A DNA stretch of 64,000 bases from an uncultured delta proteobacterium (GTDB lineage Bacteria > Myxococcota_A > Polyangia > Polyangiales > Polyangiaceae). The notes below the pieces were generated by a model. It ran no database searches. It worked only from the letters and a program-made list of their open reading frames with translations, and was not told the origin of the DNA. The stretch lies in the NCBI GenBank assembly GCA_963716725.1, contig CAVQUB010000002.1:192001-256000 (forward strand), in the 5' to 3' direction. The position numbers and the translations under genes are program-made. This document shows, in pieces, positions 1 through 64,000 of this stretch. Each line of letters starts with the position of its first letter. The first letter of the stretch is position 1.

Positions 1-740
1 ACGCTGCCCTGTCGAGCCTCGAGCACTTCCACTCGCTGACCCCCGAGGAGCGCAGCGGCTGCGGAGCCACCGCTCGTCGTGGACAGCACCGCGCCCGAGC
101 TCTGCACGAGCTTTTCTGGAAGCCGCTTCTGCTTCGTCAGCAGCTCCCGCGCTGGGAAGTAGGCTGGGCTCAAGTCGAAATCGGCGCACGGCACGGCGTC
201 CTCGACGATCTCGGGAGAAGCCAGCCAACCCTTCGCATCAACCGCCACTCGAAGCTCTCCGGCTGCGCCATTCGACCAGCGCACGGGCGCGTGACCCTTG
301 GGCACCAAGAACCCGCTCAGGACCCGCGGGCGCGCGAGGAAGATGGAGACCTCGGCCGCTGGCAAGAGCCCGCGCACGAGCACCTCGCCGTCGTCGAAGG
401 TTCCGACGGCCGCCCGAGCAGGTCCGGGGGGCAGACTGATCGCCGTCGGCACGCTCAACACGCTGGCAAACGGCGTCATGCCGTCGTCGAGGCGGAGGGA
501 GCCCCGGCTGCTCCAGGAGCTCGCGCTGAAGCGGCAGGCCGGTGCTTTGGGTTCGACGATCTCGGGCAGCGTGGCGGGAGGAGGAGCCTCGGGAAGCGCC
601 GGCGAGTCCGCCCCGGAGGCGACGGGGATTTCGACCCGAGTAGGAGCCTCCGTCGCGCTCCGCTGCTCGTGCCGCGGGGCACACGCTACGGCCGCCAAGA
701 AGAGCGCGCCGCCGACCTGCCCAATCGACCCAAGTCCCAC
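1..740 (-). CDS. Putative lipoprotein, partial (runs off the window start)
   Basis: My own minus-strand translation from GTG at 740 is open to base 1: VGLGSIGQVGGALFLAAVACAPRHEQ..., with a lipobox-like AVAC and a Pro-rich linker. Not in the ORF track because the stop is outside the window. Confidence 0.55.
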   Translation of the reverse strand, partial: MGLGSIGQVGGALFLAAVACAPRHEQRSATEAPTRVEIPVASGADSPALPEAPPPATLPEIVEPKAPACRFSASSWSSRGSLRLDDGMTPFASVLSVPTAISLPPGPARAAVGTFDDGEVLVRGLLPAAEVSIFLARPRVLSGFLVPKGHAPVRWSNGAAGELRVAVDAKGWLASPEIVEDAVPCADFDLSPAYFPARELLTKQKRLPEKLVQSSGAVLSTTSGGSAAAALLGGQRVEVLEARQGS

Positions 741-873
741 GTCACCACCAGAGTACATCGATGCGCGTCAGACCGCCGAAATGCCAATTCCCACCGGCTC
801 CGAGGACGTCCCTGTCCGTCGCCAGCACTCGAGGCTTGCGCATCTTGCCCCCCGGATGAATATTGCCCGCCCC

Positions 874-1515
874 ATGGCCCTCAAAGCGGTGACCGAGCGA
901 GATTTCGAGCAAGAGGTCCTGGCGTCCGAGCTCCCGGTGTTGCTCGAGTTCGGCGCCGAGTGGTGTGGGCCCTGCAAGGTCGTCGCGCCAGAGCTCGAGG
1001 CGCTCTCGCGCGAGCTGGAGGGCAAGGCCAAGATCGTCACGGTGGACATCGACCGCGCCCCTAACTTGGCGCGCGAAATGGGCGTGCAGTCGGTCCCAAC
1101 CTTCGTGGTCTTTCATCAGGGTCGTCCGGTGAACGGACAGGTGGGCGCGCTCAAGAAGGCGCAGCTGCTCGAGATGCTCGACCCTTTCTTGCCGCGGGCC
1201 GCCGGCGCGCTCAAGCCAGAAGAAGTGGGCGCGCTCTTGGCGAAGCGCCAGGTGAGCGCCGTGGATACCCGCGAAGCAGCTGCCTTTCGCCGGGCACACC
1301 TGCCCGGCGCGATCAACATGCCGCTCGAGGAGATCAACACCCGGCTTGCGGAGCTGCACATGCTGCCCGGCGCGCCGGTGCTCTACTGTCGCAGCGGGGA
1401 CAAGACCAAAGAGCTGGCCCAAGAGCTGGCCGGGCAGGGCGTGCCCGTCAGCTTCCTGGATGGCGGACTCCTGGCCTGGGAGGCGTCCTCGCTGCCCATC
1501 GAGCGTCCGGACTGA
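874..1515 (+). CDS. trxA: Thioredoxin fused to a C-terminal rhodanese domain
   Basis: MALKAVTERDFEQEVL...WCGPC...VQSVPTF thioredoxin fold, then rhodanese motifs DTRE...HLPGA...VLYCRSG...LDGG. Start moved to ATG 874. Confidence 0.9.
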   Translation: MALKAVTERDFEQEVLASELPVLLEFGAEWCGPCKVVAPELEALSRELEGKAKIVTVDIDRAPNLAREMGVQSVPTFVVFHQGRPVNGQVGALKKAQLLEMLDPFLPRAAGALKPEEVGALLAKRQVSAVDTREAAAFRRAHLPGAINMPLEEINTRLAELHMLPGAPVLYCRSGDKTKELAQELAGQGVPVSFLDGGLLAWEASSLPIERPD

Positions 1516-1749
1516 AGACTCAGAGCCTGTGAAAGAATCCCCGCCGCCCACGAAGGAAGGAGCACCGGCAGCGCTTCGGGGTCGCCGGCATGGGGCCGAG
1601 GCGCGCGAGAGACGCTGGGTCGGGTCTGTGCGGAGCCGCGAGCAGCAGTGTCGCGGACTGGGCGCGAGCGCTTCCGACCTGGACGCCTTCCCGCCCGGAG
1701 CTCTACCGCGCTCGAAGGCGAAACGGTCCTGCCAAGCGTCAGTTCCGGA

Positions 1750-1935
1750 CCCACTGCGCTGCCGCTGACAAGGACCTGAGGGGGCGTCCCGTGCACGACC
1801 CTTGGAAGTCCCTGGCGAGGGACGACCCTTGGAAGTCCCTGGCGAGGGACGACCCTTGGAAGTCCCTGGCGAGGGACGACCCTTGGAAGTCCCTGGCGAG
1901 GGACGCCCCTTGGAGGGGGGCGTGCAAGCACCGTC
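1750..1935. repeat. Left arm of the long inverted repeat flanking the HNH gene (contains the 27-bp array)
   Basis: CCCACTGCGCTGCCGCTGACAAGGACCTGAGGGGGCGTCCCGTGCAC...GGGGGGCGTGCAAGCACCGTC matches the reverse complement of 3454-3531 (39/47 over the first block by hand alignment). Confidence 0.8.
1795..1914. repeat. Tandem array: 4 perfect copies plus one partial copy of a 27-bp unit
   Basis: Unit ACGACCCTTGGAAGTCCCTGGCGAGGG at 1795, 1822, 1849 and 1876, partial at 1903. Each repeat carries the hairpin GTCCCT-GGCG-AGGGAC. Confidence 0.95.
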
Positions 1936-2169
1936 CCACGCTCGGCGTCACGAGGGAAAGAGCACCGCATCCCCATTTCTTTCTTGACGCGTTTCCAGGC
2001 GACTCGGGCTCGCACTTCGCCGGGCATGTCACCGAAGGCCTCTCTGTTGCGCGACGAAGCTCGCCCATCGTGTTTCGCTCGAGCGACGACGCGCGACGCG
2101 TTTGGACGCGTGAAACGCGCTCACCGTGTCGGCCGCGAGGCCAAAAAACAGCGTGTTATGCCAGAAAGC

Positions 2170-3453
2170 ATGCACGCTCTCTCTTCGGTCTCCGATCGCG
2201 AGCTTCGCGAGCGCCTCTCCTCCGCCGTGAGCGCCGAGCAGCTGGCTTCTGCCGACGTCATCTTCCACCTGGCGGAGCTCGACCGCCGAAAGCTCTACCT
2301 CGAGGACGCCTGCTCCTCACTCTTCGCGTACTGCGTGGAGCGGCTCGGCTACTCCGAGGACGGCGCGAGCAAGCGAGTCCGTGTCGCCCGCTTGGTTCTG
2401 CGTTTTCCCCAGGCCCTCGACGAGCTCGCGAGCGGCGCCATCCACCTGACCGGACTGTTCCTGCTCTCCGGGCACCTCACGGAAGACAACGCCGATCGAC
2501 TCATCGCCGAGGCTCGCGGCAAGTCGAAGCGGCAGCTCGAGGAGCTGCTCGCTCGGTGGGCGCCCCGGTCCGACGTACCGGCGACCATCACCCCGAGCGG
2601 GCCCGAGCCAGCTCGAGCGGAGTTATCAACAATGTCCGGGACAGGTGGCTCCGAGCTGTCGGCGCCGCCGCCATCGGCGCACCGTCCTCGTGTCGAGCCG
2701 CTCTCGGCCACGAGCTTCCGCGTGGAATTCACCGCCAGTGCCACGCTCCGCGACAAGCTCGAACACGCCCGGAACCTCCTCAGCCACGCCGTGCCGAGCG
2801 GGGATCTCGCGACCCTGATCGAGCGAGCCATCGATCAGCTCATCGCCGTGGAGACGAAGCGCCGCGCGGGCGCGGGCCAGCCACGCAAGCGCCGTGAAAC
2901 TCGCGCCGGCTCGCGCCACGTGCCGGTGGAGGTCCAGCGCGCGGTGCGGGAGCGGGATGGCAACCAGTGCACCTTCGTCGATGCCGAGGGACGCCGCTGC
3001 TCCGAAAATAGACCGTCCGGCCGGGCCGGAGGAGCGCCGTCCGCTGATGCGAACAGTCGCAAGGAGCCATCTCGAGTCAGGACGCTGAACACGAGTGGTT
3101 TCCTGACCATCGAGCACGTCGACCCGTACGCGATGGGAGGACCAACGACAGTGGATAACTGCTGCCTGCTTTGTTCGGCTCACAACGCCCACCGGGCGCG
3201 ACAGGTCTACGGCGAGCAGCACGTCCGGAAGAAGGTCTCGGAGGCTCGCGCGGGCCGGGAAGCGAGCGGTGTGTCTGCGGGGACTGCGGCCGAGCTGAAG
3301 AGCGAAGTGTTCGAGAAGGTGCTGGCGGCTCTGCTTCACTCGGGGTTCAAGCGGCACGAGGCGCGGCGAGCCCTCGAACAGGTGCGCTCGCTCGGAGTCG
3401 AGCCGCAGCTCGAGCCAGTGCTGCGCGGAGCGCTGGCGGTACTCACTCCCTGA
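2170..3453 (+). CDS. HNH endonuclease with DUF222-like N-terminus and RuvA-C-terminal-like tail
   Basis: N-terminal HLAELDRRKLY...SSLFAYCVERLGYSE. HNH region VRERDGNQC...RC...EHVDP...GG...NCCLLCSAHN. Tail ALLHSGFKRHEARRAL. Start is ATG 2170 or ATG 2158. Confidence 0.85.
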   Translation: MHALSSVSDRELRERLSSAVSAEQLASADVIFHLAELDRRKLYLEDACSSLFAYCVERLGYSEDGASKRVRVARLVLRFPQALDELASGAIHLTGLFLLSGHLTEDNADRLIAEARGKSKRQLEELLARWAPRSDVPATITPSGPEPARAELSTMSGTGGSELSAPPPSAHRPRVEPLSATSFRVEFTASATLRDKLEHARNLLSHAVPSGDLATLIERAIDQLIAVETKRRAGAGQPRKRRETRAGSRHVPVEVQRAVRERDGNQCTFVDAEGRRCSENRPSGRAGGAPSADANSRKEPSRVRTLNTSGFLTIEHVDPYAMGGPTTVDNCCLLCSAHNAHRARQVYGEQHVRKKVSEARAGREASGVSAGTAAELKSEVFEKVLAALLHSGFKRHEARRALEQVRSLGVEPQLEPVLRGALAVLTP

Positions 3454-3531
3454 GACGGTTCGTGCACACCCCCGACAAAGGGGGGGTGCACGGGATGCCG
3501 CCTTTGGTCCCGGCAGCGGCAGCGCCGTGGG
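3454..3531. repeat. Right arm of the long inverted repeat, internally palindromic
   Basis: Starts right after the HNH stop codon. Contains the hairpin CGTGCACACCCCC-GACAAA-GGGGGGGTGCACG. Inverted match to 1750-1935. Confidence 0.8.
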
Positions 3532-3561
3532 CACGAATGCCGACGGATAGAAGTGTTCGTG

Positions 3562-4828
3562 ATGAGCTCTTCACACTCAGATCCGAAACGCGGCGCCCGA
3601 CTTCGACAGGCCCATCGTGAGCAACTCGGCTGGGGGCGCATCGATCTGGACGCGCAGGTACCTCACGACCACCCCGTGCGTGCCATCGCCGCGGTGATCG
3701 ACCGCCTGGACCTCTCGAAGCTCTACGCTCGCATCGATGCACGCGACTCGAACCCCGGAGCGCCGGCCATCGACCCCAAGCTCTTGCTCAGCCTGTGGGT
3801 GTACGCCACCAGCGACGGCGAGAACAGCGCTCGGGAGATCCAGCGCCTGACCGAGCTGCACGCCGCCTATCGGTGGCTGTGCGGCGGGGTGAGGCTCAAC
3901 CACCACACGCTCAGCGACTTTCGCAGCCACAACGCCGAGGTGTTCGACGACCTGATCACGCAGGTGCTGGCCTTGCTCATGAGCCACGACCTGGTGGACC
4001 TCATGCGTGTCGCGCAGGACGGCACGCGCGTACGGGCCAGCGCCGGAGCGTGTTCTTTTCGCAAGGGCACCACGCTGGAGGCTCTGCGCCAGGAAGCTCG
4101 TGCACATCTGGCCGCGGTCACGGCAGACACCGAGAGCGGCTCGCGGCGAGCCGCGGCGCAGAAGCGTGCGGCCCAGGATCGCCTGGACCGGCTCGACGCG
4201 GCGCTCGCGCAGTTGCCCGGGGTCACGAAGACCAAGAGCAAGAGCGGCGCCAAGGACCCGACCCCTCGAGTGTCGACGACCAATCCGCAGGCACGGGTGA
4301 TGAAGATGGGCGACGGAGGATTCCGGCCCGCCTACAACGTGCAGCTCGCCACGACCGCCGACGACGCGCGGGTCATCGTCGGTGTCGCCGTCACCCACCG
4401 CGGCAGCGACATGGGCGAATCGACTCCGATGCTCGAGCAGATCGAGAAGCGGACGGGCGTCCGGCCACTAGAGCTCCTCGTCGATGGGGGATACGCGAAG
4501 CATGAAGCCATCGACGAAGCGGCCGCGCGCAACGTCACCGTCTACGCTCCGCTGCCCAAGCCCCGCGACGACGACGGCTCTGACCCTCACCGACCGAGGG
4601 ATACCGACAGCGCAGCCGTTGCCGCCTGGAGACAGCGCATGGCCACCGACGAGGCCAAGCAGAATCTACCGGCAACGGGCCGCGACCGCCGAGTCCGTCC
4701 ACGCGGACGCCAAAACGCACCGCGGGCTCGACTCGCTGACCCTGCGGGGACTCGACAAGGCACTGGCCAGCGTGACGCTCTTCGCGCTCACCTACGACAT
4801 CCTGCGCGCCATCACACTCGGCGTCTGA
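3562..4828 (+). CDS. IS1182-family DDE transposase, +1 frameshift near 4663
   Basis: DHPVRAI...DPKLLLSLWVYA...SAREI...AYRWLCGG...HHTLSDFR, QDGTRVRASA, RPAYNVQ, LVDGGY. The C-terminus (IYRQRAATAESVHA...LRGLDK) continues in another frame after an extra A. Confidence 0.85.
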
Positions 4829-4962
4829 CCCCGCCACCGCTCTGCTTCCGCGCTCGGACCACCCGAATCGCGTCGCGCCCCACGCGCTCCCGCCCTGCGC
4901 CTGGGACTCGCCCTCGCTCGATTTCCCGGCGGCGCACGCTCAACCGATTTCTTCTCACCCTC

Positions 4963-6263
<1,301 letters not shown>

Positions 6264-6267
<4 letters not shown>

Positions 6268-7031
6268 GGCTCGCCCCGCTCCGCCGCGCTCACGATCCTC
6301 ACGACCGCCATCGCAGCGCCGAAGCCGTTGTCGATGTTCACCACGGTCACGCCGGTGGCGCAGCCGGTCAGCATCCCGAACAAAGCCGTCAGTCCCCCCA
6401 GCGCAGCGCCGTAGCCCACCGAAGTGGGCACCGCGATGATGGGCCCGCCGATCAGACCTCCAACGACGCTCGGCAGTGCCCCCTCCATGCCCGCGACGGC
6501 AATCACCGCGGGCGCCTCTCGAAGCGCTGGCAGCTCGCCCAAGAGGCGGTGGATCCCCGCGACGCCCACGTCGAACACGCGCTCGAAGGGCACACCTGCC
6601 ATGCGCAGCGTCTCAGCTGCCTCCTCCGCGACTGGAAGATCGCTGGTGCCGGCGGTCACGATGGGCACCACGCGGCTGGTACGGAGTTTCACTGGGTTGG
6701 TGTCGTGGGTCAGCACGCGGGCCATCGAAGCGTGGCAGAGCTCCGGCACGGCCGCCCGGATCTCGGGCACCTTCTCGGGATCGACGCGGGTCACGAGCAC
6801 GTTCTGCCCTGCGTCGATCAGGCGCCTAGCGATGCCGGCGATCTGTGCGGCCGTCTTGGACTGCCCGAGGACGACTTCGGGCATGCCCATGCGCAGCGCG
6901 CGGTGGTGGTCGACCCGGGCGTAGCCGAGATCGGAAAACGGAAGGTGCTCGAGCTCGCGGAGCGCGGCCGCGACGTCGGTGTCTCCACCGCGCACGCGTT
7001 CGAGGAGCTCCTTCAGACGATCCGGGTTCAT
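6264..7031 (-). CDS. larB: Nickel-pincer cofactor biosynthesis protein LarB (PurE-like)
   Basis: ARVDHHRALRMGMPEVV, AGTSDLPVAEEA, DVGVAGIHRL, AGMEGALPSVV, PTSVGYGA, NIDNGFGAA. Overlaps the larC start by 4 bp. Confidence 0.95.
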
Positions 7032-7120
7032 TGATGCCGGTTAATAGTGCACGACCGATTCCGCGTCGACCTCGGCCGGCGGGTGACGGAGGACACGGGG
7101 CGTGCCATTCTGCGCGGGTC

Positions 7121-7675
7121 GTGCCCGCCCTCGCCGCGCCCTTCGTCGGATTTCTGCTCGGTGCCTTCTTCGCCTGGGTCGCGGCAGACGAGCTGTCGCG
7201 CGACGCATCCATCTCCGCTCGGACCCTGACCGTGGTGTCTTTGTTCGGGCTCTTGGTCTACGCGCCAGTCGCCGGCTACTTCCTCGCCTTTGCACCGGAC
7301 TGGTCCTACGCCTACTGGATCGACAGCCAACGCCTGCCAGGGAGCGTGGACACCGCGTGGGTGCTGCTGGACGCGGCGAGCGTGCCGCTGGGATTTGCTC
7401 GAACCGCGCGCCACGTCCGCGCGAAACGCACCGGGCCGCTTCTGCGGCTGCTCGCCGTGCCGGCCCTCGTCGCCTCGGCGCTCGTCCTTTCGACCCTGCC
7501 CCGGCTCGGTGTCCAGGCCAGCTACGTCCAGTTCCACGGGGACTTCGGCACCCGGCCGGTGGCGGGCAGCCCGCTCGGATACGCGCTCTTGGGCATGACT
7601 CTGATCCTGCTCGCGGGCGCGGCCATCACGGTGATCTGGCTCCGGCGTTCGGGCCAAGCCCTGCGCCGTGATTGA
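7121..7675 (+). CDS. Hypothetical integral membrane protein
   Basis: About five hydrophobic segments, with a PDWSYAYW motif. Start uncertain. Confidence 0.65.
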   Translation: MPALAAPFVGFLLGAFFAWVAADELSRDASISARTLTVVSLFGLLVYAPVAGYFLAFAPDWSYAYWIDSQRLPGSVDTAWVLLDAASVPLGFARTARHVRAKRTGPLLRLLAVPALVASALVLSTLPRLGVQASYVQFHGDFGTRPVAGSPLGYALLGMTLILLAGAAITVIWLRRSGQALRRD

Positions 7676-7713
7676 TTTGCAGCGTGGACCTTGCGACGCT
7701 CCCGCCCGCAGCA

Positions 7714-9075
7714 ATGAACAACGACCGCGACGATCTCCTCGGCTTGGCCTCCAACCTGGTTGAACGCGCCCGCTCCCTCGGCGCCGACTCCGCAGAAGCA
7801 ACCGCCCGCGCCGGCTGGGAGCTCAGCGTCAAGGTGCGCTTGGGCGAGCCGGAGTTGGTCGAAGAGGCAGGACACCGTGGCGTGTCGTTGCGGGTCATCA
7901 GGGGCCAACGCGTGGCGGTCACGTCAACCAGCGATCTCTCGGAAGCTGGGATCGCCCGGTGCGTGAGCGACGCGCTGATGCTGGCTGAGCTCTCGGAGGC
8001 AGACGCCTGCGCCGGACCAGCGGCTCCGGAAGATCTGGCCACGGAGCCGTACCCGGATCTGCAGCTGTACGATCCGTCCGTCGAGACCATCACCGCCGAG
8101 GTGGCGCTGGAGCGCGCGCGGCGCGCAGAGCGAGCGGCAATGGAGTTCGATCCGCGCATCACGCTCAGTGAAGGCGCGACCTTCTCGCGCACCACGGGGG
8201 CTAGCGCGCGGGTGATCTCCAACGGGTTCTCGGGGTTCCAGCGCGGCTCCTACGCGTCCGTGGTCGTGACTCCCGTAGCCGAAGACGAAGGCGGCAAGCG
8301 CCGTCGTGGTTTCCATTGGAGCGCGCGGCGCCACCTCGCCGAGCTCGACCCCGATGAAGAGGTCGGACGAGAAGCAGCGCGGCGAACCCTGGCAAAGCTC
8401 GGCGCTCGCAAGGTCCCGACGGCGGAGGCCGCCGTGATCTTCGATCCCGAGATCGCACGATCCATCGTCGGAACCTTCGCCGGCTGCATTCTGGGCGGCT
8501 CCATCTGGAGGAAGTCGAGTTATCTGGTCGGTCGCGAGGGCACGCCCGTCGCGAGTCCCTTGGTCACGATGGTGGACGACCCGCTGATCGTGCGAGGTCC
8601 CGGCTCTCGCCCCTACGACGGCGAAGGCCTGGCCTCGCGACGCAACGTGGTCGTCCAGGACGGCGTCCTGAAGACCTACCTGCTCGACTCGTACAGCGCG
8701 CGAAAGCTCGGCTCGCGAAGCACCGGCAGCGCGGCCGTCTCCGGCGGATCCATCGGACCGAGCACCTCGAACTTCATCCTCTCTCCGGGCACCTCGACTC
8801 GGGAAGAAATCATCGCCAGCACCGAACGCGGTCTCTACGTGACCGAGATGATGGGCTTCGGCTTCAACGCCATCACCGGCGACTACTCGCGGGGAGCGGT
8901 CGGATTCTGGATCGAAGATGGAAAGCTAGCGTTCCCGGTGAGCGAAGTGACGGTGTCATCGAACCTGAACACCATGCTCGAGAACATCGACGTGATCGGC
9001 AACGACCTCGACCTCAAGACGAGCACCGCCGCACCCACCTTCCGCGTCTCGAAGATGACCATCGCCGGCACCTGA
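7714..9075 (+). CDS. pmbA: TldD/PmbA family metalloprotease subunit, PmbA/TldE-like
   Basis: SRPYDGEG, GVLKTYLLDSYSARKLG, GFNAITGDYSRGAVGFWIEDGK...PVSEVTV. No TldD-type HExxxH motif seen. Confidence 0.88.
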   Translation: MNNDRDDLLGLASNLVERARSLGADSAEATARAGWELSVKVRLGEPELVEEAGHRGVSLRVIRGQRVAVTSTSDLSEAGIARCVSDALMLAELSEADACAGPAAPEDLATEPYPDLQLYDPSVETITAEVALERARRAERAAMEFDPRITLSEGATFSRTTGASARVISNGFSGFQRGSYASVVVTPVAEDEGGKRRRGFHWSARRHLAELDPDEEVGREAARRTLAKLGARKVPTAEAAVIFDPEIARSIVGTFAGCILGGSIWRKSSYLVGREGTPVASPLVTMVDDPLIVRGPGSRPYDGEGLASRRNVVVQDGVLKTYLLDSYSARKLGSRSTGSAAVSGGSIGPSTSNFILSPGTSTREEIIASTERGLYVTEMMGFGFNAITGDYSRGAVGFWIEDGKLAFPVSEVTVSSNLNTMLENIDVIGNDLDLKTSTAAPTFRVSKMTIAGT

Positions 9076-9274
9076 GCCGCGCGCCAGGGACGCGCCTCGG
9101 AGCAAGAATCCCCAGCGCCCACCCGTCGCGGCCTGCGGCGGGCGCTTCCGGTGCGGGTTTCGCCGGGAAAATCGCCGACCGCGGCCCAACGGCCCTGGCC
9201 AACGCCGGCCCAACTGGTAAAGATACAGGCCGCCCCGCGCGCAAGGCTCAGCGGGTGGGCGCATCAAGGTGATC

Positions 9275-10253
9275 ATGACTTCATCCCTCCGACTGGCCTC
9301 CGCGTTCTTGCTCTTCTCCAGCGTCGGTATCTGCGGTTGCAGCTCCGGCGACAGCGGTGGTGGCTCCGGCGGCGGTGCGGGTGGCAGCGGCGGCACCGTC
9401 TCGACCGGCGGCTCGGGCGGTTCCGGGGGCGCAGGCGGAAGCGGCGGAAGCACTTCGTGTTCCGAAGGTCCGGGCTTCCCCTCGAGCGCCCCCCAGCAGC
9501 CGGTCGCAGAGCTCACCGCCACCATTCTGGATCTCGGAGGCGCGCCAGCCGCAAACGTCGGCGTTCAGCTCTGTGGTCTCGATCTCTGCATCAACGGCAG
9601 CACCACCGACCAGGGCGTCGTGTGTTCGGACAAGGGAACGGGCTTCTGCACGCCGGGCCTGACCTCGACGGATAGTTTCAAGCTGCCCGCGTTCAAATAC
9701 GGCGACGGCATCGGGTTCGTGAAGTTCGCGCAGCTCCTGCCTGCGGGCACCACCAAGCACAACGTCGGCACCGTGATGACCGCCAAGCTACCGGATGTCG
9801 CGCAAGGCGTCGCGCTGACGCCCGGCGGGTCCGCGACCAGCAGCGGCGTCGTGCTGACCTTGGCGGCGGGCGCCAAAGATCACTATCGACGAGCTGACCT
9901 TCGACACGCCCGAGCTCCAGAAATTCCGCGCTGCGGAGGTGCCCATCGCCAAGGCTCCGCCGGCCGTAGACAAGAGCGCCGGCTTCGAGATCATCGTGGG
10001 CACGACGCCCATCAACACCGAGCTCTGCCCGCACGGCGGGCTGAGCGTACCGAACACCGCCGGCTGGGCAGCGGACACCGAGGTCGAGTTCTGGCTCCAC
10101 GGCGTGGAGGCGAGCGAAGACAAACTGTGGGCGCCCTACGGGGGCTGGGCCAAGGTCAGCGGGGGCAAGGTGAGCTCCGACGGCAAGAGCGTCGTCACCC
10201 ACGACGGCGAGGGCGTTCCCGTCCTGGGCGTCTTCGGCATCAAGAAGAAGTGA
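9275..10253 (+). CDS. Gly/Ser-linker lipoprotein, frameshift near 9876
   Basis: Signal peptide with ICGC lipobox. An extra A in GCCAAAGATC joins the 9275 frame to the 9939..10253 frame (...GAKITIDELTFDTPELQKFRAAEVP...VFGIKKK). Confidence 0.7.
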
Positions 10254-10939
10254 TGCGAGTCCGCGTTCGCCCCTGCGGGTTCGTCGCAGCGCTCGCGCTC
10301 GGCGCAGCGGCCTGCGGGACCAACCGCCCCGACATCCCCGACTACCTGCTGCAGGACGACTCGGGTTCGACGGCGGGCTATCCGAGCGGGCCCTACGCCA
10401 AAGACATCAAAAGCGACATCGGCCGGCCCATCGCCAACATCCAGTTCCAAAAGGGCTGGCTCGACCCCATGGCCGAGGGCTACGACCTGGCCAAGCTCGT
10501 GCCCGTAGCGCTCGCGGACTTCTACGACCCGGATGGCAGCAAGGGGATCGAGCTGATCCTGCTCAACACCGCGGCGGGCTGGTGCGGCGCCTGCAAGAAC
10601 GAGCACGCGGGCACCGGCAAGAGCCCTTCCCTCGGCGAGCACGCCGCGAGCCTCGCGCCTCGGGGCTTCGTGGCATTGAGCGCGCTGTTCGAAGACGGCA
10701 ACTTCAACCCCGCGCAAGACAAGCACCTGGTGGCCTGGGCCAAGACCTACGAGACCAATTTCCCCTTCGTGCTCGACCCCGAGAACCAACTCGGCGGCAC
10801 CTTCGGCGTCGATCAGACGGCGCCGCTCAACCTCGTCGTCGACGCCAAGACCATGAAGGTCCTGTTCGGCACGACCGGCGACAAGGGCGAAGTCATCTGG
10901 CCCTTCGTCGAGGGCGAGCTCGACAAGCGCGGAAAGTAG
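10253..10939 (+). CDS. Redoxin/TlpA-like CxxC lipoprotein
   Basis: TGATG coupling with the upstream gene, lipobox AAAC, LLNTAAGWCGAC, FPFVLDP, PLNLVVD. Confidence 0.85.
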   Translation: MRVRVRPCGFVAALALGAAACGTNRPDIPDYLLQDDSGSTAGYPSGPYAKDIKSDIGRPIANIQFQKGWLDPMAEGYDLAKLVPVALADFYDPDGSKGIELILLNTAAGWCGACKNEHAGTGKSPSLGEHAASLAPRGFVALSALFEDGNFNPAQDKHLVAWAKTYETNFPFVLDPENQLGGTFGVDQTAPLNLVVDAKTMKVLFGTTGDKGEVIWPFVEGELDKRGK

Positions 10940-10943
10940 CCCG

Positions 10944-12833
10944 ATGCGCAGCCGGCTCGGTCACGCCGCCCTCTCGGCAGCGCTGGGGATCACGCTCTCG
11001 TCCCCGGCGCACGCCCTCGAGCCGGGCAAGATCGGCGACGACGCGGTGCACCTGGACGTGACCAACGCGACCAGCGTGCTCTACAACTTCGACAACCGCG
11101 ACACGCGCCCGCTCGACGTGCCCACCCGCGCCAACGACGAGTGGGGCATGTGGTACAATCGCCTCAACCTGCAGGCGTCTTGGGGCAAGGTCACCGCCGG
11201 GCTCCGCATCGACAACGCCTGGTTTTATCGGTCGCCCTACCCCGAGGCCATCGCCCTCGACGTGGTCGAGACACGGCCCGCGGGCGGCGGCCTCGGCGAT
11301 GCCCAGCTCTTCCGCCAAAAGTTCGACGAGGCTGGGGCCGAGCTGTCGAACCGCTACATCAACTGGGTCTACCCGTCGAAATACTACGTCGGCTACACCA
11401 CGCGCGACGTCGAGCTGACGGCCGGAGACTTCTACGCCTCCCTCGGGCGCGGCTTCGTGCTCAGCGTGCGCAAGATGGACGAGCTGGCGAGCGACACCAC
11501 GGTCCGCGGCGCCCGCGTGACCGGCCGCGTGAACGCCGGCCCGCTCAAGCTCCGGCTCACGGCCCTGGGTGGCGAGATGAACCCGCTGCGCATCGACGAG
11601 TCCAGCGGCCGATACCTGGGCGTGCACGACAGCGTGACCCCGAGCTGGCTGGTTGCCACCGAGGCCGGCATGCCCCGAGCGGTGGACACCGACTTCCTGC
11701 GGGCCTCCCCCAGCTACTCGCCCGATCGCCTGGCCGCCGCGCAAATCGAGATCGCGCCCGAGGGCCTCAAGCTCGGCACTCAGGCTTCGTTCCTGCGGCG
11801 CCAAGCTCCGCTGACCTCGGACGTGATCCGCCAGGCCGACACCGTGCTCACCGGCAGCCAGTCCATCGAGGTGGCCGACTTCGGCGGCCACGGCGACGGC
11901 TACGTCGAGGTGGCGATGCAGAGCCTGGACGACGCCGACCGGGACTCGGCGAGCTCCGGCGGCGAGCTGCTGGGCGGCAAGAAGGGCTACGCGGTCTACG
12001 CGGCGGCCACGTTGATCACGGATCCACTGAGCTTCAGCTTCGAGGGCAAGCACTACCGACGCTTCTTTGCCCTCGCCGCCAACGTGGAAACGGCGCGGGC
12101 CCGGGAGTTCTCCTTGGTTCAGTACAGCGCGCCGCCGACCACCGAGGCCTTCTGGGTCGACTCCGAGTTCGAGGGCTTCAACACCTGCGTCACCGGCGGT
12201 CGCCTCAAGGGCGACGTTCACCTCGGCAAGGACGAGAGCGTGTTCGCCTGGGTCGGGCACTATCGAACTTGGGCCGAGCGCTCCCTCAATGAGCGTTGCG
12301 ACACCGCCGACGCCAACCTGAATCGAGTCTGGGATCTGGCGACCGGGATGGAGATCACCAGTCAGAAGCGCAAGAGCCGCGCGAACCTCACGGTCGGCGC
12401 ACGCATCGACCAGGCCGAAGAAGAGATCTCCACCACCACCGGCGCCCAGACCCACCTGTACTACCAGGAGAGCTACGCGCGCTACGACGTGATCCGACAC
12501 CTCGGCGGGCCCTTCTCGCTGCAGCTCCAGGGCTGGCACCGGCGGCGGCACCAGGTCGTGGGCGGCCCCGAGCACCCGTGGTTCGAAGGCCAGCACCTGA
12601 CCGGTGTGGACTTCGCCCCCTACCTCTCGGCGGCCTTCGGGGTGGAATACAGCACCAACCCCGCCGTCCCCGACACCTACTTCAACGGCCAGGTCGCCTA
12701 CAAGATCACGCAGTCGTCGAGCGTGAGCGGCTTCGTCGGCCAGCGCCGCGGCGCGCTGCGCTGCGTGGGCGGGGTCTGCCGCATCTACCCAGCCTTCGAG
12801 GGCGCGCGCATCGATGCCACGGTGAGGTTCTGA
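10944..12833 (+). CDS. DUF6029-like outer-membrane beta-barrel protein
   Basis: Sec signal peptide (AHA), GDFYASLGRGFVL, C-terminal GQRRGALRCVGGVCRIYPAFEG...RF ending in Phe. Confidence 0.75.
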   Translation: MRSRLGHAALSAALGITLSSPAHALEPGKIGDDAVHLDVTNATSVLYNFDNRDTRPLDVPTRANDEWGMWYNRLNLQASWGKVTAGLRIDNAWFYRSPYPEAIALDVVETRPAGGGLGDAQLFRQKFDEAGAELSNRYINWVYPSKYYVGYTTRDVELTAGDFYASLGRGFVLSVRKMDELASDTTVRGARVTGRVNAGPLKLRLTALGGEMNPLRIDESSGRYLGVHDSVTPSWLVATEAGMPRAVDTDFLRASPSYSPDRLAAAQIEIAPEGLKLGTQASFLRRQAPLTSDVIRQADTVLTGSQSIEVADFGGHGDGYVEVAMQSLDDADRDSASSGGELLGGKKGYAVYAAATLITDPLSFSFEGKHYRRFFALAANVETARAREFSLVQYSAPPTTEAFWVDSEFEGFNTCVTGGRLKGDVHLGKDESVFAWVGHYRTWAERSLNERCDTADANLNRVWDLATGMEITSQKRKSRANLTVGARIDQAEEEISTTTGAQTHLYYQESYARYDVIRHLGGPFSLQLQGWHRRRHQVVGGPEHPWFEGQHLTGVDFAPYLSAAFGVEYSTNPAVPDTYFNGQVAYKITQSSSVSGFVGQRRGALRCVGGVCRIYPAFEGARIDATVRF

Positions 12834-14203
12834 TCCACAGCTTTCGTCGCGAGCTTCGCACGACTGTCTCTCTCGCGACTCCGCTGGTGCTCGGCCATTT
12901 CTCCACCGGCCTCATCAGCTTCGTAGACAGCGTGATCGCGGGTCATCACGGCACGCGCACCCTGGCCTCCGTCACCATCGGGAGCGCCCTGATGTGGCTG
13001 CCGCTCACGGTCGTGCTCGGCACCCTGATGAGCGTGCCGCCCGCGGTGTCCCAGCTCGCAGGCGCCGGGCGTCGGGACGAGATCGGCCCGCTCTTCCGCC
13101 AGGCGCTGTGGGTGGCGCTCGGCTTCGGGCCGCTGCTCTTCGCCTACCTCACCTTCGTGCCCAGCGCGCTCGGACTCATGGGCATCTCGCCGGAGATCGC
13201 CCCGGGCACCACCGGCTTCTTGCACGGCGTCCGCTGGGGCCTTCCGGGCTTCACGCTCTTTTTATGCCTTCGTTACCTGGCGGACGGGCTGCACCACACG
13301 CTGCCCTCGATGGTGCTGGCGATCGCGGGGCTGTTCTTGCTGGTGCCCACCGGCTACGCGCTGACCTTCGGCGCCTTCGGTCTGCCGGAGCTCGGGGCCA
13401 AGGGCCTCGGCATCGCCTCGGCCGTGGTCATGTGGTTCCAGGCCATCGCGCTCGCGCTGTATCTGGCGAAGGCGCGGCGCTTCCGCGAGTACGGCCTCTT
13501 CAGTCGCTTCGATCCGCCGCGCCAGGCCGAGATCCGGGAGCTGCTCGCGGTCGGAGCTCCGATCGGCTTCACGGTACTGATGGAAGGCAGCCTCTTCATC
13601 TTCGCCTCGCTGCTCATCGGCAGGCTCGGCGAGGTCCCCGCCGCGGCGCACCAAATCGCCATCAACGTGGCCAGTCTCTGTTTCATGATCCCGCTCGGGT
13701 TGGCCGAGGCCACGACGGTGCGTGTTGGACACGCCGTGGGCTCGGGCGACAGCCTCGGGATCCGACGCGCCGCCCTCGCAGGCTTCGTGGTCATGCTCGG
13801 AACGCAGGCCGTGACGGCCACGGCGCTCATCCTGGGCCGACACTCGGTGGTCACGCTCTACTCGAGGGACGTCGCCGTCGGCACCCTGGCCACCGGCCTC
13901 ATCGCCTACGCCGCGGCTTTCCAATTCCCCGACGGCGCCCAGGTGCTCTCGAACGGCGCCCTGCGCGGCCTGAAGGACACCCGCCGGCCGATGCTGCTGG
14001 CTGCCCTCGCGTACTGGGGCGTAGGCATTCCGCTCGGCGCCGGCCTCGCGCTCGGCGCCGGCCTCGGGCCCAAAGGCATGTGGATCGGGATGATCGCCGG
14101 GCTCAGCGTCGCGGCGGTGTTGCTCGCAACGCGCTTCGTGCGCGTGTCGGCGAACGCGCCCCCAAAGCGACCGCTCGTGCGGGGTGCTTCCGTGACAGAA
14201 TAG
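12830..14203 (+). CDS. MATE family efflux transporter (NorM-like)
   Basis: LATPLVLG...VDSVIAGH, ELGAKGLGIA, AAHQIAINVASLCFMIPLG, FQFPDGAQV...GALRGLKDTR. Start uncertain (CTG 12830). Confidence 0.88.
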   Translation: MIHSFRRELRTTVSLATPLVLGHFSTGLISFVDSVIAGHHGTRTLASVTIGSALMWLPLTVVLGTLMSVPPAVSQLAGAGRRDEIGPLFRQALWVALGFGPLLFAYLTFVPSALGLMGISPEIAPGTTGFLHGVRWGLPGFTLFLCLRYLADGLHHTLPSMVLAIAGLFLLVPTGYALTFGAFGLPELGAKGLGIASAVVMWFQAIALALYLAKARRFREYGLFSRFDPPRQAEIRELLAVGAPIGFTVLMEGSLFIFASLLIGRLGEVPAAAHQIAINVASLCFMIPLGLAEATTVRVGHAVGSGDSLGIRRAALAGFVVMLGTQAVTATALILGRHSVVTLYSRDVAVGTLATGLIAYAAAFQFPDGAQVLSNGALRGLKDTRRPMLLAALAYWGVGIPLGAGLALGAGLGPKGMWIGMIAGLSVAAVLLATRFVRVSANAPPKRPLVRGASVTE

Positions 14204-14241
14204 GGCGCATCAGCCAGCATGCTGGGTGGGAGGAGTTCCGG

Positions 14242-15489
14242 ATGACAGCCTCGAGACGAGCAGGTGGGATCTTCGTGGGGCTCGCCCTGGCGGCAGCCTG
14301 CTCCGCGAGCGGCGGCGCGGGCGACGGCGACAACGCGGGCGGCGCTCCCGGCGGCGGCAGCTCAGGGTCCGGCGGCAGCGGCGGGCTCAGCGTCGGCGGC
14401 ACGTCCGGCGACGGTGGCAGCGTCAATTTCGACTCGGGCGTTGGGGGCTCCGGCGGCGACATCGGCGACTCCGGATGTTCCACCTACACGGACGAAGCGA
14501 AGCAGACCTACGAGCCCGCGGACATCATCTGGGCCGTCGACACCTCCGGCAGCATGGTCGAAGAAGCGGCCGCCGTTCAGGCCAACATCAACGCCTTCAG
14601 TCAGCAGATCTCCGCGACCGGGATCGACGTGCACGTGGTGATGCTGGCGGCCTACCCATTTTTGATCCTGCCGGGCATCTGCGTGCCCGCGCCCCTCGGG
14701 TCGGGACTGTGCCCGTCGGCGGGCTCAGACACCAAGCTGCCCAACTTCTGGCACCACCCGACGGGCGTCGTCGAGAGCGTCGACGCCGCCTTGCGCCTGG
14801 TGCAACTCTTCCCCGACTACAAGTTCATGCTGCGGCCCGGCGTGTTCAAATACGTCGTGGTCGTCACCGACGACGACTCCAAGAACAACCCCAACAGCTC
14901 GGGCAACGCCGGAAAATACGACGACAACCCCAGCGGTTTCATCACGGATTTCACCAACCTCGACCCGATGATGAAAGACGGCGCCGGGGGCCGCATGTGG
15001 AAGCTGTCGTCGATCTACTCGTTTTCGCAGTGCTCGAACGCCGCCAACATCGGCCAGGTCTGGAAGCAGATCGTCAACACCACCGGAGGAGTGCACGGCG
15101 ACATCTGCAACTGCCCCCCGGGACAGACTCAAGCCTGCGCGCAGACCTTCCAGAAGGTCTTCGACGAGCTGGCCAAGAAGATCATCGCCGGCGCCAAGCC
15201 CCTGGCCTGCGAGTGGACGATCCCGGCGCCGGAGCCCGGCAAGACCCTCGATCCGAACAAGGTGAACGTCGAGTTCGTCGACCAGGCCAGCGGAACGCCA
15301 AAGACGATCTACCACGTCAACGACGCAGCGGCCTGCGACGGGACGCTGGGCGGCTGGTACTACAACGACAACAAGACACCGACCACGATCAAGCTCTGCC
15401 CCGCGAGCTGCGCCGAGGTGACCGGCGCCGCGCAGGGCAGCAAGATCAACGTCGTGTTCGGCTGCGCGACCCTGAACATCCCGAAGTGA
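14242..15489 (+). CDS. vWA-domain lipoprotein
   Basis: AGGAG RBS, lipobox AAAC, Gly-rich linker, MIDAS DTSGS, VVVVTDDDS, C-terminal GWYYND...IKLCPASC. Confidence 0.85.
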   Translation: MTASRRAGGIFVGLALAAACSASGGAGDGDNAGGAPGGGSSGSGGSGGLSVGGTSGDGGSVNFDSGVGGSGGDIGDSGCSTYTDEAKQTYEPADIIWAVDTSGSMVEEAAAVQANINAFSQQISATGIDVHVVMLAAYPFLILPGICVPAPLGSGLCPSAGSDTKLPNFWHHPTGVVESVDAALRLVQLFPDYKFMLRPGVFKYVVVVTDDDSKNNPNSSGNAGKYDDNPSGFITDFTNLDPMMKDGAGGRMWKLSSIYSFSQCSNAANIGQVWKQIVNTTGGVHGDICNCPPGQTQACAQTFQKVFDELAKKIIAGAKPLACEWTIPAPEPGKTLDPNKVNVEFVDQASGTPKTIYHVNDAAACDGTLGGWYYNDNKTPTTIKLCPASCAEVTGAAQGSKINVVFGCATLNIPK

Positions 15490-15525
15490 GCGCGGGCTGC
15501 CGGCGCGCAGGTCGAGCCCGCCGGA

Positions 15526-16065
15526 CTACTTGATCCCGAGGGCCGCTTCGACGTCGCGATCCACCGCGCTCGCGTCGCCGGTGGTGTAGCCCTCTTTCTT
15601 CGCGATGATGCCGCCATCGCGCCCGATCAGCACGCTGAAGGGCGCGCTGGTCTTGGGATTGTAGAGGGCGACCACGCGGGTCTCTTGATCGAGCAAGATC
15701 GGAAACGAAACCCCGAGCTTCGAGACGGTGCTCTTGACCCCAGCGATGGACTCCGGGCCGTCGATGGAGATGCCGAGCACCACGAAGCCCTTGTCCTTGT
15801 GCTTCTTGTAGACCTCGTCGAGGTGCGGCATCGAGGCCAGGCAGGGATCACAGAACGTGGCCCAGAAGTCGATCAAGACCACGTCTTTGCCCAGGTGATC
15901 CGAGAGCCGAACGGTCTTGCCGTCGAGGGTCGAGAGCTCGAAATCCGGGGGGCGCGCCCCGCCGCTCTGGGCGCCGGCGGCTCCGGGAGTCGAGCCGCTA
16001 CAGCTCGCGCAACCGAGCGCTCCGAGCATCACGGCGGCGCGGAGCGCGATGGCGATGGGCCTCAT
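15526..16065 (-). CDS. TlpA disulfide reductase family lipoprotein
   Basis: PDFELSTLDGKTVRLSD, IDFWATFCDPC, FPILLD. The ATG overlaps the upstream stop codon. Confidence 0.9.
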   Translation of the reverse strand: MRPIAIALRAAVMLGALGCASCSGSTPGAAGAQSGGARPPDFELSTLDGKTVRLSDHLGKDVVLIDFWATFCDPCLASMPHLDEVYKKHKDKGFVVLGISIDGPESIAGVKSTVSKLGVSFPILLDQETRVVALYNPKTSAPFSVLIGRDGGIIAKKEGYTTGDASAVDRDVEAALGIK

Positions 16066-16781
16066 TGAGGGAGGCTGGCGAGGGCTGCGTCGATTTCCGC
16101 GAGCACGCCGTTGGGTCCGGTGACCGCGCCGCCCGAGAGCTTGGTGACGATCTTCATGGTCTTGGCGTCGACCAGGACGCCGCCAGGGATCGTCGCCTGC
16201 TCGAAGTACTGCCCCATCTTGAAGGCCGGATCGACGGCGAGCGGGAACTTCACCTTGTACTTCTCGCCCCATGCCTTGATGTTGGTCGGGCTCGCGGGCC
16301 CGGGCGGACTCGCAGCGTTCTCCATCAGCGTGCCGATCACGGCGACGCCGCGCGGCTTGAGCTCTTTCTCGTAGGTGTCCTCGTCCCGCATCTGTGCGTA
16401 CTCGGCGTTGCAGGGGCCGCACCACACCGCCGACGCGTTCACCCAGATCAGCTTCCAGGGCTTGCTGCCGTCGGGGTTGTAGAACTGGCCGATGCCCACC
16501 TCGTCCAACGCCTCGGTGTCGTAGTTGGAGTCACCGGGCGCGTTCCACCCGAGCAGCTGGAGGGGCGCGATGACCGAGTCCAATTGCGAGCCGTAGGGCG
16601 CCGCGGGGTACTCGTAGTGGGCGAAGGGTGGCTTGGTAACGTTGGAACCCCCGTCGGGTCCGACGGTCACCACCGTGCCGTGATCGAAGTCGCCCTGCTT
16701 CGGAGGGTCGCCCGCGTCGGAGCCGCAGGCCGTCAAACTGGTGAGGGTGAGAACGCCGACGCTCGCGAGTATCGTCTTCAT
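16062..16781 (-). CDS. Redoxin/TlpA-like CxxC lipoprotein, paralog of 10253..10939
   Basis: Lipobox LTAC, YPAAPYG, FYNPDGSK, VNASAVWCGPC, FPLAVDP, VDAKTMKI. Confidence 0.85.
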   Translation of the reverse strand: MKTILASVGVLTLTSLTACGSDAGDPPKQGDFDHGTVVTVGPDGGSNVTKPPFAHYEYPAAPYGSQLDSVIAPLQLLGWNAPGDSNYDTEALDEVGIGQFYNPDGSKPWKLIWVNASAVWCGPCNAEYAQMRDEDTYEKELKPRGVAVIGTLMENAASPPGPASPTNIKAWGEKYKVKFPLAVDPAFKMGQYFEQATIPGGVLVDAKTMKIVTKLSGGAVTGPNGVLAEIDAALASLPQ

Positions 16782-16935
16782 GGGTAGCCTCCCGGGAATG
16801 TGCTAGACCCGCCGGGAGCATGAGCGGGAGCGGCTATCCCGTCAAGCGACGCGCGGGCTTCCCGCGCTGGGCGCGCCGCGCTAAGGGCGAGCCCCATCCG
16901 GGGCCCTTGGGTCCGAGGCAGAGCGGAAGGTCAGC

Positions 16936-18507
16936 ATGATCACTTCGAGACTGGGGTCGGACAAGGGACTGGGCCGCCGCGTACGGCGTGCCCTCGGGAT
17001 GCTGGTCGGACTGCTCGCCGTGTCCACGCTCGGCCTCGCGGCCTGCGGCGGCGACGAAGCCACGCCCTGCGAAGGGGTGACCGTCAACGGCGAGTGCCAG
17101 CAGAAGTGCTCCGAGGCCGTCTGCGCGGCGCAAGGCATGAAGTGCGTGGGCAACTCCTGCGGCCAGACCTGCGCCGATCCGGTCAAGGACTGCCCAGCGG
17201 GCAAGTACTGCTTTGCGCTGAACACCGACGACGGCACGGCGGGTCAGTATTGCGCCTGGGCGCCCTTCACCAAGGGCGGCAAGCTGCTCGGCCAGTACGA
17301 TACCCAGTGCGCGGCCGACGATCAGTGCGACGCGCTGCGCGGCTACAAATGCCTGGCGGGGACCTGCAAGCTCACGGGCTGCACGTCGAACGCGGCCTGC
17401 GCGGAGATCCCGGGCGCTTGCGTCAAGGATCCGAGCGGCGACCCGACCAAGAACTTCTGCGAGAAGGGCGACAAGCGCCTGGGCCTCGGTGAGGCGTGCC
17501 AGAAGTCGAGCGAGTGCGACGGCGATCTGAACCTGGGCTGCGTGAGCGGCGCCTGCGCCTACGTCGGCTGCGCCACCCACTCGGACTGCGCGAGCGTGGG
17601 CGAGTGCAAGTCAGCCAAGACCGCCGAAGGACAAGACGTGCTCGCCTGCGTCAAGGGCACCACCTATCCCAAGGGGCAGTTTGGCACGTCGTGTCCGGGT
17701 GGTTCGACAGCGAAGGAATGCGACGAAGCCGCCGGCTTCGTCTGCATCGGCGCCGGCGTCGGTGACGTCGACGCCTACTGCACCGATACGGGCTGCAAGG
17801 CCGACGGCGACTGCGCCGCGGGCTACGAGTGCCAGGCCCTGCGCACCAGCAAGAAGCCCTGCGCGGACGCCTGCGGGGTCACCGGCGCCACCGGCGGGGG
17901 CTGCGTGGCAGCTGACGACATCGGTGCCGGGAAAGAATACTCGTGCGGCGCCACCAGCCTGCTGCGCAACATCTGCATGAAGCGCTCGTTCTGCTCCGAG
18001 TGCCAGAACGACGACGACTGCCGCACGCAGCCGAACCAGATCTGCGCCAGCGACGGCAAGGGCCACAAGTACTGCACGGTGCTCTGCGAGCCTGCGCAGT
18101 CCAACGCCTGCGTGTGGGGCAGCGCGGCCGAATGCGCCGTGCACGACACCGCCCTCGGCAAGCCGACCTGCGCGCACCGCTTCGGCGCCTGCAAAGGCAC
18201 CGGCAAGACCTGCGAACCTTGCGTGGACGACGCCGACTGCCCCACCGGGTTTTGCACCGGCTCGGACTACACCGGCGAGCGCTACTGCGTGGACATCACG
18301 CCGAGCTGCGACTGCACTGGCCTCCAGCTCACCCAAGACACGCTGTGCGTGGGCGGCGGCTGCCCGACCTCGCCCAGCGGCATCGCGACCAACTGCTATG
18401 GCGGGTCGAAAATGTCGACGAGCCCATATTACAAAAAGTGCATTGGCGCCGATATCCTCGAGGGCAAGAAGTCCCCGTACACCAAGCCCGGCTGCTGGCC
18501 GGAGTGA
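16936..18507 (+). CDS. Cys-rich repeat lipoprotein
   Basis: Lipobox LAAC. 61 Cys by hand count, in repeated C-x4-5-C modules. Alternative start at ATG 16999. Confidence 0.85.
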   Translation: MITSRLGSDKGLGRRVRRALGMLVGLLAVSTLGLAACGGDEATPCEGVTVNGECQQKCSEAVCAAQGMKCVGNSCGQTCADPVKDCPAGKYCFALNTDDGTAGQYCAWAPFTKGGKLLGQYDTQCAADDQCDALRGYKCLAGTCKLTGCTSNAACAEIPGACVKDPSGDPTKNFCEKGDKRLGLGEACQKSSECDGDLNLGCVSGACAYVGCATHSDCASVGECKSAKTAEGQDVLACVKGTTYPKGQFGTSCPGGSTAKECDEAAGFVCIGAGVGDVDAYCTDTGCKADGDCAAGYECQALRTSKKPCADACGVTGATGGGCVAADDIGAGKEYSCGATSLLRNICMKRSFCSECQNDDDCRTQPNQICASDGKGHKYCTVLCEPAQSNACVWGSAAECAVHDTALGKPTCAHRFGACKGTGKTCEPCVDDADCPTGFCTGSDYTGERYCVDITPSCDCTGLQLTQDTLCVGGGCPTSPSGIATNCYGGSKMSTSPYYKKCIGADILEGKKSPYTKPGCWPE

Positions 18508-18697
18508 GCCGTAGCCCAGGCGTGGTAGCGGGGACCTGGGCCGCGCCCGCCGTATTGCCACGCCGCTAGTTTCGTCGTACGAGCCCGCCCGTGGCGCTGC
18601 ATTGCATGCGCTTCAGGGGCCCGTCGTCCAACGGCTGGGTCCGGCCGGGGGAGCATCCGGCGGACGGCCACGACTGAATCAATAGGAGAGCTTTATC

Positions 18698-19927
18698 ATG
18701 ATGAAGACCACGGTATTTGGGGCGGCTGCCCTAGTCGGCGCGGGCCTGCTGGCCTCGATGAGCGGCTGTGACAAGATTGAAGAGGCGCAGGGCGCGGTTT
18801 GCTGCACCGAGTTCCAGGTGGGCGGCAACATCTCGGCCGACATCGGCGGGAGCGCCAGCGCGCAGGTGAGCGCCCAGGCCGTGGCAGATTTCGCCGGCAT
18901 CGCTTCAGCTGCCGTGGGCGACTTGACCGCCGCCTGCCGCTCCATCGCGCAGGATCTGGACGTGGACTCGGCCACCCAGGACGCCGCGGAAGCGACCGAA
19001 GACAAGCGCGCGAAGATGAAGGCTTGGTGCACCGCTGCGACGACCGCCATCGGCTCGTTCAAGGCGACGGCCAAGGGAACGCTCACCATCTCGGTAACGC
19101 CGCCGGTGTGTGAGGCCTCGCTCAGCGCAAAGGCCAATTGCCAGGCCAAGTGCTCGGTGGACGGCAAGTGCGATCTCAAGGCCACGCCGCCGACCTGCGA
19201 GGGCGGCAGCCTCGAAGTGGCGTGCAAGGGTGAGTGCACCGCCAAGGCGGGCGCGACGCTGAAGTGCGAAGGCACCTGCTCGGGCGAGTGCACCGGCGAG
19301 TGCACGGCCGAGGGCGGCGTCGAGTGCGAAGGCAAGTGCGAAGGCACCTGCGAGGCCTCGGGCACCGGCACCGGCACCGGAATCCAGGCCGACGGCACCT
19401 GCAAGGGCGTGTGCAAGGGCTCGTGCTCCGTCACCGCTCCCAAGGCGACCTGCTCGGGCAGCTGCAAGGGCTCTTGCAGTGCGAGCTGCACGGGCACGGC
19501 CACCGCGTCGGTCAAGTGCGACGGCACCTGCAGTGCGGACTACGAGCCGCTCAAGTGCACCGGCGGCGAGCTCAAGGGCGGCTGCTCGGTGGACGCCAAG
19601 TGCGACGCCAACTGCGACGCCAGCGTCCAGGCCAAGGCCGAGTGCCGGCCGCCTCAGATCAGCGTGACCTTCTCGGGCGCGGCTGACGCTCAAGCGGCGG
19701 GCAAGCTCCAGGCGACCCTGAAGGCGAACCTGGGCGTGATCTACGGCTTCAAGGCCCGCCTCGAGGGCATGGGCAAGATCGCCGCGAACCTCACGGCCAA
19801 CGTGGACGCAGTGGTCGACATCAAGGCCGCCTGCATCCCGGCCATCATCGCCGCGGCGGCTGACGCCGCCGACGACGTGAAGGAGTCCGTGACGGTCTCC
19901 GGCAGCATCGTCGCCTCGGTCAAGTAA
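18698..19927 (+). CDS. Lipoprotein with a mirror-symmetric Cys ladder (CxGxC repeats)
   Basis: AGGAG RBS, lipobox MSGC, central CxxxC runs flanked by Ala-rich helical segments. Confidence 0.88.
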   Translation: MMKTTVFGAAALVGAGLLASMSGCDKIEEAQGAVCCTEFQVGGNISADIGGSASAQVSAQAVADFAGIASAAVGDLTAACRSIAQDLDVDSATQDAAEATEDKRAKMKAWCTAATTAIGSFKATAKGTLTISVTPPVCEASLSAKANCQAKCSVDGKCDLKATPPTCEGGSLEVACKGECTAKAGATLKCEGTCSGECTGECTAEGGVECEGKCEGTCEASGTGTGTGIQADGTCKGVCKGSCSVTAPKATCSGSCKGSCSASCTGTATASVKCDGTCSADYEPLKCTGGELKGGCSVDAKCDANCDASVQAKAECRPPQISVTFSGAADAQAAGKLQATLKANLGVIYGFKARLEGMGKIAANLTANVDAVVDIKAACIPAIIAAAADAADDVKESVTVSGSIVASVK

Positions 19928-19950
19928 GCGACCAGCACTAGAATGCACGC

Positions 19951-19993
19951 TCCGGCGCGTGTCCCTCCGTGGGATGCGCGCCGGAAGTGTTTT
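19951..19993 (+). terminator. Probable intrinsic terminator
   Basis: 15-bp stem TCCGGCGCGTGTCCC / GGGATGCGCGCCGGA (two G-U pairs), 5-nt loop, then AGTGTTTT. Confidence 0.65.
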
Positions 19994-20043
19994 GTGGCGC
20001 GACGTTTGACGAACGCTGGCTTCCGCCCTACGGACTCGCCGTC

Positions 20044-20940
20044 ATGTCTAGCAACGAATCGCCCGGTCCCGTTTCAGGTCGCCCCATCTCCGAAGGCGAT
20101 CCCGTCCCCGGCGCGAAGAACGTCGTCTTGGTGATGAGCGGCAAGGGCGGCGTCGGCAAGAGCACCGTCGCGGCCAACCTGACCCTGGCGCTGTCTCGGC
20201 GCGGCTATCGCGTGGGGCTGCTCGACGCCGACATGTACGGCCCGAGCGTGCCGACCATGTTCGGAATCTCCGGCCAGCCCATGACCGACGGCAAACGCAT
20301 CAAGCCCCTCGAGCGCTTCGGTGTGAAGCTCATGAGCATCGGCTTTCTGCTCGACGATCCCAAGGCCGCCATCGTCTGGCGCGGCCCGATGCTGCACGGC
20401 GCCCTGCTGCAGTTCCTGAAAGACGTGGACTGGGGCGAGCTCGACTACCTGCTGCTCGATTTGCCGCCCGGCACCGGCGACGTGGCGCTCACCCTGTCGC
20501 AGCAGCTCCGCACCAACGGCGCGGTCATCGTCACCACCCCCCAAGAGGTCGCGCTGCAAGACGTCTACAAGTCCGTCAGCATGTGCCAGAAGGTCGGCAT
20601 CCCGATCACCGGAGTAGTGGAGAACGAGAGCTACTTCATCTGCGACGGGTGCGACAAACGCCACGAACCCTTCGGGTCCGGAGGGGGCGCAAAGGTCGCG
20701 GAAATGGCCGGGGCCCCCCTGCTCGGGCAGATCCCGATGCACTCCAGCGTGCGCGAGTGGGGTGACGCCGGCACGCCTCTGGTGCAAGCGTCGCCGGGAT
20801 CCGAGGTGGCCAAGGCCTTCGTGGAGCTCGCCGATCGGTTGATCGTGCAGCTCGACCGCGACAACGCCGCGGCCGCCGGAGGAGTGCAGATCGACCGCAG
20901 CGGCGGGGTCAACCGGCACTTGCCAATTTCCAGATCGTGA
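20044..20940 (+). CDS. mrp: Mrp/ApbC/NBP35 Fe-S carrier ATPase
   Basis: SGKGGVGKST, DADMYGPSVP, WRGPM, DLPPGTGD, VVENES...CDGC. Confidence 0.92.
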   Translation: MSSNESPGPVSGRPISEGDPVPGAKNVVLVMSGKGGVGKSTVAANLTLALSRRGYRVGLLDADMYGPSVPTMFGISGQPMTDGKRIKPLERFGVKLMSIGFLLDDPKAAIVWRGPMLHGALLQFLKDVDWGELDYLLLDLPPGTGDVALTLSQQLRTNGAVIVTTPQEVALQDVYKSVSMCQKVGIPITGVVENESYFICDGCDKRHEPFGSGGGAKVAEMAGAPLLGQIPMHSSVREWGDAGTPLVQASPGSEVAKAFVELADRLIVQLDRDNAAAAGGVQIDRSGGVNRHLPISRS

Positions 20941-21033
20941 CCCTGCGATCGCGGCCTCGTGCTTTTCGGGGCAGGCTCTCATTGGCAGGCGCCAAAACAC
21001 GGGCTATAGGGCCGGTCCCCGATCGGGTCCCTC

Positions 21034-22848
21034 ATGTCCTCCGAGATCGAATCCCCCGCCCCCGACTCGCCGCCGAAGGGCGCTGAGTCGGACAATTCTG
21101 GCGCCGAACCAGCCCCCGCAGCGGAAACCTCGCCGGCCGAGGCCAGTGAGCCTCGCCCCGCGCCCGATGTCACGCCGGCGGACGCCGAGGCATCGGCGCC
21201 GTCCGGCGCGAGCGACGCTTCGCCCGAAGTCGAATCCGAGGCCGGTCCCGCGACGGCTGACGAAGGCGACGGCGAGACCGAAGGCGAGACCGAAGGCGAA
21301 GGCGGAGACGCAGACTCGGTCGAAGCCGGCGACGCCGCGCCCGGCGAACCCGGCAAGAAGAAGAAGCGTCGCCGCAAGAAGAAGAAGCCTGGCGCCGCGG
21401 CAGACGGATCCGGGGACGCCTCGGCGCGCGAGGACCGGAGTCGGTCCCATCGGCCCGCCACTGAACGAACTCCCTTCCACGTCGGCGAAGAGGTCTTTGG
21501 CAAGGTCACCGCGGTGCTCGACACGGCGATCATGATCGACCTGGCCGGCAAGGCCTTGGCGATCTTCGATCGCACCGAGATGGAGGCCGACGACCTGGTG
21601 CCGAGCGTCGGCGATCGCTTCGTCGCCCGCGTGCACAACGACGGCGCACGCGGCGGCCTGGTGGTACTGACTCGCAAGCCGCTGCGCGAGGAAGAAATCA
21701 AGCCGGCCGTCGAAGCGGCGTCGAAGGACGGCTCGCTGATCTCGGGCCTGGTCACCGGCGTGATCAAGGGCGGCGTCGAAGTGGACATCGCGGGGTTGCG
21801 CGCCTTCGCTCCCGCCTCCGGCCTCGATCTACACCCGCAAAACGCGAATTTTTCCGGGCTCGTGGGCCAGCACCTCGAGTTCAAGGTCGTCCAATTCAAG
21901 AGCGGCGGCCGGGACGTGGTGGTCTCACGCCGGCCAATGCTCGAGGCAGAGGCCCACGAGCGCAGGAAACACGCGCTGACCCTGCTCACCGAGGGCCAGG
22001 TCCTGAAGGGCGTCGTGCGCACGGTGGTGGAGTGGGGCGCCTTCGTCGCGCTGCCCGAGGCGGAGAATCTCGAAGGCTTGGTGCACATCTCGGAGGCGAG
22101 CCACGACGCGCGCGCCAAGATGAGCGAGCTGGTGCGACCCGGCGAAGAGCTCGAGGTCAAGATCCTCAAGATCGACGAGAAGGCGAAGATCTGGCTCAGC
22201 CGAAAGGCTCTGCTCGAAGACCCCTGGGCTGCCGCCCGCGAGAAATACGCGACAGGCTCCCGCCACAGCGGGAAGGTGCTCCGGGTCTTGGACTTCGGTG
22301 GGTTCGTCGAGCTCGAGCCGGGCGTCGAGGGTCTGATGCACATCTCGGATCTCTCACTCACGCGCATCGAACACGCGAACGAGGTGCTCAAGGAAGGGCA
22401 AGAGATCGAGGCGGTCGTCGCCAGCTTCGATCCCCGCACCAAGAAGATCGCCCTCCACCCGGCGCCGTCGCCCGAGCGCGCCAACGAGGAACCTCAGAAG
22501 GTCACCCGGGGCGCCACGGTCAAGGTCGAGATCCTCAAGCACGAGGCTTCGGGTCTGATCGTGCGCATCCTCGGCGTGACGGGTCGCGGCGCCCGCGGCT
22601 TCTTGCCGGCAGGTCAGACCGGAACGCCCCGCGGCACCGATCTGCGCAAGGGCTTCAAGACGGGCTCGGTGATCGACGTCAGGGTGCTCGAGGTCGATCC
22701 TCGTCGCGGTGAGCCCAAGCTCAGCGTCAAGGCGATGCACGAGGACGAAGAGCGCCGCGCGCACCGCGAGTACCGCCAGCAGCTCCAGCGCGAAGGCGGC
22801 TTCGGCACCCTGGGCGATTTGCTCAAGAAGAAGCTCGAAGGCGGCTGA
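21034..22848 (+). CDS. Multi-S1-domain RNA-binding protein (RpsA-like paralog)
   Basis: About five S1 repeats (AFAPAS, WGAFV...EGLVHISE, FGGFVEL..GVEGLMHIS), C-terminal GFGTLGDLL, long acidic low-complexity N-terminus. Confidence 0.85.
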   Translation: MSSEIESPAPDSPPKGAESDNSGAEPAPAAETSPAEASEPRPAPDVTPADAEASAPSGASDASPEVESEAGPATADEGDGETEGETEGEGGDADSVEAGDAAPGEPGKKKKRRRKKKKPGAAADGSGDASAREDRSRSHRPATERTPFHVGEEVFGKVTAVLDTAIMIDLAGKALAIFDRTEMEADDLVPSVGDRFVARVHNDGARGGLVVLTRKPLREEEIKPAVEAASKDGSLISGLVTGVIKGGVEVDIAGLRAFAPASGLDLHPQNANFSGLVGQHLEFKVVQFKSGGRDVVVSRRPMLEAEAHERRKHALTLLTEGQVLKGVVRTVVEWGAFVALPEAENLEGLVHISEASHDARAKMSELVRPGEELEVKILKIDEKAKIWLSRKALLEDPWAAAREKYATGSRHSGKVLRVLDFGGFVELEPGVEGLMHISDLSLTRIEHANEVLKEGQEIEAVVASFDPRTKKIALHPAPSPERANEEPQKVTRGATVKVEILKHEASGLIVRILGVTGRGARGFLPAGQTGTPRGTDLRKGFKTGSVIDVRVLEVDPRRGEPKLSVKAMHEDEERRAHREYRQQLQREGGFGTLGDLLKKKLEGG

Positions 22849-22856
22849 GCCTCCCT

Positions 22857-24092
22857 TCACTCCCGCCGCAGCGCCACGATGGGATCGAGGCGCGCCGCGC
22901 GCCGTGCGGGGAAGAAGCCGAAGGTCACGCCGAGCGTCGTGCTCGTGACCAGCGCCACCACCAGCGCGTCGGTGGATACCCCCATCTCCCAGCCCAGCGC
23001 CTTGGCGATGGCTCCGACCGCGACGACCGCAAGCAACGCGCCCGCTGCGCCGCCGAGCAGTGACAGCACCACGGCCTCGACCAAGAACTGGAACAAGATG
23101 TCGATCTCGCGAGCGCCGATGGCCAGGCGGATGCCGATCTCGCGGGTGCGCTCGGTGACGCTGACCAGCATGATGTTCATCACGCCGATGCCGCCCACGA
23201 TCAGGCTGACCAAAGCGACGGACAGCAGCAGCGTGCGCAGGGTGCCCAGGATGCCCTCCTGCCGGCGCCGGAAGTCCTCCTGGCTGCGGATGCGGAAGTC
23301 GTTCTCGGCGCCCTCGGTGAGCCCATGACGCTGGCGCAAGATGGCCGTCGCCTGCCGCTCGACCTCGGCGGCCGAGTCCGGCGTCGTGCCTTGCAGCAAG
23401 ATGCGCCCCACCTGACCCGGCAGCGTGGACAGGAGCTTCGCGCGCAGCGTCGCGACCGGCATCAACACCACGTCGTCCTGATCGTTTCCAAAAGGCCCCT
23501 GACCTTTTTCCTCGAGCACGCCCAGGATGCGAAAAGGGTGACGGCCGATGCGCAGCACCTGCCCCACGGGATCTTCGGCGCCGAAGAGGTTGGTCCTCAC
23601 CGACACGCCGATCACGCAGACCTTCTCGCCCATTGTCTCGCTGCTCACGCCCCACAGGGCGCCGGTCGCGATCTTCCAGCGTCGGATGTCGAGGAACGCG
23701 CGCTTGGTCCCGACGATCATGGTGGGCGTGTTTGCATCGCGCCAGGCCACCTGCGCCGAGCTGAACAAGAGCGGCGCCGACTTCTCGACCGCCGGGGCTT
23801 CTTCCGCCAGCGCGTCGGCGTCGGCCTCGGTGAGGACCCCGACCGCTCGCTCATCGCGCACGCCGCTCTTGAGGGTGTCGGCCGGCATCACCATCAGGGC
23901 GTTCTCGCCCATGCTGTCGATGCGACCCGAGATCTGCTGGGTGGCGCCGTCCCCCAACGCCACCACGATGGTGACAGCGGCCACGCCCACGAGGATGCCG
24001 AAGGCGGTCAGGCTCGCGCGGAGCGGGCTGCGCCGGAGCGCCCCGAGGGCGAGCACCAGCGCGGTCCAGGCCGCTCCGAAGACCCTACTCAT
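22857..24092 (-). CDS. MacB/FtsX-type ABC permease
   Basis: LRASLTAFGILVGVAAV, GGIGVMNIMLVSVTERTREIGIRLAIGA, PARRAARLDP. Confidence 0.92.
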   Translation of the reverse strand: MSRVFGAAWTALVLALGALRRSPLRASLTAFGILVGVAAVTIVVALGDGATQQISGRIDSMGENALMVMPADTLKSGVRDERAVGVLTEADADALAEEAPAVEKSAPLLFSSAQVAWRDANTPTMIVGTKRAFLDIRRWKIATGALWGVSSETMGEKVCVIGVSVRTNLFGAEDPVGQVLRIGRHPFRILGVLEEKGQGPFGNDQDDVVLMPVATLRAKLLSTLPGQVGRILLQGTTPDSAAEVERQATAILRQRHGLTEGAENDFRIRSQEDFRRRQEGILGTLRTLLLSVALVSLIVGGIGVMNIMLVSVTERTREIGIRLAIGAREIDILFQFLVEAVVLSLLGGAAGALLAVVAVGAIAKALGWEMGVSTDALVVALVTSTTLGVTFGFFPARRAARLDPIVALRRE

Positions 24093-25304
24093 GGCGCAAC
24101 GCCTCGATGGGATCGAGGTGGGCGGCGCGACGCGCGGGCCAGAAGCCAAAGGTGAGCCCGATGGCGATGCTCGTCCCCAGCGCCACCGCGATGGCCGACC
24201 CGCTGAGCTGCATCGGAAAGCCTAGGTCCTTGGCGAACCCCAGCATCAGCCCGGCCGCCATCGCTATCCCGGCCAAGCCGCCGAACAGGGTCAGCGCGAT
24301 GGATTCCAGCAGGAACTGCCCTTGGATGTCGGCTGGCTTCGCCCCGATGGCCATGCGGATACCGATCTCGCGGGTGCGCTCGGTCACGCCCACCAGCATG
24401 ATGTTCATCACGCCAACGCCGCCCACCAAGAGCGAGATGGCGGCCACCGAGAGCAAGAGCACGGTGAGCACCGTGAAGATGCCCTCCTGCATCTTCTGAA
24501 ACTCCTGCTGCGAACCGATGCGAAAGTCCGGCTCCTCACCCTCGGCGATTTGGTGTCGCTGCATCAAGATTTGCCGCACCTGCCGCTCCGCTTCCGACGA
24601 ATGCTCGGCGCTCTTCGCCGACGCCATCACCAGTTGCACGCGGTCGCCCAGCGTCGGCACCACCCGCGAGCGCCAGGTCCCGATGGGGATCAGGATGCGG
24701 TCGTCCTGATCCTCGAAAGGAGACTGCCCCTTGGAGCGCAGCGTGCCGATGATCCGGAACGGGTGCTTGCCGACCCGAACGTAGCGGCCGATGGGGTCTT
24801 GATTGCCGAACAGCTTCTCCTGGGCAGTAGTGGCGATCAACGCGACTTTGGCCTTGGTCTGCGCCTCGCTCTCGTTGAAGCTCCTCCCAGACTCGACCTC
24901 GTAGCCGCGCACTTCGAAGTAGCTCTCGTCGACCCCCATCACTCCGATCTTGCCGTTGCCGAGCTCGCTGGCCACCTGGGCCTTGACCTCGGAGTAGACG
25001 GTGACCGCGGTCACGGCGGTGGCCTCGCGGCGGATCACCGCGGCGTCACGCTCGGTGAGGCCCATGCCCATGTTGGCTCGGGACTTTGCGCCGCTCTTGG
25101 TCGCCGGCTGCGAGAAGATGAAGATGACGTTGGAGCCGAGGCTCTGGATCTGCTTGTCGATCTCGCCCCGGGCGCCAGAGCCGAGGGCGGCCACGAGCAC
25201 CACCGCGGCCACTCCGATGGCAATGCCCACCGAGGTGAGGGCCGAACGAAGCCGCTGCCGCAGCATGGCGACAATCGCCATTCTCAGCGACGTCGCCAGG
25301 GCGT

Positions 25305-25308
<4 letters not shown>
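24085..25308 (-). CDS. MacB/FtsX-type ABC permease
   Basis: RSALTSVGIAIGVAAV, GGVGVMNIML..VTERTREIGIRMAIGA, PARRAAHLDPIEALRHE. Confidence 0.92.
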
Positions 25309-26030
<722 letters not shown>

Positions 26031-26035
26031 GCGCC

Positions 26036-27334
26036 TCAGAACATGCCGAAGCGTTTCGGCTTCTTCTCTTCGCGTTGCTCGATCACGACGGCCTCGCCGG
26101 CAGCGAGCCCCGCCGGATCGACCAGTTCGGTCCAGACACCGTCCGTGATACCGACACCGACCACGCGATCTTCGACCGTCTCCGCGCCGCGGGCGCCGCC
26201 GGATACGCGATAGATCCGCCCCTTGCCCGGGTCGAGGGGCGGCGGCGGCTTCACCGGCTTGGGTTTGCCTTCCGCGTCCTTCTCGGGGAGCGGCCGGAAG
26301 CGCAGCGCCGCGTTGCGCACAGCCAGGGCGCCCTTGGCTTCGCGGGTGCGCACGGTGACGGTCGCGGTCATGCCGGGCCGCAGCTTCAGCTCGGGGTTGC
26401 CGACCTCGATCACCGCCGAGTAGGTCACCACTCCCTGGACGTTGTTGGGGCTGAAGCGGACCTGGGTGACGGTGCCTTGGAATTTCTGACCCACGAAGGC
26501 GTCGACCACCACCTCGGCCTTCATCTGCTCGCGGATCTTGCCAACGTCGGCCTCGTCGATCTCGGCGAGCACCTGCATCTTCGACAGGTCTTGCGCGATC
26601 ACGAACAGCACCGGCGCTGCGAAGCTCGCCGCCACGGTCTGCCCAGGATCGATGGCTCGATTGACCACCACGCCATCGATAGGCGAGAAGATGCGAGCAT
26701 AAGCCAGCGTCGTGCGCGCTCCGGACAGCTGCGCGCGGATCTGAGAGATCTGCGCCGCGGCGGCGGCAACGTCGGCTTCCGCGACGTCGTGCTCCCCCTG
26801 CGCTTGTTCGACGTCCGCCGGGCTGGCGATGCCCTCTGCCTTCAACCCCTGCAGGCGCTTCAGCGCCGCCTTTGCAGTCACGAGGCGAGCCGCGGAGCGT
26901 TTCGCATTCGCCTGAGCGGCCTTCAGCTGGGCGCCGCTCTGGCTCACCTGCGCCCCGTAGAGTGTCGGATCGATCTCGGCCAAGAGGTCGCCCTTCTTGA
27001 CCGTGCTGTTGAAGTCCACGTGCACCTTCACGATGCGTCCGGAGACCTGTGCGCCCACCTGCACCTCGGTCAGCGGCTTCACGCTGCCGGTGGACTGGAC
27101 TTGCTCCACGACCTCACGCTGCTCCAGCACCTCACTGGCGAAGCGCGGCGCCGGTGGGGGCTCCGTCGCGCGGCGGTACGCACCGATGCCGACGACGGCC
27201 GCGACGAGCACCACCAGCACCACCACCCGGCGGAGCCAGCGCCGGGCACCTTCGGCGCGGAGCTGCTTCTCGAGATCGCGGACCGCGTCGCTCACGACCC
27301 CGGGCTGCGTACCGTTCTGGGACTCATCGCTCAT
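26036..27334 (-). CDS. Efflux periplasmic adaptor subunit (MacA-like)
   Basis: One TM segment, VGAQVSG, VKKGDLLAEID, coiled coil, SPIDGVV, LRPGMTA. Confidence 0.92.
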   Translation of the reverse strand: MSDESQNGTQPGVVSDAVRDLEKQLRAEGARRWLRRVVVLVVLVAAVVGIGAYRRATEPPPAPRFASEVLEQREVVEQVQSTGSVKPLTEVQVGAQVSGRIVKVHVDFNSTVKKGDLLAEIDPTLYGAQVSQSGAQLKAAQANAKRSAARLVTAKAALKRLQGLKAEGIASPADVEQAQGEHDVAEADVAAAAAQISQIRAQLSGARTTLAYARIFSPIDGVVVNRAIDPGQTVAASFAAPVLFVIAQDLSKMQVLAEIDEADVGKIREQMKAEVVVDAFVGQKFQGTVTQVRFSPNNVQGVVTYSAVIEVGNPELKLRPGMTATVTVRTREAKGALAVRNAALRFRPLPEKDAEGKPKPVKPPPPLDPGKGRIYRVSGGARGAETVEDRVVGVGITDGVWTELVDPAGLAAGEAVVIEQREEKKPKRFGMF

Positions 27335-27568
27335 GGGCAGGGCGCCCAGGGTATAGCGCTGGAGGCGACGGGCGGGCGCCAAAGCCCAGGCGCAGGCGCG
27401 CTTCATCTGTATTTCTCTCGTGATCTCAAGGGCTTGGCAGAAGCGACGGGAGAGGCCAAGGCCACACGCCGGCGGTTTGTCCAAGCGCTTGGTGTTGAAC
27501 TATCGTGACCCGTCGTCTTCGCCTTTGCCCGACTCGTTGTTCGGCCAAGGACACCCGCCGGGATCGGC

Positions 27569-28159
27569 ATGTCTCAAAAGAGTGACCGCGAGCTGGTGGA
27601 AGCGGCCCGAAAGGGCGATAGCGAGGCGTTCGGCGTTCTGGTCCGACGCCACCAAAAGCGCATCTACCGCCTCGCCGCCCACCTGTTGCGCGACGGAGCG
27701 GAAGCTGAAGACGTGACTCAAGACACATTCGTCCGGGCGTACGCTGCGCTCGACCGCTTCGACGGCCGTAGCGAGGCGTTTACTTGGATGTATCGGATCG
27801 CCGTGAATCTTTCTTTGAACGCCATTCGCTCGCGCAAGACGAGCCGCAAAGCGACGACGCCGGACGACCCGCGCATCGAAGGCCTCTTGGCCGACAAGAA
27901 GAGCGTCGAGGCAGATCCGGCCCGTCTCGCGGCCGACCGACAGGCAGCGCGGGCCCTGGCCGAAGGCGTCGATCGGCTGAGCGAGACGCTGCGCACGACT
28001 CTGATCTTGGTGGGAGTCGACGGCCTCTCGCACGCCGAGGCCGCCGCTGTACTCGGCTGCCCCGAAGGCACCATCGCTTGGCGCGTGCACGAGGCACGCA
28101 AGAAGCTCCGGGCCCACCTCGAGCAGGCGGGCTACTCTGATGAATCGGGCGACTCATGA
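27569..28159 (+). CDS. ECF RNA polymerase sigma factor
   Basis: AFGVLVRRH, AEDVTQDTF, FTWMYRIAVN, region 4 GLSHAEAAAVLGCPEGT. Confidence 0.93.
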   Translation: MSQKSDRELVEAARKGDSEAFGVLVRRHQKRIYRLAAHLLRDGAEAEDVTQDTFVRAYAALDRFDGRSEAFTWMYRIAVNLSLNAIRSRKTSRKATTPDDPRIEGLLADKKSVEADPARLAADRQAARALAEGVDRLSETLRTTLILVGVDGLSHAEAAAVLGCPEGTIAWRVHEARKKLRAHLEQAGYSDESGDS

Positions 28160-29310
28160 GCAAACCAGACTCAGAAGCGCGGCTGCCAGGTTCCTTCGAC
28201 GCGATGTTGAAGGACTGGCGCATCCCCGAACGCGACGCTGCGTCCTGGGACACCGGTGCCGAGAAGGTCATGGACCGGCTCGAGAACGCATCGGCCGAGG
28301 GCGGTACGGATGTCGCGCTGCTGTCGGCACCGCTGCCCGCGGAGCGCGGCGAGCCCGGATTCAGCGACGAAGCCAGGGGAGACGAGCCGCCACCTCGCAG
28401 CCTGGCCGAGCTCGCACGCATGAGCTTGGCCGCGGGCCCCGCCGATGACGGCGCCGCCGATCTCGCCAAAGAGAGCTTCTCGCTCTCGACCAGCGCGCGA
28501 GCGAGCGCACCAGCCATCGCGGAGCAGGCGCGCACGAGCGCGTCCGCCATGGACCTGTCCGCGGCCGATCGACACAGCGCCGCCCCAGCCGGCCCCGCGG
28601 CTCCCATTCACGCCCTTGCCACCCGTGGTCCGCCGCGATCGGCAGCGGGCCCCCTGGTCATGGCGGGCATCGGGCTGCTTGGTCTCGCGGCCGCCGCCAC
28701 CATCGTTTTCCGCGCCCAGCGCCACGACGCGCCAGTCTCGGTGGCCGCGGCGCCGCCGAGCGCCGCGCCGGTGGCAATGGCAGCTCCCGCGGCAACGAGC
28801 ACGCGCGCCGACGGGGTCGTCAGCATCGATGATCTCGCTCTGAAGGCTGCAGGCGAGTCGCCGGCGGCTGCCCCCGGCGGTGAGAAAGCCGCGCTCAAGG
28901 GCGGTGCCGTCGAGACGAAACCCGCCGAGCCCTCCGCCGCCGCCGGAGCAAAACCCGAGCCCGCCCCGGAGCCCGTCGCCAAGGCCGAAGACAAGAAGGA
29001 CGACGAGGCGGCGAAGCTGATGAAGCCCGCGGCCACCGCCGGTGATCTTCCTGACAAACCTTCCACCGGCGCTGTCCAAGCGGCCATCGGCTCGGTCATG
29101 GGCTCCGCCCGCGCGTGTGTCGCGGGTCACGACGAGGCGTCCCGGGCCACCATCAACTTCGGCTCCGACGGCCGCGTGCAGAGCGTTGCGGTCTCGGGCA
29201 AGGCCGCCGGCACGCCGGCCGAGTCCTGCATCCGAGCGGCGCTGAGCAAGGCCCGGGTCCAGCCCTTCGCTCGGCCGAGCTTCGGCGTCGGCGCCACGGT
29301 TCGGCCCTAG
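28156..29310 (+). CDS. Putative anti-sigma factor: single TM with C-terminal AgmX/PglI (TonB-C-like) domain
   Basis: ATGA overlap with the sigma gene, central TM segment, Pro/Ala linker, ARAC...FGSDGRVQSV...ESCI...VQPF. Confidence 0.6.
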   Translation: MSKPDSEARLPGSFDAMLKDWRIPERDAASWDTGAEKVMDRLENASAEGGTDVALLSAPLPAERGEPGFSDEARGDEPPPRSLAELARMSLAAGPADDGAADLAKESFSLSTSARASAPAIAEQARTSASAMDLSAADRHSAAPAGPAAPIHALATRGPPRSAAGPLVMAGIGLLGLAAAATIVFRAQRHDAPVSVAAAPPSAAPVAMAAPAATSTRADGVVSIDDLALKAAGESPAAAPGGEKAALKGGAVETKPAEPSAAAGAKPEPAPEPVAKAEDKKDDEAAKLMKPAATAGDLPDKPSTGAVQAAIGSVMGSARACVAGHDEASRATINFGSDGRVQSVAVSGKAAGTPAESCIRAALSKARVQPFARPSFGVGATVRP

Positions 29311-29314
29311 TGAG

Positions 29315-29890
29315 TCAGTCCGGATCTTCGCCGAACAACAGGCCCACCCGCAGGACTGCCGCCTCGAAGGGCGGCGCGCTCACGGTTTCGCCCAGCTTGG
29401 CCTGGACCGTCACCGTGTACTCCCCGCGCTCGAGTCGATACACGGTCAGAATTCTCCGCTCGGGATCGCCGATCCAGTAGAACGGCACGGCGCTGGCCGC
29501 GTACACACGGAATTTATCGACCTGGTCGGTCGCGGCGTTGCTGCTGGAGAGGATCTCACACACCCAGTCGGGTCGAATGCGCATCGGGCGTCCGGTGGGA
29601 CGCTCCGGCAGCCGATCGCGGCGCCAACCGCAGACGTCAGGGCGATACACCTCGTGCGCTTGGAGTTCGATGTCGACCTCGGTCAGGATCCACCAGCCGC
29701 CCGGCCCGCCCTCCCCGGTTCGACGATGAAAGTGCTGGCGCAAGAACGCGCCGAGGGCGAGTTGCGCGTCGGCATGCTCGGCGGACGGCGCGGCCTTGTA
29801 CTCCAGCGTTCCTGCGACGATCTCGGCGCTGACGTCGCCGCTGGCCTCGAGGTCGGCGAAGGTCAAGAGGCGCGGCGCGGCGCTGGACAC
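29315..29890 (-). CDS. Uma2 family (PD-(D/E)XK) endonuclease
   Basis: EIVAG...PSAEH, RPDVCGWR, PDWVCEILSSS, VPFYWI.DP. Confidence 0.88.
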   Translation of the reverse strand: MSSAAPRLLTFADLEASGDVSAEIVAGTLEYKAAPSAEHADAQLALGAFLRQHFHRRTGEGGPGGWWILTEVDIELQAHEVYRPDVCGWRRDRLPERPTGRPMRIRPDWVCEILSSSNAATDQVDKFRVYAASAVPFYWIGDPERRILTVYRLERGEYTVTVQAKLGETVSAPPFEAAVLRVGLLFGEDPD

Positions 29891-30003
29891 TTCGCCAGCC
29901 TAGCACCGTCGAAGCGACGGGTCGGGAGGCCGGCGACGGCTTCCGGCCGAAGTCGCGGGCGAGATGGCGAAAAATCACCGAATTCGCCCCGCCCATCCCG
30001 ACG

Positions 30004-30032
30004 TTGACAAGGCGCCCCTCGTCCCGCATATT
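30004..30032 (+). promoter_or_regulatory. Sigma70-type promoter of the small ORF-rpsT operon
   Basis: TTGACA (30004-30009), 17-bp spacer, CATATT (30027-30032). Confidence 0.7.
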
Positions 30033-30081
30033 CCCGCCCCCCTCGGCCGGTCGGCCGCGGTTCCTTCAGAGGTTTCGGAAG

Positions 30082-30246
30082 ATGGTTTCGTCCACGCAGC
30101 AGAGTGAGCGCCGTCGCGCCATCAACACCGCACGCAACGGTCGTTCGCAGAAGCGCGCCCGCGCCAAGGCGACGACGCCCGCGTTCCCCGTCCACCCCGA
30201 GGGCTACGACGCAAAAGCGCCGGACGCCAAGAAGAAGAGCGCCTGA
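30082..30246 (+). CDS. Small basic protein (54 aa) of unknown function
   Basis: MVSSTQQSERRRAINTARNGRSQKRARAKATTPAFPVHPEGYDAKAPDAKKKSA. AGAGG upstream; stop 8 nt before rpsT. Confidence 0.7.
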   Translation: MVSSTQQSERRRAINTARNGRSQKRARAKATTPAFPVHPEGYDAKAPDAKKKSA

Positions 30247-30254
30247 GAGATCCC

Positions 30255-30518
30255 ATGGCGAACCATCCCTCCGCAGAAAAACGTAACCGTCAGCGTCTCG
30301 TTCGCACCGAGCGCAATCGCGCCGCGAAGAGCACCGTCCGTTCGGCCGTGAAGAAGGCCCGTGCAGCCATCGCCACCGGCGACAAGGCCGCGGCCAAGAC
30401 CAGCGTGGCCAGCGCCAGCGTCGCCTTGGCGACCGCGGCGAAGAAGGGCGTCCTGCACGCGAACTCCGCGTCGCGGGTGACCTCGCGCATCCAGACGGCG
30501 CTCGCCAAGCTCGGCTAG
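30255..30518 (+). CDS. rpsT: 30S ribosomal protein S20
   Basis: MANHPSAEKRNRQ...RN...KS...KGVLHANSASRVTSR. Confidence 0.97.
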   Translation: MANHPSAEKRNRQRLVRTERNRAAKSTVRSAVKKARAAIATGDKAAAKTSVASASVALATAAKKGVLHANSASRVTSRIQTALAKLG

Positions 30519-30587
30519 CCACCGCCCGCCGCTTCGGCTGCGTGCTACCATCGCCTCGAGCCGCCCTACCGGCGGCCGGGATGACGC

Positions 30588-31967
30588 ATGAGCCGCGCCG
30601 ACGACGAACACGACGACGAGCAGCGCTGCGGCAGCGTCGTCGAGGACAAGTACCGCGTCGACCGCCTGATCGGGCGCGGAGGCATGGGCGCGGTCTACGA
30701 GGCGACCAACGTCGCCATCGGCAAGCGCGTCGCCCTGAAGTTCCTCGATCGCGGCGCCGCCAAGGACGCGGACGCGGTCACTCGCTTCCAGCGCGAAGCG
30801 GAGGCGGCGGGCGTGGTCGAGAGCGCCCACATCGTTCACATCTTCGACTCGGGCACCGCAGAAGACGGCAGTCCGTTCTTGGTGATGGAGCTGCTCAGCG
30901 GCGAAGATCTCCGTGCGCGTCTGAAGCGCGAGACGCGCATGGCCGTCGCCGACTCGATCCACGTCGTGGGTCAGGTGTTGCGGGCGCTGGCCCGGGCCCA
31001 CGCCGCCGGGATCGTCCACCGCGATCTCAAACCGGACAACGTCTTCCTCTGCCGCCACGACGACGACGCGATGTTCGTCAAGATCGTGGACTTCGGCATC
31101 TCGAAGATCACGCGACGCAACGCCACAGCCGACACCTTCACGCGACGCGGCGTAGTGCTGGGCACGGCTTTCTACATGTCACCGGAGCAGGCCCAGGCCT
31201 TCCGCGACATCGACGGGCGCTCCGATCTGTTCAGCGTCGGGGCGATCTTGTTCGAAATGCTCAGCGGTCGTCCGCCCCACAACGGTACGGTCTACGAAGC
31301 CGTACTCATCGATATCTGCACCAAGGACGCGCCCGACATTCGCAGCCTCGTCCCCGAAATCCCCGAGGGCTTGGCCGCGGTCATCGCGCGAGCGCTGGAG
31401 CGTGAGCGCGGCGCGCGGTATCAGGACGCCAACGACTTCTACGACGCCCTCTCCCTGGCCGCTCCCGGACTCCTGCGCACCGGGGGGCTGGGTGCGCCCC
31501 GCGCGCGCCTGTCGAGCGGCTCCGACTCGAGCGCTGCGGGCTCGCGGGTGATCACCGCCGAGGGCACCGCAGTTCATCCCAGCGCTCCGGCGGAAGGCCG
31601 AGCTCAGACCCGGCGCACGCTGGTGGCCGTGGTGGTGGCGGCCCTGGCCGCCTTCGCGCTGACGGCGCTGCTCATGACACGACCCGCCGGGTCGACGGAC
31701 GGCGACGCCGCAGCGACCAGCATCCGGGCGGCGCCGGCGGTTTCTTCGCTGCCCTCCCCGACCCCACCTCTCGCGGAGCCGCCGGCTCCCTCCGCGTCGG
31801 CACCGACCCTCGCAGACGCAGGCGGGAACGTGCCCAAACCCCTCCGCCCGGTCAGTCCGGGAACGAAGCCCACCGCGTCCGCCCCGACCGCCGGGAGCGC
31901 GCCACCGGTCAAACCCGGGCCCGCAGGCGTCGCGACGGGGCTCACCTTGGACACCAAGGGGCCGTGA
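30588..31967 (+). CDS. Membrane-anchored Ser/Thr protein kinase
   Basis: GRGGMGAVY, VALK, HRDLKPDN, DFG, GTAFYMSPEQ, then a TM segment and Pro-rich tail. Confidence 0.95.
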   Translation: MSRADDEHDDEQRCGSVVEDKYRVDRLIGRGGMGAVYEATNVAIGKRVALKFLDRGAAKDADAVTRFQREAEAAGVVESAHIVHIFDSGTAEDGSPFLVMELLSGEDLRARLKRETRMAVADSIHVVGQVLRALARAHAAGIVHRDLKPDNVFLCRHDDDAMFVKIVDFGISKITRRNATADTFTRRGVVLGTAFYMSPEQAQAFRDIDGRSDLFSVGAILFEMLSGRPPHNGTVYEAVLIDICTKDAPDIRSLVPEIPEGLAAVIARALERERGARYQDANDFYDALSLAAPGLLRTGGLGAPRARLSSGSDSSAAGSRVITAEGTAVHPSAPAEGRAQTRRTLVAVVVAALAAFALTALLMTRPAGSTDGDAAATSIRAAPAVSSLPSPTPPLAEPPAPSASAPTLADAGGNVPKPLRPVSPGTKPTASAPTAGSAPPVKPGPAGVATGLTLDTKGP

Positions 31968-32017
31968 CGGGCACATAGCGCGTGACCCCGCCGGAGTGAT
32001 CGGGCAAAAACTGGCGA

Positions 32018-33484
32018 GTGGCCGCGCGAGTTCCGACCTTGATCGTTTGCTGCGCAGCGCTCGCGTCGACGGTCGCGACGCGCCTGGCGATCGCGCAACC
32101 CGAGCCACCCCCGGCCGGAGAGGACGCCCGCACCGTCCGGGCGCGCGCGCACTTCCAGAATGGCGTGAAGCTCTTCAACTCGAAGAACTGGCAGGGCGCA
32201 TTGGCGGAGTTCGACGCGGCCTACAAGCTGAAGCCCGGTCAAAGCTCCCTGAAGAACATCGCGCTGTGTCAGAAAGAGCTGTTCCGCTACACCGACGCCA
32301 TCGACACGCTGAACAAGGCCCTCGACCGCCACGGGGCGGAGATGGGCGAGGCTGAGAAGCAGTCCGTGCGCGACGCGGTCGCGGAGCTCGGCGCGCTGGT
32401 CGGCAGCATCGTCGTGCGGGTCACGCCGGCCGACGCTCGCGTGACGCTCGACGGCCGCCGCCTCGAGCCGAAGGATCTGGGCACCAGCGTCCGGCTCAAC
32501 ACGGGAGAACACGTGCTGGTCGCGGAGGCTCCAGGCCACTCGCGCATGGCTCGAACCATTCGGGTCGCCGGGGGACAGAAGGACGTAGCACTGGATTTCG
32601 CGCTGGTGGCCAACGCGGGCTTCGTCTCCGTCAAGAGCACGGATCCAAAGGCCGCCATCGCCATCGACGGGACGGCGAGGGCGTTCTCGGCGTGGCGCGG
32701 GCCCCTGGAACCGGGGCGACACTACGTCCAGGTCTACCGCGACGGTTACAAGCAATTCGAGCAGTACTTCGTGGTCGAAGTGGGCAAGACCATCGACGTC
32801 GACGCAGTGCTGATCCGCGAGGAGGGCCCGCCCGCCATCAAGCCCGCGGAGCAGCGCGGCTGGTACGGCCTGGCTGTCCTCAGCGCCATCGGTCTGCGCA
32901 ACGCTCCGGGTGGGCTCGAGATCGACAAAAGCGACATCACCGGCAGTTCCATCGGGGTGCGAGCGGGCTACCGACTCTGGACGCCCATCGGCGTCGAGCT
33001 GTTGATCGAGGGCGGCAAGCACCAGGTCGACAAGGCCTGCGACGCCACCGTCAGCGGCCGCAAGTGCGGCACGGCCACCGCCTTCGAGCGATCCTTCACG
33101 CTCGATTCGCTGCGCTTCGGTCCGAACCTGCGCATCATGAGCGCGGGCCAGTCCCTGCGCTTCAGCTCCGTCATCGGCGCCGGCGCGGTGCGCCACGAGA
33201 TCGATCTCGACCCGGCCGACCCGACCGAGGCGGGGGCAAGCGAGGCCATTCCGGGCGGCAACGCCAAGGGTTGGGACCCGTACTTCTTGGTCGAGGTCGG
33301 CGCGCAGTACAACATCAGCCACGTCGTGCTCGAGCTGTGCGGGCTCGTATTCATCGACGGCGCCAGCAACGCCAAGGGAAACGGCGACGACGGACGCAGC
33401 TGGACTCCCTTCGAAGACTCCGGCGGCCTGGTCATGGGCGGGCTCGGGCTGCGTGTGGGCTGGACCGAGTGGAAGCCGCGCTGA
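32018..33484 (+). CDS. TPR + PEGA domain secreted protein with barrel-like C-terminus
   Basis: Signal peptide, ARAHFQNGVKLF...AL.EF..AY TPR, VTPADARVTLDG and GRHYVQVYRDGY PEGA repeats. Confidence 0.8.
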   Translation: MAARVPTLIVCCAALASTVATRLAIAQPEPPPAGEDARTVRARAHFQNGVKLFNSKNWQGALAEFDAAYKLKPGQSSLKNIALCQKELFRYTDAIDTLNKALDRHGAEMGEAEKQSVRDAVAELGALVGSIVVRVTPADARVTLDGRRLEPKDLGTSVRLNTGEHVLVAEAPGHSRMARTIRVAGGQKDVALDFALVANAGFVSVKSTDPKAAIAIDGTARAFSAWRGPLEPGRHYVQVYRDGYKQFEQYFVVEVGKTIDVDAVLIREEGPPAIKPAEQRGWYGLAVLSAIGLRNAPGGLEIDKSDITGSSIGVRAGYRLWTPIGVELLIEGGKHQVDKACDATVSGRKCGTATAFERSFTLDSLRFGPNLRIMSAGQSLRFSSVIGAGAVRHEIDLDPADPTEAGASEAIPGGNAKGWDPYFLVEVGAQYNISHVVLELCGLVFIDGASNAKGNGDDGRSWTPFEDSGGLVMGGLGLRVGWTEWKPR

Positions 33485-33511
33485 CGCGCGCCAATACAGT
33501 GGGGATGATCG

Positions 33512-35473
<1,962 letters not shown>

Positions 35474-35483
35474 GCGCAGCGGA

Positions 35484-36773
35484 TCAGCCGAGCAGATCGA
35501 GCAGGACGCGGTAGCCCTGCCGGAAGTGCTCGAGCTCCGCCTGCTCGTTCGGCGCATGATAAGACGCGGCGCGTCCAAAGCCCGTGATCTGAACGTCGAA
35601 GCCCCGGCGCTGGAGATCGCGAACCAGGGGCAGCGATCCGGTCATGCTGTAGGCCTTCGGCTCGGTGCCAGGTCGCGCGTCGGCGATGGCCTGAGTCAGC
35701 GCAGCGAGCCCGGGCGAGTCGAGCCGGCACGCGACGCCTTCGATGCCGTTGCCGAGGGGCGTCAGCTTCACCCGGCCGCGCTCGCCGCCTGCGGTCCGAG
35801 TGCGCGGGAAGGCCGGCGGCGGATCGCCGAGCTCGATGCGGCGATCGAGCTCCGCCACGAACGCCACCGCCCCTCCGATGGCGTCGGACATCTCGTAGAA
35901 GGGCGTGAGTCGGAGGTCGCCTTCGACCACGGCGGACGCTGGGATCTTCGAGATCTTGTCGTTGGGCACGGTCATGCGGGTGGCCTTGAGGGAGGACGCC
36001 GACAGAAATCCCCAACGCGCCTCGGCCGGGTGGGCGGGGAAACGCTTCTCGAACCACTCGACCAGAGCCCGGGAGGTCGCGTTGGCCAGCTCCAGGGCGT
36101 TGACGCAGTTCTGCGCGAACCCGGAGTGGCCACCGACTCCGATCGCTTCGAGCCGCCACGCGGCCATGCCTCCCGTGCCGACGGTCGGACCGAACTCGGC
36201 GCTGTCGAGCCAGTAGATGGTGCCCGCCGAGAGATCGTCGAGGGCGCCGACGCTCGCCGCGTAGTCGAGGCCGATCTCCGGGAGGGGAGCCTCCTCCTCG
36301 TTCGAGATGAAGACGACCTTCAGGGTGCGACGCGGCGTGATGCCACGCTCGCAGAGCTCGACGACGAGGTCGGTCACCAGCGCCACGTGGCCCAGGCAGT
36401 CGGTGACCCCGCGCCCGTAGAGCGTTCCGGCTTCGACCTCGAGCTTCCAAGGATTTCGCGTCCAGCCCTCGCCCGGCCCATCCGCGGGCACCACGTCGAA
36501 GTGCGCCCCCACGAACCCGACGATGCCCGGGCCCCCGCCCTTCAACGTCAGCACCAAGTTCGGCCGAGTCTCGTGGCCCGGCGCCGCAAGCAACTCCGCC
36601 TTCACACGCCCCGACGCGACGTGGGGAGCCAGGCGTGCGAGCACCCGATCGGCAGCGAGCTTCTCCACGGGCACGAGCCCCTGAGCGGGCGAGTTGGCGA
36701 GCTGGGGACCGAGCGCCACGAGCTCCGCCAGGAGACCCAAGAAGCGCTCTTCGTTCAGGGATGGCTTTTCCAC
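35484..36773 (-). CDS. M20 family metallopeptidase / acetylornithine deacetylase-like
   Basis: AHFDVVPA, LYGRGVTDCLGH, SNEE, GGHSG, YHAPNE. GTG 36773 preferred over ATG 36857. Confidence 0.85.
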   Translation of the reverse strand: MEKPSLNEERFLGLLAELVALGPQLANSPAQGLVPVEKLAADRVLARLAPHVASGRVKAELLAAPGHETRPNLVLTLKGGGPGIVGFVGAHFDVVPADGPGEGWTRNPWKLEVEAGTLYGRGVTDCLGHVALVTDLVVELCERGITPRRTLKVVFISNEEEAPLPEIGLDYAASVGALDDLSAGTIYWLDSAEFGPTVGTGGMAAWRLEAIGVGGHSGFAQNCVNALELANATSRALVEWFEKRFPAHPAEARWGFLSASSLKATRMTVPNDKISKIPASAVVEGDLRLTPFYEMSDAIGGAVAFVAELDRRIELGDPPPAFPRTRTAGGERGRVKLTPLGNGIEGVACRLDSPGLAALTQAIADARPGTEPKAYSMTGSLPLVRDLQRRGFDVQITGFGRAASYHAPNEQAELEHFRQGYRVLLDLLG

Positions 36774-36859
36774 GGCCGGGTCGTTAGCACGGGCCTGGGC
36801 GAGCACCCGACAAATCCCCGGCGTGCTCGCAAAAGCACCCTGGTCTATGCTGCTCACCC

Positions 36860-37624
36860 ATGCGCCCCGTGATCATCGGAGCCGGACGCGGCAGCCGCCT
36901 CGGTCCCGAGACGGACCACATGCCCAAGACCCTCGTTTCCGTCATGGGGCGGCCAATGCTCGACTGGATCCTCGACTCCCTCGCCGAGGCCGGCTTCGCC
37001 CGGCGCGACGTGGTGTTCGTGTGCGGCTACGCCGAAGACGTGGTCCGCGCTCGCTACCCCGAGCTGACCTTCGTGCGCAACGCCGGCTGGGAGAGCAACA
37101 ACATCCTGCTCTCGCTGCTCTCTGCCCGAGAGCACCTCGCCGGCGGCTTCGTCTCGACCTACGCCGACATCGTGTACGAGGGCGCGGTGGTGCAGAAGCT
37201 CGTCGCGGCCCCCGAGCACATCGTGCTCGGCTGCGACACCGAGTGGCGGCGACGCTACGTTGGGCGCTCACAGCACCCCGAGACCGATGCCGAGAAGCTC
37301 ACAGCCGACGGACGCCGCATCCAGCGGATCAGCCGCCACATCCCGAGCGACGAGGCAAGCGGCGAGTTCATCGGCGTGATGAAGCTCGACGGCGCGGGCG
37401 CTGCGGAGCTCTGCGCCGCCTTCGATCGGGCCGAGGCCAAGCACGCCGGCAAGGTCTTCCGCGAAGGGCGCAGCTTCGAGAAGGCGTACCTCATCGATCT
37501 GTTGCAGCAGATGCTGGAAACAGGCAGCGAAATGCACCGCGAAGACACCCGCGGCGGCTACATGGAGATCGACACCCGCGAGGATCTGGCGCTCGCCGCC
37601 GGGTGGTGGGAAAGCCGCCCTTGA
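36860..37624 (+). CDS. NTP transferase, phosphocholine cytidylyltransferase (LicC)-like
   Basis: IIGAGRGSRL...PKTL, NNILLSL, YADIVY, GEFIGV, MEIDT.EDL. Confidence 0.75.
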   Translation: MRPVIIGAGRGSRLGPETDHMPKTLVSVMGRPMLDWILDSLAEAGFARRDVVFVCGYAEDVVRARYPELTFVRNAGWESNNILLSLLSAREHLAGGFVSTYADIVYEGAVVQKLVAAPEHIVLGCDTEWRRRYVGRSQHPETDAEKLTADGRRIQRISRHIPSDEASGEFIGVMKLDGAGAAELCAAFDRAEAKHAGKVFREGRSFEKAYLIDLLQQMLETGSEMHREDTRGGYMEIDTREDLALAAGWWESRP

Positions 37625-38394
37625 GCCCGGAGCACGTCTCCGCAGACGAGCTGGTGGTGCGCCTCGAGCGGCTGCGCCGTGGGCGCAACCTGTCCGCCGT
37701 CGCCTTCGACGCCGACGGCACGCTCTGGAACGGTGACGTCGCCGAGGATGTCTTCCACTGGGCGCTCGAGCGAGAGTTGTTGTCGAGCGTGCCCGCTCGC
37801 CCACTCGCCGAGGTCGCCCGCGCTCACGGCATCGATCACGAGGGCAGCTCCAACGAGCTCGCCGCGGCGATCTTCGAGGCCTACATCAGCGATTCGTTTC
37901 CCGAACGCACGGTGTGCGAGATCATGGCCTGGTGCTTCGCCGGCCACACTGCCGACGAGCTTCGGCGTATCGCGCGCCAGGCTCTGGACGACGCGGGACT
38001 CGCCGAGCGAGTCAACCGAACGCTCACGCCGGTTTTCGAGTGGGCCGCGCGTGAGAAGGTGCGCGTGGTCATCGTCACCGCATCCCCGCGCTTCATCGTC
38101 GAAGAGGCCGCGGGTCATTGGAAGATCGCGCCACACGACATCGCTGCGACGACCGCTGCCTCGGACTGTGGCCGCATGCTGCCGCGCTTGGTCGCGCCGG
38201 TCCCCTACGGTCCGACCAAGGTCGTGTTCGCGCGCCAGCTCTTCGGTGACGCCGCCTGGCTGGCCAGCTTCGGAGACAGCCCCTTCGATCTCGAGATGAT
38301 GGGCGCCGCCGAGCTCGGGGTGGCGGTGCGACCCAAGCCCGCGCTGCTCGAGGCCCTGCCGGCCCTGCGCCGGGCCGTGATTCTCGAGGGCTGA
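37621..38394 (+). CDS. HAD-superfamily hydrolase (SerB-like)
   Basis: AFDADGTLW, IVTAS, FGDSPFDLEMM. TTGA overlap with the upstream gene. Confidence 0.85.
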   Translation: MSPEHVSADELVVRLERLRRGRNLSAVAFDADGTLWNGDVAEDVFHWALERELLSSVPARPLAEVARAHGIDHEGSSNELAAAIFEAYISDSFPERTVCEIMAWCFAGHTADELRRIARQALDDAGLAERVNRTLTPVFEWAAREKVRVVIVTASPRFIVEEAAGHWKIAPHDIAATTAASDCGRMLPRLVAPVPYGPTKVVFARQLFGDAAWLASFGDSPFDLEMMGAAELGVAVRPKPALLEALPALRRAVILEG

Positions 38395-38465
38395 GCTCCG
38401 GACAATCCCCGGTGATTCTGCCGGCGTGGGGCGATCTGGGCGCGCACGCCCACACCGAAAGGTGA

Positions 38466-38497
38466 TTGACTTTGCGCACTTGCGTGCCATACACGCA
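38466..38497 (+). promoter_or_regulatory. Putative promoter with overlapping operator palindrome
   Basis: TTGACT at 38466; TGCGTG-CCATA-CACGCA (38481-38497) covers the expected -10 position. Confidence 0.4.
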
Positions 38498-38505
38498 TAT
38501 ACCCG

Positions 38506-39477
38506 ATGCGTGTTTACATGCTCCTGCTGGCGTTGGTCACCCTGGTGGCCTGTGACGCGCCGCCGGAGGAGGGCTCGCGCCTCCGCATCGCGTACATGGC
38601 GCGGCTCACGCACGCGCCCGCACTGACCGGGATCGACAGCGGGCGCCTCCCGAGCGCGCTGCCCGACCTGCGGATCGAAGGACGCTCCTTCGAGTTCGGC
38701 AACGCGGTCGTCGAGGCCATGTTCGCCGGCGAGATCGACGTCGCGCTGCTGGGGCCGAACCCAGCCATCAACGGCTTCGTGCGCTCGGCCGGCGAGGTGC
38801 GAATCGTGTCGGGGATCGCCAGCGGCGGCAGTGCGCTCGTCGTCCGGCAGGGCGCGGGCATCTCGAGCGCCGCGGACTTGCGCGGCCGAAGCCTCGCGAC
38901 CCCTCAGGTGGCGAGCACACAGGACATCGCGCTGCGCGCGTATCTTCGCAAGCACGGACTCGATCCGTCCCTCGAAGGCGGCAACGTGAGGATCTTGCCC
39001 CTGAGCCCGGCGGAGATCCGCGTGCTCTTCGCTCGCGGTGATCTCGACGGGGCCTTCGTCTCCGAGCCGCTCGCCACCGAGCTTGTCATGAACTCGGGGG
39101 CAACGCTGCTCCTGGACGAGCGGGACGAGTGGCCGGGGCGCCGTCATCCAGCGACGGTGTTGGCGGTTCGCAAGCGCTACTACGACGCGCATCCCGAGAA
39201 CGTACGCCGTCTCGTGTCCGCTCTCGCCGCAGAGATCGACTGGATCGAGTCGCACCGAGCTGAAGCCCTTGTCGCGTGCCAGCGGGGCATCGGACAGCGA
39301 CTCGGCCGGGAGCTGCCGGGCGCCGTGGCGACTCGGGCCTTCGATCGCGTCTCGTTCACCGTCGATCCCATGCCCGACGCGCTGGACCGTCTCGCGCACG
39401 ACGCCGAGCGAGCTGGGTTTCTGCCCCCAAACTCGAGCCTGGCGGGCTTGGTGCTGGGACCGGAGGCGAGGGAGTGA
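38506..39477 (+). CDS. SsuA/TauA-like ABC substrate-binding lipoprotein
   Basis: Lipobox LVAC, THAPAL, AGEIDVALLGPNPAING, STQDIALR, EPLAT. Confidence 0.85.
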   Translation: MRVYMLLLALVTLVACDAPPEEGSRLRIAYMARLTHAPALTGIDSGRLPSALPDLRIEGRSFEFGNAVVEAMFAGEIDVALLGPNPAINGFVRSAGEVRIVSGIASGGSALVVRQGAGISSAADLRGRSLATPQVASTQDIALRAYLRKHGLDPSLEGGNVRILPLSPAEIRVLFARGDLDGAFVSEPLATELVMNSGATLLLDERDEWPGRRHPATVLAVRKRYYDAHPENVRRLVSALAAEIDWIESHRAEALVACQRGIGQRLGRELPGAVATRAFDRVSFTVDPMPDALDRLAHDAERAGFLPPNSSLAGLVLGPEARE

Positions 39478-40226
39478 AGGCGAGCTGGCAGCACGCGAGC
39501 GCTATTGTCGGGCTCTTGATGGTCTGGCAGTTGGCGGTCTCGGTCGGCCGCTGGCCGCCCTACGTGCTGCCGGGACCGCTGACGGTGATCGGGTCCCTGG
39601 TCGACGGCGTCGTGAGCGGAGTGCTGCCCGCGGCCGTCCTGAGGAGCCTCGCTCGGCTCTCGGTGGGATACGGCCTCGCGAGCGCGGCGGGCGTCTCGTT
39701 CGGGATCGCCATGGGGCGCGTGCCGGCGCTCGATCGCGCCTTCGGCACCCTGCTCACGGGCCTACAGTCGCTGCCCAGCATCTGCTGGATGCCGCTCTCG
39801 CTGCTCTGGTTCGGGCTGAACGAGAGCGCGATCTTGTTCGTGGTCGTGATCGCCACCTTCGGCACGGTCGCGCTCGCAGTGCGAGACTCCGTCTTCAGAG
39901 TGCCACGGCTCTGGCTTCGCGCCGCGCGCAGCATGGGGGAGCGCGGCCTGGGCCTGTGGCTCCGAGTCGTATTGCCGGCGTCGTTGCCCGGCACCATCAC
40001 CGCCCTGCGACTGGGCTGGAGCTTCGCCTGGCGCGCGTTGATGGCGGGCGAACTTCTGTTCGTGGCGGGCGGGCTCGGCCAGGTCATGCACGTCGGTCGC
40101 GAGCTCAACGACATGGCCCAAGTGATGGCCGCAATGTTGGTGATCGCGTCGCTCGGTTTGGTCTTCGATCATGTGGTGCTCGGCTGGATAGAAGCGCGGA
40201 CGCGCCGACGCTGGGGCCTGGGCTGA
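39474..40226 (+). CDS. SsuC/TauC-like ABC permease
   Basis: YVLPGP, LQSLPSICWMPL, AARSMG, FAWRALMAGEL. Confidence 0.88.
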   Translation: MKASWQHASAIVGLLMVWQLAVSVGRWPPYVLPGPLTVIGSLVDGVVSGVLPAAVLRSLARLSVGYGLASAAGVSFGIAMGRVPALDRAFGTLLTGLQSLPSICWMPLSLLWFGLNESAILFVVVIATFGTVALAVRDSVFRVPRLWLRAARSMGERGLGLWLRVVLPASLPGTITALRLGWSFAWRALMAGELLFVAGGLGQVMHVGRELNDMAQVMAAMLVIASLGLVFDHVVLGWIEARTRRRWGLG

Positions 40227-40272
40227 CGCCCCTTTTCGCCCCGGCAGAAAGCTGCTCTAAGTGGCCTTCGTC

Positions 40273-40989
40273 ATGCGCATGACTCACTCCCTCTTCGTCG
40301 TGCTCGGGCTCGCGATCGCCGTCGGCGCCTGCGGCGGCACCGAACCCCCACCCAAGACGCCGCCCCGCGAGGCAGACATCGACGAGCCGCCCCCCACCTC
40401 CAATCTCGAGGTGTCGGCGGAGATCGGAGCGCTCGACGAAGGCAAGGTCGACAAGGCCTTCGGCATGAGCGTGAAGGGCCTGACTCGATGCCTGGCGGAG
40501 GGGGCCAAGCGCGTCGAGTTCTTGGGCGGGCAGGTGGCGTTCTTCGTCAAGATCGACCAGCGCGGACGCATCGCGCACGCCCACGTGGAAAAATCGACCC
40601 TCGGCGATCGCGCCACCGAGAAGTGCATGCTCGACGCCCTCGGCCAGCGCCAGTGGCCAGCGCCGGTCGGAGGTCTGGTGGGCATCGCCCGCAAGGGCTT
40701 CGACTTCGACCCGCCCAACGACGTGCGGCCCCCGATGGAGTGGGAAGGCGAGCGTGCGCAGGGCGCCCTGGACAATCGGCGTTCCGCTCTCGAGAAGTGC
40801 AAGTCGAGCAGCACCGGTAGCTTCGTCGCGACTATCTACGTGAAGACCGACGGAACGGTGATGGCTGCCGGCGTGGCGCCGCCCGACGAAGCGGGAGCGG
40901 CGGCCGTCGATTGCATGGTGAGCGTGATCAAGGGCACCAAGTTCCCCTCCCCCGGCAGCTGGCCCGCCAAGGTGAGCGTCGAGCTCTGA
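40273..40989 (+). CDS. Lipoprotein with two AgmX/PglI-C (TonB-C-like) domains
   Basis: Lipobox VGAC; two C...C domains ending in WPAP and FPSP. Confidence 0.7.
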   Translation: MRMTHSLFVVLGLAIAVGACGGTEPPPKTPPREADIDEPPPTSNLEVSAEIGALDEGKVDKAFGMSVKGLTRCLAEGAKRVEFLGGQVAFFVKIDQRGRIAHAHVEKSTLGDRATEKCMLDALGQRQWPAPVGGLVGIARKGFDFDPPNDVRPPMEWEGERAQGALDNRRSALEKCKSSSTGSFVATIYVKTDGTVMAAGVAPPDEAGAAAVDCMVSVIKGTKFPSPGSWPAKVSVEL

Positions 40990-41029
40990 GCTTGCGGATC
41001 GGGGCGGGCGGCACGACAAAGCGCCCGGC

Positions 41030-41284
41030 ATGGATCACCGCGAAGAGCGCGAGCTCACCATCACCCTGCACCTGTCCGCGAGCTTCGAGCCCGACTACCA
41101 AGGCGACGAGGACGGCTACGCTTGGTTTCAGGAGTTCCAGAGAAGCCTGCGCCCGGAGCTCGAGCGCGCGGTGTTCGGCGCGCTCCGCTCCCACTCGGGG
41201 TACTCAGCGCTGGCCGCACCCCGAGGTCGAGATCCCGAGTCGGTGCTCGAGATCGACGTCAGCTATCGGCCAGGCGCGAGCTGA
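41030..41284 (+). CDS. Small hypothetical protein
   Basis: 84-aa ORF that fills the intergenic gap, with protein-like composition (DYQGDEDGYAW). Confidence 0.6.
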   Translation: MDHREERELTITLHLSASFEPDYQGDEDGYAWFQEFQRSLRPELERAVFGALRSHSGYSALAAPRGRDPESVLEIDVSYRPGAS

Positions 41285-41292
41285 ACCCGGGC

Positions 41293-42096
41293 TCAATCGT
41301 CGGCGTCGAAGACGCTGAGCTCGACCGTGGCGGGCCCTTTGGCCGCGTCGGCGGCGGGGGCCACCTCGACGCGCGTCGCACCGAGCCCGGCCTTCACCAA
41401 CGCGTCGCTCAGCGCGCGCATGCGCTTCGTGGACTCCTCCGCGGCTCCAGCCTCGCCGGTCTCCCGGATGCTGACCCGCGCCTCTGGATGGGTCTGGGTC
41501 AATGCCGCGATGGCGGCGATGACCTTCAGGCCGGCCTCCTCCACCACCTCGCCCGCGATCGCTGAGGAGGCGACGCGCAGTACGGAACGGCCATCGAGGA
41601 CCGTGAGCTCGACCTCGCCGCCGCGGATCTGCGCGCCCAGCGCGACGGCCAGATCGCGGACGATGGCCGCGTTGTCGGCCGCGGCGTTCTCGCAGAGCGC
41701 CAGCTTCCGCGCCCGGGTCTCGGCCGCGTCGAGCGCCTGCGCGAGCCTGGACTTTTCTCCGGACAGGTCCCGCAGATGGTCGCCCGTCCGCGCCAACTCG
41801 CCGCGCAGCTGCTCGACGATCTCGGTCGCAAATCGGCGCTCGGTCCCCGCCACGTCGGCGTTCAGCTTGGCCTCGGACAGCTCGGTTTCGATGCCCACGA
41901 TCTTCTTCTCGCGCTGAGCGAGCGCCTCGTGAAGGCGATCCAGCTCCCGGCTGATCTCCCCGAGACGATCTTGCGTTCGGCGGTGCGCTTCTTGTTCCAC
42001 CAAGATGGTCGACCGCGCCTCCTCGTAGCGCGCCGCCGGGACCACGCAGCCGGAAACGCCAAGGCACACCAGAGTCAGGATCAGGCTCGTCTTCAT
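41293..42096 (-). CDS. Coiled-coil lipoprotein with degenerate OmpA/MotB-like C-terminus
   Basis: GGAG RBS, lipobox VSGC, long heptad region, EAGLKVIAAIA...RMRALSDALVKAG. Confidence 0.7.
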   Translation of the reverse strand: MKTSLILTLVCLGVSGCVVPAARYEEARSTILVEQEAHRRTQDRLGEISRELDRLHEALAQREKKIVGIETELSEAKLNADVAGTERRFATEIVEQLRGELARTGDHLRDLSGEKSRLAQALDAAETRARKLALCENAAADNAAIVRDLAVALGAQIRGGEVELTVLDGRSVLRVASSAIAGEVVEEAGLKVIAAIAALTQTHPEARVSIRETGEAGAAEESTKRMRALSDALVKAGLGATRVEVAPAADAAKGPATVELSVFDADD

Positions 42097-42106
42097 GGCT
42101 TTCTCC

Positions 42107-42439
42107 TCAGGCGACCAGCGCGCCACGCAGGGTCAGAACGTCGAGGTGCTCGGCCACGGTCAGCCGATCGGCATCGCTCATGCGGACGAAGCGATAGGCC
42201 TGCTGGCTGCCGCGTACCCAGACCGGGCGTGCCCAGGCCCGGATGGCCTGGATGCGTTCGGGCAGTCGCAGCTCCAGCTTCTGCAAGAGCGACTGTTGAG
42301 CGAGCGCGATCTCGCGCCCGCGGTCCACGATGATGCCGGTCGGCGAGATCTCGATGCCTCGGCACCGAGCAGCCACGATCCCGTCGTGGGCAATCACCCC
42401 GAAATCGGTTCGGCCTCGTAGGCCCACGCGACGTTCCAT
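42107..42439 (-). CDS. PilZ domain protein
   Basis: ERRxxxR motif followed by EISPTG, ARPVW and YRF. Confidence 0.75.
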   Translation of the reverse strand: MERRVGLRGRTDFGVIAHDGIVAARCRGIEISPTGIIVDRGREIALAQQSLLQKLELRLPERIQAIRAWARPVWVRGSQQAYRFVRMSDADRLTVAEHLDVLTLRGALVA

Positions 42440-42567
42440 GAAAATCCTCCGTCCTTGGATGAAATCGTAGGGGCCCAGCCGGGGTCGGGGCCAACTTCGC
42501 ACCTACAAACACCTACCCTGCGCGCTCATCGAAGCGCTTCGATAAACCGCCAACTTGGCCCCCAGCA

Positions 42568-43823
42568 TGGGCCGGTCGTACGAGTGCGGGGTGCGGAGGC
42601 GCCTCTGCCAGGTGATTTCCGGCGCCGTGAGCGCGCTCTCGGCTGTCGGACTCGTCGTGCTGCTCCCTCGTGGAGTCCGCGCGGACGACGGCGCTCGACC
42701 GATGGTCCAGATCGCGAAGATCCAGGAGGTCGACGGGATCTTCAAGGCGCCCCTCGAGGACGGCAGCAGCGCGGAGCTGACGCTCGATCCGGCGTTGCAG
42801 AAGAGCGCCGCACGCCTCTTGCAGCGCGCGCGCCCCATCGAGGGAGCGATCACGATGATCCACGCGCGCACCGGGCGCGTGCTGGTGTTCGCCGAGCAGA
42901 CGAAGAAGGGCGCCTCGGCCGGCAGCGTCCTACTGGCGTCGCGCCAGCCCGCCGCCAGCGTGTTCAAGCTCGTGACGACCACCGCACTGCTCGAACAACG
43001 CGTGGTGAGCGCCAAGACCGAGGTCTGCACCGCCGGGGGAAGCCACCGCATCGAGCGCCAGCACCTCGAGCCGCCACGCAAAGGCCGCGTAGTCTGCTCG
43101 CCCTTCGGGCTCGCGCTCGGGCACAGCCGCAACGCCGCCTTCGCCCAACTCGCCACGGCGCACCTGTCGCGCGACGAACTGGGCGACGCGGCCCGGCGCT
43201 ACGGCTTCAACCGGGCCCTGCCCTTCGACGCGCGAGCGCTCGTCGGCACGGTGAGCATCCCCGTCGGCGATCTCGATTTCGCGCGGACGGCAGCGGGCTT
43301 CTCCGGCAGCACGCTGTCGCCTCTCGGCGCGGCCCAACTTGCCTACACGGTCGCGACTGGGGGACGCCGCATGCGCATCCGGATGGTCGCCCGCGCGGAC
43401 GGCTTCGAAGCCCCGGAAGGGCGCGAAATGCTCGGCCGAGTCACCGACGAATGGACCGCGAGCCGGCTCGCTCGAATGATGGAAGTCACCGTGGCTGCTG
43501 GAACTTCCGCCGAGGCCTTCGCCGATCCGACCGGTCGCCAGTACCTGCCCCACATGAGGGTGGCGGGCAAGACCGGTACCTTGCAGCCTCGGCCCGATCA
43601 GCCCACGACGAGCTGGTTCACCGGCTTCGCGCCGAGCAAGAAGCCCGAAGTGATCGTGAGCGTGCTGCTGGTCAACGGCAAGTCGTGGAGGCGCAAGGCG
43701 AACGAGGTCGCCCGCGACATGCTGCGCGTGTACTTCCACTCGCGCGGCCGACGCGGAGTCAGCGATCCCTTCGAGGACTCGGCGACGCCTGCGGACGCGC
43801 CAGCGCGATCCGCGAAGCGCTGA
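42568..43823 (+). CDS. Penicillin-binding transpeptidase-domain protein
   Basis: SxxK (SVFK), SxN (SRN), KTG, LTLDPALQ, SWFTGFAP. Start uncertain. Confidence 0.85.
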
Positions 43824-43999
43824 GCCTCCAGGACCTCGCTCCGAAGCACCGCGATTCGCGCGCGCAACGCCGCCAGCGCGGCATGGTGCCGCGATTCGAC
43901 GTCAGCGAAGGCCTCCTTCGAGAGGGCGTGCAGCTGATCGTCCGTCGGCTCGAAATCGGGATCGCCGAAGTTCGCGCGGGCTCCAGCCCTGTCGGTCAT
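43598..43999 (-). CDS. Small antitoxin-like hypothetical protein overlapping the PBP 3' end
   Basis: MTDRAGARANFGDPDFEPTDDQLHALSKEAFADV..., amphipathic helical first 60 aa. Confidence 0.45.
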   Translation of the reverse strand: MTDRAGARANFGDPDFEPTDDQLHALSKEAFADVESRHHAALAALRARIAVLRSEVLEAQRFADRAGASAGVAESSKGSLTPRRPREWKYTRSMSRATSFALRLHDLPLTSSTLTITSGFLLGAKPVNQLVVG

Positions 44000-44051
44000 G
44001 CTCCCGAGCGTACGGCAACCGGCGGGGGAGTCCACCCGCGAAGCCGCCAGC

Positions 44052-45788
44052 TCACCCGCGACGCGGTCGGCGGGACAATCCTGCCAGCGCGAGCAGCCCG
44101 AGCCCAAGGCTCGCGGCGCTGCCGTTGGTCGGCGCGCCGGGCGTGCTGCAGCCGCAACCCTTCTTGGGCGCCGCGGTCACCGGGCCTGCATCTGCGCCGG
44201 CGTCTTCGTCCACCGGCGTGCCGCTGAGCCCGAGGCTCGCGATGGGCGTCAGCACGACCTTGGCCGGATCGATCTGCTTGCGATCCTTACGCGTGAGGTC
44301 GGCCGCCACCCAGGTCTTGCGCAGGCCGCGGTACTCGCGGGGGGGCTTGCCCCAGCGCCAGCGCTCGGGCTTCTCGCACTTCATCATGCCCTTCCAGGGG
44401 TGGAAGGTGTTGAAGCGCGTCTGCAACTGGCTCTTGTCCGCAGGCTTGACCTCGCTCGAGATCTCCATCTTCTCGCCCTTGGGGATGGTCGCGCCGCCAG
44501 CGACGTGACCCGCCGGCACAATCTCGGGATCGTCGGGCAGGTTGCCGGCGTCGTAGCGGTGGTGCAGCCGAGTCACGACGTACTTCTGGCGGGCGAGCAG
44601 CGCCTTGCGACGAGCGAGCTCCACGCGATCGGCCGCCAGTTGCTTCTTGGCTTTCGGGCGCTCCGCGGGCTTCAGCTCCTTGAGCTCGGCTTCCTCTTTC
44701 TTCTTCTCTTCCTCCGTCATCTCGGGAGGCTTGGGGTTGCGTTCTTCTTCGGGCACGAGCAACTCGAGCACGTCGCCGCCCAGCGTGAGCAGCTCGTGGG
44801 GCAAGAGCGGCTCGTTCTGGCACGGGTGACCACAGCCCTCAGCGGGCCAGGCGAACTCGACCAAGAACGACTTGGGTTCCTTGGCTTGAATCATGTCGTG
44901 GATCGCGGCGTAGAACTCGCCCACGCGCTCCTTGACGGCGAAGTCGACCATGATGTTGGTGGGCGGATAAATGTTGCCGTAGTTCTTCACTTCGTAGCGC
45001 TTGTCCGGGCTCAGCACGTAGACGAAGAGCTCCTGCTTCTTGTCGATGCTGAGCAGGCCCAGCTTCGCGGGGATCTTGCTGACCGCGGTCGCGGTCGACC
45101 AACGGATGGGCGAGAGCGAGGCCCGCTCGCCGCCGACCAGCTCCACGCGCTTGGTATCGACCTCCGCCACGATCACGTTCATGCCGGCGTCCAGGTAGGG
45201 CTTGATGGCCGCGCTGGCCTTGTCGCTCACGAGGTAGCCCTTGCCCTTCAGGAAGCCGGCGAGGTCACCGGTCTGATCCTTGCCGAGCACGCTGATGGTG
45301 TATTCGCCCTCCTTGAAGTCGGGCTCCACCGTCATCAGCATCTCCTTCGGCACCTTCTTTTCGCCGCCCACCTGGCCGCCGCCGAGGAACGCCGTCTCCG
45401 CGCTGGCGAGCTTCGAGCGCTCCCACTCTTGCTCGAGCGGTCCCGGATCGCAGGGGTCCATCTCCCAGAACTCCATGAAGCGCGGCGCGGTGAGCATCTC
45501 CATGCGATCCAGGAACTCGCGCTTGAGCGTCTTCACTTTGTCGGCCGTCACGTCTGCCGGCACCGGCATCACGATGGCGAAGGGCTCCAGCGATCCCTCG
45601 TAGTCCGGCATCACACTGACGATGGTTGTGTCGCCTTGTGGCATGATGGCGATGTGGGTTGCGTGGGCGGTGCCCACGCCCTCCTTCTTGCCGACGAAGA
45701 AACCGGGAAAGGCCTCGGCTGCTGGCGCGGCGGTGATGAGCGCGGCGGCCAGAAGCGACGAGGCGGCGGTGGTGATGGGCGTTCGCAT
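44052..45788 (-). CDS. DUF2330-like protein with MYXO-CTERM sorting signal
   Basis: Signal peptide (AEA-FPGFFV), FAIVMPVP, TAPR, VVTRLH. C-terminal GCGC + TM + RRPRR. Confidence 0.85.
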   Translation of the reverse strand: MRTPITTAASSLLAAALITAAPAAEAFPGFFVGKKEGVGTAHATHIAIMPQGDTTIVSVMPDYEGSLEPFAIVMPVPADVTADKVKTLKREFLDRMEMLTAPRFMEFWEMDPCDPGPLEQEWERSKLASAETAFLGGGQVGGEKKVPKEMLMTVEPDFKEGEYTISVLGKDQTGDLAGFLKGKGYLVSDKASAAIKPYLDAGMNVIVAEVDTKRVELVGGERASLSPIRWSTATAVSKIPAKLGLLSIDKKQELFVYVLSPDKRYEVKNYGNIYPPTNIMVDFAVKERVGEFYAAIHDMIQAKEPKSFLVEFAWPAEGCGHPCQNEPLLPHELLTLGGDVLELLVPEEERNPKPPEMTEEEKKKEEAELKELKPAERPKAKKQLAADRVELARRKALLARQKYVVTRLHHRYDAGNLPDDPEIVPAGHVAGGATIPKGEKMEISSEVKPADKSQLQTRFNTFHPWKGMMKCEKPERWRWGKPPREYRGLRKTWVAADLTRKDRKQIDPAKVVLTPIASLGLSGTPVDEDAGADAGPVTAAPKKGCGCSTPGAPTNGSAASLGLGLLALAGLSRRPRRG

Positions 45789-45889
45789 CGGGGCCGGAGA
45801 CTAGCCGACCGTCCGGGGCTCGGCGACAGGCTTCGAGGGGGGGGTGGCCGGGCCGCGCGCCCCGACTCCATGCTATGACCCCGGCCGCC

Positions 45890-47026
45890 ATGGACCTCGA
45901 GCTGAACGAGACCCAGAAGCTGATCGCCAAATCGGCGAGCGACTTCGCCGCGCGCGTGGTCGCGCCGCGCGCCGCCGAGCTGGACAAGAGCGGCGTGTTC
46001 CCCAGCGAGACGGTCCAGGGGCTGGCCGAGCAAGGCCTACTCGGGGTGAACCTGCCGAGCCGCTACGGCGGCGCCGAGGCCGGCGCCGTCTCGTACGCCC
46101 TGGCCATGATCGAGATCGCCAAGGCTTGCGCTTCGACGGCCGTCACCATGGCGGTCACCAACATGGTCGGCGAGGTGGTTCAGACCTTCGGCAGCGAGGC
46201 GCAGCGCGACGAGCACTTGCCCAAGCTCACCAGCGGCGAACACGTGACCGGTGCCTTCGCGCTGAGCGAGCCCGGTGCGGGCAGCGACGCCGCCAACCTG
46301 ACAACCACCGCGACCAAGACCGACGCCGGTTGGGTGATCGACGGGCAGAAACAGTGGATCACCAACGGTGGCTACGCGGGCCTATTCGTGGTCTGGGCAC
46401 GCACCAGCGGACCCGGCGCCAAGGGCATCTCGACCTTCTTGGTGAAGAAGAACACGCCCGGACTCAGCATCGGTCGCCCGGAGAACAAACACGGGCTGCG
46501 TGGCTCCAACACCGTACCCCTGACCTTCGACGAGTGCCTGGTGCCGGCCTCGGCGCTGCTCGGCGAAGAGGGCATGGGGTTCCGCGTCGCCATGATGGCC
46601 CTCGACGGCGGCCGCATCGGCATCTCGTCTCAGGCCATTGGCATCGGAACTGCGGCGCTCGAAGCCTCCGTCGCCTACGCCAAGGAGCGACAGGCCTTCG
46701 GGCGTCCGATCGCTGATTTTCAGGCCATTCAGTGGATGCTCGCGGATAGCCGGACGGAGCTGGAAGCAGCACGCCTGCTGTGTCTGCGCGCCGCGACGCT
46801 CAAGGAGAAGGGCGCAGCCTTCACCCGCGAAGCCTCCATCTCCAAGCTCTTTGCCAGCGAGGCGGCCAACCGCGTCTGCAATCGCGCCATGCAAATCCAT
46901 GGTGGATACGGCTACACGCGGGAGTTTCCCGTGGAGCGCTACTTGCGGGACGTGCGGATCACCACCATCTACGAGGGCACGAGCGAGATCCAACGCATGG
47001 TCATCGCTCGAGACATCCTCCGATAG
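45890..47026 (+). CDS. Acyl-CoA dehydrogenase
   Basis: FALSEPGAGSDA, GQKQWITNG, LDGGRIGI, RQAFG, QIHGGYGY, IYEGTSEIQR. Confidence 0.95.
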   Translation: MDLELNETQKLIAKSASDFAARVVAPRAAELDKSGVFPSETVQGLAEQGLLGVNLPSRYGGAEAGAVSYALAMIEIAKACASTAVTMAVTNMVGEVVQTFGSEAQRDEHLPKLTSGEHVTGAFALSEPGAGSDAANLTTTATKTDAGWVIDGQKQWITNGGYAGLFVVWARTSGPGAKGISTFLVKKNTPGLSIGRPENKHGLRGSNTVPLTFDECLVPASALLGEEGMGFRVAMMALDGGRIGISSQAIGIGTAALEASVAYAKERQAFGRPIADFQAIQWMLADSRTELEAARLLCLRAATLKEKGAAFTREASISKLFASEAANRVCNRAMQIHGGYGYTREFPVERYLRDVRITTIYEGTSEIQRMVIARDILR

Positions 47027-47037
47027 AGCCTACCCAC

Positions 47038-47625
47038 GTGCACGTCGACCTCTCCCGGATCCGCAGCGCGCTCTCGCCCAACTTCACTCCGCTGAGGCCC
47101 GGCGACGCAGGCCAATACGCGGCGGTGGCCACCGTCTTGCGCCCCGGACCGACCGGCGCCGAAGTGCTCTTGATCCGCCGCGCCGAGCACGCGGATGATC
47201 CTTGGTCCGGCCAGATGGCTTTCCCCGGCGGTCGCTTCGCACCGGACGACGCGGATCTGCTCGCGACCGCTCGGCGTGAGACCCGCGAGGAGGTGGGGCT
47301 CGATCTCGGGCGCGCGGCGCGCCTGCTCGGCCCCCTCGATCTACTGCCCGCCGTGGCGCGTGGCCGACGCGTCGGCCTGACCATCGCACCCTTCGTCTTC
47401 GAGCTCGCAGACGACCTCGAGCTGCGCCCGAACCACGAGGTGCTCGAAGCGCTGTGGGCACCGCTCACGGATCTGGCGCGGGGAGCCAACCGCGAAACCG
47501 TCGCTTACGTGCACGAGGGGCAAGAACTCCAGCTGCCGGGCTGGAACGTGAACGGCCGCGTGGTGTGGGGGCTCACCTACCGCATGCTCGAGTCGCTGAT
47601 CAACCGGGTCAGGGAACCTCGTTGA
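47038..47625 (+). CDS. NUDIX hydrolase (CoA pyrophosphatase-like)
   Basis: WSGQMAFPGG...TARRETREEVG, VWGLT. Confidence 0.88.
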   Translation: MHVDLSRIRSALSPNFTPLRPGDAGQYAAVATVLRPGPTGAEVLLIRRAEHADDPWSGQMAFPGGRFAPDDADLLATARRETREEVGLDLGRAARLLGPLDLLPAVARGRRVGLTIAPFVFELADDLELRPNHEVLEALWAPLTDLARGANRETVAYVHEGQELQLPGWNVNGRVVWGLTYRMLESLINRVREPR

Positions 47626-49102
47626 TCTGCGGATCGCAGGCCTGAGCAAAGTCGCAGACGCCGCCGCCCTTGGCGGTGATCGTGAGCGTGTACTGCGAGC
47701 AGGTGCCCGTCGCGCCCGCTTTGCGGCGCACTCGCACCAGATAGGCCTTGGTGTGGGGACCGCAGTGGATGGCCGCGGTGGGCCCGCAGGCCTTCTCTCC
47801 CATCTTGGAGCCCGCCGGTCCCGTGCCGTCCACGCACCAGTCGTAGGCGGTCAGCCCCGAATGCTTGGCGTCTGGCGTGCTGCACGCGCCGCCGCGGATC
47901 ACGTCGAACACGAACTCGCTATTGGTCGTGGGCGCGGTGAACAAGATCTTGACGTGATAACTGTTGGTCGTGCCCTCGTCGCTGTCGACGGTGGTGAAGC
48001 GCCACCAGTCCGCGTCGCTGTCAGAGCTCAGGGTTCCCGAGATGGTGAGCGGCGTGGTGTTGGCATCGGTGACGCTGCCGGCCGACGGCGCCGTCACGCT
48101 GCAGGTGTCGTTGGCGGGTTCATTGGTATCGAGCTTGCAGGCGCAGCCGTTCTTGACGGGCCCAGGCGGGTAGGCTGCATATCCCGTGCTGCAAGACCCG
48201 ATCACGCAGGCGCCGAAGGTGCAGGTCCAGGTGGCGTTCGGGATGGTGCCCTGCGCGGCGCACAGCTTGGCGTCGGTGTCGTCGTCGGGGGTGCCGTTGC
48301 AGTCGTTGTCGGCGCCGTCGCAGATCTCCGCCTGGGGCGCCCCGGCCGTGCAGCCCTCCCACTGGCCCGTGGCCCCGTTGCAGGTCTCGGTTCCTTCGCA
48401 GGTCACCGATCCGTTCGTCTTGGTGCAGCGCCGCTTCACACCGTGGCGCTCGGAGGTGCACGGACAGCTCGCGCCGTTCTTCGGCACGCACATTTTGAGC
48501 GGCTTGGTGGGGGAACCCGCCTCTCCGCTGCCCGCATCGGGCGCGCCCGCATCGATCTGAGGCATTCCCGGCGGATAGGATCCGACCGCAACGCAATCGA
48601 ATCCGGACGGACAGGTCGAGTCCCAGGAGCAGTCCCGAGCGCAAAAGCGATCGATGTTTGGCGAGGGAGTGCAGCGATCGCCCAACAGGGGGCACTCCGC
48701 GTCCAGCGTGCACTTGTCGCATTGGTTGCCGACGTCCGGCACGCAGACGTATCCGTGCGTCGGATGGAAGGTGCAGTACCCGCCGGCGGGGCAGGCCCCC
48801 GAAGCCGGGCACTTCTGGATGCACACCTGCTTCGGGGTCCCTTGGCCGATGTCCGCGCAAAACCCCGTGCCGCAGTCGGCGGTCTGCGTGCAGGGCGAGC
48901 CGAAGCTGCCCGTCGGCCAGCCGCCGTCGTTGCCGGCGATGCCGCCGTCCTTGCCGCCGCCACCGCTGCCATCCGCCGAGGCGTCGCCACCCCCGGCACC
49001 GCCGGGCGGACCGTCCTCGACGCCAACCTCCTCTGCGCAGCCGACGAACCAGATCATCGCCACCGCGACAGCGAAAGCGATGAGGTGTCGCGCGCTGACC
49101 AC
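47609..49102 (-). CDS. Cys-rich lipoprotein with putative metal-binding (MopE-like) repeat
   Basis: Lipobox FVGC, EICDGADNDCNG, NEPANDTC, DADWWRF. Confidence 0.8.
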   Translation of the reverse strand: MVSARHLIAFAVAVAMIWFVGCAEEVGVEDGPPGGAGGGDASADGSGGGGKDGGIAGNDGGWPTGSFGSPCTQTADCGTGFCADIGQGTPKQVCIQKCPASGACPAGGYCTFHPTHGYVCVPDVGNQCDKCTLDAECPLLGDRCTPSPNIDRFCARDCSWDSTCPSGFDCVAVGSYPPGMPQIDAGAPDAGSGEAGSPTKPLKMCVPKNGASCPCTSERHGVKRRCTKTNGSVTCEGTETCNGATGQWEGCTAGAPQAEICDGADNDCNGTPDDDTDAKLCAAQGTIPNATWTCTFGACVIGSCSTGYAAYPPGPVKNGCACKLDTNEPANDTCSVTAPSAGSVTDANTTPLTISGTLSSDSDADWWRFTTVDSDEGTTNSYHVKILFTAPTTNSEFVFDVIRGGACSTPDAKHSGLTAYDWCVDGTGPAGSKMGEKACGPTAAIHCGPHTKAYLVRVRRKAGATGTCSQYTLTITAKGGGVCDFAQACDPQINEVP

Positions 49103-49239
49103 CGGATTTCGAGGATATGCCCCGACGCATGACCCGTCAAACGCGCGGCTGCCTCGCGCTCATCGCTCGAGGCCCCTCGCCGGGCGGGGCGGGCTGAATT
49201 AGGCTCTCTGCGACTCGTGAGGGAGCCGCGTCGAAATCC

Positions 49240-50025
49240 ATGAATCCGGTGATCTCGGGCGAGGTTGGCGCGGGCGGCCGCTGCAAAGTGTGCAGCGGTA
49301 CGCTCTCGGAGTCGTTGCGCTGCGAGCAATGTGGGGCGGTCTACGGCGACAAGAACCGCTGCCCCCACTGCCGTTCGGTCGCCGACGTCGAGCCCGCCGA
49401 GCCGCTGCGCTTTCGATGTCGGATCTGCGGCGGTCCGCGCGTACCGGTCGATGATCACGAGGTGGTCCGGACCGGACGCGAAGTCCCGGTGCTGAAGCAG
49501 GCGAAGAAGGCCCACGCCATCCGCGCGGCCTGGGCAGTGGGAGCCGGCGTGGTGGGCGGGTTCGGCGTGCTCTCGCTGCTCGCGACGCTGCTGGTCATTG
49601 CCTTCGGCGTCGGCGCCATCGCTTCGGTGCTTCTGCTGGCGGCGAACGCCGTCCCATTCCTGGCGGCCGCACTGGCTTGGAAGAAGTCGAAGAAGCAGGG
49701 CAAGCTCCGGGACCAACTCATGGACGATGCCTGGAGCCTGGTGGCTTCGGACGTGCTCGCCCACGCTGGCAACGAGCTTGCAGCCGAAGATCTGGCGAAG
49801 ATCATGCGCGTCGAAGTCGACCGCGCCGAACTGATCCTGGCTCACCTGAGCGCCCACGACTACGTGCACGCGCGCGTGACCGAAGAGGGTGACATCGCCT
49901 ATTCGGTCGGGCCTTCCAAGCTCCGGATCGAGTCGCCCGTCGAAGACCCGCCCGTCGACGATCTCGAGGCTCAGGAAGAGCCGGAAGCGCTGGTCCAGGC
50001 GCGAGCGCCCAAGCCCGAGCCCTGA
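49240..50025 (+). CDS. Zinc-ribbon membrane protein
   Basis: Four CxxC pairs at the N-terminus, then two TM segments. Confidence 0.7.
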   Translation: MNPVISGEVGAGGRCKVCSGTLSESLRCEQCGAVYGDKNRCPHCRSVADVEPAEPLRFRCRICGGPRVPVDDHEVVRTGREVPVLKQAKKAHAIRAAWAVGAGVVGGFGVLSLLATLLVIAFGVGAIASVLLLAANAVPFLAAALAWKKSKKQGKLRDQLMDDAWSLVASDVLAHAGNELAAEDLAKIMRVEVDRAELILAHLSAHDYVHARVTEEGDIAYSVGPSKLRIESPVEDPPVDDLEAQEEPEALVQARAPKPEP

Positions 50026-50173
50026 AGCGACCGCGAAGCCGGCTTCCCTGTCTGCGAAATCCAGTTCGCGCCTGGCCCCGAACAGGCAGGCCGCCGGGGT
50101 AGAAATCCGAGGGCTCCGGCGACTGGCGGTTGGTATGGGATTCGCTGTAGAAACGGCCCAGCCGAAGCGAGCC

Positions 50174-51181
50174 ATGGCGATCGATCACCAGAGCATGTAC
50201 CTGAGCCGCGACGACGCGGAGCCCGATGGCTTCGTTCGGCGGCTGGTGCGCGAGCTTGGAGTGCACGACTGGCTCGTGCTCGTGTTCCTGGTGATCTTGA
50301 CGGTGATCGCCCTGCGCTGCGAGCCCTCTCACGATCAGCGGGTCTCGGCGATCCGCATGGGGTCGCTGCTCGCATTCCAAGTCGCAACGCTGATCCTGGT
50401 CCGCGGCCGCATCCTCAAGCACGGCTTCTGGGCGCCGCTCATGTACCGCTTCGCGATCTACGGCACGGTCCAGCTCAGCTATTTCTTCCTCGCTCGGCTC
50501 TTGCCGCTGGTCAACCCGAGCACGGTCGACCTCGAACTCTACCAGCTCGACCTTCGCTTGTTCGGCTTCGAGCCCGCCATCGCCATGGACGCCATCGTCA
50601 CCCCGGTGACCACCGAGTGGTTTGCGTTCTTCTACTTCGGCTACTTCTTCCTGCTGGCGATCCACGTGATCCCGGTGCTCTTGTTCTCGCGGAGCACGCG
50701 CCTGCTCTCGGAGTTCGCCCTGGGCATGCTCACCGTGTTCTGCGTGGGTCACCTCGTGTACATGCTGGTGCCGGGCTACGGCCCATATCGTGCGCTGGCC
50801 TCCGAGTTCCACAACACGCTGCCCCACGGCATGTGGCGCGACATGGTCATGGCCACGGTGGCCTCCGGCGGCTCGCAGATGGACATCTTCCCGTCGCTGC
50901 ACACCGCTGCGCCGACCTTCATCGCGCTCTTCAGCTTCCGCCACCGGGACAAACTCCCCTTCAAGGCGAGCTGGCCGGTCACCGCGTTCTGCGCGGTCAA
51001 CATCGTGGGCGCCACGATGTTCCTGCGCTGGCACTACGTCATCGACGTGATCGCCGGGCTCTGCCTGGCGACCCTCGCGTTCCAGGTCGGCGTGCGGGTC
51101 ACCGCCTGGGAACTGGCGCGGCGCAGCGAGGCTCGCCTGTCGGAGTCCTGGCCCCGCTTCCGGCGCGGGGCCCTGCCCTGA
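50174..51181 (+). CDS. PAP2-superfamily membrane protein, Aur1/Ipt1 (IPC synthase)-like
   Basis: YMLVPGYGP, IFPSLH, LRWHYVIDVIAG, multiple TM segments. Confidence 0.8.
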   Translation: MAIDHQSMYLSRDDAEPDGFVRRLVRELGVHDWLVLVFLVILTVIALRCEPSHDQRVSAIRMGSLLAFQVATLILVRGRILKHGFWAPLMYRFAIYGTVQLSYFFLARLLPLVNPSTVDLELYQLDLRLFGFEPAIAMDAIVTPVTTEWFAFFYFGYFFLLAIHVIPVLLFSRSTRLLSEFALGMLTVFCVGHLVYMLVPGYGPYRALASEFHNTLPHGMWRDMVMATVASGGSQMDIFPSLHTAAPTFIALFSFRHRDKLPFKASWPVTAFCAVNIVGATMFLRWHYVIDVIAGLCLATLAFQVGVRVTAWELARRSEARLSESWPRFRRGALP

Positions 51182-51185
51182 GCCG

Positions 51186-51839
51186 TCACTTCTCGTAGAC
51201 CTGCGCTGCCGCGATGCCGGAGCCGGCGGACACGATCATCACGACCTTGAGCGGGGCCGGCATGGGCGCGGGCCACTTCCAGCAGTTCGGGTGGGGCGCG
51301 GCCACTGCGTTCGGCGCCGTCGTCTGATCGGTGGCCAGCACCGGCGAGCCGAACCCAGGCAGTGGGCTCTGGGCAACCAGCTGCAGATCCAGGTTCTGCA
51401 CGTTCGGCAGCCCGGCGCCGACGATCGAATAACACTTGCCGGGCTGGGCGGTGAACGTGGTCTCGAGGGTCTGGCCTTGCTGGAAGTTGCCGGCCATCAT
51501 GGTCCCGCCGACGGCCTTCGCGCCCGGCGCGTTCTGCTTCGCCAGCAGATCGAGGGCCTGCCCCGCCGCAGCAGCGCTGGCCGCGTCGAGGGGCGCTGCG
51601 CTGGAGCCCGTCGTGGCGGTGGGCACCGGCGGCGGTGGGGGCGGCGTGGTGGCCGTCGCGGTCGCGGTCGGAGGCGGCGCGGTCGCCACGCACATCTGTC
51701 CGTTCCACGCCTGCCCCGGCGGGCAGCCTGGTCCCGGGCCGGGACCCACGTTCGACTCTTCGCCGCCCTTCTTCTTACAGCCCCCGAGGGACGCGGCGAG
51801 GCAGAGTGAGAGCGTCAGAAGTCCAAGCGTTCGTGCCAT
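51186..51839 (-). CDS. Pro-rich lipoprotein
   Basis: GGAGG RBS, lipobox LGGC, PGKCYSIVG, QVYEK. Confidence 0.75.
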   Translation of the reverse strand: MARTLGLLTLSLCLAASLGGCKKKGGEESNVGPGPGPGCPPGQAWNGQMCVATAPPPTATATATTPPPPPPVPTATTGSSAAPLDAASAAAAGQALDLLAKQNAPGAKAVGGTMMAGNFQQGQTLETTFTAQPGKCYSIVGAGLPNVQNLDLQLVAQSPLPGFGSPVLATDQTTAPNAVAAPHPNCWKWPAPMPAPLKVVMIVSAGSGIAAAQVYEK

Positions 51840-51888
51840 TGAGTGATCCTCCGCCGAGAGAAACGCCGGGAGGCGCGGGAGCTTACAG

Positions 51889-51930
51889 ACGGCAGATCCA
51901 CAGGAAGGCGGGAAGGCGGGAAGGCGGGAG
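51889..51930. repeat. REP-like half element with GCGGGAAG octamers
   Basis: ACGGCAGATCCACAGGAAG-GCGGGAAG-GCGGGAAG-GCGGGAG. The first 19 bp recur exactly at 53736. Confidence 0.75.
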
Positions 51931-51943
51931 GCTCGTGGCCGTC

Positions 51944-51977
51944 TTGACAACGCCGGGGGGGGGGGGGGGGCTACCCT
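51944..51977 (+). promoter_or_regulatory. Sigma70-like promoter with a G16 tract in the spacer
   Basis: TTGACA (51944-51949), ACGCC-G16-C, TACCCT (51972-51977), ATG at 51985. Confidence 0.6.
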
Positions 51978-51984
51978 CATCGTC

Positions 51985-52470
51985 ATGCGAAACCTGGTTC
52001 TGGCGACTGCCTGTTTCACCGTCGCGCTCACCGGCCCCGCAGACGCGGCCAAACACACCGTGTCGGGGGTCGCGTGCATCCCGTACGGAAATCCGAGCCT
52101 AGATTGGAGCAACCTCTCGTACACGAGCTACGGTCCGGCAAATCATAGCGGCACCACCGCGCGGACGATGGTGTGCCCGATAACCTCTCTGCCGACCCAG
52201 CCGACCAACGCGCCGACGTACTACCTCAGCGGCTACGATCGCGATCCATCGGACGAGATCGTGATCTGGTTCTGCGCGTACCAGGACGACGGGAACGGCG
52301 CCGTGTGCCACACCGCTGGCTCGGGCACCACGTACGTCGGCGCCTTTGGCGTCACCCACCTCCCCTCGACGGCCATCCCGTCGGGCGGGTACTTCTTGGT
52401 CTGGGCGACTTTGCCAAAAGTCTGGGTCGGTCAGGTCTCGCACGTCACGGCTTTGGGAGTGGAACAATGA
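51985..52470 (+). CDS. Secreted hypothetical protein
   Basis: Signal peptide (ADA), four Cys in the mature part, beta-rich composition. Confidence 0.7.
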   Translation: MRNLVLATACFTVALTGPADAAKHTVSGVACIPYGNPSLDWSNLSYTSYGPANHSGTTARTMVCPITSLPTQPTNAPTYYLSGYDRDPSDEIVIWFCAYQDDGNGAVCHTAGSGTTYVGAFGVTHLPSTAIPSGGYFLVWATLPKVWVGQVSHVTALGVEQ

Positions 52471-52952
52471 TCCGCCGGATAGTGCTGCTCGCCGCCGCCT
52501 GGTCCGCACTCGGCTGCCGGGGCGGCCCAGCTGAAATCCACACCGAACCGCGGACGACGCCAGCCGCGGCCGAGGCCATTACGCCAACGCCAGGCACAAC
52601 GCCCGCAACGGAAGCCGGGTTCGAGGCCATCTTCCAGGCGGAACAGGTGGATCCGGCCTGGGCCTCGAAACGTGAGACTGCCCTGGTCGCCGCGTTCGCG
52701 ACGCCGGGAACGCCCAAACTGCTGGCAGCGGTCTGCAAGAACACCATCTGCCGGCTCGAGATGGAAAACGGGGACTCCGAACCGCCGACGAACCTGCCGC
52801 GACCGGCCGTCCAGAACGTGACCGTCGCGTTCTACCGTTCACCAACCAGCGTGGTCGTCTACCTGAGCCGACCCGGCCACGGGCTGCCCACGAGTCCCAA
52901 CGTCGCAGCGAAGGCGGTGACCGTCGTGAACGGGAAGACCGTAGCCCAGTAG
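52467..52952 (+). CDS. Hypothetical lipoprotein
   Basis: ATGA overlap, lipobox ALGC, EQVDPAWA...VCKNTICRLE. Confidence 0.7.
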   Translation: MIRRIVLLAAAWSALGCRGGPAEIHTEPRTTPAAAEAITPTPGTTPATEAGFEAIFQAEQVDPAWASKRETALVAAFATPGTPKLLAAVCKNTICRLEMENGDSEPPTNLPRPAVQNVTVAFYRSPTSVVVYLSRPGHGLPTSPNVAAKAVTVVNGKTVAQ

Positions 52953-52975
52953 CGCGGCGTCGCGAGTTCCCGAGC

Positions 52976-53626
52976 TCAAAAAGGATCGTCGATCTGTGCC
53001 AACTCCCAAAGCTCGACGAACTTGCCGCGCACCCAGGGATCCAGACCCACCGCCATCTCCCGGGCAAACTTGGCGCTGCGGATCAGCTCCTGGACGTCGA
53101 CCAGATCCTTCGCGCGATGCGGCGCAACCATGCCCGACGCGAGCTTCAGCTCGATCCACCGTTCGACGGGGAGCAGCGCGAACGGAGCGCCGCGAATGGC
53201 GGTCGTCGCCGGATCCGGAAACGCGATCGGCTTCGGCTTGTCGTCCCCGGGAAAGCGGCCTGCGCTGAGCACGTCGACTTCGACGTCGTGCTCGGTATCC
53301 AGCAGCTTGCCGGTTCCCGGCACGCGCTCTGAGTAGCCCTTGCCCAGCCAGCGGGACTTGAATGCCTGCAGGTCCGCCTCCCTCATTAGAAGATCGACAT
53401 CGACGGTCACGCGGCGATGCCCGTACTCGTTCAGTGCGAGCGCGCCGATGATGGCGTAGGGAAAGCCCTCGGCCTCGAGGATCGCGACGATCTTGCGGAC
53501 CGCGCTCTGGACTTCGGCTTGTCCCACGAAGAACCTCCAGCAATAGTCGATGTTCTCGCTGAGCCTCGCCGTGGCCTCGGGCGTGCGCCAGCCGGCCCCC
53601 CAAGACTGCGGTGAAGGCTCGCCCAT
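52976..53626 (-). CDS. Nucleotidyltransferase-fold protein (DUF6036/AbiEii-like)
   Basis: YAIIGALAL...RVTVDVDLL, IELKL, KDLVDV. Confidence 0.7.
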   Translation of the reverse strand: MGEPSPQSWGAGWRTPEATARLSENIDYCWRFFVGQAEVQSAVRKIVAILEAEGFPYAIIGALALNEYGHRRVTVDVDLLMREADLQAFKSRWLGKGYSERVPGTGKLLDTEHDVEVDVLSAGRFPGDDKPKPIAFPDPATTAIRGAPFALLPVERWIELKLASGMVAPHRAKDLVDVQELIRSAKFAREMAVGLDPWVRGKFVELWELAQIDDPF

Positions 53627-53695
53627 TGACCCGAGCGTAGCAAAGAAACGCAGCGTCGGCGCCGCTCGTCAAGCCCGCCACCGGCGGCGACGGCG

Positions 53696-53738
53696 GGTCG
53701 TGACCTGGCCATCGAAGCGGAAGATCGATCCGTGCACG
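53696..53738. repeat. 43-bp exact direct copy of the moeZ internal segment 54146-54188
   Basis: GGTCGTGACCTGGCCATCGAAGCGGAAGATCGATCCGTGCACG occurs at both positions. Confidence 0.95.
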
Positions 53739-53800
53739 GCAGATCCACAGGAAGTCGGGAAGGCCGGAAGGCGAGCGGGGGAACCTTCCCGCCTTCCTGT
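53736..53800. repeat. REP-like palindromic element downstream of moeZ
   Basis: ACAGGAAGTCGGGAAGG...CCTTCCCGCCTTCCTGT inverted arms; shares a 19-bp head with 51889. Confidence 0.75.
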
Positions 53801-53827
53801 TTCACTCCGCCATCTGGAGCGGACCCC

Positions 53828-54997
<1,170 letters not shown>

Positions 54998-55077
54998 ATT
55001 CGACGGAACTCCAGAGATGTCGCACTATTCCGATGCAGGAATTATCCGCCCCAAGTATTGGTGTCGGCTCGACGCTG

Positions 55078-56301
55078 TCAAGCGCTCCCCTCGAGCTGCG
55101 CCGCCAGAGCGGCGGCGTCGGCGAATTCGTGGTCGCCGCTGATCAGGCGGACGGCCAGCTCCCGCCACCGCGCCGGTGCCTCCACGACCGAGACCACGTC
55201 CTCGACCAGCCGCCCGATCCCGTAGAGGTCCTCCCGATAGCCCGAGGCTTCACCCTGAACCCGCGACGGGCTCATGTACCCGACGCTGCCGCCGTCGACC
55301 ACGCTGCCGCTCGGATGTGACAGCCCGAAGTCGGAAAGGATGGGCTGTCCCGGCGCGAGGAACATCACGTTGGCGGGCTTGAGATCGGCGTGCATGAGGC
55401 CGGCCTGGTGGACCCGCGCGAGCGCTCGCGTGAGCGGCACGAGCCACCGCTCGATGGGCAGGAGCATCTCGGAGTCGCGCCGCTGGATCACCTGCTTGAG
55501 CGACCCCGCGCCGAGCCACTCCATGACCAGGAGTCCTTTGTCGAGATCCACGTCGTAGATGCGCACGACGCCAGCCCCGGCGAGCGCGACGGCGGTACGA
55601 GCTTCGCGTGCGAGCTTGTCGCCCTCGCGCTCGGGCCGGTGGTAGATCTTGAGCGCAACGCGACGCTCGAGTTCGTCGTCGATGGCCTCGAAGACGGTGC
55701 CCGCACCGCCCCGCCCCGCTTCGCCCACGATGCGCAGGGAGGTCTCGGGCGCGTCCGCCCGCAACAGCGTCGGCTCCGCGAGGGCGGAAACCAGCGCCGG
55801 AGTCCGCCCCCCGAGGGCCCGGCGCCAGCGCTCGTGGCGCTCACGCGCGCCGGGCGTGTCGATGTCTCGCGCCAGCACGCGCTCGACCAGGGTGAGCGCT
55901 CTCGCCACGGCGCCGGTCTCCGCGCAGGTGTCGGCCTCGAGCAGCAGCGCGGACGGCGTCGTAACGCCGTGCAAGAGGCGCAGCGCACGCGGGGATTCCC
56001 CGCGAGAAATCGCGATTTCCGCGGCGCGGGTCCGGAGCGCTTCGGGCGCCAAACCCCGGCGGGCCGCCGCTTCGACGGCCGAGAGCGCCGCCTTCTCGCC
56101 GCTACCGCCCCGCGCGCGCGCCAGCTCAGCGAGCAGCGCGGGTTCGCCCACGGCGTCTCCTGCGGCCAGCGCCTCGAGCAATGAACGTTCGACCACCGGC
56201 GCGGGCTTCGGCGCCACCGGCGCCGCTCGTGGCTCGACGCTCGGCTCGCTCGCTCTCTCGGCACCGCCAAAGCGCTCACGCAAGCGCCGCCACAGGCTCA
56301 T
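55078..56301 (-). CDS. Ser/Thr protein kinase with TPR-like N-terminus
   Basis: GRGGAGTVF, VALK, HADLKPAN, SDFG, GYMSP. Confidence 0.85.
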   Translation of the reverse strand: MSLWRRLRERFGGAERASEPSVEPRAAPVAPKPAPVVERSLLEALAAGDAVGEPALLAELARARGGSGEKAALSAVEAAARRGLAPEALRTRAAEIAISRGESPRALRLLHGVTTPSALLLEADTCAETGAVARALTLVERVLARDIDTPGARERHERWRRALGGRTPALVSALAEPTLLRADAPETSLRIVGEAGRGGAGTVFEAIDDELERRVALKIYHRPEREGDKLAREARTAVALAGAGVVRIYDVDLDKGLLVMEWLGAGSLKQVIQRRDSEMLLPIERWLVPLTRALARVHQAGLMHADLKPANVMFLAPGQPILSDFGLSHPSGSVVDGGSVGYMSPSRVQGEASGYREDLYGIGRLVEDVVSVVEAPARWRELAVRLISGDHEFADAAALAAQLEGSA

Positions 56302-57446
56302 CCGAGGACCTCCAGCGCCACGGCGCCGTCCGGGATCCGGCGCAGGCGATCGCCGGTCACGAGTTGGATCGCGCCGTGGACCGTCAACCCGTCGAGCACG
56401 GCGGCGGTACGAGCCTCGAGCTCGATGAACCCGTCCGCGCTGCTGGTCAGCATCCAGCCCTCGAGGTCGAGGCCGCCGAGCGGTGCGTGCACCGCGCCCG
56501 CCGGAGTTTCGATGCGGACTCCGTCGCGCCAAGGCTGGAGCACGATGGGCACCTCGCCGCCGAGCTCGAGGGCCAGGCCAGAGCCCAGCTTCAGCGGCGC
56601 GGCGAGGCGCGCGCCCGCCAAGAAGGTCCCGTTTCGCGAGCCGAGATCGGCGATCTCGATGCCTTCTGCGCCGCGGCAGAGGGAGAGATGCTTCCGGCTG
56701 AGCGCCGGCGACGCGATCACGAGGGACGCCTCCGCACGGCCAATCGTGAGCTCTTGGCCAAACAGCACGTCCAGGCGCTCGCCGTCGACGACCAGACCCA
56801 CGCGGGGGAGCGCCGGGCGACGAGCTTCGACTTGGGCGAGCAGGTGGGCGACGGCCGGATCGCCGCCCCGCGCATCCCGTCCCAGTGCCAGCGCCTCGCG
56901 GCGGGCGCCCGACAGCAACAGATCGCGTACGCGAGCGTGCAGCGTCCGCTGTGCGCGCTCCGCACGCTCGCGCGCCTGCTCGGAATCGAGGACGGTCTCG
57001 AGGCGATCGATGGCGCCCGCCTCGACCAGCATCCGGGCCTCGGCGTCTCGGTCACCCGCGAACGCGTAGACCTCGGCGGCCAGCACCGCCTCACCGACGC
57101 CCTCGAGACGTGCTGCGATCTCGCCCAGCTCGAAGCGACTCGGCGAGTACGAACCAGCGGCCGCGAGCTCGAGGGTGAGGCGCGCGCGCTTGGCCTCGAT
57201 CTCACGCAAACGCTCGCCGCTGGCGAAGCTCGCTGCCTGGCTCAGGAGCAAGCGCTTCCGTTCCGGGTCGAGGACGGCATCGGCACGGAGCGCGAGCAGA
57301 CGTGCCGCGTCGGCCGGCTCGCCGTGTTCGGCGTAGAGCGCGGTGGCCTCTTCCAAGCCACCCATCGCCTCCAGGCGACGGGCGTGTGACAGCGCTGCTC
57401 GACGCCGACCCACGAAGATCTCACCCACGCGCGCGAAGAATCCCAT
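56298..57446 (-). CDS. FHA-domain protein with TPR-like N-terminus
   Basis: TIGR...LSRKH...DLGSRNGTF FHA motifs. Confidence 0.85.
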   Translation of the reverse strand: MGFFARVGEIFVGRRRAALSHARRLEAMGGLEEATALYAEHGEPADAARLLALRADAVLDPERKRLLLSQAASFASGERLREIEAKRARLTLELAAAGSYSPSRFELGEIAARLEGVGEAVLAAEVYAFAGDRDAEARMLVEAGAIDRLETVLDSEQARERAERAQRTLHARVRDLLLSGARREALALGRDARGGDPAVAHLLAQVEARRPALPRVGLVVDGERLDVLFGQELTIGRAEASLVIASPALSRKHLSLCRGAEGIEIADLGSRNGTFLAGARLAAPLKLGSGLALELGGEVPIVLQPWRDGVRIETPAGAVHAPLGGLDLEGWMLTSSADGFIELEARTAAVLDGLTVHGAIQLVTGDRLRRIPDGAVALEVLG

Positions 57447-57609
57447 CAGCCGCCCGAGGCTGTCCGCAAACCCGCCGAGGTTTCAAGGTGGGCCTCACAA
57501 CCGCCGGAGTTTCCGGCGACCATCGCGGGATTCTGGTGCTCTTGGGCGAGCGGAATCCTGGTAAGCTCGCAGGGCTCCGAAACCCGTCCCAGGGAGAAGC
57601 ATCCGAAAC

Positions 57610-59333
<1,724 letters not shown>

Positions 59334-59369
59334 ACAGGACGCGACGTATGGCAACGAACGGCGACAGAC

Positions 59370-60502
<1,133 letters not shown>

Positions 60503-60574
60503 AGGGCATCCCCCGAGGTTTTTGCGCCATCACGCCGGCAAAAGCTGGTAGGAACCCGGTCGAACCGGAGGATC

Positions 60575-61869
60575 ATGGCGAACCATCGCAGGTTGGGGAT
60601 TTGCAGGAGTGGCTTGGCGGGCGTCGCCCTGGTGTTGGCAGCGCAGGCTGCGGGCGCACAGTCCTCGATGCCCGAGGCGCCACCGCCTGTGGAGCCCTGG
60701 TACGAAGCCGTGCAGCTCCGCGCCTTCGCCGACGGCTATGTCGGCGCCAACTGGGCCTTCCCCAAACCGACCCGCTATCAGCCGCCAACGCGCTCCTTCG
60801 ACGGGCCTCAAGGCTTCGCGCTCTCCTGGGTCGGGCTCGACGCCGCCTTCGCGCCGGAGCCGGTGGGCGGAACGCTGAACCTGCGCTTCGGCCCGACGGC
60901 CACGCGCACGCGGGCGAAGACGCCGGCAGCGGCCTCGAATACGTGAAGCAGGCCTTCGTGGCTTGGAAGCCAGGTTCGGGCAGCTGCACGCTGGAGCTCG
61001 GCAAGTTCGACACCTTCGTCGGCGTCGAAGTGGCCGAGAGCCAGGACAACTTCAACTACACCCGCGGCCTGTTGCACTCCTTCGCCCAGCCGCTCTTCCA
61101 CACCGGGGTGCGCGCCACCGCCGACTTGGTCGACGGGCTCACGCTGACCGCGATGGTGGCCAACGGTCTCAACCGCTCCTTCGACAACAACGTCGGCAAG
61201 ACCTTCGGTCTCGGCCTGAGCGTCAACCCCAGCGATGCCTTCGCCGCGTCGCTCAGCTGGTTGGGTGGACCCGAGCAGCCCGATTCGACCGAGGTCGCCT
61301 GCACCAGCGGCACCGCCTACGATCCGGAGGTCGGCAGCTGCGCCGACCAAAGCCGGAGCGCCGGCCCAGACTCAGGTCGTGATCGCGGCGGCGCCAACGA
61401 GTTCAATGCCTGGCGCCACCTGGTCGACCTCAGCCTGAAACTCCAGCCCATCGAGAGCCTCGCGGTGGTGCTCAACGCAGACTACGGGGTCGAGGGTGTG
61501 CGGCCCGCGGATACCAGCATCGAGGCGGAGCCCAAGGCCGAAAAGTGGTACGGCGCCGCGCTCTTGACGCGCATGCAGCTCAGCGAAACCTGGGCGGTGG
61601 CGCTCCGCGGCGAATACCTCGCCGATCCCGACGGGCGCGCTCTGGCGTTCACGCGCCCGGACGGCGCTGCCTTGACCGACACGGCCCTCGGCAGCGCGAC
61701 CTTGACCATTGAAGCGCGACCCACGGACAACCTGATCCTCCGCCTCGACAGCCGCGGCGACTTCGTGCTCGATGCGGCGCCAGACAAGGAGATCTTCCGG
61801 GAGAAGGTCCGAGGCAGCAGCGACAAGCTCTTCACCACGACCCTCGGCGTCGTCGTGACCACCAACTGA
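60575..61869 (+). CDS. Putative outer-membrane porin / beta-barrel (frameshifts near 60910 and 61350-61380)
   Basis: GGAGG RBS, signal peptide, KQAFV, GKFDTFVGVEVAES..NFNYTRG, QPLFHTGVR, ALRGEY. Confidence 0.75.
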
Positions 61870-61921
61870 TCGCAGCGCTCTGGCCGAGAGCGCGGGCGGG
61901 GCACCGGCCAGCAGCCGAGGG

Positions 61922-64000
61922 CTACTTGAGCTCTTCCGCGGCCTTCAGCACTTCCGGGTGCTTCTTCAGCTTCTTCTGCAAGAGCGCGACGTAGCCCTTG
62001 GCGCGGCGGTCCTTCGTGACCGCGAGCGCGCGGGCAGCGACGACACGAAGCAAGAGCGGAGCCTCGTCCGGGGGCGGATCGAGCTGCGAAGCCTTGGCCC
62101 GAGCCTCGGGCGCTCGCCCGCCCTTGGCGTCAACGTACATGCGCAGCCAGCCGCCGAGGGGACCGAGCAGGCTCGGGTACTTGGCGATCAGATCGCGCGC
62201 AGGTCCCGGTTGGTTCTTATCCATCAAGGTCCAGACGCGCTCGATGATCACCGGAACGGTCGTGCTGCCGTGCTCCAGGGCGGTGATCGCGTACTTCTCG
62301 GCTTCGTCGGCCTTGCCCTGGTAGCGACGCAAACGCGCCATGCGCAAGGCGTACACCGGACGGTTGGCGCCCTCGCCCCACTGAGCCGTCAGCTTCTCCG
62401 CGAGCTCGAGGTCACCGCTCACCAAGGCCGAGTCCACCGCGACCAGACTCTCCCCAGGGGATCGACGCGTTCGCCATGGGCTCGAGCTTGTCGGACGTGG
62501 GCACGCCGACCCCGGTGATCACCGACGGCATGGTCGCGAACGAAACGTAGTCGGGGTGCTTCTGCGGGAGCTCGCCCATGGCCTCGAGGGCGCTGCCGAG
62601 CTCGGAGCCGTCGAGGGTCTCGTAGGCCAGCACCGCGCGGACGACGGCCACCTCCGGGCTCCGCGGCTCGAGCTCTTCGATGGCCTTCTTGGCTTCGTCG
62701 AGCCGTCCGCCGAGCAGCGCAACTCGCGACGCCAGCACGCGCGCCTTGCGGGTAGAGCGCCGAGAACTGCAGCGCCCGGAGCGCGGCCTTGCGCGCCAGC
62801 TTCTCGTCGCCGGCCTTGATCGCCAAGAACCCGAGGGAGGTGGCCATCGCTGGCGTGTCCGAAAGCAGGATCGCGCTGTCGATGGACGCGACCGCCTTCT
62901 TCTCGAGGCCCGCGCCAATGGCCTGGATCGCCTCCACCACGGCGGACACCGGCATCAGCGGCGCGACCAGGGTCTGGCGGTCGTCCTCGGAGATGGTGGC
63001 AGATCTTGGGCAGTTCCTTCGGTCGCTCCGGATCGACCACCCACGCCAGCGCCTCCAGGGCGCGAGTGGTCGCCGTCTCACCGGTCTTCTGCTTGAGCTC
63101 TTCGATGACCGGCTTGCCCTTCTCGGGGCCGAGTTCGAGCAACACCGACCGCGCCAGGAGCACGTCCGCCACCAAGAGCTTGGGATCGAGCGCGCGCGCC
63201 GCTTCGTAGCGCTCGATGGCCCGGCGATCGCCTGCGCGTTCGAGCACGGCGCCGGCGGTGAGCTGGTAGTAGGCGTCCTTGCCGGAGTCTTTGTCGTACT
63301 TGGGCAGCGATGCGGCCGCTCCCGCGAGATCGCCCTCGACCAGGTACGAGGCGAGCTTCCCGAACACCACCTCGGACTCGGGCACCTCGAGGGAGCGTGC
63401 GCGATGCATGGCGGAGTCGATGCCGCGAGCCTCGCCGGGCAAGATCAGGGCACCGAGCACGCGATTCTGTAACCACTGCTTGGCAGCACGCTGGCTTCGG
63501 GAGTCGAGCTCGAAGATCCGACTCAAGCGATCGTCGGTGGCCTTCAGCTGCGCCATCTCGGCGCTGTGGAGCATGACCTCGACCTCGTCACTGAGGCGTT
63601 GGGCGAGCTGGGCGCGCTCCTTCTGGACCTTGCGCGCGTAGGCGAAACCGCCGCCGCCGATCGCGATGATGAGCACCGTCGCGACGATGAGCACCCAGGA
63701 TCCCCGCGCGCGCTGGACGGCGGCGGCCTCCCAGGCCGGCGGCGCGCCGCCACCGGGCTCGTAGATCCCGACCCGCGCCAGGCTCTCGAGCACGGCCTGG
63801 GGAGTCGGGTTCGCTACGTCGTCGGCACACGTTGGCGGGGAGTCGTCCTCCTCGAGGGGGCCGCGGGGGATTGGATGCGTAGGCGGGCTGCGGCGCCGTG
63901 GCGGGGTGCCGTACAGATCCGGCGCTGCGTCCGCAGGTCTGCGGGGGCGCTTGGCGCGGCGGCGGCGGCCGCGGCGCGCCGGGGCTGGGCTCGTCGTAGG
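61922..64000 (-). CDS. Large TPR-rich membrane-anchored protein, partial and frameshifted
   Basis: Collinear fragments 61922..62437, 62412..62918, 62419..63081 and 62519..63793 give a Pro-rich N-region, one TM segment and helical repeats. Start probably lies beyond the window. Confidence 0.6.

What the first reader, a model, noticed from the sequence alone, without database searches (positions are those of the whole stretch)
19109..19645. Mirror-symmetric cysteine ladder: predicted long disulfide-stapled beta-hairpin on a lipoprotein
Seen: over 179 aa, 28 Cys have inter-Cys gaps 9,3,5,8,8,3,9,3,3,3,7,3,3 [16-aa turn with GTGTGTG] 3,3,8,3,3,3,9,3,8,8,5,3,9, an almost perfect palindrome. The flanks also mirror each other (TISVTPPVC ... 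CRPPQISVT), and Ala-rich helices lie on both sides. Inference: an antiparallel hairpin with 14 cross-strand disulfides, about 81 residues per arm (roughly 25 nm if fully extended), projecting from a lipid-anchored helical base. It could be a spike, adhesin or contact/predation appendage. A strong RBS, its own terminator and nearby redoxins fit an abundant oxidatively folded protein.
Basis: partly seen in the sequence, partly recalled or inferred. Interest (0 to 1): 0.78.

Follow-up and report, generated by a model that had tools for sequence, protein, structure and literature searches.

The report
Palindromic cysteine-ladder lipoprotein family
A myxobacterial lipoprotein carries 28 cysteines spaced as a near-perfect palindrome, the mark of a chain that runs out and back and is stapled to itself; it belongs to a large, unstudied family whose predicted fold matches nothing solved so far.

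Summary
ORF 18698-19927 (+) encodes a 409-aa lipoprotein. Its 28 Cys (aa 138-316) have gaps 9,3,5,8,8,3,9,3,3,3,7,3,3 [16] 3,3,8,3,3,3,9,3,8,8,5,3,9, a palindrome except for 7 versus 8.

It belongs to a large family with no Pfam or NCBIfam model (608 clusters at 50% identity). All genomic hits that carry a lineage name are Polyangia-type myxobacteria. The palindrome survives although the rung number ranges from about 7 to 19. Both arms gain and lose Cys together, also on independent tree branches. Covariation runs along the antidiagonal.

AlphaFold2 gives a confident model (pLDDT 90): a helical bundle built from both termini, with a beta-rich ladder inserted. It has no significant match in PDB or BFVD.

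The straight 25-nm two-stranded hairpin is not. Two rungs lie in a short helix pair. Each arm makes tight x-Gly turns. Mid-ladder covariation is 4-8 residues off the Cys register.

No coordinates were available, so the disulfide connectivity of the distal half is unverified. Function is inferred only: a rigid, oxidatively folded envelope projection whose length is set by rung number.

The parts
18684..18690 (+). Shine-Dalgarno-like AGGAGAG, 7 nt before the ATG
   Evidence: Read from the sequence
18698..19927 (+). Coding sequence of the 409-aa ladder lipoprotein (stop codon included)
   Evidence: ORF. GC3 is 0.90. 1362 homologs at E<=1e-3 among the 8000 candidates scored
18698..18769 (+). Signal peptide and lipobox LLASMSGC. 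Cys24 is the predicted lipidated residue
   Evidence: Sequence. Cys24 is invariant in 34 of 34 sequences and at least 90% conserved in 134
18770..19072 (+). Tether (aa 25-52, holding the vicinal C35-C36) and N-terminal helices (aa 53-125, holding C80 and C111)
   Evidence: AF2 secondary structure. These helices covary with the C-terminal helices, e.g. D86-T340, L76-I348, A59-I383
19073..19681 (+). Ladder domain, aa 126-328, an insertion between the two helical halves
   Evidence: AF2 of this part alone gives pLDDT 92.9 and pTM 0.75
19109..19645 (+). The 28 Cys with palindromic spacing (C138...C218 | C235...C316): the finding as given
   Evidence: All 28 are invariant in 34 of 34 close homologs
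19121..19153 (+). Short helix aa 142-152 carrying C148 and C152
   Evidence: AF2 secondary structure. Covariation A146-A308 and K151-D303
19595..19633 (+). Short helix aa 300-312 carrying C302 and C306, partner of helix 142-152
19196..19213 (+). CxGGxL turn motif of arm 1 (C167 EGGS L172)
   Evidence: Two-residue break at G169-G170 between strands. G169, G170 and L172 are invariant in 34 of 34
19556..19573 (+). CxGGxL turn motif of arm 2 (C287 TGGE L292). It has the same chain direction as the arm-1 motif, so it is a direct repeat and not a mirror copy
   Evidence: Covariation T166/E168 with E291/K293
19352..19399 (+). Tip loop aa 219-234 (EASGTGTGTGIQADGT) between C218 and C235
   Evidence: Loop length is 3-19 residues in homologs
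19682..19924 (+). C-terminal helices aa 329-409, with invariant C379
19951..19995 (+). Terminator-like hairpin (15 pairs, 11 G-C) followed by AGTGTTTTGT
16936..18507 (+). Upstream neighbour: a 523-aa lipoprotein with 61 Cys and no family match. It is co-located in the orthologous loci
   Evidence: A relative lies just upstream of the ladder gene in 15 of 75 loci
15526..16065 (-). TlpA/ResA-like thioredoxin-fold lipoprotein (lipobox LGALGC, active-site motif WATFCDPC). Its start is taken at the internal Met
   Evidence: Pfam AhpC-TSA 4.7e-22 and Redoxin 9.2e-21. Translation. Found in 17 of 75 loci

Best explanation
The gene encodes an exported, lipid-anchored protein. Its N- and C-terminal thirds form one helical bundle. 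Its middle 200 residues leave that bundle, run out to a tip loop and return antiparallel, so that residue i of the outgoing arm lies beside residue about 454-i of the returning arm.

The 28 invariant Cys are placed so that each Cys of one arm meets a Cys of the other. In the oxidising envelope they most likely form about 14 cross-arm disulfides, which replace a hydrophobic core. The ladder has almost no large hydrophobic residues.

The domain is modular and not one straight ribbon. In order it holds:
- a two-stranded ribbon closed by C138-C316;
- a pair of short helices stapled by C148-C306 and C152-C302;
- a knob in which each arm makes a tight CxGGxL hairpin;
- a distal CxGxC block in which the arms turn at x-Gly positions.

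Evolution lengthens or shortens the rod by adding or removing Cys (rungs) in both arms at once.

Shown here: the Cys pattern, its conservation, the coupled changes of the two arms, the antiparallel contact of the arms, and a confident predicted fold with no match in the libraries searched. Inferred: disulfides rather than metal ligation, the exact Cys partners in the distal half, and the zigzag shape.

Function is my commitment, not a result. I take it to be a rigid, protease- and heat-resistant structural projection or spacer of the cell envelope (outer membrane or surface) whose reach is set by rung number, with the conserved helical body as the part that binds partners.
For: Gene and export: ORF, lipobox and RBS; GC3 0.90.

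Family:
- 1362 hits at E<=1e-3 among 8000 scored candidates.
- 608 clusters at 50% identity at E<=1e-3, 347 at E<=1e-10.
- 75 genomic loci; 65 carry Myxococcota/Polyangia-type names and 10 carry only 'Proteobacteria' or 'delta proteobacterium'.

Symmetry:
- All 34 Cys are invariant in 34 of 34 sequences. P0108 and P0112 carry a +2 insertion in gap 7 of arm 1 and also in gap 8 of arm 2.
- Palindrome half-length is at least 10 in 210 of 224 homologs; the maximum in 4480 shuffles is 9.
- Arm lengths correlate with r=0.997 in 104 representatives. 62 of 104 have equal arms and 58 of 104 are exact palindromes.
- On a tree built from the helical columns only, the two arms' Cys counts are equal in 154 of 161 rows and change at least 46 and 45 times. 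In 7 independent supported contrasts the second arm follows the first in 6.9 and opposes it in 0 (median p 0.016).
- Cys are lost in mirror pairs: C138+C316 (P0141, P0170), C152+C302 (P0190), C158+C296 (P0182-type), C198+C256 (P0158, P0168, P0176).
- Short forms close the hairpin directly at the C167/C287 pair, with pattern 9 3 5 8 [9] 8 5 3 9.

Cross-arm pairing: the ladder holds an even number of Cys in 100 of 104 representatives, and 40 of them have an odd number per arm.

Contact of the arms:
- 40 of 42 cross-arm couplings with z>=5 lie within 20 residues of i+j=454, where 36% of cells lie by chance.
- At the base 10 of 11 lie within 2 residues.

Fold:
- AF2 gives pLDDT 90.0 and pTM 0.83 for the whole protein, and 92.9 and 0.75 for the ladder alone.
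- There are 0 Foldseek matches at E<=1e-3 in PDB or BFVD.
- A family profile finds no PDB sequence at E<=1.

Modular, zigzag shape:
- Helices at aa 142-152 and 300-312.
- Strand lengths 3/6/3 and 7/14/7 separated by two-residue x-Gly turns.
- Breaks in the two arms face each other: 169-170 with 289-290, and 195-196 with 261-262.
- The top coupling is G196-A262 (z 17-22), a Gly/Ala size swap (GA 122, GG 69, AG 67, AA 9 of 281 rows).
- Intra-arm couplings at separations of 12-18, such as S171-K189 and S171-K183.

Sorting: the +2 residue is Lys in only 2 of 207 homologs. In M. xanthus, +2 Lys marks inner-membrane lipoproteins (PMC3222651, passages read).
Against: - No coordinates are returned by the tools, so no S-S distance was measured. 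Disulfides and their partners are inferred.
- In the distal half the covarying non-Cys pairs sit at i+j=457-461 and 441-448, not at 454. Register 458 would place C180/C278, C194/C264, C198/C260 and C202/C256 opposite each other and would leave four Cys without an obvious partner. This conflicts with the mirror co-loss of C198+C256, which comes from three related proteins and may be a single event.
- The second covariation band could instead reflect contacts between protomers.
- 157 of 207 full-length homologs have an odd number of mature Cys. 136 of the 152 that carry the N-terminal vicinal CC are odd, so at least one Cys is not explained by intramolecular pairs.
- The neighbouring TlpA/ResA-like redoxin belongs to a class known (from recall) as reductants, which fits reduced, metal-binding Cys as well as disulfide proofreading.
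- There is no operon partner, fused domain or expression datum that bears on function.
- The M. xanthus sorting rule may not hold in Polyangia.
Confidence: 0.55

Rival explanations
1. One reading: one straight, fully extended two-stranded beta-hairpin, 81 residues per arm and about 25 nm long, with 14 in-register cross-strand disulfides (i+j=454).
For: The Cys spacing is a palindrome. Cys are lost in mirror pairs. At the base the register is exactly 454 in 10 of 11 strong couplings. The C-x-G-x period of 4 puts Cys and Gly on one face of a strand (read from the sequence). Weak Foldseek hits are to phage fibre-like proteins with very large rmsd, which hints at an elongated model.
Against: AF2 puts C148/C152 and C302/C306 in helices and breaks the strands at two-residue x-Gly turns. 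The strand lengths 3/6/3 and 7/14/7 fit local hairpins. Only 3 of 28 strong mid-ladder couplings are within 2 residues of 454. Single arm-2 residues couple to arm-1 residues 10-12 apart (K257 with E191 and E201/T203; S259 with K189 and T199), which is impossible on one straight strand in a monomer. The Cys spacing of 9 residues (gap 8) flips the strand face. A contact-graph upper bound for base to tip is 184-213 A, against 299 A along the chain.
Confidence: 0.15
2. The Cys are kept reduced and bind metal. The two arms would form a metallothionein-like or copper-storage-like thiolate ladder that sequesters Cu(I), Zn or Cd in the envelope.
For: The ladder composition (Cys, Gly, Lys, Ser, Thr, Ala, Glu; no His; 1 Trp and 2 Tyr in the whole protein) resembles metallothioneins (recalled). 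A TlpA/ResA-like redoxin lipoprotein is a conserved neighbour in 17 of 75 loci, and that class is known as periplasmic reductants (recalled). The odd total Cys number is not what a purely disulfide-bonded protein needs.
Against: The protein is exported by a lipoprotein signal into an oxidising compartment. The ladder holds an even number of Cys in 100 of 104 representatives, and Cys are lost in pairs, as expected for disulfide partners. There are no CxC, CC or CxxC clusters in the ladder and no His. There is no match to any metal-binding Pfam or NCBIfam family at E<=1. AF2 builds a confident regular beta structure without metal. No metal-transport gene recurs next to the ladder gene.
Confidence: 0.1
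3. The ladder is a compact beta-solenoid, like bactofilin or the beetle antifreeze protein. The out-and-back ribbon would be wound as a two-start helix with disulfides crossing the core.
For: Sub-threshold Bactofilin hits recur: the query scores 17.2 bits over aa 197-281, and P0265 scores 27.6 bits against a cut-off of 27.9. The label sits on 12-24% of members of the nearest Atlas clusters. The two covariation bands lie about 5-6 residues either side of the Cys register, which is the geometry expected if mirror Cys face each other across a core with 10-12 residues per turn (my derivation). The composition resembles the disulfide-cored antifreeze protein (recalled).
Against: All Bactofilin scores are below the curated cut-off. 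AF2 gives uninterrupted strands of 7, 10 and 14 residues, too long for a 12-residue turn. Three Cys per turn at 120 degrees cannot all bridge a core of that circumference (geometry, inference). Foldseek finds no solenoid at E<=1e-3. The rung number changes in steps of one.
Confidence: 0.07
4. The CxxxC repeats are the substrate of a radical-SAM maturase (a RiPP-like 'Cxxx repeat' target) and carry thioether or other cross-links instead of disulfides.
For: The precomputed label PF27846 sits on 27 of the 120 best homologs. It is named tSAM_targ_Cxxx_rpt on 13-24% of members of the nearest Atlas clusters.
Against: No Radical_SAM or other maturase domain was found in the 50 different candidate ORFs of the window that I scanned, nor among the gene clusters that recur next to the ladder gene in 75 loci. 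NCBIfam gives no hit at E<=1. This is a 409-aa folded lipoprotein and not a short precursor peptide. The label covers a minority of members, as expected from a match of composition and period. PF27846 itself is not in the local Pfam copy, so the query could not be scored against it.
Confidence: 0.03

Closest known systems
Cystine-stapled beta-hairpin peptides (tachyplesin/gomesin type, CxxxC...CxxxC) and the cyclic cystine ladder of theta-defensins (recalled, not tested by any search)
   Same: Two antiparallel segments are held by parallel cross-strand disulfides, and the Cys spacing is mirrored about a turn. The local motif CxxxC-turn-CxxxC is the same.
   Different: Those are 17-18-residue peptides with 2-3 rungs and act as secreted antimicrobials. 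Here there are 14 rungs in a 200-residue domain with helices, knobs and Gly turns, inserted in a helical lipoprotein. No sequence relation was detected.
Plant alpha-hairpinins (CxxxC-loop-CxxxC helical hairpins; recalled)
   Same: The base of the ladder: helices aa 142-152 and 300-312 each carry a CxxxC pair and run antiparallel.
   Different: This covers only two of the 14 rungs. The two helices are 150 residues apart in sequence instead of being joined by a short loop. No homology was found.
Beetle (Tenebrio) antifreeze protein, a beta-helix with a core of disulfides (recalled)
   Same: Cys, Thr, Ser, Gly and Ala-rich repeats with no hydrophobic core, where disulfides take the place of a core.
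   Different: That protein is built of 12-residue direct repeats in one chain direction, with disulfides inside each coil. Here the spacing is mirrored and the Cys partners lie on different arms. Foldseek finds no match.
Pfam PF27846 tSAM_targ_Cxxx_rpt and PF04519 Bactofilin (labels on some homologs)
   Same: A period-4 Cys or Gly-rich repeat gives weak profile matches.
   Different: The matches are below threshold or cover a minority of members. No maturase gene is nearby. Bactofilins are cytoplasmic polymers without Cys ladders (recalled).
Cys-rich stalk of the myxobacterial surface receptor TraA (abstract in the listing; the repeat family is recalled)
   Same: A myxobacterial envelope protein that uses Cys-rich repeats as a rigid stalk.
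   Different: The TraA repeats are tandem and direct, run in one direction and carry a head domain. The ladder protein has no head at its tip, and NCBIfam gives no hit at E<=1.
Flagellin/FlgL-type topology (best weak Foldseek hits, E 0.13-0.3)
   Same: Terminal helices pair into a bundle and the middle of the chain forms an inserted beta domain.
   Different: The match is not significant (TM at most 0.22) and there is no sequence relation. Flagellin-type inserts are not disulfide-stapled (recalled).

Membership tests
Bacterial lipoprotein (Lgt/LspA substrate) | N-terminal signal peptide ending in a lipobox [LVI][ASTVI][GAS]C | tested here: met
   MMKTTVFGAAALVGAGLLASMSGC, with Cys24. This Cys is invariant in 34 of 34 sequences and at least 90% conserved in 134. 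No dedicated predictor was available, so the motif was read by eye.
Bacterial lipoprotein (Lgt/LspA substrate) | Actual lipidation and membrane location | not testable with these tools
   Only an indirect hint: +2 Lys, the inner-membrane signal in M. xanthus (PMC3222651), occurs in 2 of 207 homologs.
Cystine-ladder / disulfide-stapled antiparallel hairpin (structural class) | Two antiparallel segments in contact along their length | tested here: met
   40 of 42 strong cross-arm couplings lie near the antidiagonal. Arm lengths correlate with r=0.997. Independent tree contrasts go the same way.
Cystine-ladder / disulfide-stapled antiparallel hairpin (structural class) | Cys of one segment bonded to Cys of the other segment in mirror order | tested here: inconclusive
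   For: mirror co-loss of four Cys pairs and an odd number of Cys per arm in 40 of 104 representatives. Against, in the distal half: non-Cys covariation sits at register 457-461 and not at 454. No coordinates and no chemistry were available.
Cystine-ladder / disulfide-stapled antiparallel hairpin (structural class) | A regular two-stranded beta-ribbon throughout | tested here: not met
   Helices at aa 142-152 and 300-312, two-residue x-Gly turns inside each arm, and intra-arm couplings at separations of 12-18.
PF27846 tSAM_targ_Cxxx_rpt | Match to the family model above its threshold | not testable with these tools
   The model is absent from the local Pfam copy. The precomputed label sits on 27 of 120 homologs. 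NCBIfam gives no hit at E<=1.
PF27846 tSAM_targ_Cxxx_rpt | A radical-SAM maturase encoded nearby (my reading of the family name; recalled) | tested here: not met
   No Radical_SAM domain in the 50 different window ORFs scanned, and none among the recurrent neighbours in 75 loci.
PF04519 Bactofilin | Score above the gathering threshold of 27.9 bits | tested here: not met
   The query scores 17.2 bits, E 0.0062. The best homolog tested, P0265, scores 27.6 bits.
Metallothionein / copper-storage proteins | Match to a known family, or CxC/CC/CxxC clusters typical of thiolate clusters | tested here: not met
   No Pfam or NCBIfam hit at E<=1. The ladder gaps are 3, 5, 7, 8 and 9 only. Metal binding itself was not testable.

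The most novel reading that the evidence does not exclude
This is a new protein architecture: a 'telescopic' rod made only of a chain folded back on itself and stapled by about 14 disulfides, with no hydrophobic core. Evolution would set its length by inserting or deleting rungs in both arms at once (about 7 to 19 rungs seen, and two modules in tandem in P0188). Polyangia would use sets of such lipid-anchored rods, several paralogs per genome and often in tandem, as envelope rulers or surface spikes of graded length. The unpaired conserved Cys near the anchor might link them covalently to each other or to a partner.
Probability: 0.3. Interest if true: 0.78.

Novelty: new variant of a known kind. 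Interest (0 to 1): 0.6.

Why it matters
If the reading holds, this is a large family (hundreds of sequence clusters) of bacterial envelope proteins that nobody has described. Its predicted fold has no counterpart among solved structures. It also follows an unusually clear evolutionary rule: the two halves of one chain change together, rung by rung.

That makes it a natural test case for three questions: how disulfide-only cores fold in the bacterial envelope, how a fold can be lengthened in steps, and what uncultivated Polyangia place on or under their outer membrane.

A protein held by 14 disulfides with tunable length could also be of interest as a scaffold. The value is structural and evolutionary for now, because function is unknown.

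Tried and rejected
- Family look-ups: Pfam and NCBIfam at E<=1 gave nothing except sub-threshold Bactofilin. A family profile against PDB sequences gave 0 hits at E<=1.
- Fold look-ups: Foldseek of the full model against PDB and BFVD, and of the ladder-only model against PDB, gave 0 hits at E<=1e-3. No library of predicted structures of cellular proteins was on hand, so 'no similar fold' covers PDB and BFVD only.
- ESM Atlas: the whole protein returned only its own unnamed clusters. The ladder alone against named clusters gave no usable hit.
- Fused domains: 13 longer homologs carry no Pfam domain apart from sub-threshold Bactofilin.
- Gene neighbourhood: two recurrent contexts were found, both mostly housekeeping genes and no dedicated partner. 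Context A is redoxin, Cys-rich lipoprotein, ladder, Mrp, S1. Context B is aminotransferase, ladder, small Cys-rich protein, aldehyde dehydrogenase, Mrp.
- Paralogs: no second copy in the window.
The queue was full each time and the tool was then declared unavailable. Nothing was folded, so self-association stays untested.
- The first related-loci run with the 134-row alignment failed because no stretch was conserved enough. It was repeated with the 34-row alignment.
- Local-hairpin sandwich and closed-barrel models were worked through by hand against the covariation. None satisfied all Cys pairs, so I do not claim a detailed topology.
- A base-to-tip distance bound from the contact graph depends on a few contacts (213 A at z>=7, 89 A at z>=5) and serves only as a loose upper limit.
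- The codon-usage comparison used a wrong frame for the Mrp gene and is not used, apart from the GC3 of the ladder gene.
- Literature: searches for PF27846 (0 papers) and for 'CXXX repeat' with 'radical SAM' (0 papers). Three broader searches on disulfide ladders, CXXXC lipoproteins and palindromic Cys spacing listed nothing on this family, judged by title and abstract.
Full report
THE OBSERVATION

The window has 68.4% G+C. ORF 18698-19927 (+) translates to a 409-aa protein with 34 Cys. The 28 Cys from C138 to C316 span exactly nt 19109-19645. Their gaps are 9,3,5,8,8,3,9,3,3,3,7,3,3 [16] 3,3,8,3,3,3,9,3,8,8,5,3,9, and reversing the list changes only 7 to 8. The mirrored flanks TISVTPPVC and CRPPQISVT and the GTGTGTG-containing tip loop are present.

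The + frame has GC3 0.90, and its hundreds of homologs (below) show that it is the coding frame. The long antisense ORFs in the region are usual at this G+C content. AGGAGAG lies 7 nt before the ATG. A 15-pair hairpin with a T-rich tail follows the stop codon at 19951-19985. The N-terminus MMKTTVFGAAALVGAGLLASMSGC is a lipoprotein signal, with the lipobox Cys at position 24.

THE FAMILY

Pfam and NCBIfam give nothing at E<=1 except a sub-threshold Bactofilin match (17.2 bits against a cut-off of 27.9). The word-indexed protein search found 1362 proteins at E<=1e-3 among the 8000 candidates it scored. The best 120 are 59-79% identical and 397-417 aa long, and the few that carry names are 'hypothetical protein' from Polyangiaceae or Labilithrix MAGs. 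The exhaustive search of 50%-identity representatives found 608 clusters at E<=1e-3, 347 at E<=1e-10 and 90 at E<=1e-30.

A scan of one genome per species returned 75 loci. All are from MAGs. 65 are titled Myxococcales, Polyangiaceae, Polyangia, Polyangiales, Labilithrix, Kofleriaceae or Myxococcota. The other 10 are titled only Proteobacteria, Deltaproteobacteria or delta proteobacterium. Several MAGs hold two or more loci, and tandem copies occur in L005, L018, L030, L031, L032 and L052. There is no second copy in this window.

IS THE SYMMETRY MORE THAN CHANCE, AND IS IT CONSTRAINED?

- In 34 close homologs all 34 Cys columns are invariant. Two of them (P0108, P0112) carry a 2-residue insertion in the 7-gap of arm 1 and another in the mirrored 8-gap of arm 2.
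- Among 224 full-length homologs, the palindromic half-length of the gap vector (tolerance 1) is at least 10 in 210. In 4480 shuffles of the same gaps the maximum was 9.
- Distant homologs have different rung numbers and stay palindromic:
  - P0185: 9 3 5 8 8 3 3 9 3 3 3 3 3 3 [8] and its mirror.
  - P0197 has 19 rungs.
  - P0184, P0186, P0193 and P0199 have only 9 3 5 8 [9] 8 5 3 9.
  - P0188 (831 aa) has two complete palindromic modules in tandem.
- In 104 representatives the two arm lengths correlate with r=0.997. 62 have equal arms and 58 are exact palindromes.
- I found 50 distinct block architectures, and in 44 of them the block vector is identical in the two arms. My way of defining the arms favours symmetry, so this count is descriptive only.
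- For an unbiased test I built a tree from the helical-domain columns only and counted Cys in the two alignment halves of the ladder. The counts are equal in 154 of 161 rows and change at least 46 and 45 times on the tree. In 7 independent contrasts on supported branches where arm 1 has 15 or more Cys, arm 2 goes the same way in 6.9 and the opposite way in 0 (median p 0.016). For 13 or fewer Cys there are 5 contrasts, 4.5 the same way and 0 opposite (p 0.06).

ARE THE CYS PARTNERS ON OPPOSITE ARMS?

The ladder (the longest run of Cys gaps of 20 or less) holds an even number of Cys in 100 of 104 representatives. In 40 of these each arm has an odd number, so pairing only within an arm is impossible there.

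Single Cys are lost together with their mirror partner: C138 with C316 (P0141, P0170), C152 with C302 (P0190), C158 with C296 (the '12-gap' forms such as P0182) and C198 with C256 (P0158, P0168, P0176). The last case comes from three similar proteins and may be one event.

PREDICTED STRUCTURE

With a 134-row alignment, AlphaFold2 gives mean pLDDT 90.0 and pTM 0.83; only the signal peptide and the first residues of the tether (aa 1-27) are below pLDDT 50. The ladder alone (aa 126-328) gives pLDDT 92.9 and pTM 0.75 with the same secondary structure.

- The termini form helices at aa 53-86, 91-98, 103-125, 331-367, 369-374 and 377-408. They covary with each other, e.g. D86-T340, L76-I348, A59-I383, F65-M358, so the ladder is an insertion in one helical bundle.
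- Arm 1 of the ladder reads: strands 128-134 and 137-141; helix 142-152; strands 166-168, 171-176, 179-181, 188-194, 197-210 and 213-219.
- The tip loop is aa 220-233.
- Arm 2 reads: strands 234-243, 255-260, 263-265, 272-274, 282-288 and 291-293; helix 300-312; strands 315-317 and 320-326.

Foldseek found no match at E<=1e-3 in PDB for the full model (best E 0.048), in BFVD (best 2e-3, phage fibre-like proteins, TM at most 0.15) or in PDB for the ladder alone (best 0.22). A family profile finds no PDB sequence at E<=1. The tools return no coordinates, so I could not measure Cys-Cys distances or the length of the model.

COVARIATION

I ran mean-field direct-coupling analysis on 281 family members (effective number 211). 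I repeated it on the 186 members that have no indel in the ladder (effective number 120), and the result was the same.

- Of 42 cross-arm couplings with z>=5, 40 lie within 20 residues of the antidiagonal i+j=454, where 36% of cells lie by chance. The arms therefore run antiparallel and touch.
- At the base (i<=160), 10 of 11 couplings are within 2 residues of 454: L129-F325, S132-S322, T134-Q320, V137-R317, A146-A308, K151-D303, G156-V298 and others. This part is a true ribbon followed by an antiparallel helix pair that holds C148-C306 and C152-C302.
- Between residues 161 and 219 only 3 of 28 couplings are within 2 residues of 454. They form two bands.
  - One band is at 457-461: G196-A262, E168-K293, K183-T277, E179-S279, T199-S259, E201-K257.
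  - The other is at 441-448: E191-K257, K189-S259, E197-T251, E179-S263.
- The strongest coupling of all, G196-A262, is a size swap (Gly/Ala 122, Gly/Gly 69, Ala/Gly 67, Ala/Ala 9 of 281). K183-T277 is a charge swap.
- Single arm-2 residues couple to arm-1 residues 10-12 apart. Intra-arm couplings occur at separations of 12-18, such as S171-K189, S171-K183 and A175-L188.

MY READING OF THE SHAPE (INFERENCE)

The strand breaks in arm 1 are all two residues long and end in Gly (G169-G170, K177-G178, S195-G196, E211-G212). The strand lengths on either side add up: 3+3=6 and 7+7=14, and in arm 2 residues 258-260 match 263-265. This is what tight two-residue hairpins give. The breaks of the two arms also face each other: 169-170 with 289-290, both Gly-Gly inside the same-direction motif CxGGxL, and 195-196 with 261-262, the G196/A262 pair.

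I therefore think the arms zigzag and form compact, two-fold-like modules (a knob around C167/C287 and a distal CxGxC block) instead of one straight ribbon. A contact-graph bound puts base to tip below 184-213 A, against 299 A along the chain, but it rests on few contacts.

I could not build a topology that satisfies both the mirror Cys pairs and register 458 of the neighbouring residues. Register 458 would put C180/C278, C194/C264, C198/C260 and C202/C256 opposite each other and leave C176, C190, C252 and C274 without partners, although E191-K273 hints at C190/C274. Alternatively, one band may come from contacts between protomers. The complex predictor that could have tested self-association was never available. 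The connectivity of the distal half is open.

DISULFIDES OR SOMETHING ELSE?

For disulfides: export through a lipoprotein signal, an even number of ladder Cys, pairwise loss of Cys, no His, no CxC or CxxC clusters, and a confident metal-free model.

Against, or unexplained:
- 157 of 207 full-length homologs have an odd number of mature Cys. This is tied to a vicinal CC eleven residues after the lipid anchor: 136 of the 152 with CC are odd, and 34 of the 55 without it are even. One Cys near the anchor is thus free, or bonded to another molecule.
- The conserved neighbour at 15526-16065 (-) is a TlpA/ResA-like lipoprotein with the motif WATFCDPC. I recall this class as reductants, so it could proofread disulfides or keep thiols reduced.
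- The PF27846 label (tSAM_targ_Cxxx_rpt) sits on 27 of the 120 best homologs. It is most simply a match of period and composition: none of the 50 different window ORFs scanned has a radical-SAM domain, and none recurs in the 75 loci.

GENE CONTEXT

The arrangement DUF6029-like protein, redoxin (-), 523-aa Cys-rich lipoprotein (61 Cys), ladder gene, Mrp/ApbC-type ATPase, S1-domain protein recurs. In tblastn of the window's proteins against the 75 loci, the Cys-rich lipoprotein is found in 15 and the redoxin in 17, also where the ladder protein is only 40-45% identical.

In a second recurrent context an aminotransferase precedes the ladder gene. A 154-aa protein with 18 Cys and an aldehyde dehydrogenase follow it, again ending in Mrp. 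Thus the ladder gene sits among housekeeping genes, often next to other exported Cys-rich proteins, with its own RBS and terminator. Longer homologs carry no known fused domain.

Nothing here names a function. The +2 residue after the lipidated Cys is Ser, Gly, Asp or Glu and almost never Lys (2 of 207), and +7 is Ala in 68 of 207, including the query. In M. xanthus, +2 Lys marks inner-membrane lipoproteins and +7 Ala marks matrix lipoproteins (PMC3222651, passages read). This points weakly to the outer membrane or beyond.

HOW IT MOST LIKELY WORKS

Shown: an exported lipoprotein whose middle third is an out-and-back excursion with co-evolving arms and 28 invariant, mirrored Cys.

Inferred: about 14 cross-arm disulfides make a rigid domain with no hydrophobic core, and the rung number sets its length.

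Committed guess, about 0.3: it is a structural projection or spacer of the envelope, and the conserved helical body, which also packs on the ladder base (S54-D299, Q56-K151, A78-R317, V133-Y349), makes the specific contacts.

COMPARISON AND NOVELTY

The stapling principle is that of small cystine-ladder hairpins and alpha-hairpinins, and the disulfide-for-core principle is that of the beetle antifreeze protein (all recalled). Size, modularity, the insertion in a helical lipoprotein and the symmetric rung evolution have no described counterpart that I could find. Five literature searches found nothing on this family. I file it as a new variant of a known structural principle in a new family with an unmatched predicted fold.

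LIMITS

- No coordinates and no chemistry were available, and the oligomer test was not run.
- Covariation rests on 281 sequences.
- The fold search did not include predicted structures of cellular proteins.

Noticed in passing
window 16936-18507 (+): The gene just upstream encodes a 523-aa lipoprotein (lipobox LGLAAC) with 61 Cys in direct-repeat-like spacing (e.g. 5 7 4 4 5 6 12 / 5 7 4 4 5 5 13). It has no Pfam or NCBIfam family. A relative lies just upstream of the ladder gene in 15 of 75 loci.
   Followed up: partly
window 15526-16065 (-): A TlpA/ResA-like thioredoxin-fold lipoprotein (LGALGC lipobox, WATFCDPC motif) is transcribed divergently from the two Cys-rich lipoprotein genes and is found in 17 of 75 loci. 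The ORF as listed starts 120 codons too early.
   Followed up: partly
ladder protein aa 35-36 (window 18800-18805) and homologs: A vicinal Cys-Cys pair lies 11 residues after the lipid anchor. Homologs with it mostly have an odd number of mature Cys (136 of 152), and those without it are mostly even (34 of 55). This suggests one free or intermolecularly bonded thiol.
   Followed up: partly
ladder protein G196 / A262 (window 19283-19285 and 19481-19483): This is the strongest covarying pair of the whole protein and is a Gly/Ala size swap (GA 122, GG 69, AG 67, AA 9 of 281). Both residues are the second residue of a two-residue break that follows the mirror-paired C194 and C260.
   Followed up: yes
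P0188 (831 aa): One homolog carries two complete units, each with a perfectly palindromic ladder. One ladder has 13 consecutive CxxxC-spaced Cys per arm.
   Followed up: no
loci L005, L018, L030, L031, L032, L052 (and L011): Ladder genes occur as tandem paralogs, up to four in L032. In at least 10 loci a 154-aa secreted protein with 18 Cys follows the ladder gene.
   Followed up: partly
window 19969-20940 (+): The Mrp/ApbC-type ATPase ORF as listed (GTG at 19969) overlaps the terminator-like hairpin of the ladder gene. Its Pfam match starts only at residue 49, so the true start is probably further downstream.
   Followed up: no
window 298-1512 (+), 9269-10939 (+), 53831-54997 (-): The window holds further thiol and sulfur-handling genes: a thioredoxin-rhodanese fusion, a 556-aa protein with a weak AhpC/TSA match, and a rhodanese-ThiF protein.
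   Followed up: no
window 10944-12833 (+) and 12994-15489 (+): A DUF6029-like protein (only its C-terminal end matches the model) and an 831-aa protein with no family lie upstream of the redoxin. The DUF6029-like protein has a relative in 13 of 75 loci and the 831-aa protein in 6 of 75.
   Followed up: no
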